NCBI GenBank assembly: GCA_963720565.1
Contig: CAVRFW010000009.1
Span: forward strand, 288,001 to 352,000
Direction: 5' to 3'
Length of the DNA stretch: 64,000 bases
From: Candidatus Bathyarchaeota archaeon
Lineage (GTDB): Archaea; Thermoproteota; Bathyarchaeia; Bathyarchaeales; Bathycorpusculaceae
Part shown: positions 1 through 64,000 of the stretch, piece after piece
Layout of the letters: each line of letters starts with the position of its first letter
How positions within the stretch are numbered: the stretch's first letter is position 1
The notes under the pieces: model-generated
Told to the model about the DNA's origin: nothing
Seen by the model: only the letters and a program-made list of their open reading frames with translations
Database searches by the model: none
Made by a program: the position numbers and the translations under genes

Positions 1-536
1 GCCGTCCCAATTCCAGCGACAAAATGCGTAATTTTCCCATCAGTCTGCTCCCAAATCTCCTCTCCCGTGGTTTCATAGTGAACCTTCCAATTCATGTCAT
101 TGGCAAACTGGTCCGTCATGAAATACCTCGAGCTCTTCGCCATTTCTCTAGCTTTCTTCACAGCTTCTGCTTCTGTTGAAACGAAAATCAACTTGGCACC
201 TAGCACTCTCAAAATCTTCTTTCGCTCTTCAGAAACAGACTCCGGTAACACGATTTCGCATCCGTAGCCTTTGAGAGCTGCCACCCAAGCTATGCTTATC
301 CCCGTGTTTCCGGAAGTTGCCTCCAAAATAATCTTACCCTTTGCTAGCTTTCCCTCTTCCTCAGCGCTAGCAATCATTCGCAAAGCTATTCTGTCCTTCA
401 AGGAGCCCATAGGGTTAAAGCCCTCCAACTTCGCGTAAATCTGCACACGGGAGTTTGGGGACATGCTATTTATCCTGACCATGGGGGTTTTGCCTATCAA
501 CTCAAAAACGTGATTGGCACACTTCATTTCGAACAT
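1..536 (-). CDS. cysK: Cysteine synthase family PLP enzyme (runs off window start)
   Basis: Manual translation MFEMKCANHVFELIGKTPMVRIN...YAKLEGFNPMGSLKDRIA; EATSGNTG and GIGTA motifs. Start at 536 or 527. Confidence 0.9.
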   Translation of the reverse strand, partial: MFEMKCANHVFELIGKTPMVRINSMSPNSRVQIYAKLEGFNPMGSLKDRIALRMIASAEEEGKLAKGKIILEATSGNTGISIAWVAALKGYGCEIVLPESVSEERKKILRVLGAKLIFVSTEAEAVKKAREMAKSSRYFMTDQFANDMNWKVHYETTGEEIWEQTDGKITHFVAGIGT

Positions 537-597
537 TCACAACCGAAGACCATGTTTCATATGAAATAGAAAATAGTTTTGCTCCAGATCAGCTTGT

Positions 598-897
598 TCA
601 TCTGGATTTTTCCCGAGTTTCAGCTGGGTATTTTTTTCCCTCGTTGATTCGTTCTTTTACATCTTTGATATCTGCTTCTTTGCCTGCTAGAATCTTAAGC
701 CATAAGGCAAACTCGGTTTTGGATATTTCCTTCAGCAGCCTTCCGTTCTGGTCACCAGCATAATACCTTGCCGACTGTTGAGGGGATTCAAGCAACTTCA
801 CGTAGAATATGCGGTTCTCAATCGTGAGCCTGGAGGAACAGCCTTTCTTTTCGCCTTCAACATAATCCACGTCATAGACCATGAACCGAACTTCCAC
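598..897 (-). CDS. Hypothetical protein
   Basis: 99-aa ORF co-oriented between two real genes; no family recognised. Confidence 0.6.
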   Translation of the reverse strand: MEVRFMVYDVDYVEGEKKGCSSRLTIENRIFYVKLLESPQQSARYYAGDQNGRLLKEISKTEFALWLKILAGKEADIKDVKERINEGKKYPAETREKSR

Positions 898-978
898 CTT
901 AACACCGTATCCTGATTCTCTTAAGGTTTATCTTCGAAAACTGAGGAAACAAAATGAACAATAAGCCCGAACAATGCC

Positions 979-1269
979 TTAGACGGGGTTGCCCCTTTTC
1001 TTATGTTTGAAACTTGTTAGAATCACCACGGCAGCGGCATGAGAGCATTTTCCCTTCGACAGGAACCCGGGGCAACTGCAACTCACTTTTCCAGCGTAAT
1101 TCTGAACCACTGTATATGTCCCATGATCTCCAATAACATTGTAGGTTCCTTCGGCTAAATGCTCAACCCTATTGCTTTCGACAAGCTTTCTAGCTTTTTC
1201 CAGCATTCTTTCCGAGGCCAAATCAATAATCAATCCAGTATGATGAAGTCTCTTGGGGGAACCATCCAT
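979..1269 (-). CDS. SWIM zinc-finger protein
   Basis: CSCPGF...KCSH = CxC-x(n)-CxH SWIM motif. Confidence 0.8.
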   Translation of the reverse strand: MDGSPKRLHHTGLIIDLASERMLEKARKLVESNRVEHLAEGTYNVIGDHGTYTVVQNYAGKVSCSCPGFLSKGKCSHAAAVVILTSFKHKKRGNPV

Positions 1270-1484
1270 AATCTAAGCCTACCAAGACTATTAAAGCACG
1301 CGATATCCTTTGTCCACCCACTACTGCTATTCCAACTTGGGAGAGCTGCTACTAGCACGTCACAAGCTCACCATGGACAAGCCGCGGATAGCACAATAGT
1401 ACGGTCATGCTTCGAATTGGGAAACACTGTGATTTGTGGAAAACAGTTATACGGATAAACGGATTTCTTTGAAAGAGCAGGCTC

Positions 1485-2711
1485 GTGACAGACATGTTCA
1501 ACAGCTACCGCGGTATGTCCAAACAGGCAAAATACTTGACCATTGCAGCACTTTTACCGTCAATTGCTTACGGTATGTTCTACACTGACATATCCTATTT
1601 TCTCACAACCGTCCAAGGCGTTTCAGCCGATTTTATGGGCTTTGTAATTACAGTCATGGGGGTCTCAACGTTTGTCGCCAGCATTCTTCTCGGAGTTGTC
1701 GCAGACATCTACGGCAGAAAAAAAATGCTTATCGCAGGAAACGTGCTGGCAAGCTTGATACTCGCTGTCTTCGCCTTAACAACAGACCCTGCTATACTGC
1801 TGATAGCAGCAATACTTGAAGGAATCTCTGAAGGCGCAGCCATAGCATCAAGCAGCGCGCTTCTCGCAGAGAAAGCGGGAAATGAAAAGAGAACCAGTGT
1901 CTTCTCGCTCTACGCTTTTGCACAAAGCATCGCTTGGGGGATAGGCAGCCTCTCAGTACCTGCAATAATTATTTTTGAACTAGCAGGTTTCACAAACAAG
2001 GAAAGCCACGTAATACTCTACGTATTGCTAGCCATTCTGAGCTTGTTCTCGACATTAATCATGCTTAAAGTGGAAGAATCTAAAAGACCGAAAAAAGCAA
2101 GAGCGAGCATAAAGGATTTCTTCCCAAGAAAATCGAGAGACGTCCTGCTAAAATACGTCATAACCGGCGCCATAGTCGCTTTCGGAGCAGGAATGGTAGT
2201 GCCAATCATGACTCTCTGGTTCAATCTACAGTACGGTATTTCTGACACGATAAGCTCACCAATCCTGGCAGTCTCAAGCATACTCATTGGAGCAGCGACG
2301 CTCCTAGCGCCAATGGCAGCCAGAAGATTCGGCCTCGTAAAAGCTGTAGTAATAACACAGGGAGCATCAACTGTTTTCATGTTCCTCATGCCTCTTTCTC
2401 CAAACTATGCTCTAGCTGGACTTGTGTACAGCATGAGAGCCCTACTCATGAACATGGCAAGCCCCCTCTCACAATCTATGATAATGGGGCTAGTTGCTGA
2501 GGACGAACGCGGAGCCGCTTCAGGCATAAGCGGAGCACTATGGAGATTGCCTAACGCGTTAAGCACTTGGATAGGCGCATCGCTAATGGGCATCGGCTTA
2601 CTCTCTGAACCCTTCTTCATTGCAACCCTGCTATACGTCATATCCATAACGCTATTCTGGTTCTACTTCAGAAACACAAGAATGCCTGAAGAACAAAATC
2701 CCTCTTCATAA
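1485..2711 (+). CDS. MFS transporter
   Basis: ~12 hydrophobic segments; motif A GVVADIYGRKK. Confidence 0.9.
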   Translation: MTDMFNSYRGMSKQAKYLTIAALLPSIAYGMFYTDISYFLTTVQGVSADFMGFVITVMGVSTFVASILLGVVADIYGRKKMLIAGNVLASLILAVFALTTDPAILLIAAILEGISEGAAIASSSALLAEKAGNEKRTSVFSLYAFAQSIAWGIGSLSVPAIIIFELAGFTNKESHVILYVLLAILSLFSTLIMLKVEESKRPKKARASIKDFFPRKSRDVLLKYVITGAIVAFGAGMVVPIMTLWFNLQYGISDTISSPILAVSSILIGAATLLAPMAARRFGLVKAVVITQGASTVFMFLMPLSPNYALAGLVYSMRALLMNMASPLSQSMIMGLVAEDERGAASGISGALWRLPNALSTWIGASLMGIGLLSEPFFIATLLYVISITLFWFYFRNTRMPEEQNPSS

Positions 2712-2869
2712 ACCGCCTTTTCCACATGAAAAACCACCAAAACACAATCGCTAATGGCATACGCAATTCTTGTAAATTTTCTTATTTTGCTGGTTGCAGT
2801 AATCGGTATCGAGTTAAAAGTTAATTTAGATGTTTCGATTTAGAATCGTTCAAGGAAGCGCGATAGTCC

Positions 2870-3934
2870 ATGCAGATTGAAAAGTATATTGATTTGAGGA
2901 GCGACACCGTCACATTGCCAACTGACGAGATGTTGGAAGCTATTCGTCACGCGAAGCTTGGAGACGATGTTTACAGGGAAGATCCAACTGTCAACAAGTT
3001 TGAGGAGATGGCGGCTGCGAAGATGGGCAAAGAAGCCGCACTTCTGGTTACAAGCGGAACGCAAGCAAATTTAGTGTCGCTGATGAGCAACACACAACGG
3101 GGGCAACTGGTTATTCTCGAATCTGAGAGTCACATGCACTGGTACGAAGTAGGGGGCATATCCACGATCGCGGGTTTACTGCCTTGGCCAGTGAAAAGCC
3201 AATACGGCGTGCTTGAACCAGAACAGATTGATGCCGCGGTAAGGCCAAAGGATATCCACTTTCCAGAACCAGCTCTGGTTTGTGTCGAAAACTCCCACAA
3301 CCGACATGGAGGCACCGTGGTGACCCCTGTTCAATTGCAGGCTATGCATGAGGCTGCAGAAAGGCACGGTCTGAAACTATACATGGACGGCGCAAGAATT
3401 TTCAATTCTGCAATAGCGCTGAAAGTTGATGTTAAAGAGCTCACGAGGCACGTGGACAACCTGATGTTCTGCTTGTCGAAGGGTCTATGCTGTCCGGTTG
3501 GTTCGGTGGTTGTTGGTTCTTACGAGTTTGTTGAGAAGGCTAGGAAAGTCAGGAAAGTTCTGGGAGGCGGAATGCGTCAAGCAGGCATAATCGCCGCGGC
3601 AGGAATTGTTGCGCTAGAGAAAATGGTTAGCCGGTTGCAGGACGATCATGAAAACGCCAAACGCCTAGCTGAAGCTATAGCCAAAATCAAGGGAATACAA
3701 GTCGATTTGAAGCGTGTCCAGACCAACATGGTGCTTCTGAACACAAGCGGCCTAAAAGTAGATGACACAATTGTCCTATCGAAGCTTAAGGAAAGAGGTG
3801 TACTCGTCTCAATGATGGGAAAGCATACGCTTCGAATGGTGACTCATTTGGGAATCGAAAGAGCACATGTTGAGGCGGCAATAAACGCGGTTACCCTAAC
3901 AGCAGATGAGATAAACAAGCACGTTTTCCCATAA
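2870..3934 (+). CDS. ltaE: Low-specificity L-threonine aldolase
   Basis: DLRSDTVT, GDDVY, MDGARIFN and CLSKGL (PLP lysine) motifs. Confidence 0.92.
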   Translation: MQIEKYIDLRSDTVTLPTDEMLEAIRHAKLGDDVYREDPTVNKFEEMAAAKMGKEAALLVTSGTQANLVSLMSNTQRGQLVILESESHMHWYEVGGISTIAGLLPWPVKSQYGVLEPEQIDAAVRPKDIHFPEPALVCVENSHNRHGGTVVTPVQLQAMHEAAERHGLKLYMDGARIFNSAIALKVDVKELTRHVDNLMFCLSKGLCCPVGSVVVGSYEFVEKARKVRKVLGGGMRQAGIIAAAGIVALEKMVSRLQDDHENAKRLAEAIAKIKGIQVDLKRVQTNMVLLNTSGLKVDDTIVLSKLKERGVLVSMMGKHTLRMVTHLGIERAHVEAAINAVTLTADEINKHVFP

Positions 3935-3966
3935 TTATGATTGTACCGCGATCTTGCAGCTTCTGC

Positions 3967-4983
3967 TTAAGAAGGTGCCCGATTCTTCGTATTCAGGTAG
4001 TAACTTGGGCAAGCTACAAAGTGACCTTTGCCAACATCGACTAGTCCAAGCGTTTCTTCCGCGCAGCCATGATCTTTCTTGTAGATACATCTGGGTTGGA
4101 ACCTGCATCCCGTCGGCGGGTTTATTGGACTTGGGACTTCTCCTGGCAAAATGATCCTGCGCTTTTTTGCATCTGGGTCAGGAATTGGAATTGCCGAAAG
4201 CAAAGCCTGCGTATACGGGTGCAATGGATGCTCAAAAAGCTCATCCGTGTCTGCAATCTCCACGAACTTTCCAAGGTACATGACGGCGATTCTGTGACAA
4301 ATATGCCTGACCGTGCTCAGGTCGTGACTAATGTACAGGTATGTTATTTTGAACTTGTTCTGAAGTTCTTGTAGAAGGTTCAGTATCTGTGCCCTGACTG
4401 AAACGTCCAACGAGGCCACAGGTTCATCTGCAATCAATAATTCTGGTTCGACGGCTAAAGCCCTTGCGATGCATACTCTCTGCCTTTGTCCCCCGCTGAA
4501 CTCGTGCGGATACCGTTCAGCATGATACTCCTCTAATCCAACGAGCTTCAACAGTTCGTAGAGTCTGTCCTGCCACTTATCCTTTGGAATGTGTCCGTGA
4601 ATAGCCATCGGCTCCGTGATTATGTCGGACACGGTCATTCTGGGGTCAAGCGATGCATAAGGATTTTGAAAAACATACTGCATCTTGCGTCTCAGTCTCA
4701 ATATTGCTGCTTTGTCCTTTGACTGGAAAATACGGCTTACTTCTTCTCCCGCAAAGTATATCTCGCCGCTCGTGGGTGGATCAAGGGATAGAATTGCTCG
4801 CGCAGTTGTTGTTTTTCCGCAACCGCTTTCACCAACCAACCCAAAAGTTTCCCCTCGGTTTACCGAAAAGCTCACTCCGTCGACAGCGTGCACAACACCG
4901 ACCTGTTTCTTCATCAAGACTCCCTTGCTGGTAATTGGAAAATGCTTCACCAGATTCCTAACGTCCAATACGACTTCGCTCAT
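3967..4983 (-). CDS. oppF: Oligopeptide/dipeptide ABC transporter ATP-binding subunit
   Basis: Walker A GESGCGKT, FSGGQRQR, HPYTQALL, C-terminal GCRFQPRC. Confidence 0.93.
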   Translation of the reverse strand: MSEVVLDVRNLVKHFPITSKGVLMKKQVGVVHAVDGVSFSVNRGETFGLVGESGCGKTTTARAILSLDPPTSGEIYFAGEEVSRIFQSKDKAAILRLRRKMQYVFQNPYASLDPRMTVSDIITEPMAIHGHIPKDKWQDRLYELLKLVGLEEYHAERYPHEFSGGQRQRVCIARALAVEPELLIADEPVASLDVSVRAQILNLLQELQNKFKITYLYISHDLSTVRHICHRIAVMYLGKFVEIADTDELFEHPLHPYTQALLSAIPIPDPDAKKRRIILPGEVPSPINPPTGCRFQPRCIYKKDHGCAEETLGLVDVGKGHFVACPSYYLNTKNRAPS

Positions 4984-5987
4984 TTGTTCAAGCCCCTGAA
5001 AGGCGATGTAGCCTCAATCTCTCTCGCGCGAACACATGCCACATAGTGATCTTTTTCTATCTCCATCAATTCTGGAAGCTCAGCGGTGCAAACTCCCTGC
5101 TTTGCGAATTCGCAGCGTGGATGGAATCTGCAACCTGGAGGAACTTCAATTAGGTTGGGAATAGCGCCTGGGATGACTTTGAGTTTTTCTCTTTTCAAAG
5201 CCAAGCTTGGAACAGCTTCGAGGAGTGCTCGGGTGTACGGATGCTTCGGATTGTAAAATATCGTTTTTGTGCTTGCGGATTCGCAGACACGTCCAGCGTA
5301 CAGAACGGTTATGCGGTCGGCCACGTCAGCTACAACACCCATGTCGTGGGTAATCAATATCATCGCCATACCAAGCTTCTGCTTCAGGTTCTTCAGCAAA
5401 TCAAGGATTTGCGCTTGAACTGTCACGTCAAGAGCCGTGGTTGGTTCATCAGCCAGAAGGAGACTAGGTTCGCAGGATAAGGCTCTTGCCACTGCGATAC
5501 GTTGTTTCATGCCGCCGCTTAGTTGATGGGGATAACTCCAAATCTTAACATCTGGGTCAGGAATTTCCACAAGTCTAAAAAGCTCAATGGCTTTCTTTAG
5601 AGCTTCCTCTTTCGTCACGTTTTGGTGTTGCCTTATGACTTCTACTAGTTGATCAGCAACTGAAAAGACAGGATTCAAAGAAGTTGCAGGGTCTTGGAAA
5701 ATGTAGGCTACTTCCTTTCCTCGAAACTTCTGCATTTCATCTTCTTTCCTTTCGAGGATGTTTTCTCCTCTGTATAAGATGCGTCCCCCTACAATCTTGC
5801 CTGGTCGGGGAACTATCCTCAGGGTTGACAGCGCTGTTACGGATTTTCCTGAGCCTGATTCACCTACCAAACCCAGTGTTTCGCCCTCCTTGACTTTGAG
5901 AGAGACGCCGTCGACTGCTTTGACTACTCCTGCCCACGTGTAGAAATATGTTTTGAGATTGTCAATTTCCAGCAGTTCATTCGCCAT
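4980..5987 (-). CDS. oppD: Oligopeptide/dipeptide ABC transporter ATP-binding subunit
   Basis: GESGSGKS, LSGGMKQR, DEPTTALD. Start placed at MANELLE (5987) after a GGAG SD, avoiding overlap with oppC. Confidence 0.92.
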   Translation of the reverse strand: MANELLEIDNLKTYFYTWAGVVKAVDGVSLKVKEGETLGLVGESGSGKSVTALSTLRIVPRPGKIVGGRILYRGENILERKEDEMQKFRGKEVAYIFQDPATSLNPVFSVADQLVEVIRQHQNVTKEEALKKAIELFRLVEIPDPDVKIWSYPHQLSGGMKQRIAVARALSCEPSLLLADEPTTALDVTVQAQILDLLKNLKQKLGMAMILITHDMGVVADVADRITVLYAGRVCESASTKTIFYNPKHPYTRALLEAVPSLALKREKLKVIPGAIPNLIEVPPGCRFHPRCEFAKQGVCTAELPELMEIEKDHYVACVRAREIEATSPFRGLNK

Positions 5988-6004
5988 TTCGTGTCCTCCC
6001 TTGT

Positions 6005-6973
6005 TTATTCTCTGAGACGTGGGTCGAAAGCGTCTCGTAACCCGTTTCCCAAAAGGCTGAAACCCAGCACTAGTATTGTGATGAAGAATCCCGGAAAGAT
6101 TCCTTCCCACCAAGCCTCTTTGACCGCCTCGCTTGCTCCTTGGAGTTGCTGTCCCCAAGTAATGCTGTTTGGATCGCCGAACCCTAGAAAGCTTATTCCC
6201 GCCTCAACCAGTATTGCCCCGGCGATCTGAAGAGTTATTAGAACGATTACAATGTGCAAGACATTCGGGAGTAGATGTCGAAGTATTATTCGCCATTTGC
6301 TTGCCCCGAGTGATTTTGCGGCTTCAATGTACTCGTACTGCTTAACCCGGAGCACTTCTCCCCGGATAATTCTAGCATTGGAAGCCCAAGAGAACAAGCC
6401 TATTATCAAGGTTACCATTGAAAGGCCTCCCACTCCAGATGGTGCCAAAGTTGTCACTACTTTCAGGAAGACCAATAAAATCAGAAGAAATGGAATAACG
6501 AGAAAGACTTCGGTTATTCTCATCAACAAATTGTCCAAAAGACCACCATAGTACCCCGAAACAAGTCCTATGACAATAGCTAGAGACATAGCTATTGCCG
6601 CTGATCCGAAGCCCACGTAAAGCGCTGCTGAGGCTCCGTACACAACTTGACTGAAAACGTCATGACCAACGTAGTCGGTTCCGAATAGGTATTTTGTAGA
6701 AGGTGGCATTCTGATTCTTCCTTCTTCACGCAAGCTTGCCAGGTAGTTTGGGGGGTAACGCGCGATTATCGGGCCAAACAATGCCATAAACACTACTACA
6801 CCTATTATTATGAGGCCAGCCAACGCCGCTCTGTTCTTTTTAAATCTGCGCCATGCAATGTTCCACTGGCTTACGCCCTTGCGAACCTTCTTTTCAGTCG
6901 GTTCTATAACCGTTGCTTCCATTGGATTGCTGTTTTCCATTTCTTTCAGACCTATTATGTATCTTTTATTCAA
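6005..6973 (-). CDS. oppC: Peptide ABC transporter permease
   Basis: FGTDYVGHD, EAA loop YIEAAKSLGA, LLGNGLRDAFDPR. Confidence 0.93.
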   Translation of the reverse strand: MNKRYIIGLKEMENSNPMEATVIEPTEKKVRKGVSQWNIAWRRFKKNRAALAGLIIIGVVVFMALFGPIIARYPPNYLASLREEGRIRMPPSTKYLFGTDYVGHDVFSQVVYGASAALYVGFGSAAIAMSLAIVIGLVSGYYGGLLDNLLMRITEVFLVIPFLLILLVFLKVVTTLAPSGVGGLSMVTLIIGLFSWASNARIIRGEVLRVKQYEYIEAAKSLGASKWRIILRHLLPNVLHIVIVLITLQIAGAILVEAGISFLGFGDPNSITWGQQLQGASEAVKEAWWEGIFPGFFITILVLGFSLLGNGLRDAFDPRLRE

Positions 6974-8006
6974 TTCTGATTCTAGGATCTATGTACGCGT
7001 ACGTTATGTCAGTAATAAGGTTGGCAAATAAAGTCATCAGCGTTATGAAGACTGTTATTCCCATAATGAGCGGAAAATCCAGTTTTCCAACAGCCTGAAC
7101 ATACAGACGACCTACTCCTGGCCAATTGAAAACGGTTTCAGTGATAGGGGCTCCGGCTAGCATGCCTCCAAAATATAGTCCGATGTAAGTAACAACCGGA
7201 ATCAAAGCGTTTCTCAATGCATGCTTGTAGACTACCGTTCTTTCACTTAAACCGCCTGCTCTAGCAGCCAGAATGTAATCCTGTCTGAGTATTTCAAGCA
7301 TACTCGACCGCACCAGAAGAACGATAGGGGCAAGAGTTGCGAAGGTTAAAATGGCAGTGGGCACAATGAGGTGCCATAGCTCGTCCAAGAAATAATTACC
7401 CAAGAAGTAATGTTCTACCAATAGGGTGTGAGCTCCAAATGGTGGAAACCAGCCCAAATAGTATGAAAAGACTAGTATGCCAACTATGCCTATATAGAAA
7501 ACAGGGATGCATGTTCCAAGAATAGAAATTGTTGTCACGGAGACATCCAGCTTGGAATACTGTTTTCGAGCGGACGTGATTCCTATAGGTATAGCAATTA
7601 AGAGCGATAGGAAAAGGGAGGCCAATTGGAGCTTGAAGGTTTCCCAAGTGTAATCGCCAATCAACGTAGTCACGGCAGTCCCGCCTCTGAGGGCATAAGA
7701 GTTGCCCAAATTTCCTTGGAATAGTTCCCATATGTACTTGAGGAATTGAACGTACAAAGGTTGATCGAGACCATAATACGCGGTCAACTGCGCCCTTGCT
7801 TCCGCCGTAATTCGTGGATTCAATCCTGTCATAAGCTTGACGGGATCGCCTGCCAAGCGTGAGGCAACAAACACTAAGATCAAGATTCCGAAGAAAAGCG
7901 GAATCAAATACAAGAGTCTTCTGAGAATATATCTTGTCAACGGGCTCCGTAAGGCAACAAAAAGACGATTTCGGATGGAACTCGAGTCCACACTATCGTT
8001 TGGCAA
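6966..8006 (-). CDS. oppB: Peptide ABC transporter permease
   Basis: YILRRLL, GLDQPLYVQF, KHALRNALIP, YAYIDPRIR. Confidence 0.93.
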   Translation of the reverse strand: MPNDSVDSSSIRNRLFVALRSPLTRYILRRLLYLIPLFFGILILVFVASRLAGDPVKLMTGLNPRITAEARAQLTAYYGLDQPLYVQFLKYIWELFQGNLGNSYALRGGTAVTTLIGDYTWETFKLQLASLFLSLLIAIPIGITSARKQYSKLDVSVTTISILGTCIPVFYIGIVGILVFSYYLGWFPPFGAHTLLVEHYFLGNYFLDELWHLIVPTAILTFATLAPIVLLVRSSMLEILRQDYILAARAGGLSERTVVYKHALRNALIPVVTYIGLYFGGMLAGAPITETVFNWPGVGRLYVQAVGKLDFPLIMGITVFITLMTLFANLITDITYAYIDPRIRIE

Positions 8007-8166
8007 TGTTAGTCACTGTTATGAAGTAATTTCTGTTCATGATAAATATATAAAGATTCTTTGAGAATGCATGTTTTCCCACCTTTTAGCGCGTTTCATC
8101 TAAAATAAGCCACAAGGTAGTGGTTTTACGGCAAATCTTATTAGGTATAACTAAGAATCAGAGTTA

Positions 8167-10052
8167 TTGGAGGTTAAAAAAGAGTTGACCAATAAAAACA
8201 AAGCGCTGTTCTTTTGCTCACTATTGATACTAAGCACGTTCGCACTGCCAGCAGTTATGCTTGTCCAAGCACAAGAGGAGAGTTTGTTCCAGATGACCTT
8301 GATTGTTCCCGGTCCAAATCCTTCCCGCAAAGCCTGGGCTGAAGTTATTGAAAATGCTCTAGACGAAGTCGGAATAGATGCGGATAGGGTGGAGCTAGAT
8401 TGGGACACAGTTTACGCACGCGCACTCACCCCTGATCCGTCTGTTGCAGGAAAGACCTACGCAGATGGAGGCTTCGACACATTGTTCGTCGGATACGCAA
8501 TGGGAGTAGACCCTGATCCGTACGGGTCTGTTTGACAGCAGCCAGTTTGCACCGGATGGACAAAACTATTACTTCTGGAACAACACCGAAAGCGACAGAC
8601 TCTGTCGACTAATTCAAGAAACAACTGATGAAGCTACACGCCTCGGATACGTCAAAGAATGGCAAAAACTATACCACGAGCAGGAGCCATCTGCAACAAT
8701 CCTTTATACCAAGGAAGTAGTTGCATTTGACCCAACTGTTCTCCAAGGTGACCCATTCACCATTATGCACTATCCAGCTTGGCCCAGAGTGAAAAACTGG
8801 AAACTGACTGACACAGCAACCACGACAACAATCGTTCTTGCACAGACAGGTCCAGCACCCTCAGAAGGCTTTAACCCGTTGCTGACCACATCATACTATG
8901 ACCTAACAGCATACGACAATTGCTTCGACGGCCTCGCAGAAAGAGAGAACCTGCAAACATTTGCGATGGTTCCTAATCTTGCGACAAGCTGGTCAGTTGC
9001 TTCTGATGGAAAAACATGGACAGTGGAGTTGCGTGATGGCGTAACGTGGCACGACGGAGTTGCATTCACTGCCGACGACGTCAAGTTCACTTTCGACTCG
9101 TACTTGAACGCGGACATCGGCTCGCCAATTGGATCCTTCATTGAAGGAATCATAGGCGCCAAAGAAAACGTTGAAGTTGTCGACGCAAACACAGTTGTAT
9201 TCCACCTGCCCAAAGTCTACGCCTATTTCGTTGAAGACATCTTAGCAGGCTCCATTATTCCAAAGCACGTCTTGGAAAGCGTTCCAGCTGCACAATGGAA
9301 GACACATCCATTCAACACTGCATCAGGAAGCTACACAGTAGGATCATACACGGCCTTTGGCCCAATAGGCACTGGACCATACATATACGCGGCATACGAT
9401 CCAACAACACTTTCAAACGTAATGACGAAAAACCCGAACTACTGGAACAAAGCTGCATTAGAGGCTAAAGGAGAATATGGGATAGAGACATTCTATGTTC
9501 AACAAATAGAAGACTCTGATCCAGCCATAGCCGCACTCAAAGCAGGCCAAGTCGACGTTCTTGACTCTCAATACCAGCTAAACACGAAACTGGACAGTCT
9601 TGAACCTGCATGGAGTGACTACCGCAGCTACGATGCCTTCGGAGTCCAAGAATTCGGCTTCAACATGAATCACCCAGTCTTTGGAACAGGCGTTGACACA
9701 CCGCTCGGCAAGAGCGACCCGTCAAGAGCAGCAGAAGCCGCCAAATACGTTAGACAGGCCATTAGCCACTGCATAAACAGGCAAGGCATAATAGACACAA
9801 TCGTTGCAGGCTACGGTTCTCCTGGTCTCACAACATCCATCACCAAAGTCACTGCCGGATATGACTCATCAATAGCACCCTACTCATACGATCTTGACGT
9901 TGGCAAAGTCACTGCTAGCAGCCGCTGGTTACGACACTGGAGTTGCACCGCCCGGAGGAGACTTCATCGGACAATACGGCCTATACATTGCAATCGCTGC
10001 AATCGTCGCAGTAGTCGCAGTAGCAGCAGTATACTTCGTTAAGAAGCGCTAA
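8167..10052 (+). CDS. oppA: Family-5 peptide ABC solute-binding protein, circularly permuted, with C-terminal membrane anchor; two apparent frameshifts (~8530, ~9905)
   Basis: Signal peptide; LATSWSVASDGKTWTVELRDGVTWHDG signature, GTGPY, VRQAI. Reading across shifts gives AKSLLAAAGY...TM...VYFVKKR-TAA(10050-10052). Confidence 0.85.
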
Positions 10053-10094
10053 AAAACATCCTTACTTTCTTTTTTTTCTTTTTGTTTTTTCCGC

Positions 10095-10439
10095 TTAAAT
10101 AGCAGAAATAACTAATCCAATTAACAACAAGAACAACCCTACTACAATCAACACTTGTCCTTGTTTCTCTGATGTTTTTCGGCGTTCCTGGTTCCAAGGC
10201 TCAGAACGGAACAAAATTTCTCCAACCTTACTGACAACAGGAGAATACATAGCAACCACTCCCCCAAAAGTCAATCCTAAACCACCCTCGAGTACCAAAA
10301 TCAAGGAAACCATTGCAGTAATCTGACTCGACTCTTGCATGAAAAAAAGAACCAGCAGAAAATCGATTCCAAGAACAACAATAGAATATACAACGCATGA
10401 AACAATCAATTCTGCAGCGTGATTCAATCTATCTACCAC
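10095..10439 (-). CDS. Small membrane protein
   Basis: Three hydrophobic segments. Confidence 0.65.
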   Translation of the reverse strand: MVDRLNHAAELIVSCVVYSIVVLGIDFLLVLFFMQESSQITAMVSLILVLEGGLGLTFGGVVAMYSPVVSKVGEILFRSEPWNQERRKTSEKQGQVLIVVGLFLLLIGLVISAI

Positions 10440-10587
10440 ACCAGCTCTTGGCCAAACAACAGGCTATAATTCGGGATAGTACCGTGTGGACATATTCAAA
10501 GGTTTCAGTCTGTGTTTCAACATCCGATTTCTCTCGAAAATCATCTCTCAACAAGATTTTAATATCGGCGAATCATGAACAGAAAAC

Positions 10588-10794
10588 ATGGGAGAAACCA
10601 GAAAAAGATCAGTAGCCAAATCTGTTGTGTGGAGAATAATCTGCATCCTAGTAAGCATCGCTGTTTCATACCTTTTGACTTCAAGATGGGATATTGCCGT
10701 TGCAATCGGAAGCGTCTACAACATAATAACTATGATTCTGTACTATTTCCATGAAAGGCTGTGGAACAGCATCAAGTGGGGAAAATCCAACTAG
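10588..10794 (+). CDS. DUF2061-like small membrane protein
   Basis: RKRSVAKSVVWR...YYFHERLW pattern. Confidence 0.8.
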   Translation: MGETRKRSVAKSVVWRIICILVSIAVSYLLTSRWDIAVAIGSVYNIITMILYYFHERLWNSIKWGKSN

Positions 10795-11072
10795 GATTTT
10801 GAGCCATATGAAGGAAAGCGTTGCCATTTCATTTTAGTGCTTGTCTTGCTAGTGAACGAAGTTATGGGAAAATTCACCTGGTTCAAAAACCTTTTTTAGC
10901 CTTGAAGAAGCAGTCTAGCGCGATAGAAACTTGCGCAAATCGGTAGTTTTGCGGCAGTAATTGGTGTTCTGTTGTTCTCCCTTGCCCCTTTCACGGTAAT
11001 GGATAATTCGAGTTCTCTCCGAAGCGCGCGCGGATCCAACCCTTATTAGGCACTTGGGTCACTCAAGATTGA

Positions 11073-11546
11073 GTGAACATAAAGATGGCGTCACAAAAAA
11101 TTGAGATAAAGCCAATAGGTCACGTTAGTACCAATGCTGTAGGTTCGGAAGTCAAGGATAAAACACGAGTCTCGCAAATAATCATCGATGCTGAACTGGC
11201 TGAGGCGACCCAAGGCATAGAGGGTTTTTCGCACATCTTTGTCCTTTTTTGGCTGAATCAGATTTCCAAACAGAAAAGAAAAACACTGAAGGTACATCCT
11301 CGAGGCAGAGAAGATATGCCGTTGCTGGGCGTCTTTGCCACGCGAACAAACCTCCGACCGAACCCCATCGGGCTAACACTGGTTGAACTCATCAGAGTGG
11401 AAAACAATATTCTCACTGTTCGCGGCCTGGATGCGTTCGATGGTACACCTGTATTAGATTTGAAGCCCTTCGATTCTTGGGATATGGCCAAAGAAGCTAG
11501 AATGCCCGAGTGGTGGACTAAACTAAACGAAAACAAAACACGTTAA
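11073..11546 (+). CDS. tsaA: tRNA (N6-threonylcarbamoyladenosine37) methyltransferase TrmO/TsaA
   Basis: GVFATRTNLRPNPIGL and GLDAFDGTPVLDLKP motifs. Confidence 0.9.
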   Translation: MNIKMASQKIEIKPIGHVSTNAVGSEVKDKTRVSQIIIDAELAEATQGIEGFSHIFVLFWLNQISKQKRKTLKVHPRGREDMPLLGVFATRTNLRPNPIGLTLVELIRVENNILTVRGLDAFDGTPVLDLKPFDSWDMAKEARMPEWWTKLNENKTR

Positions 11547-11575
11547 ACATCGTGCCTAAGCTTAGGGGTGCTCAG

Positions 11576-12097
11576 CTATGTCTCACTTATGTAGTATCTT
11601 CTTCCAAGCGCCAGCAGAATTTCCTTTCTGAGCTCTTCTCCCTTCAGCTCATCACTCTTAATTTTTGCCAATTCATTGACTAAGACTAAATCTTCGAATT
11701 CTCCACGTATCCAATTTTCAAAATCTTCCCTGTAGAGATGAAACTCTAACGAGGCGACGGGTGCTATTTTCAGTATTTCATAGAAACTGAGGATGCTTTC
11801 CGCGTGGAAACCATTTGGTTGATCAATATCGTTGTAAAAGTGAAATTCTTTTCCCTTTTCCACTGGAACGAAGGCTCTAAGAGCATTTCTTCCTTTTTCA
11901 GTTATTCCATACCCGCTGCCTGCTTTTCTCACTAACCCACTCTTCAAGAGTTCCTGCATCTGCTCTATTGTTTCTGTAGGAGACAAACCCACCATTCGCG
12001 CAAATCCATTCAAATCAGTCTTTGTCGTGACTTCGTTCATTACCTTAAGAACTTTCAACGATTCTTCTTTCATTAAGTATACCACACATTCAGCCAT
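11576..12097 (-). CDS. Winged-helix plus DUF5752-like domain protein
   Basis: N-terminal wHTH ending YGITEKG; C-terminal FHFY...SLEFHLYREDFENWI. Confidence 0.7.
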   Translation of the reverse strand: MAECVVYLMKEESLKVLKVMNEVTTKTDLNGFARMVGLSPTETIEQMQELLKSGLVRKAGSGYGITEKGRNALRAFVPVEKGKEFHFYNDIDQPNGFHAESILSFYEILKIAPVASLEFHLYREDFENWIRGEFEDLVLVNELAKIKSDELKGEELRKEILLALGRRYYISET

Positions 12098-12195
12098 TAC
12101 TATGGCATTGAACCTTAAATGTGTTAATGCAGAGAAGCCAAAGATGGAGAAGTTTTTTTAGCCGAGATTCCCTTCTAACCACTCTTGGGTATCAG

Positions 12196-12525
12196 GTGAA
12201 GATATTGGAGAAAACATACATTATCATCCTGGTTACAGCGTCGAACAAGCAGGAAGCTGAAAAAATAGTGCAACAACTGCTTAAGGCGAAGCTCATCGCC
12301 TGCGCCAACATCATCGATTCTGTTTCGTCGATTTTTCACTGGTCTGGGAAAATTGAGAAAACCGAAGAATATCTGGTACTTATGAAATCACGCAGGGAAC
12401 TGTTTGAAGAAATAACAAAAACTGTAAAGGAACTGCACAGCTATGAAGTGCCTGAAATCTTGGCCCTTCCTTTGGTTGACGGCTCAAAAGCCTACTTTGA
12501 GTGGATGGATAGCTGCCTGAAGTAG
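12196..12525 (+). CDS. cutA: Divalent-cation tolerance protein CutA
   Basis: LIACANI, SIFHWSGKI, LHSYEVPEI. Start uncertain (GTG 12196 preferred over 12121). Confidence 0.9.
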   Translation: MKILEKTYIIILVTASNKQEAEKIVQQLLKAKLIACANIIDSVSSIFHWSGKIEKTEEYLVLMKSRRELFEEITKTVKELHSYEVPEILALPLVDGSKAYFEWMDSCLK

Positions 12526-12683
12526 CATGGAACTACCGACCGATGTTAATGCGTAGTGTGATTTTCTAACTCGGCGACTAAATATTTTCAGAAAAATCGA
12601 TTCTATACAAGCTCGGGAGAAACTCTCCAATTTGAAAACTCGTAAGAAAAACAGAGAAAAGGAGATATGCTGTATTAGTTTTC

Positions 12684-14176
12684 TTAACTTGATTGTCTGA
12701 TGGGCTGCCTTCTAGTCACTAGGACTGCAGCTACAATGACGACCGCGATGATTACTACTGCTAAAATGACTAATCCTGCAGCGCCCGCTGGGATGCTGGG
12801 GGTGCTCGACTGACTGGCGGCAATGTAGGCTGTGAAGGTGGGATCATGTTCAACCCTGTAGCCACTGTATTGTGGGTAAGCTACTGCGTAGAAGTAGTTT
12901 GCTCTACTCATGTTGGCAATTGTTGATACAGCTTTGGCGAACAATGCAGGGTACATGTGCACGACGACGGCTGGCAAGAACTTCATTAAGACCTATGTGG
13001 CAAGCGAACAAGCCTCCGTTGCCTGCGAAGCCCCCTATCTTGGTAGTTCTAGCTGTTGAATCATAAGTTTCAGATTCTGTTTCGGTTGGATCATGCCGTG
13101 TAGTTGAAAAGTTCGTAGGATTTCTTGGCTCCAAAATCAGCGCTGAAGATTTTTTCGCCGTCATCAGCGTAAGTGTCTATTGCCGTGTCTGTAACCAGTG
13201 CTTCTGCGTCGGTGACGCTTTGTCCAGATTCTGTTTCACTGTAGGTCTCATGATCAGCCATAACACTAGTTTGAAAGTTTATAATGCTCATTTCAAGGCC
13301 GTTGTTTTGGATATAGTCGTGTATGGTTTCGTCGCTAATTTTTCCGCCAAGCATACCGTATGAACCTGTGCTGTTGTAGTAAACCCAGAGTAACGGAATT
13401 ATGCCGATGAAAAGGTGCTTCATTCTTCCAATTACGTGATTCTCCTGGAGCGTTGCTGTACCTGCACTTGGGTCTATAACGAGCTTGTAAGTGAATGTTA
13501 ATTCATCGTAAACTGTTAAGCCGAGGGGCCAGCTGTTCTGGTAGCGTGGGTTACCCGGGTCTATCCATGTCCTCCACCAGAGGGCGGTCAAGTTGGTGTA
13601 CTTCATACCCCATTCCCATACAAGCTTGTCAGGCGAACTTGATAGCGGAATGGTTTCTGTTTTGCTGCTGAGGACTGGTAACGTTGCAGATAGAGCAGTG
13701 AGGTCAAATCCCAAGCTGAACGAGGCGAAGAGCACGTCGTTCTTGTCTGGCGAGTCGGGATAAAGCGAGTTTGCGGTTTCGTTGAAAGCCATTAACATTA
13801 GGAATGTGGAGGACAATATTACGTCACGGTTGTTTTCGTTGGTCTTGTAGTGCATGATGAACGATTGCATTGGTATTCGTAGGTATGCTGATTCGTCGGT
13901 GGTTATGTCTTCGAGGCCTGCATAGAGCAGTTTTACGCCGCTATTGTTTACGTAGGTCATGTACATGTTGGCATGCCACTTTTCGAAGTCCTGTGGGGTT
14001 TGTATGCCGTTTAGCGTGGCGTAAGCGCGAACATAGTCGAAGTAGTCAACTGTTTTGGCGAAACTTTCTTTTTCGAAGTCGGTTTTTACGAGTGAATCGG
14101 CTCTGGCAAGCGGAGTCAACATGCCAATGAAGGCTATTCCAATAAGCAAGATTGTAATCAAGTTTTTGTTTTTCAT
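12684..14176 (-). CDS. Secreted, C-terminally anchored protein of unknown function; two apparent +1 frameshifts (~13093, ~12987)
   Basis: Signal peptide in 13091..14176; continuous reading through 12904..13164 (DPTETESETYDST) and 12684..12986, ending in TM plus RR. Confidence 0.7.
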
Positions 14177-14485
14177 ATAGTGGTTCCTTCGTTATTGATA
14201 CTCTGTTCGTTTGCAGTTGGATTAGATATTTAAGAAATATGAATTCAAAATACGACTCCGAAACCCACAAAAGTCTCAGCTTAACCACTAGCCATAATAG
14301 CTTGAACTAACATCATTTTCAGTGAGGTTAGTAATACAGCACACAGTGTAGAATTGCACCTGCGGCTATTCTTAGAGAATAAAGCCGGCTCTGACATCGC
14401 CTTCATTATTGATCAATCTTTTTTTGCAGTCTTTTCTGCAAGAAGAGGTTTATGAAGTCGGTCACGAGCAAGTTAGAATCATCCT

Positions 14486-15139
14486 GTGGAACAGAATAGA
14501 CAAAAATTTCCCGGAAAGGACTGTGAACAAAAGACAATGCGTAACAAACTGTATCCGAGTGAGTATCTAGCTCTCCTCACGATGAAGTATGATGTTGACT
14601 CCGACATGTTTTTCAACGCTTTGGTTTCAGCTTGGAAAGACGGAAAAGCTGAATGTGGAAATCTATTAGTAGAATGTCGCAGTAAACAGAGTCACAAAGT
14701 AACCCTTCTCATAACGCAAGATTCAAAGGTTATTGCCCAATTCAAAATTCCTGAGGAATTCTTTTCGAAACCGAAGAATCCGCTCAAAGGAGTAAAGGCT
14801 GCTTACATGACAGAGAAGTACACAAGCAAGAAACTAAAGATAGCTCAGTCTTTTCAGATAAAGGATTTGCGAGTTGGGATGAAGAAAGTGAAGCTTGAAG
14901 CCAAGGTGGTGGAAGTCTCAAAGCCGAGGTATGTAGTCACACGGTTTGGGAACTGTGCCAGCGTGGCTAACGCCATGGTTTCAGACGACACAGGCAAAAT
15001 AAAATTGTGCCTGTGGAACGATCAGATAAGCTCCATCGCCGTTGGCGACACTGTGCAGATAGAAAACGCAAGCATCTCGGCGTTCAAAAATGAAAGACAG
15101 CTGCGAGTTGGCAAGAACGGCGTACTCAGAATCGCCTAA
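14486..15139 (+). CDS. OB-fold (SSB/RPA-like) protein with N-terminal extension
   Basis: IKDLRVGMKKV...VSDDTGKIKLCLWNDQI...IENA OB-fold pattern. Confidence 0.8.
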   Translation: MEQNRQKFPGKDCEQKTMRNKLYPSEYLALLTMKYDVDSDMFFNALVSAWKDGKAECGNLLVECRSKQSHKVTLLITQDSKVIAQFKIPEEFFSKPKNPLKGVKAAYMTEKYTSKKLKIAQSFQIKDLRVGMKKVKLEAKVVEVSKPRYVVTRFGNCASVANAMVSDDTGKIKLCLWNDQISSIAVGDTVQIENASISAFKNERQLRVGKNGVLRIA

Positions 15140-15206
15140 GAAAGCACCTCTCAAAAAAGTATACCTATAGCAAAGTTTTATAGTTTTGATTTTGCTCTTA
15201 GCTCTT

Positions 15207-15526
15207 GGCGGTGGGTCTTAGGCGGTGGGGTAGGGGTCCATTGTACCGTAAACCCTCTATATGACGGGCTGACATCTGTGGATGAGGCGTCAAAGGCCGT
15301 CTGGGTCTTCCTTTCCGAAACATTGACTATCCGTCCTTTGGGGCTGGCGGTCTGTGAGCGGTTTCCGTAGGGGAACCGATTTCATTGTTTGCCAGGCGAA
15401 CCCGGCTAGGCTCGGGAGAGAGCAACCTAAGTCTGGACGTTTAGCGCTCAAGGGGATGCGGGTAAGAGCGTAGGGTTGGAAGGTGCTTGGCGGAGTCTAG
15501 GCGTCAAACCACTGTGATCCACCGCT
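15207..15526 (+). ncRNA. ffs: Archaeal signal recognition particle (7S) RNA
   Basis: 5' GGCGGTGGGTC pairs with 3' GATCCACCGCT; helix 6 with GTAG loop; helix 8 AGGCTC-GGGA-GAGAGCAA; TATA TTTATA 30 nt upstream; ~320 nt. Confidence 0.93.
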
Positions 15527-15699
15527 ACTTTTCCTTTCAAGAGACTGCAATCTTCGGAATAGCACTGATGCTTCTTCAATACTCTGCATCTGACCAAAAA
15601 TATTTTTGTTTAAATGGTTGTTAGATTGAATACTAGAGGTAATGCTTTTATGACCTTGCATTACTGAATTCTATACCTCAAAAAAGCGTGGTGAAATGA

Positions 15700-15933
15700 A
15701 TGAATGAATCAATCGTAAAGAAAGTGCAGGACGTTCTTGAAGAGATAAAGCCGCAAATTCAAGCCGATGGCGGAGATATTGAACTCGTGTCTGTTGAAAA
15801 CGGCACTGCCAAAGTTCGATTGAAAGGCGCATGCGCAGGATGCCCAATGTCGGCCTTAACCCTCAAACAAGGCGTCGAGCGCATTATCAAAGCCAAAATC
15901 CCTGAAATACAAAAAGTAGAAGCAGTCCAATAG
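15700..15933 (+). CDS. NifU-C/NfuA-type Fe-S scaffold
   Basis: IKPQIQADGGDIEL and GACAGCPMS motifs. Confidence 0.9.
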   Translation: MNESIVKKVQDVLEEIKPQIQADGGDIELVSVENGTAKVRLKGACAGCPMSALTLKQGVERIIKAKIPEIQKVEAVQ

Positions 15934-16033
15934 ATAACCGAGAAATAGCGCCAAGCTAAAATATAGCTTGCCTTTTCTTGCTATCTCCATCGTTTTCTCT
16001 TAACGTCCTTTGATTGTATCTCCCGCGAAATAT

Positions 16034-16690
16034 CTAAGCTCTATGGTCGTTTCTCCGACTTCTTCTCGATGCCCAACAGCTCTTGCAGTATACAGGCCTG
16101 TCGGGTGCTGGTTTGAAAGGTACCTTGCAAGGACTGCCACACTTGCTGCAAACCGTGGCGTGTTTTCCGTTACCCTCATTTTGGATTGATTTGAAGAGGC
16201 TGTACCGTTTAAGTCTTGGCCAGCCGGTTTTTGCATATTTGAGCATTCCCGGGTTTGCTTTCAGCCAGCGCATCATGTGAAAGAAGCTTTTTCCTCTTTT
16301 TGTTTCGCGCTCTTCCAGTGGCTCGTAACCTAAGTTGCGTATTTCATCCAAATAAGCTATCTCCACGAGTCTCTGGGTTTCGCCGACGACTTTGATGCGC
16401 TTTACTTTGTCTTCGCCGTAAGTCTCTCTCAGTTTCTCCACAGCTACGTCAAATATGCAGCCCTGACAAATGTGTATCTCCTCTTCAGGGCTTACAGCAA
16501 ATTTGGCAACGAGGTTGGAAACTACTCTCTTGGATTCCTGCAGATACTCCTTCTCACTAAAAAGTTCAGGCTGATAAAACCGCACATCGATAAGATCGTA
16601 CTTGAATTCACTGGTCTCTTGGCGGTAGGCACCTACTACAACTCCGAAAAGCAAGTCACCGCTGCCCGCGTCATCTACGATAATTGTCAA
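16034..16690 (-). CDS. Hypothetical protein: RNase HII-like N-terminal motif plus C-terminal CxxC-x17-CxxC domain
   Basis: IIVDDAGSGD; C-terminal CSKCGSPCKVPFKPAPDRPVYCKSCW. Start TTG 16690 inferred (ORF open to 16807). Confidence 0.7.
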   Translation of the reverse strand: MTIIVDDAGSGDLLFGVVVGAYRQETSEFKYDLIDVRFYQPELFSEKEYLQESKRVVSNLVAKFAVSPEEEIHICQGCIFDVAVEKLRETYGEDKVKRIKVVGETQRLVEIAYLDEIRNLGYEPLEERETKRGKSFFHMMRWLKANPGMLKYAKTGWPRLKRYSLFKSIQNEGNGKHATVCSKCGSPCKVPFKPAPDRPVYCKSCWASRRSRRNDHRA

Positions 16691-17086
16691 CGCACGCGCA
16701 TCCTTTTCGAGTTCAATGGTTATAGACGTATAAAAACAGTATTCCTGAGATTGTGCAAACTTGAAGCCGAATTCACTTAATTTGGCTTCGGTCGCCTTTA
16801 AGTTCAATGAAATGCCTTGAACTTGTCAGTTTATATGCAAACTGTTAATGGTCCAGAATCTCTGTATCCATAGTTCAGAATGACAGTTTAGAATGACGGC
16901 CATGAGGTTTGCCTGATTTCCAGATAGCAAGTGTTAAGCTTACTTTCTTTCTGCAAAAATGGACCCGTTTTCGGAAAAGGAGCTTGAATTGTTGGTTTCT
17001 GTTACTGCGATTATGTATAATTTAATGTGTTCTTCTCGAATGTCTAGTTCACTATTTCAAAGTTGATGTTCAAACCATTTATATAT

Positions 17087-17102
17087 GCGCTATGCATAGT
17101 GC
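17087..17102. promoter_or_regulatory. NrdR-box-like palindrome next to a TATA box
   Basis: GCGCTATGCATAGTGC, 14/16 palindromic, directly after TTTATATA (17078-17085) upstream of nrdR. Confidence 0.5.
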
Positions 17103-17147
17103 CTACATTATCTTTGTAAACACTACAGCAAAACGGGAAGACGATCG

Positions 17148-17603
17148 GTGGAGAAAGTGAAGTGTCCGTATTGCGGGTCTGAGGAATTCAAAACTTTGGA
17201 AACACGCGATTCCTTAGAGAACACTACGCGAAGACGTAAAGAATGCGTCAAATGCGGAAAACGTTTCACCACTTACGAGTATGTGGAAACAGTTGAGCTG
17301 ATGGTCAGGAAGAAAGACGGTAAGCTGGAGCGCTTCGACGTTAACAAGTTGATTAGAGGACTACAGAAAGCCTGCGAGAAAAGACCCGTAACCATGGATC
17401 AAATCCACGAGTTAGCTGATAGCGTTAGACAAGACTTGATGCTGAAAGGCAAAGAAGAGATTACATCTCACGAAATAGGTGACTTAGTCATGAAATACCT
17501 AAAAAACTTGGACCGTATAGCGTATATTCGATTCGCTTCTGTGTATAAACAGTTTGAGGAACCTGAGGACTTTAAGCGATTACTTCTTGAGGTGAAAAAA
17601 TGA
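17148..17603 (+). CDS. nrdR: Transcriptional repressor NrdR
   Basis: CPYC Zn ribbon, RRRKECVKCGKRFTTYE, ATP cone, AYIRFASVY. Confidence 0.95.
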   Translation: MEKVKCPYCGSEEFKTLETRDSLENTTRRRKECVKCGKRFTTYEYVETVELMVRKKDGKLERFDVNKLIRGLQKACEKRPVTMDQIHELADSVRQDLMLKGKEEITSHEIGDLVMKYLKNLDRIAYIRFASVYKQFEEPEDFKRLLLEVKK

Positions 17604-19726
17604 AGTTTGTTAGAAAACGTGATGGTAGGCTAGAAGCCTTCGATCAGGAACGCATAACTGCAGCTGTTTGGAAGGCTGCAAAGGCTGTCGGCGGAAAAGA
17701 TCGTGAGCAAGCCAGGATTATCAGCGACCAAGTCGTGGCTGAACTTGAGCAGCGATTCGGCGTTGACGGTTGCCCCACGGTTGAGGAAATTCAAGATTCT
17801 GTCGAAAAAATGCTCATCGAGAACGGTCGCGCTCAAACCGCCAAGGCGTATATCCTTTACCGCAAGCAGCATCAGGACATGCGTGAGTTAGCCGCGCTTT
17901 TGAGCTCTGCGGATTTGGTAGACCAATACTTGGAGATTGAAGATTGGCGTGTCAGAGAAAACAGCAACATGAGCTACTCGCTGCAGGGTTTGAACAACTA
18001 TCTATCTTCCACTGTAATTGCCAAATACTGGATTTCAAGGATTTATCCGTCAAAAATTGCGGAGTCGCACTTTTCAGGCGAGCTGCACATTCACGATTTA
18101 GGCGTATTAGGTCCCTACTGCGTAGGCTGGGACATAAGCGACCTGCTGCTTACAGGTTTCGGCGGCGTATCGGGCAAGATAGAGAGCAAACCCGCCAAGC
18201 ATTTCCGGACTGCACTAGGACAAATCGTTAACTTCTTCTATACGTTGCAGGGGGAAGCGGCAGGTGCCCAAGCATTCAGCAACTTCGATACCTACCTAGC
18301 ACCTTTCATACGCTATGACCACCTGACTCAGAGAGACGTGGAGCAGGCGCTTCAAGAGTTTTTCTTCAACATGAATGTGCCGACACGAGTTGGCTTCCAG
18401 ACACCGTTCACCAACCTGACTTTAGATTTAACAGTGCCGGACTTTATGAAAAACGAAGGCGTGCTATTCAACGGCAAAATCACCCAAGACACCTACGGTG
18501 ACATGACAGAAGAAATGAGAATGTTTAACATGGCTTTCGCAGAGGTCATGAGCCAAGGCGACTCCAAAGGCCGGGTTTTCACCTTCCCAATACCTACGTA
18601 CAACGTTACAAAAGACTTCAGCTGGGACTCAGACGTAACAAAAGCCATATTCGAAGTCACAGCCAAGTACGGCGTGCCCTACTTCTCGAACTTCGTGAAC
18701 AGCGATATGCATCCTGAGGACGTACGGAGTATGTGTTGTCGCCTTCGCATAGACAATCGTGAGCTTCGCAAACGAGGCGGCGGCTTCTTCGGTGCTAACC
18801 CCTTAACCGGCTCAATCGGCGTGGTGACTTTGAACATGCCTCGGGTAGGCTACTTGTCCAAAGATGAGGATGACTTCTTCCAGCGTCTAGAGCGACTCAT
18901 GGAAACCGCCAAAAGCAGTCTGGAAATCAAGCGCAAAGTGCTCGAGGCATTCACCGAGAGCGGCTTGTACCCGTACAGTCGACGTTACCTGAGGCACATA
19001 AAAGAAGGCTACGACAAATACTGGAAGAACCATTTCTCAACAATAGGCTTAGTCGGCATCAACGAGGCAGTCCTTAACCTCTTAGGCGTGAACATCGCCT
19101 CTCGAGATGGAAAAGAATTCGCAGTAAAAACTATTGGTTTTATGCGCAAGAAACTCGTCGAGTTCCAGGAAGAAACAGGCGACATCTACAATCTTGAGGC
19201 AACCCCTGCTGAAGGTACCGGTTATAGGCTGGCGCGAATCGATAAGCGCAAACATCCTCAAATCGTTGTAGCTAACGAGCGACTAGTACAGACGCAGCAT
19301 GCTGAACCTTTCTATACTAATAGCTCTCAATTGCCCGTAGACTTTGACGGCGACTTGTTTGAAGCTTTGGAGCATCAGGAAAGCCTTCAGACTCTTTACA
19401 CTGGCGGAACCGTGTTCCACATATTCCTCGGTGAACGGTTGCATTCGTGGCAGTCTGCAGCTGAGCTTATCCGCAAAGTGTCATCGAACTCTAGGCTCCC
19501 ATATTTCACATTAACACCAACGTTCAGCATTTGCTCTAGTCACGGATACACGAGCGGTGAGCACAAGCAATGCCCCATCTGCGGTTCCCAATGTGAAGTC
19601 TACTCTCGGGTAGTCGGCTATTTGCGTCCTGTGGATCAGTGGAACGATGGCAAACAGGCAGAATTCGCTGTACGCAAAACATTTGACAAATCCGTGGTGA
19701 TGACTGCCGCGCCGATGACTCCATGA
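17600..19726 (+). CDS. nrdD: Anaerobic (class III) ribonucleoside-triphosphate reductase
   Basis: ATP cone, RSMCCRL, EATPAEG, Zn site, glycyl-radical loop SRVVGYLRP. Confidence 0.95.
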   Translation: MKFVRKRDGRLEAFDQERITAAVWKAAKAVGGKDREQARIISDQVVAELEQRFGVDGCPTVEEIQDSVEKMLIENGRAQTAKAYILYRKQHQDMRELAALLSSADLVDQYLEIEDWRVRENSNMSYSLQGLNNYLSSTVIAKYWISRIYPSKIAESHFSGELHIHDLGVLGPYCVGWDISDLLLTGFGGVSGKIESKPAKHFRTALGQIVNFFYTLQGEAAGAQAFSNFDTYLAPFIRYDHLTQRDVEQALQEFFFNMNVPTRVGFQTPFTNLTLDLTVPDFMKNEGVLFNGKITQDTYGDMTEEMRMFNMAFAEVMSQGDSKGRVFTFPIPTYNVTKDFSWDSDVTKAIFEVTAKYGVPYFSNFVNSDMHPEDVRSMCCRLRIDNRELRKRGGGFFGANPLTGSIGVVTLNMPRVGYLSKDEDDFFQRLERLMETAKSSLEIKRKVLEAFTESGLYPYSRRYLRHIKEGYDKYWKNHFSTIGLVGINEAVLNLLGVNIASRDGKEFAVKTIGFMRKKLVEFQEETGDIYNLEATPAEGTGYRLARIDKRKHPQIVVANERLVQTQHAEPFYTNSSQLPVDFDGDLFEALEHQESLQTLYTGGTVFHIFLGERLHSWQSAAELIRKVSSNSRLPYFTLTPTFSICSSHGYTSGEHKQCPICGSQCEVYSRVVGYLRPVDQWNDGKQAEFAVRKTFDKSVVMTAAPMTP

Positions 19727-20415
19727 GCGGTGAAGACATGAAGTTTAGCGGCTTACAAAAAATAAGCCTAGTTGACTATCCGAATAAAGTAGCCTCGGTG
19801 CTTTACACACCAGGTTGCAACCTGCGTTGTCCATTTTGTCACAACTGGCGAATCGCTGTTGATCCAAAACCTCCTTTTCTACAGGAAGCTGTTGCTCTGG
19901 AGATTCTTGGCGCCAGAAAGAAATACGTTGACGCCGTGGTAGTCTCGGGCGGAGAACCGACGATGCATAAGGAATTACCGAAGTTCCTGGCAAAGCTGAA
20001 GGAGAAGGGTTTTCAGGTAAAGTTGGACACAAACGGATTTTATCCCGAAGTACTTGAAGAGTGCTTGCCCTACGTGGACTATGTGGCTTTGGACGTGAAA
20101 ACCTCTCTGGAAAAATACAGCCTCCTTGGGGCAGAAAACACTGCTGGATTCCAGCGCGCTGTTGAGATGCTCAAGACGGGAAAAGTGGAATATGAGTTCA
20201 GAACGACTGTAGTTCCGGAATTCGTGACAGCAGAGGACGTTGTATGTATCGGGGAGATAGCTAAAGGCGCAAAGATCCTTGCCTTCCAGCAATTCGTGCC
20301 CCATGATACACTTGACAAACGCTTTGAAAATATGCAACCATATGCGCCGGAAACAATCAAAGAATTCGCCGAAACAATGAAGAAATACACAGAAAACATA
20401 GTGCTCAGAGTCTGA
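19723..20415 (+). CDS. nrdG: Class III RNR activating enzyme (radical SAM)
   Basis: GCNLRCPFCHN, SGGEPT, LDTNG; overlaps the nrdD stop. Confidence 0.93.
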   Translation: MSGEDMKFSGLQKISLVDYPNKVASVLYTPGCNLRCPFCHNWRIAVDPKPPFLQEAVALEILGARKKYVDAVVVSGGEPTMHKELPKFLAKLKEKGFQVKLDTNGFYPEVLEECLPYVDYVALDVKTSLEKYSLLGAENTAGFQRAVEMLKTGKVEYEFRTTVVPEFVTAEDVVCIGEIAKGAKILAFQQFVPHDTLDKRFENMQPYAPETIKEFAETMKKYTENIVLRV

Positions 20416-20542
20416 CTTCTGCCGAACCTTCTAACCTCTAACGCTGCAATAATGGAAATCGCTCAAGCAATATTTTTCTAGCCTTGGCACACGCAGGAAA
20501 AAAGGAGAAGTCTATCTCATTGTGTTTCTGCTTCTTGTATAG

Positions 20543-20689
20543 TTACATATCTCTTCCGAGAACGTGAATACCGCTGGTGTTTGCATCTATTGAACAACCG
20601 CACTCGGGACAAATATGAATATCAAGATCGGCGTCCATTTCAAACTGAGGTTCAATTAGTTTTCCACAATTTTTGCATTTTGTTGACAT
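20543..20689 (-). CDS. Small zinc-ribbon protein (48 aa)
   Basis: MSTKCKNCG...ICPECG; TATA-like element ~30 nt upstream of ATG 20689. Confidence 0.65.
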   Translation of the reverse strand: MSTKCKNCGKLIEPQFEMDADLDIHICPECGCSIDANTSGIHVLGRDM

Positions 20690-20917
20690 TCTGAGTCCAC
20701 ATCGTTTCTTGTAACTTAATATACACGCTATAGCTCCGAAGAATAACAATACGCGAGATTTAAACTTCGTGGAGCGCACGTTCATAGATGTTGCCGGATG
20801 TTACTGTGGTAAGGACCCCAACCCATGGGAGAGTAGCCAACGCCCTACAGGAAAGTACTAGCTGAACAAACATGCGGGCTCATACAAACAGAAGGGGTTT
20901 TGAATGTTTTTTGCGCC

Positions 20918-21490
20918 TTAGAAAACGTCTAAAGAATCAGTAAGCTCACACTGTAAGTTTGATTTCACTTTGCTCCGTAGCCGAATCGTGAAGGCTGCAA
21001 TCAAGGTTGCTAAGGCAGATATGCCGAGAGCAATCCATAACGCATTGGTCGCTAGCTGAAAGCCTATTCCTGGGCTAAAGACATCAGAGGTTGTGAAACT
21101 CCAGGATACCGGCACGTTCATGATTGACACTGATACGGTGTAGAAAGTGGCAGGTTCTAGTGGTTGAGCAGGATAAAACTTGTTCAGGTACGTGAGAGGT
21201 CCTGAATTTTCGCTATCTAAACGCGCGATGGACACATGGGGTGTTATCTGGAAGTCTGTTAGCGACACGGAAGTTAACGCATCGATGATTATTGTGGTGT
21301 CTAGGGAAATGCCAGTTGAATTGGGTGGCGGACCCACCTTGACTCCCATACCGTTAACTTCTAGAGTGTAAATAGGAGGCGTTGAGTACGCAGACTGTGA
21401 GAAGAAAATCGCAAGAAACAATGTAAGAAATGATACAGAGAAAATGAGCGCGAGAAACAAAAACAAATGCAGTTTCTTGAATGGCGACAC
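20918..21490 (-). CDS. Membrane-anchored protein with Ig-like domain
   Basis: N- and C-terminal TM; FYPAQPLEPATFYTVSV...WSFTT typical of SbsA-type Ig domains. Confidence 0.7.
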   Translation of the reverse strand: MSPFKKLHLFLFLALIFSVSFLTLFLAIFFSQSAYSTPPIYTLEVNGMGVKVGPPPNSTGISLDTTIIIDALTSVSLTDFQITPHVSIARLDSENSGPLTYLNKFYPAQPLEPATFYTVSVSIMNVPVSWSFTTSDVFSPGIGFQLATNALWIALGISALATLIAAFTIRLRSKVKSNLQCELTDSLDVF

Positions 21491-21997
21491 TACAGTTCAC
21501 CCTAATTTATTTGCTGTCTTTCAAAATTAAATGTTTTAGCTATTTAATCCCAAATCCAAAGGTTCCTTGATAAAACAAGGCGATTCCATATAGCTAATAG
21601 GGCAATAATTCTTAGCGTTCGCTATTTCTCTCATGATTTGCTACTTAACAAACCTCTCACATAGGCCAAAAGCGAGTCTAGCTCAGCAACTATTTCTCTG
21701 TGTGACATTGCCTTCCACTTTGTCAATCTAGATGTCACTGTGCAAAGCGGCAGGCTTGAGAATGTGAATGACAGTTGTGCCTTCTCTAAAATGTGAGTTG
21801 TATGGTTGGCTGTCGGCGAAGAAGAATTCATTCCTCGCTTCCGAGAACTTTAAATTCATGGAACCAAGCAGTTGATACAGCTTAAATATACTGAGGCAGA
21901 AAGTCGCTTGCCCAACATTGTTGCGGACTGCATGAACAAAATAAGGCATCGGGAGATTTCGCCAATAGAAGCCAGTTTGGCTAAAGGAGATTAATCC

Positions 21998-22684
21998 TTG
22001 GCCGTCTTCTTATATAGCATTGTAGGAAGCGTAAGCATAGGTGTTTACTCCCTTGCTACTGACAAGTTTGTGATGATTCCGAAGATGGTTCCGCAGGAAA
22101 AGGCCGAACTAGCAGCTGAATGGCTAAAAGCGAGACTAATCCACACAAGCATCAGCGGTTCCGTGCTGACTGGCGCATTTGTCTGTGCGAACTCCAATGG
22201 CATCTTGCTTCCCAACTCCATCCGCGGAGAAGAACTATCAGCGATTGAATCCTGCTTCGAAGGCAACATCATGGTAATGGAAACTAAGAAAAATGCATAT
22301 GGAAATCTAGTTTTGGCAAACGATCGCGGTGCACTCGTTGACCCGCGCTTTAAGAAGCATGAAATAAACCAAATCGCAGAGACACTGAATGTTAATGCTG
22401 TTCCGGGCGAGATTGCGGGTTTGCCGTACGTGGGTTCACTGGCAGTCGCAACGAACAAGGGCGTGTTGGCTCATCCCTTGCTGAAGGATACTGAACGAAA
22501 GATTATTGAAGACGTCTTAAAGGTTCCAGTCGACGTAGGCACAATCAACTGTGGTATCCCTTATGTTGGAACAGGTCTAATTGCAAATTCACATGCTGCA
22601 GTGGCTGGTTCTATGACAACTGGACCCGAGATGTTTATAATTGGGAACGCATTGGATGTTGTGCAGGATGATGATTTAGATTGA
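21998..22684 (+). CDS. eif6: Translation initiation factor 6 (aIF6)
   Basis: SIGVY, GNLVLAND, GTINCGIPYVGTG, TTGPE. Confidence 0.95.
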   Translation: MAVFLYSIVGSVSIGVYSLATDKFVMIPKMVPQEKAELAAEWLKARLIHTSISGSVLTGAFVCANSNGILLPNSIRGEELSAIESCFEGNIMVMETKKNAYGNLVLANDRGALVDPRFKKHEINQIAETLNVNAVPGEIAGLPYVGSLAVATNKGVLAHPLLKDTERKIIEDVLKVPVDVGTINCGIPYVGTGLIANSHAAVAGSMTTGPEMFIIGNALDVVQDDDLD

Positions 22685-22908
22685 AGGTTTTCAAAGTAAC
22701 CGGCGAAATCAGCAAACCAAATCTGAGGACGCCCTTCTCAAAAGAAGTCTTAGTTGAAAAATCAGAACATGCAGCAGAGAAGGTTTATGCTGAAATAGGT
22801 AGCAAACACCGCGTGAAAAGGCACCACATCAAAATACTAAACATAGCAGAAGTCTCACCTGAGCAAATCGAGAACCCGATCTTGAAGAAAATCGTTGTTG
22901 GGGAATAA
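22681..22908 (+). CDS. rpl18a: 50S ribosomal protein L18a (eL20)
   Basis: EKVYAEIGSKHRVKR motif; conserved position after aIF6. Confidence 0.93.
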   Translation: MKVFKVTGEISKPNLRTPFSKEVLVEKSEHAAEKVYAEIGSKHRVKRHHIKILNIAEVSPEQIENPILKKIVVGE

Positions 22909-22911
22909 ATC

Positions 22912-23364
22912 TTGGCTGCTATGGGAAAAGAGGAAGAAGAACTTCGCAAACTCAGCATAGAAATGCGTTATCTTGAGCAGACCGCTGAGGCACTTCAACA
23001 GCGAATAAACATGCTGAACGCAGCAATTGCTGACTTAACTTACGCCAACATGACCCTCTCAGGTATAGAAAAAGAGAAAGAGAATGCCGAGCTACTTGTT
23101 CCGATAGGAGGTGGCTCGTACATCAAAGTGAAGCTTTCCGAGTCAGATAAGGTGATTATCGGCATTGGCTCAGGCGTATCCGTTGACAAAACGATGCCCG
23201 AGGCAAAGAGCATAGTTAAAGAACGCTTGGAAGAATTGGAGAAGACCATGGTTTCGGCACAACAGCAATTCGGGCAGGTTGCCGAAAGAATTAACACTGG
23301 CAGGAATAGGCTTGAAAAGTTGCTTGCTTCGGTGAGAGAGGGGAAAGCTCCGAGCAATGTTTGA
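22912..23364 (+). CDS. pfdA: Prefoldin alpha subunit
   Basis: Coiled coils flanking LLVPIGGGSY and VIIGIGSG. Confidence 0.93.
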   Translation: MAAMGKEEEELRKLSIEMRYLEQTAEALQQRINMLNAAIADLTYANMTLSGIEKEKENAELLVPIGGGSYIKVKLSESDKVIIGIGSGVSVDKTMPEAKSIVKERLEELEKTMVSAQQQFGQVAERINTGRNRLEKLLASVREGKAPSNV

Positions 23365-24262
23365 CAGGCTCAAGTCAGGACTGAAAGGACTCGTAAACAA
23401 GGTAACTACAACCGAACTGAAGGCGGACAACTTACGTCCCATCTTAGCAGATTTTAAATTGACTCTTGCTGAGAACGATGTGGCGTTTCCAGTTGCCGAC
23501 AGGATATGTGATGAACTCGAGAAGCGCTTGACTGGAGTGCAAGTAAAGCGTTTGGAAGACCGCAAGAAAATAGTTGAAGATAACTTGCGTCAAGTTCTTC
23601 TAGAAGTCATGCTTACTGAAAAGGGAATTGATTTGTTGGACCGCGCAGCAGAAAAACGGGCTAAGAAGGAGCCTCTTGTACTGCTATTCGTGGGAATAAA
23701 TGGCACAGGAAAAACAACCACCATAGCCAAGGTCGCCCAATTCTTCAAAGACAAAAAATACTCGGTTGTACTTGCAGCTAGCGACACGTACCGCGCAGGC
23801 TCTATTGAACAGTTGGATGAACATGCAAAACGCTTGGGTTTGCGAATCATAAAGGGAGTCTATGGCGGAGACCCTGCCGCAGTAGCCTATGACGCAGTCA
23901 GCCACGCAAAATCACATGGCACAAATATAGTTTTGGTAGACACTGCTGGACGTATGCAAACTAACCAGAATTTGATGAACGAGCTGCAAAAAATCAAGCG
24001 AGTTGTGCATCCTGATATTACAGTATTCACTGTGGATTCGCTTATCGGCAATGACGCGGTAACACAAGCAGAAGAATTCAATAATAGCATAGGCATAGAC
24101 GCAACCATACTAACAAAGGTCGACGCAGACATTAAAGGTGGGTCAGCGCTGAGCGTCACTTACGTGACTCAGAAACCCATTCTGTTCATCGGTGTCGGGC
24201 AAACCTACAGCGATTTGGAACTATTCGAACCTGAAAAGTTCGTCAAGATGGTTCTGAGATAG
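23357..24262 (+). CDS. ftsY: SRP receptor FtsY
   Basis: GINGTGKTT, DTYRAG, DTAGR, TKVD, GVGQ. Confidence 0.95.
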   Translation: MFDRLKSGLKGLVNKVTTTELKADNLRPILADFKLTLAENDVAFPVADRICDELEKRLTGVQVKRLEDRKKIVEDNLRQVLLEVMLTEKGIDLLDRAAEKRAKKEPLVLLFVGINGTGKTTTIAKVAQFFKDKKYSVVLAASDTYRAGSIEQLDEHAKRLGLRIIKGVYGGDPAAVAYDAVSHAKSHGTNIVLVDTAGRMQTNQNLMNELQKIKRVVHPDITVFTVDSLIGNDAVTQAEEFNNSIGIDATILTKVDADIKGGSALSVTYVTQKPILFIGVGQTYSDLELFEPEKFVKMVLR

Positions 24263-24512
24263 AATTCACGCTGATTTAGCGTAATAGCAGTTCAAACCTT
24301 AGTATTGACAAATAGAGACTGATAGTCCAACAAAACTGAAATGGTTTTTTTCGCCTCCTCGTTTAACGCCGAAGCATGGAAATTAAGACTGAAAATCCCT
24401 CAACAAAACGGTAGACAATTTGTGCGTAATAGAGAAATAGCACCCCAGCCAGGAGGCATTCTTTGTCCTTTTCGACATAAATGTTTAAAAACGATATTGC
24501 GACTAGCCTATC

Positions 24513-24800
24513 TTGTGGGGAGAAATGGGAGTCTCACGAGGCAGAAGAGCAAGCGAACAAACCCTCGTTCGAACCATCGTCGTTCTGATACGCAATACGA
24601 CATGGCGATGCGGCAAACTTGAAAAATCTATTGTTAAGCACCTCTATAAGCGTACTACGAATTTAGGAAAGACAGACGTCTCAGTTGGAGACATCATTCA
24701 AAACTTGGATCTCAAAGGACAGAGAAAAGACGAGTGCCTTGATGCTATCAAACGACTAGAGAAAAGGAATATAGTGAAACTATTCATTCTTCCATTGTAA
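24513..24800 (+). CDS. Hypothetical protein, possible winged helix
   Basis: C-terminal DAIKRLEKRNIV resembles a wHTH recognition helix; start uncertain. Confidence 0.45.
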   Translation: MWGEMGVSRGRRASEQTLVRTIVVLIRNTTWRCGKLEKSIVKHLYKRTTNLGKTDVSVGDIIQNLDLKGQRKDECLDAIKRLEKRNIVKLFILPL

Positions 24801-24909
24801 GTCTGGATTTCGTTAATTCGGCAAATCTCCAGTTTCAATCTGACTATCTCTTCACAATAGTCTAATCTACTTTTGAGATTTTTCTGGCTTCTTTTGGGTT
24901 TTCGGTGGT

Positions 24910-26289
24910 TCATCTTAAGAGCTGTTGTTCTTTGGGAGGCTGTTTTATTAGATTGTGTTTCATTAGAAGCTCTGTTGACTTTCTTGCGTTTTGGATTATG
25001 TCTGAGGCTCGCTGGAAAAGTTCTTGTCGGCTAGGCTTCACTCTTGCTACTCCTTGCTCAATCGACTTTAAGGCGCAAGCCACCGCTTCTCTCGGAAACA
25101 CCTCCCACTCTTCCATTCTTGGCAAGATGTCTTTTTCGTTAATACCTCGTTCCTCAGCGAATCTTGCCAGCTCTTGCGCAGCGGCGATGCACATGTCGTC
25201 CGTGACTGTTTTTGCCTTAACATCTAGTACTCCCCGGAATATGCCCGGGAACCCCAGACTGTTGTTAACCTGATTTGGAAAATCACTTCTGCCAGTTGCC
25301 ACGACAAGTGCTCCTGCTTCTTCCGCTTCCCAAGGCCATATTTCCGGTATGGGGTTTGCGCAGGCGAAGAGTATGGCTCTATCTGCCATTTTCTTAATCC
25401 AATCTTTTTTTATTGTGTCTGGACCTGGTTTCGATGCGGCGACAACTGCGTCTGCCCCCTCGAAAGCTGCTGAAATTTCACCTGTTCTGTCTTCACCATT
25501 GGTTTTGTGGGCTAAATCGTATTTCCACGGGTCTTCTTCCCTGTTTATGTCTTTTCTACCTGCATGCAGTACTCCTTTGGTGTCTGCCATGATTATGTTG
25601 CCCGGCTTTATTCCCCATTTCATCAGCACGTATGCTGTGCGTATGTTAGCTGCACCTGTACCGATCAGTGTTATCATACTCTCGCGGGGTTTCTTGCCTG
25701 CGATTTTCAGAGCGTTAATTAGACCTGCAAGAATCACTGTCGCAGTTCCTTGTTGGTCATCATGCCAAACAGGAATGCGCAGTTTTTCTCTTGTCTTTTC
25801 AAGAACAGTGAAGCACTTGGGCTTCTCTATATCCTCTAGATTTATTCCACCAAATGTCGGTTCAAGAAGCTCGCATGTACGAACTATTTCTTCTGGGTTT
25901 TTTGTATTTAGGCATATTGGAAAGGCATCCACGCCGCCCAGATACTTGAACAGAAGTGCTTTTCCCTCCATCACAGGCATCGCTGCCTCTGGTCCGATAT
26001 CGCCTAAACCCAGAACGCGGGTGCCGTCCGTGACTACGGCGACATAGTTCCATCGGTTTGTAAGCTCAAAGGATTTTTCTGGATCGGCTTGGATTATCTT
26101 GCATGGCGCTGCCACTCCAGGAGTGTACCAGACAGCAAAGTCGTCGGTGCTGGTAATGGCGCATTTAGGCATAACTTGTACTTTTCCTTCGTAGAACCTG
26201 TGCATAGGAGGTGATAGTAATGCGGGTTTTTTTGCTTTGGCAATTAGCTCTTCTACAGTGGTTTTTGTTTCTCTCTTCTTAGCGGTCAA
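24910..26289 (-). CDS. NAD(P)-dependent malic enzyme
   Basis: YTPGVA, LGLGDIG, MEGKA, NLEDI, HDDQQGT, NQVNNSLGFPG. Confidence 0.93.
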   Translation of the reverse strand: MTAKKRETKTTVEELIAKAKKPALLSPPMHRFYEGKVQVMPKCAITSTDDFAVWYTPGVAAPCKIIQADPEKSFELTNRWNYVAVVTDGTRVLGLGDIGPEAAMPVMEGKALLFKYLGGVDAFPICLNTKNPEEIVRTCELLEPTFGGINLEDIEKPKCFTVLEKTREKLRIPVWHDDQQGTATVILAGLINALKIAGKKPRESMITLIGTGAANIRTAYVLMKWGIKPGNIIMADTKGVLHAGRKDINREEDPWKYDLAHKTNGEDRTGEISAAFEGADAVVAASKPGPDTIKKDWIKKMADRAILFACANPIPEIWPWEAEEAGALVVATGRSDFPNQVNNSLGFPGIFRGVLDVKAKTVTDDMCIAAAQELARFAEERGINEKDILPRMEEWEVFPREAVACALKSIEQGVARVKPSRQELFQRASDIIQNARKSTELLMKHNLIKQPPKEQQLLR

Positions 26290-26564
26290 GACAACTAAGC
26301 TCCTTGTTCGTTAAGGAAATATCGTGAGATGTTTTAACTTTTTGCATTCAAAAACACGTGGTTCTGTATTTAGATAAAACTGAATAGGCAACGTTTTTTA
26401 ACATTAGTCAAGCCCGACAAGAAACATCCAAATCATGCAGGCAGCAAACAAATGTTGCGGAAAAAGGGCAGTTGCCAATAATGATGAGAAGGAAAAAATA
26501 GACTAATTTAAAAATGGAAATAATAAAAAAGCGAAGAAAAAAGGTTCTTGTAATAGTTTTAGAG

Positions 26565-27122
26565 CTAGTATGACCTTTGCCTGTCTCTGTAGCCGCCACT
26601 GCCACGTCGGTCTCTTCCACCGCCATAGCCGCCGCCACCACGTCCGCCACCGTAGCCACCGCCACCGTAACCACCGCCGCCTCTTCCGCCGCCGTAACCG
26701 CCACTACGTCTGAATGGTCTGCGTTCTTGTTCGTATGCTTTGCTTGACACGTTGTTTTCAGTGTTAACTTCGCCTTCCAAAGGTTCTTTTGCCATTTCCA
26801 TTTTGCCGTACTTGCCAATGTTTAGTCGCATGTTGCCTTTGAAGAGTGTCACATAACCGTTTTCAATTCGCACAGTGTCATTTTCATTGATTTTTTCAAT
26901 GTTGTCGTCCCACAGGGTCAAATATACAGCGCCTGTTTCGTCGCCTACAAGTGCATCGCACACCTTGTGTGGAGATCCATCTCTCCCCAGAGGAATTTCT
27001 CGGATTTCGCTTTTGCTGACAACTTTTGCCGTGACGTTAACCGCTCTTGATTGCGGGGTTAACTCGCCGACTTTAGCTTCTACAGGTTGCCTTTTGTTTT
27101 CGAAAAAACCTTCAACAGCCAA
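26565..27122 (-). CDS. Single-OB-fold SSB with Gly/Arg-rich tail
   Basis: VGDETGAVYLTLWD...IENGYV...LNIGKYG followed by GGYGGGRGG repeats. Confidence 0.85.
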   Translation of the reverse strand: MAVEGFFENKRQPVEAKVGELTPQSRAVNVTAKVVSKSEIREIPLGRDGSPHKVCDALVGDETGAVYLTLWDDNIEKINENDTVRIENGYVTLFKGNMRLNIGKYGKMEMAKEPLEGEVNTENNVSSKAYEQERRPFRRSGGYGGGRGGGGYGGGGYGGGRGGGGYGGGRDRRGSGGYRDRQRSY

Positions 27123-27355
27123 TCTAATTCAACACACCTATTTTATTAGTGACAGAGAGTAGAATCCCAGCAACACTTAAGGTTTTCGCTATCTTAAGCC
27201 TCTGCGAAATCTGTTTCTCATTGTTTTCCTCACTAAAACAGGTTGTTTATGACATAGAGAACGCCACGTCGTTTTCTCAGAGAATCGCTTTAGAGTCAGA
27301 AAATCTATTAAGAACCAGAATCTCTCAAGGTTACTGAAAACTGGTCGAAAACCTA

Positions 27356-27526
27356 ATGCCGGAGAAAAAAGAAGTCAAAGAGGAAAAGACAGTAACACTG
27401 CCTTGCGGGTGTGTTTACCAAGACTTAGGCTGGATGCTAACAAGAACTAAAGAATGTGAACATCACAAACGAAGACGAACTGCAAAACGACCCTACCGCC
27501 CTAAAGCTGAATGCGTGAGACCGTAG
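27356..27526 (+). CDS. Small putative Zn-binding protein (56 aa, below ORF-track cutoff)
   Basis: MPEKKEVKEEKTVTLPCGCVYQDLGWMLTRTKECEHHKRRRTAKRPYRPKAECVRP*; LPCGC...CEHH ligand pattern. Confidence 0.6.
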   Translation: MPEKKEVKEEKTVTLPCGCVYQDLGWMLTRTKECEHHKRRRTAKRPYRPKAECVRP

Positions 27527-27827
27527 CCCGGCTTCCGACAAAGCAAAGTCGATTTTGTCCCTGCTGAACAAATTCCTGGTTCGTGCTGACCGTAAAACAT
27601 CTGCCTTGGCAAGTGCTTCATGACACTTTTATTCTTCTCTAAAGTCTCCGCGTCGCTTCCGAATTATAGTATTATGGCTAAGTATTGTAAAATTATGTGT
27701 GAAATGTCGTTAACAAAACCACAAGTTTTATATATGTGCACTGTTCATCACCTTAGACTGCGCGGGCCGAATGTACTATTTCTTCAGCCCACAAGGCATA
27801 TGGTGACGGTTCTACGCAAATATAAAA

Positions 27828-28781
27828 ATGGAGTGGAAGAGATTGAGCAAAAAAGAGCCTAGAGCACAACAGCGCTTGGTTGACAAGTGTCCCGAGTGCG
27901 GTAGTGATAACCTAGTTCACGATTACGATACAGGCGAGACCGTTTGCGGCGCCTGCGGTCTTGTTGTTTATGAACAAATGATGGATAAAGGACCAGAATG
28001 GCGCGCCTTCACACAGGAAGAGAAAACTTCGAGGAGTCGCGTAGGCGTTCCAACCAGCTATTCAGTTCACGACAAAGGGTTGTCTACGGCAATTAGCCAA
28101 GTGGATCGAGACGCTTTTGGCAGGAAATTGCCACTTTCAACAAGGCTGCAGATGTGGCGTTTGAGAAAATGGCAGATACGCTCGAGAGTTCATTCTTCAA
28201 TAGATCGAAATCTTGCGCAGGCAATGGCTGAACTAGACCGTCTGTCTGACAAAGTTTACATTCCGGCACCTATCAAGGAAAAAGCTGCTGTTATCTACCG
28301 TAAAGCGTTGGACAAGGGTCTTGTTCGCGGAAGGTCAATTGCAGCTATTGCTGCAGCAGCTTTGTACGCTGCTTGCCGCGGAAGCGGAACTCCTAGAACT
28401 CTGAGGGAAATTGCTGAGGCAAGTCTAGTTGACAAGAAGGACGTGGCACGTTGCTACAGGCTTCTGCTTCGTGAGCTTGAAGTTCATATGCCTATTGCTG
28501 ATCCGTTGACCTATGTGTCGAAGATTGCAGAACGAACTGGAATATCGGGAAAGACTCAAGGTGCAGCAATACAGATACTCAGAGATGCAAGGCGACGACG
28601 TGCGGCTGCCGGCAAAGACCCAATGGGTTTAGCAGCTGCTGCGCTCTACATTGCATGTTTGCAGAACAACGAGAAGAAAACCCAGAAGGATATTGCAGAA
28701 GCAGCCGGTGTTACCGAAGTCACGGTTAGAAACCGCTACAAAACCCTTAAAAAACAACTAAACCTCGAGTTACCAGACTAA
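27828..28781 (+). CDS. tfb: Transcription initiation factor B
   Basis: CPECG Zn ribbon, GPEWRAF B-reader, two cyclin repeats, VTEVTVRNRYK. Start may be TTG 27843. Confidence 0.96.
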   Translation: MEWKRLSKKEPRAQQRLVDKCPECGSDNLVHDYDTGETVCGACGLVVYEQMMDKGPEWRAFTQEEKTSRSRVGVPTSYSVHDKGLSTAISQVDRDAFGRKLPLSTRLQMWRLRKWQIRSRVHSSIDRNLAQAMAELDRLSDKVYIPAPIKEKAAVIYRKALDKGLVRGRSIAAIAAAALYAACRGSGTPRTLREIAEASLVDKKDVARCYRLLLRELEVHMPIADPLTYVSKIAERTGISGKTQGAAIQILRDARRRRAAAGKDPMGLAAAALYIACLQNNEKKTQKDIAEAAGVTEVTVRNRYKTLKKQLNLELPD

Positions 28782-29014
28782 GCGCTTGAACTTTCACTTT
28801 CTTCTTCTTTTTCCAGTTCCATAACTATAGGGCCAACATAGCCACATTCTTGGCACAGGTACTTTCTGGGTGTCAGCCAGAGGTCAAGGCTACTGTACAA
28901 ACCAATTTTGGGACTAGCGCATTTGGGACAGTAAATCGCAGAGGGTTTCCGGTGTTTCATGGTTTTGAATACATCACGAACGTTTCCTAGCAGTCTCATC
29001 TGGACTTTATGCAC
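28778..29014 (-). CDS. Small zinc-ribbon protein
   Basis: YCPKCAS...YLCQECGYVGP. Confidence 0.75.
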   Translation of the reverse strand: MHKVQMRLLGNVRDVFKTMKHRKPSAIYCPKCASPKIGLYSSLDLWLTPRKYLCQECGYVGPIVMELEKEEESESSSA

Positions 29015-29032
29015 CTTAGCTATATCTGTAGA

Positions 29033-29341
29033 TTATTGGAGTTCTATGTTTTCTTCCGGATAACCTATCTTAATGAGGTATTCACGCACTCTTTCGCGAT
29101 GGTCGCCCTGCAACATTATCAACCCGTTTTTGGAGGTTCCCCCACAAGCACAATATCCTTTGAGCTTCTGCGCTAAGCCAGAAAGACTGGCACTCTTTTC
29201 ATCAATGCCGTCAATAATTGTGCTCGGTCTGCCGAATTTTCTTGTTTCAAGCCTAATACGAATACGCTGTTGCTCTTTTTCTATTTCTCCACAAACGCAC
29301 AAATCCTTTGGGAGTCCGCAAGTCGAACAAACTTCAGCCAT
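29033..29341 (-). CDS. yciH: Translation initiation factor aIF1 (SUI1/YciH family)
   Basis: CSTCGLPKDLCVC, CACGGT, LQGDHR. Confidence 0.93.
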   Translation of the reverse strand: MAEVCSTCGLPKDLCVCGEIEKEQQRIRIRLETRKFGRPSTIIDGIDEKSASLSGLAQKLKGYCACGGTSKNGLIMLQGDHRERVREYLIKIGYPEENIELQ

Positions 29342-29579
29342 GACGCTCAGTCATAGCAATGTAACTGAGATATATAAAAGTTACAAAGAAACATCGAGCA
29401 ACAACCTGTACCTGACCCTTTTCTTTCCTGTTACTGTCGTTGTGTGTCTCGATGCTAAAATGGGGCAGAATGCAAACAGAGCTTACCGCATGTATGCGGG
29501 ACTAAGAAAGTATTAAATTTTATTTGGCTTCTACTTCTAATCATGACATCCTTTTCTGGATTATCAGAACGAACAGAAT

Positions 29580-30926
29580 ATGAGCCTTTTCACTGACCTT
29601 TACGAGTTGACTATGTGCTCAAGCTATTTCGATAATAAGAAATTTGAGCCAGCGACATTTGACTTGTTTACTCGACGGTTGCCTGCGAATCGTTCTTATC
29701 TGCTGTTTGCTGGGTTGGAGCAGGTACTTCAATATCTCAAGAGCGTGCGATTCACTGAAGAACACCTTGCCTACCTGAAAAAACAGGGTTTTAACGGGAA
29801 TTTCTTGGATTACCTTCGTGGCTTCAAGTTCACTGGAGACGTTTGGGCTGTTCCCGAGGGCACTGTTGCATTTCCATGTGAGCCTCTGATTAGGGTAACC
29901 GCGCCAATAATCGAGGCACAGCTCATAGAGACTTTTCTGCTAAACACTGTGAACCTGCAGACGATGATTGCAACAAAAGCCTCACGGGTTGTGCATGCAG
30001 CGAAGGGCAAAACGGTAATCGAATTTGGCTTGAGACGAGAACACGGCATAGATGCTGGAATGAAAGTGGCACGCGCAAGCTACATAGCAGGATGCCGAGG
30101 TACTTCAAATGTTTTAGCTGGTTTAGCTTACGGGATTCCAGTATTCGGTACTATGGCTCACTCCTTCATAATGTCATACGAAAGGGAAATGGACGCTTTC
30201 CGAGCCTTCGCCAAAACCTTCCCCAACAAAACCACCCTCTTGATCGACACATACAACAACATAGCAGGGGCAAAAAAAGCTGCGAAAATCGCTAAGGAGC
30301 TTGAAACAAAAGGCTGCAGACTCGGGGGAGTCAGGCTCGACAGCGGAGATTTGGCGAATTTGAGCAAAAAAGTCAGGAAAATACTGGACGATAGGGGCTT
30401 GAGTTATGTGCAAATCTTTGCAAGCGGTGACCTGGATGAGTTCCGGATAGCAGAGTTGATGCAGGCTGACTCAAAGATTGATGCGTTCGGTGTTGGCACC
30501 AAAATGGGCACTTCGGCAGACAAGCCTTACCTTGATGTGATTTACAAACTCTGCGAAACCATGAATGCAAAAGGTCGTTTCTCGCCGATAATGAAATTGA
30601 GCGAAGGCAAATTTACTCTGCCGGGAAGAAAACAAGTCTTCCGATTCAGAGATCGGAGAGGAAATTTCAAGAAGGATGTGATTGCTTTGGCAGATGAAGA
30701 GGTTGCGGGCGATCCATTGTTGGTAAAGGTTATGGAAAACGGGGACATGCTTTTTGATTTGCCGTCTCTTGAAGAGGTTCGGCAAAAAGCTTCGGAACAT
30801 TTGGCGAAACTTCCGGAAAAATTCAAAGCTTTGACCAATGCCCCTGAGTATCCTGTAGAAATAAGTCGAAACCTCAAGATCTCAACTAGGAATCTGAAGC
30901 AGCGGTTGCGAAAAACCCGAGAATGA
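29580..30926 (+). CDS. pncB: Nicotinate phosphoribosyltransferase
   Basis: TDLYELTM, EFGLRR, GTMAHS, LLIDTY, VRLDSGD, FGVGT. Confidence 0.95.
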   Translation: MSLFTDLYELTMCSSYFDNKKFEPATFDLFTRRLPANRSYLLFAGLEQVLQYLKSVRFTEEHLAYLKKQGFNGNFLDYLRGFKFTGDVWAVPEGTVAFPCEPLIRVTAPIIEAQLIETFLLNTVNLQTMIATKASRVVHAAKGKTVIEFGLRREHGIDAGMKVARASYIAGCRGTSNVLAGLAYGIPVFGTMAHSFIMSYEREMDAFRAFAKTFPNKTTLLIDTYNNIAGAKKAAKIAKELETKGCRLGGVRLDSGDLANLSKKVRKILDDRGLSYVQIFASGDLDEFRIAELMQADSKIDAFGVGTKMGTSADKPYLDVIYKLCETMNAKGRFSPIMKLSEGKFTLPGRKQVFRFRDRRGNFKKDVIALADEEVAGDPLLVKVMENGDMLFDLPSLEEVRQKASEHLAKLPEKFKALTNAPEYPVEISRNLKISTRNLKQRLRKTRE

Positions 30927-31041
30927 CTTCAGCCAAGGTTTAGCCAAGCCAGAGACTGGAGTCGCCAATATGGTCCAGACTTGGCAAAAACTTAAAAGTC
31001 CTCTAGAAAACGATATTTGATATCTAGAAGGAAAAGACGCC

Positions 31042-32247
31042 ATGCAAAATCGCCCAGCTATAGTCGCTGTTGGCAGAACAAAGTTTGGAGAGCACTACGG
31101 AAAAGAGCCTGAAAAGCTTATTGAAGAAGCGTGGCTTAGAGCTTCACGAGAATGCAGCATAGAAAGACGAGACTTGGAGGCTTGCTACCTCTCAGACTGT
31201 TTTCTTCCGATCACGAATAAGCTGGGCCTGGAAGAAGGTTTTCTGTCAGAACTCACTGAACTTCATATCCCTATGGAAGTGACCCGTTCAGTCAGTGCCG
31301 CTTTGCTAACAGCTTGCAACGCTATCCAGGCTGGTACGTACAATACGGTGTTGGTTGGCGGGATAGAGAAAATGACTGATCGCTGGGACAAAATACGCGA
31401 CGACCTTATGCTCCTTGAAGACCCATGGAGCTATTATGCAGGTGGTACTCCGGAGGCAAACCATGAGCTTATGCTCAGAGCCTACGTAAAAAAATACGGG
31501 ATAATGGGCGAAAATCTTGAAAAACTCAACCTCGCTCTTGCCCAGATAGCTGTAAAAAACCATGATCACGCAACCAAAAACGAATATGCCCAGTTTCATA
31601 GAAAAATAACCGTCGAACAGGTAATTAGTGCCAGGGAAGCGGCGCGCAAACCTCTGGGACTCTACGATTTTGCACCAATATCCGATGGTGCATCAGCCTT
31701 AATACTTACAAACGCGGAGCTGGCGAAGAGAAAGACTAATGCTCCTGTTTACGTATTAGGTTGCTCTTCAGCAACAGACTACCTTAATTTTCCAACAAGA
31801 AAAGACTTGACGCATTTTGTTGCCGCGAGAATTGCGGCGAAAAACGCATTCGAAATGGCCAAGGTAAGCCCGCTGGATATTCAAGTTGCGGAATTATACG
31901 ATCAGTCCACCCTTATGGAGATGATTTCTCTTGAAGACTTGGGTTTCTGTGAGCCTGGAACAGCTTGGAAAAGCGTACGTGGAAGCTGCGAAGACTACAA
32001 AGGGTACTACGACATAAACGGCAAGAAGCTCTATGTCAACATGAACGGTGGCTTGAAGGCTGATGGCCACCCATACGGCGCTACTGGCGGCGCTCAAATC
32101 TTCGAAATATTCAGACAACTAAGGGGCGAAGCGGGCGAAAGACAAGTAGATATTGGACAAAATCTTTCCGGGTTTGGTTGCGCCTTAGAATTTGAGGGTT
32201 TTGGCACTAAGGCGTATCTCAGCGTTCTTGGGAGGGAACAACACTGA
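31042..32247 (+). CDS. Thiolase-fold (SCP2/archaeal type) protein lacking the canonical catalytic cysteines
   Basis: VGRTKFG, GGIEKM, APISDGASA, GGLKADGHPYGATG present; CASG and HDCF replaced by TRSVSAA and YDQS. Confidence 0.85.
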   Translation: MQNRPAIVAVGRTKFGEHYGKEPEKLIEEAWLRASRECSIERRDLEACYLSDCFLPITNKLGLEEGFLSELTELHIPMEVTRSVSAALLTACNAIQAGTYNTVLVGGIEKMTDRWDKIRDDLMLLEDPWSYYAGGTPEANHELMLRAYVKKYGIMGENLEKLNLALAQIAVKNHDHATKNEYAQFHRKITVEQVISAREAARKPLGLYDFAPISDGASALILTNAELAKRKTNAPVYVLGCSSATDYLNFPTRKDLTHFVAARIAAKNAFEMAKVSPLDIQVAELYDQSTLMEMISLEDLGFCEPGTAWKSVRGSCEDYKGYYDINGKKLYVNMNGGLKADGHPYGATGGAQIFEIFRQLRGEAGERQVDIGQNLSGFGCALEFEGFGTKAYLSVLGREQH

Positions 32248-33752
32248 GCAGCGAACCCATAGAGAGACGAGTTTCTTATCTTGGAGATAGACTAAAGGCT
32301 ACCCGATGCCAAATTTGCGGAAAAGAATACTTCGAGGTCAGAGACTACTGCGGAAACTGCGGAAGAAAAAGCATCGGAAAAATGGTAAGCGCAGATCTCT
32401 TCTATGAAAAGGGGAAACTTGAGCTTTGCACTTTGGTCGACGAGCCTACAAACAAGTTTCTGAAGCTTGGGAACTATGTTTACGGCATCGTGTCTTTTCA
32501 CAACGGGAAAATCCGCGTTGCAGGAAGAATAACCGACCTTATCCTGAAGGATGGAGAAAGAATTGATTTTTCCAACCTCGAAGGCAAAGAGGTAGTTCCT
32601 AGATTCAGAAGACGATACTCAGTGGGGCCAAGCGAAGTCATCCCGACAATCTCTCTAGCATTCACTCCTGCTAATGAATATTATCCGCATCAAGAATACA
32701 CTGTGGTTCAACCCAGCAAAGAATACGAAACCCCTGGCGTAGTAGGCTATAGCGTTTACACCTCACGTTTTAGAATAAAAGAAGATGCACTCGTGCGGTC
32801 TGTTCCATACATCGATGAGGACGCAGTAACTGCTGCAGTTGAGGCCGGAAAGCTCGCGCTGATTCATTCTGGAGTTGACAGCTCGCTTGTCGGCAAAGTC
32901 TACGTCGGCTCAGAATCAAACCCCTATGCGGTTAAACCAATTGCGTCGAAAGTTGCCCAGGTTCTTAAACTCGGCGAAGAGGACGGGGATATTCAAGGCG
33001 TTGATGCTGTTGACACCGAGTTCGCCTGCAAAGCTGCGTCGAGCATGTTCAAAGACGCCTGCTCCCTCGTTAACTATTCGAAATCGGGTATTAAGTACGC
33101 CATGGCAATCGGCGCTGACAATTCTCAAGCAGCACCCAGAGGCTGTCCAGGTGGAGAACTCGACGCATTCGTCGGATACGGTGGTTCCGCCTACATATTT
33201 GGAAAAAGCGACGTTATAGCCGAGATTGAGGGTTGGTACTCATGCACTTCGGACACGCCAGATTTCTGGCGCAGAGACGGAGAGCATTTCCCCATGCATG
33301 GTGGAAGATTCACAGGCGACCCTGCCTACTTCAAGCATGTCCGGAAAGCGACTGCAAAGCTTATGGAACATCTAAACCTGAAAACAGGTGACGTAGACTA
33401 CTTTGTAACTCATCAGCCAAACCCACAATTTCCAGTGCGAATCGCAAAAGAACTCGGCTTCAAGGAGGAACAATATTCTGTTTCTCTTCAAATAAGAAAA
33501 TTCGGCAACACTTACTCCGCTTGCTCATTAATAGGCTTAGCAGCGGTACTAGACGTTGCCAAACCCGAAGCCCGCATCCTGATGACTAGCTATGGCTCAG
33601 GCGCTGGAAGCGATGCCTATCTGCTTCGAACCACAACTCAGCTTGTCGACAAACGACGCCGACAAAAAATGAACGTCAAACATCAAGCCGAAAACCCATA
33701 CTTGGAATATGTTGACTACACAACTTACAGGCGACTAAAGCTCGGAATGTGA
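32244..33752 (+). CDS. DUF35 (Zn-ribbon/OB) fused to hydroxymethylglutaryl-CoA synthase
   Basis: Frame is open 46 codons upstream of ATG 32382 to CTG 32244 and adds CQICG..CGNCG; synthase motifs GSESNPYAVKP, EFACKAA, HQPN, GNTYS, SYGSGAGSD. Confidence 0.88.
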   Translation: MSSEPIERRVSYLGDRLKATRCQICGKEYFEVRDYCGNCGRKSIGKMVSADLFYEKGKLELCTLVDEPTNKFLKLGNYVYGIVSFHNGKIRVAGRITDLILKDGERIDFSNLEGKEVVPRFRRRYSVGPSEVIPTISLAFTPANEYYPHQEYTVVQPSKEYETPGVVGYSVYTSRFRIKEDALVRSVPYIDEDAVTAAVEAGKLALIHSGVDSSLVGKVYVGSESNPYAVKPIASKVAQVLKLGEEDGDIQGVDAVDTEFACKAASSMFKDACSLVNYSKSGIKYAMAIGADNSQAAPRGCPGGELDAFVGYGGSAYIFGKSDVIAEIEGWYSCTSDTPDFWRRDGEHFPMHGGRFTGDPAYFKHVRKATAKLMEHLNLKTGDVDYFVTHQPNPQFPVRIAKELGFKEEQYSVSLQIRKFGNTYSACSLIGLAAVLDVAKPEARILMTSYGSGAGSDAYLLRTTTQLVDKRRRQKMNVKHQAENPYLEYVDYTTYRRLKLGM

Positions 33753-33818
33753 CAAACACTATATTAATCTGTATTCTGAAAGCATATGATTTGAAGTGTT
33801 GAACGAGGTCAAAATCCA

Positions 33819-35039
33819 TTGTCTGTTGCTAGCGATATTCTAAAGGTCATATATGCGCCGCACAAAGCATTTAAAAAAATTCTGCAAAAACCCCGGTACA
33901 TAGGCGCAATAATCCTGCTCATCATTTTTGCAGTCGTGCAAGTTAGTTCTTCTTACGTGATTGCATCAAAATCCTATATTGAACAGACAATGCCATCAGG
34001 ATCTGAAGGAGACTTGTGGACTGAAAACGCTACCTTGTGGCAAACTAATCCAGGCGTGACCACCAGAAACAACACGCTTGACCACATTAACAGCACAACA
34101 CTGTACCTTGGAAGTCCCACCTACTTCGGCAGTTCCAGCGTTGAATTCACCGCTTCCAACACCAGCGTCGTTAGGATGGAACTGACTAGCATAAACACGG
34201 ATGAACAAGTGAATTCTGTAGCTGAAGGTTTTAAAAACATCAGTTTCAGATTGAAAATATTATCTCCCCAAGCAAAACCCGCTAATGTCTCTTTGTACTT
34301 AACCTCCTTGGGCGCTTCAAGCTTCTACAACGACTTAACGGCACAATTTCCCGCGAGTGCGGTTAATGTCTGGAACAACATCACGCTTCCCCTCGGTTCT
34401 ACCGCATGGTCTGTGCTCGGAAACGAAGCTTCATGGGAAAACATTACGGGCTTCAAAATGGAGTTCACATGGGAAAACGCTGTAAATGTTGACCTGCTAA
34501 TAGACGGCTTGTTCTTCAGGGGGGAGTACATGACTCCTCTTGAACTCTACGGGCAGGTCGGGTACCTAGCTCAGGCCGCGCTAAACAGTATTGCGCCCTT
34601 CGTTTTTGAATGGATTATCCTTACAGCAATGCTATACTTGGTTATCAAAGGATTGAAGGGGTATGCCACGTGGAAACTTCTGATGGTGGCTGTTGGTTTT
34701 GCACTCGTAGTCCTTGTTGTTCAAGCAATCTTGCTTCTCGTTGTTTATTCTGCGTTGCCTAATCTTTTCTATCCGCTTGAAGTCTTGGCGAGCGTGCCCG
34801 GCGAACAGGCAATGGCGCCCGCTGAAACTTTGGAAGCTATAGCTTCTGCAAATCTGACAGGCAGCATAATTCAGGTTGGAGTGTGGCTTTGGCTTGGTGG
34901 TCTATGCACTTTCATAACTCGCGAGGTGACAGGCATGGATACTGAGGTACCTTCCTTCGGATGGCTCAAGTGCATAGCTGTTTCAGGAACGAGTGTGCTT
35001 TTGACGCTCATAATCGTGGGTTTCTTGCTTGGAGTATAG
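33819..35039 (+). CDS. Yip1-like membrane protein with inserted extracellular domain
   Basis: VIYAPHKAFKKI N-terminus, one TM, ~190-aa soluble domain, then ~4 TMs. Confidence 0.75.
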   Translation: MSVASDILKVIYAPHKAFKKILQKPRYIGAIILLIIFAVVQVSSSYVIASKSYIEQTMPSGSEGDLWTENATLWQTNPGVTTRNNTLDHINSTTLYLGSPTYFGSSSVEFTASNTSVVRMELTSINTDEQVNSVAEGFKNISFRLKILSPQAKPANVSLYLTSLGASSFYNDLTAQFPASAVNVWNNITLPLGSTAWSVLGNEASWENITGFKMEFTWENAVNVDLLIDGLFFRGEYMTPLELYGQVGYLAQAALNSIAPFVFEWIILTAMLYLVIKGLKGYATWKLLMVAVGFALVVLVVQAILLLVVYSALPNLFYPLEVLASVPGEQAMAPAETLEAIASANLTGSIIQVGVWLWLGGLCTFITREVTGMDTEVPSFGWLKCIAVSGTSVLLTLIIVGFLLGV

Positions 35040-35149
35040 ACCTTCGGAAACCTTCTACAGCGTCAGATATGGTCTTGGCTTAGGGTTAGCAAGATTTATA
35101 CGCTATTAAACTATCACTTTATAAGCCTGAATTTACTATCTATCCAGCC

Positions 35150-36459
35150 GTGAACTCCCCAATGCTGAGCCAGAAAATGTTGAAAGGCGACAAAACCGCT
35201 GAAAAATGGTTATCCGACTTCCCCAAAGACACAACCAAAAGAACCTACCTAAACGCCCTCAACAACTTCAAGAAAATACTGGGAATAGCCGATCTAGGCG
35301 AATACCTCAAAAGCAACCCCGACGCAACAGCCGACTTTAAACGGTTCCTCACAGCATATAACGGCAAGCCAAGCAAAACCGTCGCCACATACTCAGGAGC
35401 CATAAAGATGTTTTTTGAAGACCACAACCTCAAAATTGAACGCGCCGACTGGCGCAAAATGAGGCGACGCGGTTTCATGCCTAAACGCATACGGGCGGAG
35501 ACAAAAGACAGAAGTCCCGACACCCCAAGAGTTAAGGAATATTCTGAAACACGCAGACATCAAATGTCGAGCTATGGTTCTGTTCTTATCAGCAGCGGCG
35601 GAAGAATCGGGAGAGCTTTGCAGTTGAAGGATGAAGACCTCAAGCTTGACGCTGACCCGCCGGAGGTGAATATTCGCAGAGAGTACACTAAAGGTGGGGT
35701 GGGCGGCAGAATCGCTTATTTCAGCTACGAAGCCCGAGACGAGATCAAAGAATGGCTGAAAGTGAGAGACACGACAACCAAACACGACGGAACAGGAACT
35801 TACAAAAGCGACAGAGTTTTTCCCTGAGGATTTTGGAACAGCCCGTTTCATGTTTAACAACGCGGTTAGGAAGGCAAAGCTGGAAAGCCGAGACACCGGA
35901 ACAAACCGCCTAGTTCCTGCACTTGCACAGCCTACGCAAATTCTTCAGAAGCAACATTGGCTTAGACATTGACGTAACACACGCCCTAATGGGACACACT
36001 GAGTATTTGGATGAGGCTTACCTGCGTCTTGAGCAAGACGGTGAAATAGCGAAGGCATACAAAGAAGGCATGGGCAACGTGTCAATTTTCGACAAAGAAG
36101 AACTTGCCCTCAGACAGAGAACTAACGGTCTTGAAGCTGAGAACAGAGAGTTGAAAGAGCGAATAACAAAGATGGAAAGCGAAAAAGATGATTTGCAGAA
36201 TCGCGTGTCAACAACCGAGAACAAATTGTCAGACTTGGAAAGCACCCGCGCTACCATAACGCAGGCCTTTACGGAAAAGAACGCGCAAATCATTGAGGAT
36301 CTTGGGCTACATCGAAGAAGCAGCTTGCGGAGCTGCAGACCGCCTTGGCCATAATTCGAGACGTTGTTCCTTCTGATTTGCTGGTTAGGCTTCAGCTTAA
36401 AAAGCTTCACAGGGAACAGAAAGAAATTCCCGGGGAGCAACGAAGCAAAGAACCAATGA
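35150..36459 (+). CDS. Tyrosine recombinase/integrase with C-terminal coiled coil; several frameshifts
   Basis: SSGGRIG (R), YTKGG (K), HSLRKFF (HxxR), LMGH and DEAYL (Y) spread over ORFs 35150..35827 and 35923..36354. Confidence 0.85.
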
Positions 36460-36591
36460 AACTTCGCGCAGCGAACTGAGAGACACTGATTTCGCGTACG
36501 CTTCAGCGTGGTGGGCTATCCTTTTTCACACACGTTTTTTCCCATGGTTAAATGGTGTTTTCCATAAGTTTCGGCCCGTCTTTTCCCGCAA

Positions 36592-36666
36592 GGATGCACA
36601 GGTATACGAAGGATGGGAGAGGATGGGATGAGGATGCGAAGGATGAGATAAGGACGGGATGGGATG
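36592..36666 (+). repeat. Phased GGATG pentamer array
   Basis: GGATG at 36592, 36611, 36621, 36626, 36632, 36641, 36657, 36662 and GGACG at 36652. Confidence 0.7.
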
Positions 36667-37080
36667 CTACCGCAAAATGAAGCTCTCCGCTTCTTCCTAT
36701 GGTAATTACCGTCGTTTCACATTGTCCTCCTTTATTTTGCTCCTTAGCGAGCGTAAGGAGGAAGCAAGGAGGAACCTCTAGCGTCCATCCTGTACGCGTC
36801 GCATTAACGGTAAGTGCATGCGTTCCGGATCTCCGGCGGCAACCCTCTCTTTCAGTCTGATGGTTCTGACCCATTTGGGTCTAGTCCCTTTCGACCTCGG
36901 ATTTAAATCAAAAAGGGGAAATAAAACAGTACATTGTCGCATACCTATTGAGCGGTTCCTTTCGGCAGCGGCACTTAACCAGGCGTGGAATCACTGGTTC
37001 TGTTGGTTAGGAAAGGAAAAAAGGGAATTGTGGGAGACATCTCCATTTGTTCCAGTTCACATAATCACAGGACGCTTGGT

Positions 37081-37412
37081 TCATGTCTTTCTTTTACGAC
37101 TCGGGCTCCTCAGCGATTCCGCCCATCTCGTGTCTTCTTGAGTTGGTTCCCCCCAGAACCTTTCCAGTTCCTTCTGCGACATGCTCTTCGGAGGGTAATT
37201 TGCGTTGAAGAATCTGCCCTTTCTAGTCACAGGTTTCCAATCGTGCCCTTCCGTGATTGCCAGAATGCCCTTGTAGTCTGAAACTTTGGAGAACGGGTTT
37301 TTGGCTTTAGGGTTCTTCAATTTCGGAATTTCTCTTTTCTTCTGAGACGACTCAAATAGTACTCGATGTCGAGAAGTTTCTTGAACATGTCCTTAAAATC
37401 GGGTTTAGACAT
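37081..37412 (-). CDS. Basic hypothetical protein of the integrated element (one apparent frameshift)
   Basis: MSKPDFKDMFKKLLDIEYYLSRLRRK joins ORF 37081..37320 across a shift. Confidence 0.45.
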
Positions 37413-37610
37413 TTGTAGTAAGTCTTTATCGTTTGTTCAACCTTAGGCTTTTTGAATTGCTAATCAGCGCGTTTTAGAAGCTCCATTCATTTGGTAGATG
37501 TTTTTCGGAATCTGAATGGTTTTTTGGGTTTATTTGTGTTGCAATAAGTGTTTTTAAGTAGCTAATTGACTGTGTTAGTGTTGGTGGTTTTATGGCAATG
37601 CCCACGGTTG

Positions 37611-37798
37611 GAAGGTACAAATCATTCCAATAGAATCAGTAAGATTCCATTTTCAACGGAAAGACTTCCAACGATGGATAAAAGACATCTTTGGAGATAC
37701 AGAACTTGCCGTACAAATGAACAGGATAGAACCAGGGATTATCCGCTGAAGACTTGAGAAAAGAAATTCTCAGTATTGTAAACGCACTTGCAGTTTGA
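37611..37798 (+). pseudogene. 5'-truncated DUF5752-like gene fragment
   Basis: KVQIIPIESVRFHFQRKDFQRWIKDIFGDTELA...EDLRKEIL, similar to the C-terminus of 11576..12097; no N-terminus. Confidence 0.65.
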
Positions 37799-38026
37799 TT
37801 GAGGAGACAGAGCGCACCCAAAAAAAGGGGATTGTGCGGGAGACATCTCAATTTTCAAATGGTTCGAATTCAACGTGTGCCAACCGAGAGCCAACCTTCA
37901 CAACAACTGAGGACTTACCGGTACATGCAACGCAACTACAAAGAAAATAATGGGCATGCGCTGGAAAAAGCCTAAATTCTAGTTCAACGAGGATATTTGA
38001 AAGAAATTGTTAAGGTTGACTTTTCA

Positions 38027-38483
38027 ATGAGTTCCTTGCTGGTAATGGTTTCTTACCATCACAATAACACCGAGAAAATCGCCGAAGTCTTCGCAAGAGT
38101 TCTGGATGCAAAGATAAAAACTCCAACAGAAACAACTGCTGACGAACTTCAACAGCGTGAACTCTTAGGCTTTGGCTCAGGCATATACTTTGGAAAACAC
38201 CACAAAGACCTACTCAAATTTGCCGACAGAATTTCCAAAGTCGACAACAGGAAAGCATTTATCTTCTCGACCAGCGGAGACGGAAGAGGCATTAGGTCGC
38301 ACACCCGCCTTAGGAGAAAACTGGAATCGAAAGGTTACAAAGTTGTAGATGAATTCAGTTGCGCAGGGTTCGATACTTTTGGCTTGATGAAATTCTAGTG
38401 GGGGGTATAAAGAAGGGTAGACCTGCGCTGCGGACCTCGAACAAGCTGAAGAGTTCGCTAAAAAACTGCGTGTTCAATCTTGA
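38027..38483 (+). CDS. Flavodoxin family protein (frameshift near 3' end)
   Basis: SYHHNNTEKIA, GFGSGIYFG, FIFSTSG, FSCAGFDT; C-terminus in another frame. Confidence 0.8.
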
Positions 38484-38569
38484 GTTAGCGCACTAGATTA
38501 ACAGACCGCCTAGTTGAAAGTAATGTTAGTCTATAAGTATCTGAAAAAAGAACATCTCCTCGAGTTCAA

Positions 38570-39010
38570 AGAGAAAGGCGCAATATTTGTCAACACGTTA
38601 TATAATCTTAGGTTTGCAGATGAATTCACCGAACTAGATGTCAGCGAGATCTGGTAGAGCTGGTCGTGGTCAATCTCGGTCAGCGCTCGTGTATGCCACC
38701 ATCACTTGGCTGTCGAAAACGAGTCAGCTAGGGTCCTCGCATCCGATAGTCTTCCTAAAATCGTGCTTTATTGTTGAGTTTGAAAACAGGAGTTCGGCAG
38801 ACCGCTCATCAATAACGGTACCTATGTCGACGAGTTGTAGCATGCCCGAAGTCGGGATATTCCGCTGTTTTCCATCGCTCGGTACAGCAGGTGAAACTGT
38901 TTTGCCCACCTGACAGCGGCAGGTCGCAAGACTCTTCTGTCGACTCCCACGGGTTTAGTGGATCATCGGCTGAAGGATTGGGTTGTCTTGGAACCGTCTT
39001 ATTTTTCCGT
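38570..39010 (-). pseudogene. GH130/PH1107-like glycosidase/phosphorylase N-terminal fragment, heavily frameshifted and truncated
   Basis: Pieces NPILQP, NPWES, HLLYRAM, GCEDP, VAYT recovered across frames. Confidence 0.6.
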
Positions 39011-39013
39011 GTC

Positions 39014-39430
39014 CTAGGAGTTAGTCGAGTGGCGAGCCCGAAAGAGTTGATCATCGAGTCTTCTGACGAGCAAGCAATTCCGACCAGTCCCCTTTTTGCC
39101 ATTCACCCTACAGGCAGGTGTCTTAGTCCCGATGCGAGACGATGATTCCGCCTCGCTTCGTCGAAGCGACGCCGCTTCTCCAATCGTGGCGACGTTTTTG
39201 GTCATCACCTGGTCAATTAGGCGTGTCCAGCGGAGACGTCGTTGGCTAACTATTCTTATGGCATCTCGCTCGGTGAAGATCCACCACACACTTCTTGGTG
39301 CTCTGTCCGTTACTGATACAGTTGAGCGCACGTGTTTTTCTTGCAGTATTTTGATGGCGTCTCTGCGACCGTGATGTTGGGCTTTGATGTTACCACCACT
39401 CTTCTCATTATTATGTGCTTTACCATTAGC
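39014..39430 (-). pseudogene. CBS-pair protein, many indels
   Basis: MVKHIMRRVVVT...IFTERDAIRIV...IDQVMTKNVATI...RHLPV across frames. Confidence 0.7.
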
Positions 39431-39541
39431 ACGTCTGTTTCGCCTCTGATGTTTAGTCTTGTTTTTCTTGGATTTATAAGGCGAACGACTGTTTAAAGAT
39501 TCACAATAGGCACTAGAGCAGAGAGACTTCCGAGCTACGAA

Positions 39542-40619
39542 TCAAGAACGGTTCGATTGCTGTGGCGTGCGAGTGGCAATTGGCAGTTTGATTGACGTGC
39601 AGAGAGGTAGCAGACAGTTGCTTCGGCTCCCATGGTTGAGGTTGAGTCCCTTCCTCGGTTATTCCATCGTAGCAGCCGCCTGTTGTCGCGTTGTAAACGG
39701 AGGCGCTTTTGGTGTGTTTATCCCCAGAAACCAGTTGAAGATGGTCCTGCGCGATTGTTTTGTAGTGAAGGTTGTTGTTTGCGCGGCAAGCTGACAGCGC
39801 TAGCTTCCGTCATAGAAAGCTGCTTCCGCCGATTGCTGATCGTACATCGACCGTGGTTCTCCTTTTAGCAGTACCAGCTCTCGTTTCCGATAGGCACGAA
39901 TGACTCGTCTCAGCAATCTGGACTTGTAAGGAGGAACTGCAGCGTTTCCTCCGCGGCGTGAATGCATTTTGTCTGTTTTGTTTCTCGGTAAGCCTCAAAG
40001 AGAGCTTGCGGAAGCCTGCCGTTCTCGTACGTGAGGTAAGGCTCAAACCAGCGCCAGCCGCGGGAACGCGACGTCCCGGCAGTATTTGAGCAAGTCTGTC
40101 TGAAAGTGCTTTTATGTTCTCAGTCAGGTTGCGGTCTCGGTGTAGGCCCTGCGGTAATGCCTGAGGCCAAAGTATTGCGAAAGGCTCGCGCTCGTCGGAG
40201 ATTTGAAGAAACATGCCCAGCGAAAGGCTTTGTCGAAGATTTCTTTTGCCAAGTCGTTTCTTTTCAGCTCGGGCAGTCCGCTGTTTATGACGTATCCACA
40301 AGCCCAAAAGGGTGCGAGCTGCACAGTCTTCGGAGGCTTCCTCGTCAAGGAAGTTTCGGTCGTAGCTTAGGAAGTTGTGCATCTTGCCGTCTGCTCTCTG
40401 CATGTGCAAGAGGAAGCTTAGGTACGTGTCTATCAACGTGTCAGATTGATGAGTTGCTCTGATTTGGCTGTGCTTGGCGACAGCTATGAGGGCGCGCGCG
40501 TTGTCGTCGGTTGTGTATCCTTCAAGCCGGTTTGGCGTTCCGAATTTTGTGTGCTGAAAGACACCGGTGTCATCTGTGATTGCTTCGAGGAAGTCTAGCT
40601 TGATAGGTGGGAGTTTCAT
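39542..40619 (-). pseudogene. (alpha/alpha)6 glycosidase-like partner of GT4, many indels
   Basis: TDDTGVFQH, GYTTDDNARAL, MHNFLSYDR, FNWFLG, TGGCYDG motifs. Confidence 0.75.
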
Positions 40620-40634
40620 GATATAGGGGCCCTC

Positions 40635-41813
40635 TTAAGCGTGGATAGCTTGCTTGAATATGTTGTGTATTTTTTTGCGACTTTTGGCCACGTGAAGCTT
40701 CGATCCCCGGTACCTGTAACTTTCTTCTCCATGTCTCTTCTCAGTTCTTTGTTTTCCAAGAGTCTTCCTCACTTCTATGGTGATTGAGTCCGGGTTCCTG
40801 AACTCGCAGAGCAAGCCTCGCCCGTGAGACAGCACCTCTTTAGCGTGAAGGTAAGGAGTTGACACGACCGCTCTGCCAGCCCTGAAAGCGTAGACCAGAG
40901 TGCCGCTGCTGATTTGGTTTGCGCCGAGGTAGGGGCGTGAGGTAGACGTCGGTAGCTTGGAGATATTTTATCAATTCCCTTTTTGCGAGGAAGCGGTTGT
41001 GAAATCTTACGTGGTTCTTTAGCCCCAGTTGGTCGACCAGTTTGACGAGGTTGACGCGGTAGGTTTCGCCTTCGATTTTTCTGACCTCAGGGTGTGTTTC
41101 GCTGATCACGAGGTAGAGTATGTTTGGGTACTTCTCTACCATCGGCGGGAGCGCGTGGAGAACGTCCTGATGCCTTGCCCGCGTTCATCAGGCCAAACGT
41201 AGACAAGACGATTCTTCCTTTCAGGAACCCAGCGAGGGCTTTACGCTGTCACTGGTCACAAACGGAATGTCTGGGCAGCCGTGTTGGACTACGTTGATCT
41301 TGTCGTTTGAGCCGTCGCATTCGGCTTGAGCCTGTTCCCGCCGCTTTTGCCATGACTACGATCGCGTCTGGCTTCGAGCGAGGATTTCTTCAGAGTACGT
41401 TTGGCCTTTGATTCGAAGTCGGGTTGCACCGTGTGGAGTGTAGTGATGACCGGTTTTTGCACGTTTTGCAGGAAGGAGAGGACGTACTTTCCCGATTCGC
41501 CTCCGTATATTCCAAATTCGTGTTGAAGATTAACTGCGTTGATTCGTGATGAGTTGATGTAAGTGGCAGCTTGAATGTAATCTTCTTCGAAATCCTGTCT
41601 TATCTGTTGTTTGACCCTGCTGTCGTAATCGTAGATCGTGTCTATTTCATTCACGGCTATGACTCGGGCTGGTGCGAATTCATCGAGGAGATCCACAGAG
41701 TCGACTAGGTCTTTGGTGAAAGTGGCTATTCCGCACTCTCTTGGAACGTATGTCCCTAGAATAAAGGCAATGTATTTTTTGTTTGATTCTGGAATTCCGG
41801 GTTTTGCGAACAA
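40635..41813 (-). pseudogene. GT4 family glycosyltransferase, many indels
   Basis: TYVPRECGIATFT, LQHEFGIYGG, ITTLHTV, ETHPEV, STPYLHAKEVL over three or more ORFs. Confidence 0.8.
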
Positions 41814-42026
41814 TTTCTCACATTACCTTGGCTGGATTTGGCGTTAGTACAAGAAATCGGTTGAATTTCTGCTTGAAAACGCCTTTGTTTATTAATAATT
41901 GTTCGCCACTAAAAAATCTGGTGCTTGTTGCTGTTGTTCTATTATTTGACAAGTGAATAGCACGTTATCAAATTAGCGCGCGTTGGTAGACACAGCAGAT
42001 TCTGTTGGGTTTGAACCAGTAGGTTA

Positions 42027-42209
42027 CTACTCGTGTCCTCTTGTTTCATGGTGCATTGTATCTCGGTGTCTCTCCATCTCCGAGTTGGTTTTGAAGGTTT
42101 TGCCGCAGACTGGACAAGGAATCTGGCTTGGTTCTACTCCCCTCACTGGTATCTCTTGAGACGACGGCGCCCCCAACGTGTGAGGCTGATGAGGTTTCTT
42201 GTCACTCAT
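42027..42209 (-). CDS. Small C2H2 zinc-finger protein
   Basis: CPVCGKTFKTNSEMERHRDTMH. Confidence 0.8.
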   Translation of the reverse strand: MSDKKPHQPHTLGAPSSQEIPVRGVEPSQIPCPVCGKTFKTNSEMERHRDTMHHETRGHE

Positions 42210-42619
42210 AACTTACACCTAAACACTCTACTAGCTGGTTCAAGCTTTCTTAAATATATGTGACTGTAGCGAGACAATGACAAAGTCACCTTTGTTTCAA
42301 GACTCGAGTGGCACGCGTGTGTGTTCCTAAATTCGCTTTAGAGTGAGTCTGATACCTCTCCATGGGATGAGCGAGCGCAGGAGAAGAACAACAACACCCA
42401 TTTTTTTCCGAAACACACAACCGTTTTTCTTTCACACATTCTTCCGAGTTATTTTAGCGCGCGCTCGGGTTTGCCCTCTTTAAACGCGGCTAATATGCAT
42501 CTTTCAGAGAAGCCCATTTCAAGCTCTAAATACCAAAATCTGACTTATCACCATTTTTAACCAATTTCGGGACAGGGCAGCGCGCGCTTATTATTTACGT
42601 AATGAGACCTAAGCTATAA

Positions 42620-43781
42620 TTACGTCAACGGAAATCTTCGCCTTAAATAGTCCTTTGCGAATTCGCGGTCATGTGATAATTCTTTGCTTTTCACAATTTG
42701 GCCCTCAAGCCTATCCAAAGCTACCCTAAACGTCTGTTCCACACCGAATCCCTCACCTGAACTGAAAAACGAGCCCTTCCTCGTTCTGAATTGCAGTCGA
42801 CAGTGAATCAACTGATCACCCTTGAAGGGGGTGCCATGCGTCTTGAAGTAGACAAATAGCGTGCCCGATTCCAATTTTTCTCCGTATCTGTGGGTGAAAG
42901 ATTCGAAGTCACCCATAATGAAGCCTCGTTGGGATTCATCAATCTCCACGTCTTTAACAGAAAACTGCACAGTAAGCCTTTGCACTGGCTGCTCCATCTG
43001 AGCTAAAGGTTCAAGAAAATCCCGTTTAGTTATGATGCCGACAGGTCTTCCTTTGCTGACGATTACCAAAGAGGAAATGTTGAATTTGTGCATTTGCTCT
43101 TCAGCATCTCGCAATTTGGTTTCAGGCAAGACAGTGACCACGGGTTTCACCATTATACCCTTCGCCGGAATACTCAGAACAGGAACTTTCTCGCCTACTC
43201 TTTCGCCAACCCTTTGCACCTGTCTAGGCTGAAAGACAATCTCAATAATATCGGAAATACTTACGATTCCCACGAGTTTTCCTTCTCTGACTATCGGCAG
43301 GTGAGAGATTCCCTCGCGTCTGAAAAGGCTTAGCACCGCCCCTAGCGATTCGTCTTCTTCGATGATGAACGGCTTCTTGGTCATTATCTCTTCAACACGG
43401 GTATTGCCCCATTGCTCATTTACGGCTCCATGGATAACGTCCTCATCGGTAATGAACCCCAAGAGTTTCTCTCCGCTGTAGACTGGGAGTTGCCTAGTTT
43501 CGCTCTCAATCATCAACTTAGCGACCTTGCTGAGAGAATCCTGCAGGGTAACAGCAGGGGCTGGGCGCATCAAAGTCTTGACTTTGGTTCCTGAAGCATC
43601 AAGACTAGACCGTATTATCGATTTGCGAGAAATGACCCCTTTGTACCTGCCTTCATTATCCAATACCGCTAAAACAGGCGGCGTCTCTTTCTTGAAAAAG
43701 TGATAGACAAGAAGAAAGTGTATCGTTCTCATGAACTTCTAAAAAGCCTTTTGAAAAAACATCTTCCACAACCTTAACCAT
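42620..43781 (-). CDS. Four-CBS-domain protein with C-terminal HPF/RaiA-like domain (candidate ribosome hibernation factor); one frameshift near the start
   Basis: True start MVKVVEDVF at 43781; CBS repeats; C-terminal ...IHCRLQFRTRKGSFFSSGEGFGVEQTFRVALDRLEGQI resembles HPF/RaiA. Confidence 0.8.
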
Positions 43782-43918
43782 AGAAACCACTTCAGCAGTA
43801 TCAGTCTCATGGCGTAATTTAAGCATTGAAAGGATAAAGTTGCAGCCTTTTTTCGGAAAATAGGCAACAGTAACGCATGAATTAGCAAAGGGGGGAAGTC
43901 ATAATAAGCGCGCGCCAA

Positions 43919-43955
43919 ATAGTAACACATAGTAATTCATAGTAAAATATAGTAA
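43919..43955 (+). repeat. Four ATAGTAA direct repeats at 10-bp period (candidate operator)
   Basis: ATAGTAAcac ATAGTAAttc ATAGTAAaat ATAGTAA, followed by gtattaa. Confidence 0.75.
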
Positions 43956-43988
43956 CATGTATTAAACCGCGTACCCAAATACTAATCC

Positions 43989-44144
43989 ATGAAAACACTA
44001 AAAATAACTGAACAAACCCACCAAGAACTAACCCGAATCAAAGGCGCCGTCACGCAAAGAACCGGCACAGAAACCACATACGACGAAGCCATCCAAGAAC
44101 TGATAGCAGTATGGATTCTAAAACATCAAGCATCCGGGCAGTAA
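43989..44144 (+). CDS. Small ribbon-helix-helix / antitoxin-like DNA-binding protein (51 aa, below ORF-track cutoff)
   Basis: MKTLKITEQTHQELTRIKGAVTQRTGTETTYDEAIQELIAVWILKHQASGQ*; alternating beta strand plus two helices. Confidence 0.75.
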   Translation: MKTLKITEQTHQELTRIKGAVTQRTGTETTYDEAIQELIAVWILKHQASGQ

Positions 44145-44316
44145 TTGTGTACTATACTATTGAGAACCCCCAACCGTAAACGCGGGCTGACGGGCTTCAC
44201 ACAAACATTTTCTTTAGGCACTAATCACTTGAAACTCAAATTTCATTAGCGCGCCTATGTGAAGTCGGTTAATTAACCTTTCTTCTTTTCATTCTATTCC
44301 CCATTTCTCTTTTCAT

Positions 44317-44442
44317 TCTTCCTCGTCCTAAAGGATGGGCACGCGCCTATTCGCTGACAAAGCAGCACTATGGCTACGCATCCAGACCCTCCTCAATCGC
44401 GCTAACGTCCACACCCAAGAGACAGCGCTAAAACGAGGAAGA
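44317..44442 (-). ncRNA. Candidate bridge/seek RNA of the IS110 element
   Basis: Perfect 10-bp closing stem (44317-44326/44433-44442); internal 13-mer identical to 45481-45493 and 9-mer identical to 44250-44258. Confidence 0.75.
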
Positions 44443-44444
44443 GT

Positions 44445-45438
44445 TCAGGCCTGATCGTAATACGGACGCTTATTCTTCAACACAGAAAAACTGCACAACA
44501 ACAGCTTCCTGGCAGCAGCCACCACCGCAACCTTCTTCCCCTTCCTCTCAGCAATCCGACTATACGCTCGAGTAATCGACGTGTCGTACTTGTGAACATG
44601 AGTCTGAGCAGCCTCAACCATCACCCAACGCAGCCAACGACTACCCTCCTTCGTAATGTTGCCATGCCAAACGGTTCTTCCAGAAGCATGCGTGGAAGGC
44701 AACAAGCCCAGCGTAACTGCAAAGCCTCTCGGGAAAAGGAAACCGGTTAACATCTCCAATCTCACTCTTCACTAGAACCGCCGAGTAATAGCCGATTCCC
44801 GGAATAGTCATCAACAACTTAACATCCTCATCACCCTCAGCTATCCCAACAAGCTCATTAGAAAGAAGCTTAATTTCCTCGTCCAACGGTTCGAGAATTC
44901 GCAAGTAACACTCGATCGAATCAATGTTCAAACCACGCAGCCACTCAACGCCTTTCTTCGTGAACAAGCCACTGATCGGAAGGCCACTTCAAACCCTCAT
45001 GCGTCAAGACGCTTTTGATTTTCACTCTGAGCTTAACGCGTGTCCCTCACTAGGAAAGCTCTACGCCTAACCTTCTCTCGGAGGTTAGCGATTTCTCCAG
45101 TCGGAAAGTAAGCCAACGGCAAAGCGTCCAGCCTGACGAGTTCAGCTATGGCTTTAGAGTCTACTCGGTCGCTTTTAATTTTAGCCTCAGCGATGTAGCG
45201 GGTCTTCTTCGGATGAGAAACCACAACGTCATATCCCTTACTGAGTCAGCTGCCTGAACAGCGGTGCGATCTGGTTGGAAGATTCCATTCCGACCTTGGA
45301 GACTTTGAAGTGCGACAGATACGGCAGTACTCTTTCATTTTCCATTCTTGTTTGGTTAACTATCTTTCCTTCAGGGTTCAAAATTGTCGCATAAGTGCTG
45401 TCCTTATGCACGTCCAACCCGCAAACGAAGGCGCTCAT
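44445..45438 (-). CDS. IS110 DEDD recombinase/transposase, about 4 frameshifts
   Basis: MSAFVCGLDVHKD, KIKSDRVDS, TIPGIG, SYAGL..STHASG, GSRWLRWVMVEAA, AAARKL. Confidence 0.9.
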
Positions 45439-45640
45439 AACATGGCGTGAGCGCCTCTTGCGTAAAACACTTCCCATACCATCGCGCTAACGTAGTTACG
45501 GTGAAGATGCAAGCGTGTTATATTATGTCTTTTATCGATTTCACTTGTTTAACCTAAAAAATAGATCGCAAAAACCATAAGTGAAAAAGAGATACCTATT
45601 AGGTAACGAATCTATAAGAGAACTAGTTATGAAGCAAGGG

Positions 45641-45750
45641 ATCGATATGCTCCAAGGTCGAATACCTAGCGACATATTCATACGTCAATATTGGAGTCCT
45701 AAGTTAAACAGCTTAGAGATAAGACCTACATAGCATCAAAGGAGCTAGAC
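45641..45750 (+). pseudogene. C-terminal remnant of an archaeal tyrosine integrase
   Basis: IDMLQGRIPSDIFIRQYWSPKL resembles the QGR...RHY catalytic-Tyr region of SSV1-like integrases. Confidence 0.55.
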
Positions 45751-45899
45751 AGTACAACAACAGATCAGGCAGTTCAGTAAAATAACCCGAGTTTCTTTCT
45801 ATTCTCTATTATTTTAGAATATCAATCTGTGATCTAATCAATATTGACACATCCACATGCTTAAATATTCAGTGCAGAAAGATATCTTATGGATATAGA

Positions 45900-46420
45900 A
45901 TGTCAGAAATAAACAAGAGAAAAAACATAAAGGTAGAGTCTAAGGCTATAGATAAAGAGCTAGAGAAACTTAAGAAAGAGCTATTCGCCGATATTGTATC
46001 AGTGGAATCAGTGGAATCAATTAAGACTAGGAGGAAAAGAAGAGAACCCAAGTACTCTATGGTGGCTGAGGCTATCAAGCTAGTAAGCTAAGATGTCAAG
46101 GAATGCCTATAGACTTAACTTGGAGAAAGTGTTCCAATTAGAGAACTATAGTAAGCTAGGTCCGAAAGAGAAGAGCGCACTGGTTAGAAGGGTCTATCGC
46201 AATACTTGATCGATACCTAAAGGAGTTTGCTCGTGCACATGGCTATGATCTATCTAAGAAAGAATTGAAAAAGAACAGAGCAGGAAATGAAATCATCATT
46301 AAGGGAGTTAAGATGGCTACACTTCCAGAGTACACTAGATTTAAGAAAGAAACTATCAGTATGAGACTAGTTGGATCTGATATCTACCTAATCAAGCAGA
46401 GTGATATGCCAATTGAATGA
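45900..46420 (+). CDS. Basic hypothetical protein with atypical composition; frameshifted
   Basis: ORF 45900..46091 continues across shifts to ...SMRLVGSDIYLIKQSDMPIE-TGA(46418-46420). Confidence 0.5.
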
Positions 46421-46458
46421 ACATATTAGCGCGCGCGTTATATATTGGTGAGTAGAGA

Positions 46459-47291
46459 ATGTTAAACGATGAAAACACGGACCTCCTGCTGGGTTTGGGC
46501 TTGAGTCCTAATCAAGCAAAAGTCTACCAAACCATACTTAAATTAGGTTCCGCTACCGTCAGGGATGATAGCGAAATCTTCTGCAGTGCGCAGGGAAGAT
46601 GTGTACAGGATTTTGCCAGCACTTGAAAGGATGGGATTAACAGAAAAACTGCTAGGCAAGCAGCTTACGATTCGGAGCAATGCTCCCTGTCGCTGGCGCT
46701 TTGACTTCATTGATAGTTGATGAAAAAGTTAAATCGGATGAAAGAATAGCCACGATGAAAGAGAAATTCCGAAAATTGGTCAAAGTGAAATGGACACAAC
46801 CCGTTAGTTTGGGTAAAGAAGAAAGTCTCTATGCACTGATACCGGAGGGCAAAGCAATTCTGGCTAAAACCTCCGACTTAATTGTTAACTCAAAAAAGGA
46901 AATTTTCTGGATTGAAAATCAAGGAGAAATCCTGCGTAGTTTATACAATTCTTCTAAGGAGTACGTGGGTGCGATCCGCAGAGATGTGATTGTTCGGATG
47001 ATTTTCGAAGATTGCAGGCCAGATGATCTACTAAGAAAACAGGTGCAATCTCTAATAAACAACAAATCCACTCTTGTCAGGTTTCACCGTCAACTTCTGA
47101 ACCGCTTCATGGTTTTTGATAGCAAAGAAGCGTTGATTACAACCGATAGAAAAAGTGGCTTAACAGAAGCCCCAGTATTATGGACGACTGACAACAACCT
47201 TATCGGCGTGCTAAAAGGATATTTTGAGAATTCATGGAAAGAATCTGAAGAACTGATACAAAACAAGCCACTTCCAAATGACAAACAGTAG
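46459..47291 (+). CDS. TrmB-family transcriptional regulator; frameshifted
   Basis: LGLSPNQAKVYQTILKLG...VRREDVYRILPALERMGL; C-terminal FMVFDSKEALI...YFENSW. Confidence 0.8.
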
Positions 47292-47351
47292 TGCCTCACG
47301 GGTCTTCTCAAAAATAGCGCGTGGTTATTCAAAAACTCAGTTTAGGACGCG

Positions 47352-48618
47352 CAGGCAAGTTAAATAATTGTTTTGCTTCTCGCAGCAGTGCTTCTAACAT
47401 GTCATTTCCCAAGGGTTCTTGAGAGACATTCGCTTTGAATCTCTCCCAAAGACCACTCGACGACTGAAGATTAGCTTCTTGAAAACACTCGTGACCCCTT
47501 CAGAATCGTGGCTCACGCTATTTTACCCTCCAGTTTAATCCCCAGCTTTCAAGCAAAATACGCTATGCTGTACCGAAGCTCCGGTCTCCCAATGAAGGCA
47601 GCCGCAATAGCGACGGCGTAGACCAAGCAGAACGCAAGACACGTGTGTATGCAGGCGTTCCAGAGTCCCTGCCAAGTCAATCTACCATACGCCAGACGAG
47701 ATTTCACCCTACCGTTCAAGCTTTCAGATTTCGCCCTCAACATCTTGTAGACAACGCGAAGGTGCTCAGGGCCCTCAACGTCAATGCGATCCTTCACAGA
47801 AAGCACGTCCGAAGGGTTCACCCGGCCCCTCAAACGCCTCCACGCAATGACATCGTCTATCTTCCTGGCTTGAAGCGCATCAAACACTTGACCGGATTCG
47901 AACTGGCTGTCACCAGCGACCAGCTCCACTTCAATGTCTTCTCCAAGCAACCTGTCCAGCAAAGGCTCCACAAGCAGCTTCTCGTTGACGTTGGCTGGAG
48001 CTTCCACGTGGCCAAGCGGGAAGCCCTCGATGTCCACGAGAAACAGAGACTGGTAGCCCAGAACGAAGCCTTTCTTTCCTCTTCCAAGCCTGGCGTCAGG
48101 GTCGCCGAGGCCTCGGCTCGTGTCGTGTGGGTCTCGGCTGCTTCAGGCTGGAAGGTCGGTGCCGTCCACACATGCCGCTTGAACTAAGCCGACGGCAGAT
48201 AGAGGTTGGCTTTCTCTGAGTCTTAGGGCTTCGTGTCGCAGCCACTTCTCTATGGCGCGGAAGCCTTCTGGGCCTATGCGTTTCTTCATCTGGGAGAAGT
48301 GGGCTTCGGTTGGTACTTTGTTGTTGTATCCGCAGGCGGAACGCATTTCTTTGTTTCTTCTGAGGCGTTTGACTAGGTCTTTGATGTAGGGTATCTGTTC
48401 CAGTTGACGTAGCATAAGCGCTCGCAGGTCACACGCCGGATCATACTCGACTGGTCGCCCTGCGCCCTCGAAGTGTAGGCCTTTCCAGAGGATGGAGTGG
48501 AGAGGTTTTAAATTCAAGTTTTCGAATAGAAGGGTTGGAGAACCTGATCTCTCCATTTCTCATCAAAATAGCGAGGTCAGGCTCTCCTAATATAACTTTG
48601 AATTATTTAATCCGCCTG
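47352..48618 (-). mobile_element. DDE insertion sequence (IS5/IS1182-like)
   Basis: 18-bp terminal inverted repeats CAGGCnnnTTAAATAATT (47352-47369 / 48601-48618, 15/18 match) flanked by CGCG (47348-47351, 48619-48622). Confidence 0.85.
47549..48556 (-). CDS. DDE transposase, frameshift near 48140
   Basis: GAGRP, ACGY..VPTEAHFS, VDGTDLPA, AGDSQF, RAKSESLNGRVK. Confidence 0.85.
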
Positions 48619-49331
48619 CGCGCGCCTTGGAAGATAGTCTAGAAGTAGTGAAAAAATTGTTGAGAAAACCAGTGGATTTGATGATGCCCGAAGTATGGAT
48701 TACTACCTTAAAGAGTTGTGTAAGGGCAAGGTGAATGAGTGCAAAAATGTGTTCCAAAATTGGGTTGATACCGAGAAAAATACTGTGTTTAAGTTCAGGG
48801 CGCAAAGAATACTTCAACTTCTCGAGACAAATCAATGCATGTTTCCACCTAATAGGGCTAATTGATAACTGCCTTACGGTACTGTTATCTATCGTTCTTT
48901 CTGATACGCTACTTCCACCCAGAACTCCTTACAAATGGCGATTTAAAGAAGAAGTGATAGGAAAAGAAAACTGCAAAGTCTTTACCTTAGTTGCCCGTCA
49001 GCTGTATCCTCCTGGGGGACTCTATATCAAGTCCAGCATAGTGGAAATGCTTCAAAAGGGGCAGATGAAAAAAACCGGAGAATTTCAACGGCTTATCAAT
49101 TACCTTCAAAATTTGTAGCCCGTGCGCGCTACTCGTCTAAGAATGGACGGTAACAAATCACTTTCGAAGGCCCTGAAAATGGATAATTATGTTGAGGAGA
49201 TCGGTGAGGAGTTCTCGGAAGATTAAGCCGAGATCGTAAACGTGACGTTCTCAAGTAGCTGCAAGACATCTACCTTTAGCAGAGCAAAATCTTTTAGGCG
49301 CGGTGACTATGTACTGTTTGGAGACTTTTGT

Positions 49332-49538
49332 ATGCCTTTTTGGAAGAATGATGATCCAAAGAAGAAGGCTGAAGAAGCAGCCAAGAAGACCGCTGAAGAA
49401 GCTAAGAAAGCAGCCGAAGAAACCGCTGATAAAGCTAAGAAAGCAGCCGAAGAAACCGCTGATAAAGCTAAGAAAGCAGCCGAAAAAACCGCTGAAGAAG
49501 CTAAAAAAGCAGCCAATAAAGCAAAAGAGAAAATGTAA
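49332..49538 (+). CDS. LEA group-3-like 11-mer repeat protein (68 aa)
   Basis: MPFWKNDDPKKK then TAEEAKKAAEE / TADKAKKAAEE repeats encoded by 33-bp tandem repeats. Confidence 0.75.
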   Translation: MPFWKNDDPKKKAEEAAKKTAEEAKKAAEETADKAKKAAEETADKAKKAAEKTAEEAKKAANKAKEKM

Positions 49539-50211
49539 CAAAGCATCTGCGTCTTTATTTTCCTCTCTTTTCTTTTAGGAGCTCACAGTCAACCCAACAG
49601 TTAAGCGCGCGCTTGCGTTACTGGAAGACGCCTTTTAAGGTCCTTCCAAGTGAGTTTATCGTTGAGAAGGGAGAACGGAACAAGAAGAGTTGACGAGTGT
49701 CAACCAAGCGTTGTGCGACCATTCGAAACAGAGGCGTTATACTCAGAAGCAGTTTGACATTCTGAACGGTTTTGATCTGATTGAGACGAGATGCCTCAAC
49801 TGTCACAAGATTCTGGATTTGGCCATTAGCAAGATTAATGCGTGCGCGTCTCCCCAATAGCACTCTGCAGCCAGCAGGCGTCTTTCAACTTCAGAAAGTC
49901 TATTGCTCGCTGGTTTCCAGCTTTGGCGCGCGCGCTTTGGGATGAGAAGCCTGATGGTTAGTGCGTACTATCGAAAACATTAAATGCCTTATCCAGAACA
50001 TAATGTGCGGCGGAAGACCTCAGATCATGGAATCTTGGGGGAAACTTGGACTGAACGCCCAGAAAAATAGTAAAAAAGGGCGGGTAAAGCGCAAGTTTAC
50101 CATGAAATACCAAGATTTATATGAACGAAGGGCACTTCTCCAAGTGAAAAGTTCCCCATAACATGTGCAAAAAGCACGTGGGTTTATGGAGGAACTTAAC
50201 CGAAGGGAGAT

Positions 50212-50508
50212 ATGAATTTGGAAATTAAAGAATTGCGAGATGGTATGAAGCGTGTCAGCGTCGAAGGAAGAGTTGTTGAAAAAGGTAATACCCGTGAAGT
50301 CAGGTCAAAATACAAAGATGAAACTTATAGGATAGCCGATGCAATGGTGGCAGATGAAACTGGAAGCATAAAGCTGACATTGTGGAACGAGCAGATAGAT
50401 CAAGTCAATGTTGACAACATCATCAAAATTGAGAACGGTTACGTGACAAGCTTCAGGGGCGAAATTCAGCTTAACGTTGGAAAATTCGGCAAAATGACCA
50501 TTGAGTAA
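50212..50508 (+). CDS. Single-OB-fold SSB-like protein without tail
   Basis: VADETGSIKLTLWNEQI...IENGYV...LNVGKFG. Confidence 0.85.
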   Translation: MNLEIKELRDGMKRVSVEGRVVEKGNTREVRSKYKDETYRIADAMVADETGSIKLTLWNEQIDQVNVDNIIKIENGYVTSFRGEIQLNVGKFGKMTIE

Positions 50509-50630
50509 GGCCTTTCTAAACGGGGCTTTTAGCTCATCTAAAGTATAGGCGTTTGTTAAACTGGTTGATTTGTCAGTCTAATTTGGTTTTTGTTTACCTG
50601 CACCTGGAAGAGAAGAGACGGAGTAGTTTT

Positions 50631-53514
<2,884 letters not shown>

Positions 53515-53552
53515 TCTTTCAACTACCTAAGTGTGAACTAGGGATGCTTGTT

Positions 53553-53696
53553 CTATCCGCCCGTTGCTTTGCCATAGCCGGTGCAGCAGTCACAGTCAGA
53601 GCCCTTACCACAGTAAGGACACAAACACTGGCAATCATCAATGAGGTTGCCGCATTTGTCGCAACGAGGCAACTCGTTTTCTTCTTTAGGCATCAT
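53553..53696 (-). CDS. Nine-cysteine mini-protein ending in GG (47 aa, below ORF-track cutoff)
   Basis: MMPKEENELPRCDKCGNLIDDCQCLCPYCGKGSDCDCCTGYGKATGG*; GAGG SD upstream. Confidence 0.75.
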   Translation of the reverse strand: MMPKEENELPRCDKCGNLIDDCQCLCPYCGKGSDCDCCTGYGKATGG

Positions 53697-53883
53697 ATTC
53701 GCCTCTGTTACTATCATACTTGAATTGCCCGCGAATTAAGCTTTCCCAAATCCAGTTTTCATGGTTGCCCCCCGATAGTTGATCAAAAATTCCATTCAAA
53801 GTTCACTTATGCTCTCAACATTAGGGTAGTATATACTTTAGAAGATAAGAAAAATGGGAGATGAGTAAGGCTCTACCGGCGCT

Positions 53884-53934
53884 TTACTTCTTCTTTGCAG
53901 CCTTTTTCTTCTTTCCTTTGGCAGCTTTAGCCAC
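53884..53934 (-). CDS. Lys/Ala-rich micropeptide (16 aa)
   Basis: GTG start, MAKAAKGKKKKAAKKK*; GAGGT SD upstream, TATA-like TTTAAATATA further upstream, T-rich tract downstream. Confidence 0.6.
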   Translation of the reverse strand: MAKAAKGKKKKAAKKK

Positions 53935-54284
53935 GATACTGACCTCGAAACTAATATTATGTCCAATTTATATTTAAAATTTGCTAAAGCCTAAGCTTCG
54001 TGACGCCTCACAACAGAGTCTTTCGAAAACGGTTGTTAATAACGAAACAAGCTTTTTTTGCCCTAATTGAGCAAAAAAGACGCGAAATCAGCCTTTTGAA
54101 TATCTGTGATGACTCAATCGAGCGAAGGATGTTTCCTTTGAATTACTTGCTCTTCATCTTCAATCTTGCATCATTTCCGGCGCAAATCTTTTATATCTAA
54201 TGTAAAAATCTACATAGCAGTGAAAAAAAGTTCCAATGGTGACTCAGAACGAGCAGGTTATCAAACTTTAGCATAAGAACAAAA

Positions 54285-55019
54285 ATGATTGCTACGATAG
54301 CTGTGTTTTCAGCTCTCTATTCAGTTCTCAGGATACTACCGACAGTGCCTATGATAGGGGCTGCTGGAGCAAGCTTTTCATTATCAGATGTTCTCGCCCC
54401 ACTCTATGGAATTCTGTTGGGTCCATACGTTGGAGGCGCGGCCGTAATAATAGGTACCTTTTTGGGAATGCTCATGGGAAAGCCAGTAGTTTTCTTGGGT
54501 TTGGATTTTCTACCTGCATTCATAAACGTAGTCGCACTGGGGTTCCTCATCAAACGCAAATGGTTGCCAGTAATCATACTTAACGTAGCTTTGCTTTTAG
54601 TATTCTCCTTGTACCCTCTTACAAGTCTGCTAATCAATGTTGGTGGCGTCTCAGTTCCCTTCGTTTGGCTGCATATTACAGCTTTCATAGTGCTTCTTTC
54701 ACCTTTAGGTCGAAGAGCGGGTCAATGGGTAGAATCTTTGCAACCGACTAGGCTAGCTGCTGGAATAGCAATACTATCATTCATCGGAACCATGATGCAG
54801 CATCTCATGGGAAACATACTTTTCGAGACCATACTCGCACAGCCCATTGGCTATATCCAAACAACCGCGTACCCTGCAATTTGGAGTGCAATTTTCTTCC
54901 TCTACCCCTTAGAGCGCCTTGCTCTAGTTATACTTGCAACAATAGTTGGGACGCCATTGGTGCGGGTGCTCAAGAAATCACTCCTAAAGGACTCAAAACC
55001 TTCAAATCCGACTCTTTGA
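54285..55019 (+). CDS. ECF transporter S-component-like membrane protein
   Basis: IAVFSALY...LAPLYGILLGPYVGG motif; ~7 TMs; start may be 54236. Confidence 0.65.
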   Translation: MIATIAVFSALYSVLRILPTVPMIGAAGASFSLSDVLAPLYGILLGPYVGGAAVIIGTFLGMLMGKPVVFLGLDFLPAFINVVALGFLIKRKWLPVIILNVALLLVFSLYPLTSLLINVGGVSVPFVWLHITAFIVLLSPLGRRAGQWVESLQPTRLAAGIAILSFIGTMMQHLMGNILFETILAQPIGYIQTTAYPAIWSAIFFLYPLERLALVILATIVGTPLVRVLKKSLLKDSKPSNPTL

Positions 55020-55066
55020 GCCAAGACTTAGTTTTGTTACACTGAACTAGGTCGAGGAGAATTATT

Positions 55067-56644
55067 TCAGAACATTGTTTTATCCTGAATGTATTCCTTG
55101 CCTGTTTTCAATGCAATCTCGGCTTTTTCTAGCTCGCTTCCCAGGTAAGCTGCATGGTCAACTCTTGAAACCAGAGCCAGTTCCGCGATTTTCGCATAAA
55201 TGTTTTCAGCAGTTTTTCCCTTAATTACGATGGTTGGTTTGTCCCTGTCTGGCGAAGCATAATGCATAGCCACAATATTTCCTTCAATTCTGTCCAAGGT
55301 GATTCTGAATGAACCCTTGGAATCCAGCGTAGGTTGCCCGTTCTCATCGAACGCGGGAATGACCTGTGCAGTTTTTTCCAGTTCCTTGCTGTATGGTTCT
55401 TCTCGGTTTCGCTTATCTTTCAAGACAAGTACATCTATTCCAAGATCCTTCGGAACTGAATCTCTCTTCTTAGCCAGAAACATCATCTTCGCCGCGATAA
55501 CTTGCTCGCGAACAGTGCCTTTTGCTTTGTCACTTTTCTCCGTAGCTAACAAAATGCTCGCACCCAATTCGGAGGAAATTCGTGCAAGCAAGGCATTGAC
55601 TCCAACAGAGTCTGCGTCTATAAGTTCAGTAACATTGGAAACACCAACGAAAAGAGGTACGTCCGGATTTCTGCGCGCGAAGTCGTGGAAGGCTATGAGG
55701 GAATCTAGAACGTTGGCTGGTTCCAGAATTAAGTCTCCGATTACCTTGGAGATTCCCAGTTGTTTTGCTTTGGCAATGAGCTCTTCAAGGAAATGCACAC
55801 GTTTCGCAACAGTATTTGGCAGGTAACCTGTGCTCTGATTCGTCGGAATAATCACAACTGCAACATTCTTAACGAAAGGGGCGATTTCTTCAAGGTTCCC
55901 AGCATCGCCACTCAGGACTAGGTCTGCTCCGGCTGCGACTGCTTCACGAATTTCGTCGGGATTAAGTGTGTCAATGCTTACGGGAACATTGACTGCTTGC
56001 TTGACTGCTTCAACAAGGTTTTTCGCCTCTTCTGGTCTGATTTCACCCGCAACCATACCCACGTCAATAATGTCCGCCCCTAATTTTGCGTATTCTTTGG
56101 CTAATCGCTGGATTTCTTTCTTCTGCATCAGAGGCGCATCAACAATCTCTGCCATAATTCGCATGGGGAAATCTCTGCCCACTGCTAGGTCCTTTATCAA
56201 AATGTTGCCGGGTTTTTTCAAGAAGCTATCTCGGTTGCTTTCGGCATTCTCCAGCTCGAATAGGGCTTTTCGCCGAAGCTTCTCTTTGAGCAAATCGCAC
56301 GCTGGCACGGTCGATGAGAGTTCAACTTCGCCAATCGAGTCTAAAACTATTGGTAGGTCTGCAGCATACCTTGGACCCTTGAAAGCGGGAACGCCAACGG
56401 CGTTCGAAATAGCCTTTGTGTCGCCTCGAATCAGTCCTGGCACTAAAATCACGTCAATGTTCTCGAGCTTAGCGCTTCGGAGGGTTGAGGCGATGCCTTC
56501 GGGAGTCAAAAACGCAGCAACGGGAACATTTAGTGCACGTACTTCACATTTGACGCTGCTTTCTTGAACGTAGTGTTTTACAGTTTCTTCTGCGAGAATT
56601 CCTGTTATGACTAGAGCTTTCAAGCCTAATCCCTTTACTGTCAA
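55067..56644 (-). CDS. Dihydropteroate synthase-like protein (methanopterin pathway)
   Basis: IMAEIVDAP, GADIIDVG, PVSIDT, GVSNVTELIDADSVGVN, C-terminal HAAYLGSELEKA. Confidence 0.85.
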   Translation of the reverse strand: MTVKGLGLKALVITGILAEETVKHYVQESSVKCEVRALNVPVAAFLTPEGIASTLRSAKLENIDVILVPGLIRGDTKAISNAVGVPAFKGPRYAADLPIVLDSIGEVELSSTVPACDLLKEKLRRKALFELENAESNRDSFLKKPGNILIKDLAVGRDFPMRIMAEIVDAPLMQKKEIQRLAKEYAKLGADIIDVGMVAGEIRPEEAKNLVEAVKQAVNVPVSIDTLNPDEIREAVAAGADLVLSGDAGNLEEIAPFVKNVAVVIIPTNQSTGYLPNTVAKRVHFLEELIAKAKQLGISKVIGDLILEPANVLDSLIAFHDFARRNPDVPLFVGVSNVTELIDADSVGVNALLARISSELGASILLATEKSDKAKGTVREQVIAAKMMFLAKKRDSVPKDLGIDVLVLKDKRNREEPYSKELEKTAQVIPAFDENGQPTLDSKGSFRITLDRIEGNIVAMHYASPDRDKPTIVIKGKTAENIYAKIAELALVSRVDHAAYLGSELEKAEIALKTGKEYIQDKTMF

Positions 56645-57601
56645 GTGAGCTTAATGTAGGCTCCTTTGTTGTTTGCATATGCAGTGAAAGCCTGTCCCCC
56701 AGAGCTTTCTCTTAGGAAAGATTGTACCTTGTCTCTGGCTCCTTTGGCGTCTGCTTCTTTAAACAGTCCGTAGCATGTTGGTCCCCATGAACTCTGTCCG
56801 ACTCCAAATGCGCCGATTTGTTGCATATACATTATGCAGTTGGCAACAGCAGAACTGGAGTATCTTCCTCCTTGAACCTTAGCGAAATAATCGCCTATGA
56901 TGACCTGGATGCTGGTTAGGGCTTCTCCGAAGTTTTCTATATCTTGCTCCATCAAAGATGGAAGAAGCTTCATCATTGTTAGGCGGCATACTTTTCCGAC
57001 GTCTTCAACCGGCATCGGCGGTAACTGCTTGAACGCTGCTTTCTCAGAATCACTATATAGTCCCTTGTCACCGTTTGGAATAGCAATTATGAAACACCAA
57101 TTTTCAGGAAGCGATTTGTGAAAGATTAGTGGAGGAAAAATAGATATTGCTGCTTTGTTCTTCAGCATTTTTCCTCCGTCAAGCACGAATCCACCCTTGT
57201 CAAAAATTGTTGTGCCCACGCTGGTTCTTTGTCCCCTTCCCATTACGTGGCAAGTTCTTGTGTCGTTGCTTTCACATTAAACAGTCTTGCAAGAGCCACG
57301 GCTACAGCCAAGGCTAACTGTGTCCCAGAGCCCAACCCAACGTGTTCTGGAATGGTTTGATAAACTTGCAGACTCACGTTCGTATTGGACATGGTAGGTT
57401 TCGAGAAATTGTTTGGCTAATGCTTTTACAAGGTCAGGTTTTTCGCCTATCACTGATAATTCCTTTGATTGTGTTGCCTCAAGGATAACGTTTGGGTGAT
57501 CTATCGCCTACTCCTAAGCCTCCGAACATTCGACCGAGGTCTCCGTTTAAGTCGATTAGTCCCATCTGAAGTCTTGCAGGGGTCTTAATGTAGACTTTCA
57601 C
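56641..57601 (-). CDS. mptG: Beta-RFA-P synthase (GHMP kinase fold); frameshifts in the 5' third
   Basis: MKVYIKTPARLQMGLIDLNGDLGRMFGGLG, PEHVGLGSGTQL, GGFVLDGG, GQSSWGPT. Confidence 0.85.
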
Positions 57602-58250
57602 TTTCAACCCTCCATGCTGTAATCCTTTTTGCTAAATCTGACATTATTTCGGCGTACCTAGAGTTTGGTGCTACACGGTTTACTGTTTCTCTGCAATACG
57701 CAATATTCTCCATTAACATCGAAACTTGTTCTCTTTGTCGCTTATTACCCGACAAAAAAACCTTGATACGGGTTGCGTGAATTATTGCTTCAATTGTAGC
57801 GAATAATGCTCGGCAGTAGACTTTGGGTAATGCTTTTGTTGCCTTAACGAGTTTGACGTCGCACACTGCTTCAGTTTTTTCGGCGTTAATCGACGTTATT
57901 TTCGCAATTGATATCTCGACGGTTGCATCTGCCATGTGCAGTTTCGGCGCATCAAGAATCTCCGCTTTTTCGAACCACTCACGCGGGATTCTTGCGTTAG
58001 GGTTAGCTTCCTTGAAAGCTGACAGAAAAAACAATTCGGGGTCAGAAGTTATGTTTATGACGCCGCATCTTCTTGACAGGAGGTTTTGATAAGTTGATGA
58101 TGATTTGTACAGCTTGATTGTTACGCATTGCTCATTCTTCATGAGTATGCCCATGGGTGCTGCATTTGGCTGGCCGTCTGGGTTGTAGGTTGAAAGAATG
58201 GTCTCAACAACTATGTCCTTTGAGAAGCCCAAATCAGTCAATTTCGTCAT
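57585..58250 (-). CDS. DUF447 family protein
   Basis: ETILSTYN...PNAAPMG, IEAIIHATR; usual neighbour of methanopterin genes. Confidence 0.85.
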   Translation of the reverse strand: MTKLTDLGFSKDIVVETILSTYNPDGQPNAAPMGILMKNEQCVTIKLYKSSSTYQNLLSRRCGVINITSDPELFFLSAFKEANPNARIPREWFEKAEILDAPKLHMADATVEISIAKITSINAEKTEAVCDVKLVKATKALPKVYCRALFATIEAIIHATRIKVFLSGNKRQREQVSMLMENIAYCRETVNRVAPNSRYAEIMSDLAKRITAWRVESESLH

Positions 58251-58500
58251 CTGACTCGCCTAAGCCTAAGGTTAAAAGACCGTGAGGCATCTTTTTGTTT
58301 CAACCGGATGTAAATTTTCACAGTCGAATAATAAAGTTTTGCCTTTCGCAAACACTTTGCTCCCACATGTTTGGCAGTCTGTTTTGTGCTGAAATAGGAG
58401 TTAGAAATTGCGGAACAGTGTTTTTGGTTTTCGGCTAACAACTCTTAAATATGCCACGCGTCATATTTTATGTGTTGTTCATAGAGAGTGGACATTATAC

Positions 58501-59325
58501 ATGAAAAACACCCGCCAATTTTTATCGGTCTTAACGATAACCATAATATTAGCTGGAGCCAGTTTTGTTTCGTTTCGAAAGCCAATTGTTCAAGCAGACC
58601 TTACAAGAGAAAATTGGCGATTAACTGTTTCAGGCTTGACAAGTCATCCATTGAATCTTTCCTTGACGGACATACAAGCTCTCCCCAAAACATCTGTAAG
58701 CGCAGCAATCTATTGCGTTGATAGACCAGGCTATTTGGTGCAACAAGGCAACTGGACCGGAGTCAGCCTCTCCATCTTGCTGGACCAGGCAGGAGTCTCT
58801 CCAGAAGCCATTAAAATCGCTTTCTATGCAGAAGATGGCTACTCAACTGACCTAGACATTGAAACAGCAAAGCGTGCAGATATAATACTGGCTTACGAGA
58901 AGGACGGTTTGCCACTCTCCGAAGTGTTACGTCTAGTTGTACCTTACAAGTGGGGTTACAAATGGCTAGGTTTACTTTCGGACATTGTGCTTGTTGATTT
59001 CGACTTCAAGGGTAAATGGGAAAGCCAAGGATATTCAGACGTAGCAAACATGACTACCTTAGCTGTGCCTCGTCCTTTTCCTCCGATTCCAAACGTAGTT
59101 GCACCATCCATACCCAGCCCCTCCGTTCCAAATTCGCCTTTTCCATCGAGTCCTCCGCCTTCACCGACTCCAAGCCCAGGCAACTTTCCCGAATCACCGT
59201 TACCAGCATCGCCATCACCGATTACAGAAGAAAAACCAATCGGGGTTCCCTCATCTATCTTTGTTGTGGTGCCGGTAGTAGGAGTTGCGGTCGCTGCATT
59301 AGCCCTCAGAAAGAAAAAACGTTAA
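58501..59325 (+). CDS. Molybdopterin-dependent oxidoreductase (sulfite oxidase/YuiH-like) with Pro-rich linker and C-terminal TM anchor
   Basis: WRLTVSG, IYCVD, WTGV, DGYST, LRLVVPYKWGYKW, GKWESQGY. Confidence 0.85.
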   Translation: MKNTRQFLSVLTITIILAGASFVSFRKPIVQADLTRENWRLTVSGLTSHPLNLSLTDIQALPKTSVSAAIYCVDRPGYLVQQGNWTGVSLSILLDQAGVSPEAIKIAFYAEDGYSTDLDIETAKRADIILAYEKDGLPLSEVLRLVVPYKWGYKWLGLLSDIVLVDFDFKGKWESQGYSDVANMTTLAVPRPFPPIPNVVAPSIPSPSVPNSPFPSSPPPSPTPSPGNFPESPLPASPSPITEEKPIGVPSSIFVVVPVVGVAVAALALRKKKR

Positions 59326-59565
59326 ACAATCACCCAAAAGGCTGAGAATCCCGCTGAAACGTTTTCTTTAAAAAACTCAGTCTTATTCAGACACAGTTCT
59401 CTTGGAGCACCATCTTTGCCTTCTTTGTCGAACAGTAAGGCTAATACTGCTAGTGCTTCTGAAAAACACCTCAGCAGGCAGAGTCTCCTCGCTCAATTGC
59501 ATATCAGCTTCGTGAGGCAAATGGTCTAAGCAAGACTTTTAAGTCCTTGAATTTCTTGTGAATTC

Positions 59566-60093
59566 ATGAAATTGCCCGCTGCGATTGCGAGTACGCTCAA
59601 AAACAAGAGGTTCTGGATATGGCAAATAGTAGGTTTGATAATCTATGGCATACCTGCTGCAATTCGTTTTGCAACTGGTAATGTCTTACTCCCCATTTTG
59701 AGTCTCTTGGCGACTCCTTGGATTGACCATTACGTTCCTGCCAACTTGGTAGAAAAAATCTTGGTTAATGCCTTTTTTCCGGGAGGAGCTGGAGGAATCG
59801 CTGGAGAAATCCTTTTTTCAAACCTTGACGACCATGCACTCAGGGGAAAACGGAAATACTTTGCCCGTCTTGCGGGGGCATTAGCACAGACAGCTGTTTG
59901 GTCGGCATTTCAGTTTTGGGGAAATCTGCAAAACATCATAGGTCCGTATGGGAGTAACATATTCGAGTATCCCATGGTCTACCCTCTTAATTTCCTTCTG
60001 GCTTCATTGTCGATCTTTACTCCTGATATTGTGAATTATGTTAAAATGGGATTTTTGCAGGTTTGTCGACGGTTATCTGGAAGCGACAGTTGA
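59566..60093 (+). CDS. Hypothetical membrane protein
   Basis: Several hydrophobic segments; TATA-like element ~27 nt upstream. Confidence 0.65.
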   Translation: MKLPAAIASTLKNKRFWIWQIVGLIIYGIPAAIRFATGNVLLPILSLLATPWIDHYVPANLVEKILVNAFFPGGAGGIAGEILFSNLDDHALRGKRKYFARLAGALAQTAVWSAFQFWGNLQNIIGPYGSNIFEYPMVYPLNFLLASLSIFTPDIVNYVKMGFLQVCRRLSGSDS

Positions 60094-60174
60094 GGATTAG
60101 GTTCATTTGTCCCTAAAATGTAGATACTATGGTACTCCAAAAGTTAATATCGCACCTTGGCTTCGGAAGTTGTT

Positions 60175-60657
60175 ATGTCGTTTCACGTTCGAAGAAAAGA
60201 CCGGGAAATAACTGACAACCAAATCTTGAGGAAAATTCTTGAAAGCACAAAATATGTGACCATTGCACTATGTATGGATATGAAGCCCTACCTGGTATCG
60301 TTAAGTCATGGCTACGACACTGCAAAAAATTGCATCTACTTTCATTGTGCCAACGAAGGCAAGAAACTCATTTACATTAGCGCAAACAACAATACGTGGG
60401 GACAAGCAGTACAAGACTACGGTGTCACCGAAGAATGCGACTATGCTTACACCAGCGTACACTTCTCCGGAAAAATATCGCTTATCGCCAGTTTAGCCGA
60501 GAAGCAGCACGCTATGGAAGTTATGGTACGGCAACTTTCCGCCAATCCCGAGGTGAAGCTTGCCAAAATAAAACCGGAGAAACTTTCAACGACCATCATG
60601 GGTAGAATAGATATTGAATACATGACTGGCAAACAGCACCAAAAACCAGCTCAATAA
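60175..60657 (+). CDS. Pyridoxamine 5'-phosphate oxidase-like (NimA-type) FMN-binding protein
   Basis: RRKDREI, PYLVSLSHGY, IYFHCANEGKK, YTSV, MTGK. Confidence 0.85.
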   Translation: MSFHVRRKDREITDNQILRKILESTKYVTIALCMDMKPYLVSLSHGYDTAKNCIYFHCANEGKKLIYISANNNTWGQAVQDYGVTEECDYAYTSVHFSGKISLIASLAEKQHAMEVMVRQLSANPEVKLAKIKPEKLSTTIMGRIDIEYMTGKQHQKPAQ

Positions 60658-60731
60658 GCGAATAGTATTCGTAGCCTTTCAAGAAAACTTAATTAGTCAA
60701 AGACGATTTTATTCACTGCGCGAAATCTTGT

Positions 60732-60809
60732 GCCCAGGTAGTATAGTCCGGTCCAGTATAAGCGGCTGTCGCCCGCTAGACCCGGGTCCGAATCCCGGCC
60801 TGGGCGCCA
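60732..60809 (+). tRNA. tRNA-Asp (GTC), CCA encoded
   Basis: Acceptor GCCCAGG/CCTGGGC, anticodon arm AGCGG-CTGTCGC-CCGCT, T arm CCGGG-TCCGAAT-CCCGG, discriminator G. Confidence 0.95.
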
Positions 60810-60942
60810 CTTCACCTAACCTAAGCTATTGTTGAAACCCGTTTTTCAGCAGTTTTTTGTTTACAACTGCTTCAGTAGTCACAAGTTCTTGCTTCTTTTT
60901 TTCAGCATTTCCGTTGCGGAAAGCATATGAAGTCTCGCAGCA

Positions 60943-62325
60943 TTGTTTGAGTTATCCATGACCCTAACGTCTAAACCTGCGCTCTCAAATTCTCAGAGCA
61001 ATTGGCTACTTGATATCCTAAAAAGCAGCAATCACTCCGCCGTCGAAGAGAACCAGATTACAGCGCGCACTTCTCGAAACAGCTTGTGCGTGATATGTAA
61101 GGGCTCACGTTTTCTCTGCGGAAAAACCCGCTGCCCAATAATGCTTAAAGTCAACTACTATCTGAAAAGCGTTCCTTTGATGTCAAGCGAAGACATAGCT
61201 GGAGTTTCACCCCCGAGCGTTTTCATCGGAAGGATCGGCTATCCTTACGTTTATGCGGGACCGCTTGTGCCGCCTGTTCATGAGGATACAACACTCTATG
61301 ATCTGCCTGAACAGTGGTTTGGAAAATCAATCGATGAAATCGTTGGCTTTCGTTCCCTCCTGATACGCGGCAAGCACCGTGTTCATGTCCATAAATTCAA
61401 GGAAGCTGGAAAAATCCTTGATCAAACCCGAGACCTAGCACTAGCAGAGACCAGCGTTGAAACAGAGCTGAACCTTGCTAAGAAACCTCGCGGCTCGATA
61501 ACGCTGGACGATGACGTGCAGCCGTTTGGTCCTTCGGCGCTGATAAGGGATTTGCATGTTGGCAATGCTCGATATGACCATAGGATAGAGAAAGCGTACT
61601 ATGATACTGACTTGTTTGCCACAGGAGCAGTTCGGGAGCTTTACTCTCGAGGCGTCGCGGTCACCAAGATTCAGAAGGCATTTAGTGTGGGCGCCTTCGG
61701 TTTAGAAAAAAATAGGCGACTTGTTCCGACACGGTGGAGCATAACGGCGGTTGACGACATAATCTCGAAGCACCTTGTTGAGTCTGTGAAGGGTTTTGCT
61801 GAAATCAACGAGTTTCGTGTTTATGAGTCAGTCTATCTGGACAATGTCTTTGAGGTTTTAATGATGCCGGCTGCATGGAGCTATGAGTCGATGGAGGCTT
61901 GGTATCCAGGCACAGTCTGGAATCCCAACGGCAGGAACACAGCAATATTTTCCGACTGGGAAGGCAATGATGGACGTACAACCTATGCGCAGATAGGAGG
62001 TTGCTACTACTCTGCCCGATTAGCTGTCTGCGAACAACTCATCAGAGAACGTCGCCAAGCTACTGTAGTTGTGTTGAGGGAAGCCCGACCTGGCTATATC
62101 ATGCCGATAGGAGTTTGGCAAGTGCGCGAAAACGTGAGGAACGCAATGCGACAGAAGCCCTTTCTATTCAAGACGCTGGCTGACTCCCTAAAACACGTTA
62201 GCGGAAGACTGGAAATTCCGCTACAGCGCTGGATTCGACAAAGCGAGCTTCTGAAACGTGCGCTTTTCCAAAAGAGAATAACGGATTTCTTCCAAACTTC
62301 GCCGCCCGTAAACGGCAAATCTTAA
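60943..62325 (+). CDS. nreA: Nre-family DNA repair protein
   Basis: CVICKG...CGKTRCP, SPPSVFIGRIGYP, LVPTRWSITAVD, GGCYY, C-terminal PIP box QKRITDFF. Confidence 0.9.
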   Translation: MFELSMTLTSKPALSNSQSNWLLDILKSSNHSAVEENQITARTSRNSLCVICKGSRFLCGKTRCPIMLKVNYYLKSVPLMSSEDIAGVSPPSVFIGRIGYPYVYAGPLVPPVHEDTTLYDLPEQWFGKSIDEIVGFRSLLIRGKHRVHVHKFKEAGKILDQTRDLALAETSVETELNLAKKPRGSITLDDDVQPFGPSALIRDLHVGNARYDHRIEKAYYDTDLFATGAVRELYSRGVAVTKIQKAFSVGAFGLEKNRRLVPTRWSITAVDDIISKHLVESVKGFAEINEFRVYESVYLDNVFEVLMMPAAWSYESMEAWYPGTVWNPNGRNTAIFSDWEGNDGRTTYAQIGGCYYSARLAVCEQLIRERRQATVVVLREARPGYIMPIGVWQVRENVRNAMRQKPFLFKTLADSLKHVSGRLEIPLQRWIRQSELLKRALFQKRITDFFQTSPPVNGKS

Positions 62326-62360
62326 AACATTACGGCTATCCCTTATACCTAGTGACTTGT

Positions 62361-64000
62361 ATGTCAAATAGTACGAGCCCAGAAACCAGGGAGTTCATTT
62401 TGCCTTTCTCGGTTCCATCGGAAAACCGGAAATCCCTCTTTACCTCCGATCTGGAGAATGCATCTATCTTTGCTCTCTCAGAGTATCGGAGGACAAAAGG
62501 TGGTGGGCGTCTTCTGAAGCAGCCTGAAGAAAAGACACTTTTCATCGTGAAAGTAGGTTACCCTATTTGGTTGTTTCCAAGCGGTGAAAGAGCTCTGGTC
62601 TTTGACGGGTTGAACAGAGCTAGTTATACAATGCAGTATTCAGCCCTTCCAGACGTGAAGAGTTTTCTTGAGGAGCTGAGAAGGAGTTCTAAAACCCTCG
62701 AAACTTACGAAGCTTTTCTCTCAGATTATGTCAACTACTTTCAAGCATCCATGACTGAGAAGAGTTCGATAGTGAAAGGATTGATAGGGACTCCGGACTT
62801 CCTGAAGGTGTTCAGGTCGTTCAGAGGCGAAGCATTAGAATTGGCAGAACAACCTGCGAACATGGCACTGCTTAGTTCAGTCTTAGATGAGTCAGCAATT
62901 TCGTCTGCCGTGCTTGACATTGAAAAACTGCAATTGTCTCTTAGGGAGGAAGCTGCAGGACTCAAGAGGGGTATGCGTCTCACAAACAAGATTACTCGTC
63001 ACTACATTAGGGAGGTGCGCGTGAATGCTCTCGCTGGCAGAGAGGAATTTGAAGCCAGAATCAAGGAGCAAGAGGAGATTGTCGCCCCGCAGGTAGCAAA
63101 AATTAGAGAAGACTATGATAGTCAAATTATCAGTTCGACGAAGAACTATGAGCAGCAGATTCTTCCCGTGCAAAGAGATATCATAAAACTCGAAAAATCT
63201 AAACAACAAGCGTTGTCTACAATCGAAAAAACCAAGGGTGAGGCAAAGTCACGCGCAGAAGTGGACGACTCGATTGGAGAGAGGCAATGGAAAGAAAAAT
63301 GTAGTGATGCTAGAAAGGAACTTTCCACTATTGAAGATCAATTGAAAAGAATTGGAAAAGCTCTTAGTGGTTTGGAAGAACAGAAAGCCCTCGTGCTCAA
63401 AAAGCTGCATTCAGACCTAGAAGCCAGCGTCAAAGAAGCCAGGCAGCCTCTGCTGGAACTTGAAGCTTCACGCGACGCGCAAACCCTGATTCACAAACAG
63501 AGAATCGAGAAACTTGAAAGCCAAACCAAGCTGATAAGCGACCTTTTGGGTGGAATTGGCAAACAGAGAGCAGCAACCGTTGCGAAATACAAGCAACTCA
63601 GCCTCAAAAGAGAGCTCAGTTCAGGAGAAATCGGTCTTTACTACGTACCCTTGTATATCACCTGTTACCATGTCGAACTGAAAAAGCGATACTTGATTCT
63701 CCCTCCCTCTTTGGCCAATTCGGTCAGGTTTTCCACAAAACTCAAGGGAGCACTGGGAGGGACAAGAATCAAAGGTCTACTTGTTCCGCGCTTCAAAACA
63801 CTCGATTCTCTGATGGACAATATCCAGGTGTTGATTCAACAGAACCCGCCCTTTGAGGCAGAGATAGGTGATAAAGGTCAGAAGTTTAATCTGTTACGCG
63901 CAAGTTCGGTACGGGAGGAAATCCGGAAGGGTTTGGTCTCTCTTCGGAATGAAGGATGGTTGACAGAGAAAGAATTTGAAGACTTGAACCAGAAAATCGT
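62361..64000 (+). CDS. Large coiled-coil hypothetical protein (runs off window end)
   Basis: Frame from MSNSTSPETREFILPF is in phase with GWLTEKEFEDLNQKI at the window end; long heptad-rich centre. Confidence 0.75.
   Translation, partial: MSNSTSPETREFILPFSVPSENRKSLFTSDLENASIFALSEYRRTKGGGRLLKQPEEKTLFIVKVGYPIWLFPSGERALVFDGLNRASYTMQYSALPDVKSFLEELRRSSKTLETYEAFLSDYVNYFQASMTEKSSIVKGLIGTPDFLKVFRSFRGEALELAEQPANMALLSSVLDESAISSAVLDIEKLQLSLREEAAGLKRGMRLTNKITRHYIREVRVNALAGREEFEARIKEQEEIVAPQVAKIREDYDSQIISSTKNYEQQILPVQRDIIKLEKSKQQALSTIEKTKGEAKSRAEVDDSIGERQWKEKCSDARKELSTIEDQLKRIGKALSGLEEQKALVLKKLHSDLEASVKEARQPLLELEASRDAQTLIHKQRIEKLESQTKLISDLLGGIGKQRAATVAKYKQLSLKRELSSGEIGLYYVPLYITCYHVELKKRYLILPPSLANSVRFSTKLKGALGGTRIKGLLVPRFKTLDSLMDNIQVLIQQNPPFEAEIGDKGQKFNLLRASSVREEIRKGLVSLRNEGWLTEKEFEDLNQKI

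What the first reader, a model, noticed from the sequence alone, without database searches (positions are those of the whole stretch)
41973..49935. Cassette-like gene array delimited by short (CG)n palindromes
Seen: nine GCGCGC runs plus two IS junction half-sites in ~8 kb, almost all intergenic; I noticed only one such intergenic run elsewhere (11023). They bracket single genes: 41973/42454 C2H2; 42579/43905 CBS-HPF; 43905/44246 RHH; 45483/46426 foreign gene; 46426/47315 TrmB; 49124/49603 LEA; 49603/49925 gene-less. Both IS elements sit inside such motifs, and the IS110 RNA is programmed for TTAGCGCG. No attC boxes are seen. Inference: the motif is a shared recombination site at which gene modules are gained, lost or flipped, plausibly by the RNA-guided IS110 recombinase or the flanking tyrosine recombinase, giving an integron-like system without attC. 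Alternatives: regulator or chromatin-protein sites, or Z-DNA-prone spacers that merely attract IS.
Basis: partly seen in the sequence, partly recalled or inferred. Interest (0 to 1): 0.8.

Follow-up and report, generated by a model that had tools for sequence, protein, structure and literature searches.

The report
Transposon tip scars in archaeal island
The short GC repeats between these genes are marks left by a family of jumping genes in a sediment archaeon; they sit where DNA has been cut and rejoined, and a second, RNA-guided jumping gene has learned to aim at them.

Summary
The runs are real and form the densest cluster in the genome (8 runs ≥7 bp in 8 kb; mean 0.7), but they are not local. 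GCGCGCGC is the genome's most over-represented 8-mer, mostly non-coding, and it marks homology breakpoints (18 of 513 repeat ends, 0.6 expected). The stretch lies in a 15-kb island (35087-50121). Its tyrosine integrase has an A/T-rich att site, not the GC motif, and no integron integrase was found.

The best-supported source is a Bathyarchaeia DDE insertion-sequence family (IS1182/IS5-like). Its members, MITEs and a 480-bp mini-element carry a GC run against their terminal inverted repeats (both tips in 14 of 19 complete copies). Lone runs are most likely collapsed element tips, later reused as landing sites and joints. The IS110 is an IS1111-type tenant: its guide matches TTAGCG-CG-CGCTAA and changes with the target in 11 of 11 relatives that show a left junction. 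Whether the run is element tip or duplicated target is unresolved.

The scan noted this scar family before in another Bathyarchaeia genome (e1-6513232); my paper searches found no description. Verdict: breakpoints right, integron mechanism not supported; new variant of a known kind.

The parts
35087..35100 (+). attL of the 15-kb island (TAGCAAGATTTATA)
   Evidence: 13/14 direct repeat with 50108-50121; single copy in G002 where the flanks are adjacent; X1 loose end at 50111 equals window 35064-35090
35150..36354 (+). Tyrosine integrase of the island, split in two ORFs in this assembly; not an IntI
   Evidence: (XerA_Arch 29.8 bits for the first ORF, below cut-off)
38624..41981 (.). Glycosyltransferase-containing block found elsewhere in G002 (85% identical); homology ends exactly in the run at 41976
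   Evidence: weak glycosyltransferase hit
41976..41982 (.). GC run (7 bp), breakpoint against G002
42027..42209 (-). C2H2 zinc-finger gene
   Evidence: PF00096 over cut-off
42311..42455 (.). MITE, left tip decayed, right end cut at the 42457 run; 20 matches in G002 and 12 in G004, intact copies have GCGCGC at both tips
42457..42464 (.). GC run (8 bp) joining the truncated MITE to the truncated mini-element
42467..42587 (-). Remnant of a ~480-bp non-autonomous element (TIRs, GC-run tips, 122-aa winged-helix gene with Cys-rich tail), including its tip run 42580-42587
42620..43826 (-). CBS-domain gene (N-terminus in another frame in this assembly); 7 homolog loci in relatives lack flanking runs
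43908..43915 (.). GC run (8 bp); G002 homology of the next module starts here
43989..44144 (+). 51-aa gene, no family hit; module 43904-44153 is 94% identical to a different locus in G002
44252..45484 (-). IS1111-type IS110 element, transposase in four pieces in this assembly; core CG at both ends, sub-terminal IRs (9/10), empty site TTAGCG-CG-CGCTAA
   Evidence: intact relative L030 passes NF033542
44255..44444 (-). 3' non-coding region (predicted seekRNA/bridge RNA): target guides at 44426-44433 and 44398-44405, donor guide at 44342-44351
45490..46420 (+). Module with unassigned small ORFs; also on a depth-115 contig in run X6
46429..46437 (.). GC run (9 bp)
46459..47291 (+). TrmB-family regulator, in pieces in this assembly
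47348..48625 (-). DDE insertion sequence (DUF772 + DDE_Tnp_1; 336 codons with one in-frame TGA), TIRs 47348-47369 and 48601-48622, GC runs of 5 and 8 bp at the tips
49124..49129 (.). GC run (6 bp)
49242..49538 (+). ORF with 11-residue Lys/Ala/Glu repeats (LEA-like by appearance only)
   Evidence: no Pfam or NCBIfam hit
49605..49612 (.). GC run (8 bp); joined in inverted orientation to the 42580 run in an X6 contig
49666..49860 (+). Small Cys/His-containing gene, 55% identical to a C12 gene
49926..49935 (.). GC run (10 bp) between short direct repeats (GCTTTG); a DDE IS end is joined here in X1 and X4 contigs
50108..50121 (+). attR of the island, upstream of ssb

Best explanation
The runs are marks of a Bathyarchaeia family of short DDE insertion sequences and their non-autonomous derivatives. 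SHOWN: these elements have a (GC)n run, usually GCGCGC, directly against each terminal inverted repeat, and lone runs sit at deletion, replacement and inversion junctions. INFERRED: the run is at least partly the element's own tip. Because GCGCGC is its own reverse complement, the two inverted tips are also direct repeats, so short-repeat deletion can remove the element and leave one run. Runs then act as preferred landing sites for new copies and as microhomology joints between distant runs. Over time this fragments an integrase-delivered island, where selection is weak, into gene-sized pieces that look like cassettes. The IS1111-type IS110 is a later tenant: its RNA guide is set to the TTA-flanked 8-bp run, as other IS1111 members are set to REPs, attC sites or transposon ends.
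For: Complete family members: run >=4 bp at both tips in 14 of 19, at one or both in 18 of 19, across TIR types whose transposases are down to 26-32% identical. 81 TIR matches in 80 metagenome loci: 63 have a run >=5 bp, mode 6. Mini-element ends: 25 of 32 motif matches have a run >=5 bp. MITE tips. Repeat ends within 10 bp of a run >=8: 18 of 513 vs 0.6 expected; five control palindromes 0-3 vs 1.3-2.6. Against G002, only 8 of 40 runs >=8 with any homology are collinear, vs 135 of 180 random sites (Fisher p 1e-10). Runs arise de novo: most intact paralogs show only C or GC at the break; a G004 8-bp run marks a 1.39-kb deletion whose intact allele has GCG on one side only; C2:62153 is a 12-bp in-frame insertion, TGGTAC-GCGCGC-TGGTAC, in a gene intact in G002. 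Run lengths are bimodal in 240 kb of G021 (6:51, 7:24, 8:27, 9:31), the genome with most family matches (10) and most runs (439). All 9 of 41 genomes without GCGCGCGC lack a family match. 4 of 13 joints in public contigs involve runs or adjacent tips. Precedent for short-repeat deletion collapsing an archaeal element to its ends: PMC3119063 (passages).
Against: No clean filled/empty pair of one insertion was found, so tip versus target duplication is unresolved. Direct repeats around runs are rare (7 of 478 runs >=6 bp vs about 2.3 by shuffle), and none of the 7 paired metagenome elements shows an outer duplication. Five run-rich genomes have no family match (G018 227, G030 53, G023 51, G004 34, G039 19), and several with a match have <=6 runs. 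The genome-level link (medians 6 vs 1, p 0.004) is confounded by kinship; Ku presence correlates too (p 0.011). The joints were laid at 88% likeness and two have only 21-23 letters on the short side. The single transposase of this family in G000 has an in-frame stop, so present activity is not shown. Some breakpoints lack a run (48890, 44153). 12 of 40 runs show a break within 12 bp, while 20 of 40 have one-sided homology ending further off.
Confidence: 0.62

Rival explanations
1. Same DDE family, classical route: the element targets GCGC, duplicates 4 bp, has only GC at its tip, and cut-and-paste excision with blunt rejoining leaves the doubled target GCGCGCGC as a footprint.
For: GCGCGCGC far outnumbers CGCGCGCG among 8-bp runs (45 vs 10 in G000, 24 vs 3 in G021). 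Tip pairs of 6/6 and 6/8 fit targets of 4 and 6 bp. Only 6 bp separate abutting elements. G000 has Ku beside two LigD-like ORFs.
Against: No +4 insertion among collinear runs (7 of 7 protein-linked runs >=8 had net change 0). Intact homologs mostly lack GCGC at breakpoints. Ku was not found in the four relatives richest in runs besides G000 (G021, G018, G030, G023; 94-100% complete) and is present in G040, which has 1 run.
Confidence: 0.22
2. One reading: a dedicated site-specific system in which the tyrosine recombinase or the RNA-guided IS110 excises, inserts and flips modules motif-by-motif, an integron without attC.
For: Run-to-run joints exist (42590 to 49601 inverted, 42455 to 42579). 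Two modules recur elsewhere in G002 with homology ending in a run. TTA-flanked runs, the IS110 target, are 3 of 9 in the island vs 12 of 185 genome-wide (p 0.017, uncorrected).
Against: The integrase att site is A/T-rich. No IntI. No binding arms or flank symmetry. Mixed gene orientation. One IS110 copy. 9 of 14 IS110 relatives carry other guides. CBS homologs in 7 loci lack flanking runs. No go-back (circle) joint was listed, though contigs cannot show absence.
Confidence: 0.08
3. The run is a host repeat (regulator or chromatin site, HIP1-like methylation-linked palindrome, Z-DNA spacer) that merely attracts insertion sequences.
For: Top 8-mer genome-wide, non-coding bias. Two unrelated IS families sit in it.
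Against: Depleted in collinear DNA and concentrated at breaks. No fixed distance to start codons (14-1903 bp). Counts vary from 0 to 439 within one family. Appears de novo inside a gene. Tips decay by point change between sister genomes.
Confidence: 0.08

Closest known systems
IS1182-family insertion sequences, e.g. IS1272 (PMC5678879: abstract and section 22 read)
   Same: DUF772 + DDE architecture; best NCBIfam hit is IS1182; TIRs; insertion without an outer target duplication, with palindromic DNA involved
   Different: Below the family cut-off (68 and 177 vs 270 bits); transposase 324-350 aa vs a 488-position model; IS1272 replaces host hairpins, whereas here a fixed GC repeat lies at both tips and lone copies mark junctions; no flank symmetry
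IS1111-family elements targeting REP (ISPa11), attC (ISKpn4, ISPst6) or Tn21 TIRs (IS4321, IS5075) (PMC11187229: passages read)
   Same: 3' non-coding region, sub-terminal IRs, two short guides matching both target strands in the IS1111 order, natural reprogramming, aiming at a repeated site
   Different: Archaeal; the target is an 8-bp dinucleotide run or the tip of another IS family; sub-terminal IR is 10 bp (9 matching) rather than 11-13
Repeat-mediated deletion and deletion-coupled insertion in Haloquadratum walsbyi (PMC3119063: passages read)
   Same: Short direct repeats collapse elements to their ends; unrelated DNA replaces host DNA at one position
   Different: There the repeats are varied and leave no common mark; here one self-complementary motif recurs at the junctions
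Integrons/CALINs in archaea (10.1101/2022.02.06.479319: passages read)
   Same: Row of short genes separated by a repeated motif next to a tyrosine recombinase
   Different: No IntI, no attC-size site, mixed orientation; the recombinase has its own att site
HIP1 of cyanobacteria (abstract listings only)
   Same: An over-represented palindromic octamer linked to recombination
   Different: HIP1 is described as hyper-abundant and conserved; these runs are sparse, non-coding and lineage-variable

Membership tests
Integron / CALIN | IntI tyrosine recombinase with the IntI-specific domain | tested here: not met
   best TIGR02249 hit 27.7 bits vs cut-off 265, on another contig; genome 89% complete
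Integron / CALIN | attC sites (paired R and L boxes, foldable bottom strand) between cassettes | tested here: inconclusive
   No repeat family between modules beyond the run, no conserved flanks, no Rfam match; no dedicated attC model was run
Integron / CALIN | Cassette genes mostly in one orientation | tested here: not met
   C2H2 and CBS on -, others on +
Xer/dif-type module system | Conserved inverted binding arms around a short spacer | tested here: not met
   only an A at -1 is enriched; symmetry equals shuffles in three genomes
Tyrosine-integrase genomic island | Integrase at one end, direct att repeats, single att in empty relatives | tested here: met
IS1182 family | DUF772 + DDE domain with D-D-E triad | tested here: met
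   (invariant D132, D217, E279)
IS1182 family | NCBIfam NF033551 above cut-off, full length | tested here: not met
   67.6 and 177 bits vs 270; IS5 models also below cut-off
IS1182 family | Terminal inverted repeats | tested here: met
IS1182 family | Target rule (duplication or hairpin replacement) defined from an empty site | tested here: inconclusive
   No clean filled/empty pair
IS1111 group of IS110 | DEDD and Transposase_20 domains | tested here: met
   intact relative passes NF033542
IS1111 group of IS110 | Long non-coding region downstream of tnp | tested here: met
   about 190 bp
IS1111 group of IS110 | Sub-terminal inverted repeats, usually 11-13 bp | tested here: inconclusive
   10 bp with 9 matches (read); no phylogeny was built
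IS1111 group of IS110 | Guides matching both target strands and changing with the target | tested here: met
   left guide 6-8 of 8 in 11 of 11 elements with a left junction; five guide classes in 14 elements
IS1111 group of IS110 | RNA expressed and bound by the transposase | not testable with these tools
   No RNA holder listed
HIP1-like repeat | Cognate methyltransferase and methylated motif | not tested
   No methylome available; no methyltransferase search was run

The most novel reading that the evidence does not exclude
A transposon family with self-complementary GC tips seeds Bathyarchaeia genomes with a universal short joint. The joint is reused for orientation-free deletion, inversion and capture of gene-sized modules, giving cassette-like plasticity with no integrase. 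An RNA-guided IS1111 clade has evolved to track these joints and may itself help shuffle at the TTA-flanked ones.
Probability: 0.25. Interest if true: 0.8.

Novelty: new variant of a known kind. Interest (0 to 1): 0.55.

Why it matters
If right, a fixed 6-10 bp mark records past transposition and rearrangement in one of the most widespread archaeal groups. That makes genome flux countable in uncultured lineages (0 to 439 marks per genome). It would add an unusual end and target chemistry to prokaryotic DDE elements. It also supplies a natural archaeal series of IS1111 guides (five specificities on an ~70-80% identical scaffold), one of them aimed at another element's tips or scars, which is useful for reading guide-target rules.

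Tried and rejected
Ku/LigD end-joining as the maker of the runs: G000 has Ku, but it was found in only 8 of 41 genomes and not in the run-richest relatives; rejected as a requirement.

+4 footprints: none in nucleotide or protein-level comparisons. Only about 250 kb of G004 (~1.2 Mb) was compared with 1.49 Mb of G002, at ~86% identity, so power is low.

Palindromic flanks as in hairpin targeting: equal to shuffles. Promoter element: no fixed spacing to start codons. TIRs on the gene modules: by eye only the CBS module has a 7-bp inward repeat; its homologs lack it.

Named relatives of the DDE transposase: only 27%-identity ISNCY hits in plasmids; no solved relative. PF01609 search of the own genome missed the split copy, so family counts from single searches are lower bounds. 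Seek/bridge RNA fold was not clearly better than shuffles (z -1.7). No RNA holder listed.

Paper searches with no description of this family or motif: (open-licence library only; ISfinder not searchable; no supplements read, and those of PMC11187229 may list archaeal targets). PMC11529989 passages were not relevant.
Full report
Setting. The window is G000:C9:288001-352000. Close relatives of its IS110 are named Bathyarchaeia. Many genes, including core ones, are split by frameshifts, so broken frames may be assembly errors.

Observation. Ten GCGCGC-containing runs lie in 41976-49935. This is the densest 8-kb cluster in the genome: 8 runs of 7 bp or more against a mean of 0.71. The motif is genome-wide: GCGCGCGC is the most over-represented 8-mer (176 vs 29, both strands). 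Runs of 8 bp or more number 87 against 18-34 simulated, and only 18 of 87 lie in ORFs of 150 aa or more, against 70-84% of control hexamer palindromes. The last 5 kb of C9, which looks GC-rich and foreign, was left out of these counts. Among 41 relatives the count runs from 0 to 439.

The island. In sister genome G002 the DNA left of 35100 and right of 50108 is adjacent. The 15-kb insert is bounded by a 14-bp A/T-rich repeat that is single in G002, and a contig end in run X1 shows the same empty junction. A tyrosine integrase begins 50 bp inside the left repeat. So the recombinase has its own att site, unrelated to the GC motif, and it is not an IntI.

Runs are breakpoints. In a self-comparison, 18 of 513 repeat ends lie within 10 bp of a run of 8 bp or more (0.6 expected); five control palindromes give 0-3. 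Against G002, 47 of 87 such runs have no homology. Of the other 40, 8 are collinear, 12 break within 12 bp and 20 are one-sided, whereas 75-82% of controls are collinear. Two island modules recur at other loci of G002 with homology ending in the runs at 41976 and 43908. In four public runs, 4 of 13 joints involve runs or adjacent tips, 7 lie inside the two IS and 2 in the ssb region. The best are 42590 to 49601 inverted (46 letters on the short side) and an IS end to 49933 (112 and 69 letters, two studies). They were laid at 88% likeness, so some may come from other organisms.

The agent. The DDE element at 47348-48625 belongs to a family found in 26 of 151 genomes with one query. Its complete copies have a GC run against both TIRs in 14 of 19 cases and against at least one in 18 of 19, across several TIR types and down to 26-32% protein identity. 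In metagenomes 63 of 81 TIR matches abut a run of 5 bp or more (80 of at least 126 loci examined). Two pieces of the 'array' are themselves derivatives. One is a MITE with 32 matches in G002 and G004, whose intact copies have GCGCGC at both tips. The other is a 480-bp element with a winged-helix gene and several TIR types, one of them shared with the IS. The protein has DUF772 and DDE_Tnp_1 domains and an invariant D-D-E. It is nearest to IS1182 but below every family cut-off. It works like an IS1182/IS5-type element; membership is not shown.

Where lone runs come from. They appear de novo. Intact paralogs mostly show only C or GC at the break. An 8-bp run in G004 marks a 1.39-kb deletion. One gene carries a 12-bp in-frame insertion made of GCGCGC between two copies of a 6-bp stretch, and the run at 49926 has a similar layout. 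Run lengths in G021 are bimodal. I infer that the run is at least partly the element's tip, and that tip-to-tip deletion leaves it behind, as short-repeat deletion collapses elements in Haloquadratum (PMC3119063, passages). Against this: flanking repeats are rare (7 of 478), no clean filled/empty pair was found, and five run-rich genomes have no family match. The classical alternative, a duplicated GCGC target rejoined after excision, fits the length pattern but found no +4 allele, and Ku is not required. Both readings make the DDE family the source (together about 0.84).

The IS110. It has a 3' non-coding region and short sub-terminal repeats, as described for IS1111 (PMC11187229, passages). 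Across 14 related elements there are five guide classes. The left guide matches the left flank at 6-8 of 8 bases in all 11 with a left junction, and the other guide follows the right flank. With a CG core the empty site here is TTAGCG-CG-CGCTAA, an 8-bp run; in L029 the element sits on the tip of the mini-element. Five of the 14 carry this guide. A mild excess of TTA-flanked runs in the island (3 of 9 vs 12 of 185, p 0.017 uncorrected) leaves room for a contribution.

Known context. Integron features were not met (IntI, orientation; definitions from 10.1101/2022.02.06.479319, passages). IS1272 offers a precedent for insertion without duplication at palindromes (PMC5678879, abstract and section 22). 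HIP1 was seen as abstract listings only. Searches found no description of this family's GC tips. An earlier scan note on another genome reached the same general reading. I had written down the DDE-scar idea before seeing it; it gave me the IS1272 paper, and it is not independent support.

Verdict. Real feature, breakpoint claim upheld, integron mechanism not supported. New variant of a known kind; interest 0.55.

Noticed in passing
window 44140-44168; G000 C13:29303, C13:71489, C12:109514: A 27-bp sequence repeated at 3 other loci; G002 homology of the 43904-44153 module ends inside it. Possibly the att site of another integrating element.
   Followed up: no
L106:213-578; G000 C8:7615-8099, C12:91132-91611, C13:137287-137769: Mini-element gene: 122-aa winged helix with Cys-rich tail, kept across several TIR types. 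Atlas neighbours are unnamed ArsR-like clusters, mostly Bathyarchaeota; Lrs14/Sta1 hits below cut-off. A conserved passenger on a non-autonomous element may have a role in its movement.
   Followed up: partly
window 35087-35100 / 50108-50121: The island integrates in a TATA-like stretch upstream of the ssb gene rather than in a tRNA gene.
   Followed up: partly
G000 C3:159621-163157 (L303): Ku with two LigD-like ORFs; Ku found in 8 of 41 relatives, including all five genomes of the genus.
   Followed up: partly
L114-L119 (G018): Runs of 10-14 bp with none of 8-9 bp in 97 kb, 227 GCGCGCGC matches genome-wide, and no match to the DDE profile: perhaps a related family with longer tips.
   Followed up: no
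window 45490-46407: This module lies on a contig of depth 115 in run X6 while neighbours are near 10: multicopy there or from another abundant organism. No homolog in G000 or the loci held.
   Followed up: no
window 48890-49073: 97% identical to the end of contig C13; the junction at 48890 has no GC run.
   Followed up: no
window 37010-37062, 37820-37869, 37616-37807: Short repeats shared with C10, C7, C2 and G002/G004 inside the island's left part; possibly remnants of other small elements.
   Followed up: no
window 43919-43965: Four 10-bp tandem copies just upstream of the 51-aa gene, operator-like.
   Followed up: no
G000 C9:500000-505321: GC-rich tail of the contig unlike the rest of the genome, possibly contamination; left out of counts.
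   Followed up: no
L031: An IS110 with the same TTAGCGCG guide in a record titled Promethearchaeati archaeon: transfer to Asgard archaea or mis-binning.
   Followed up: no
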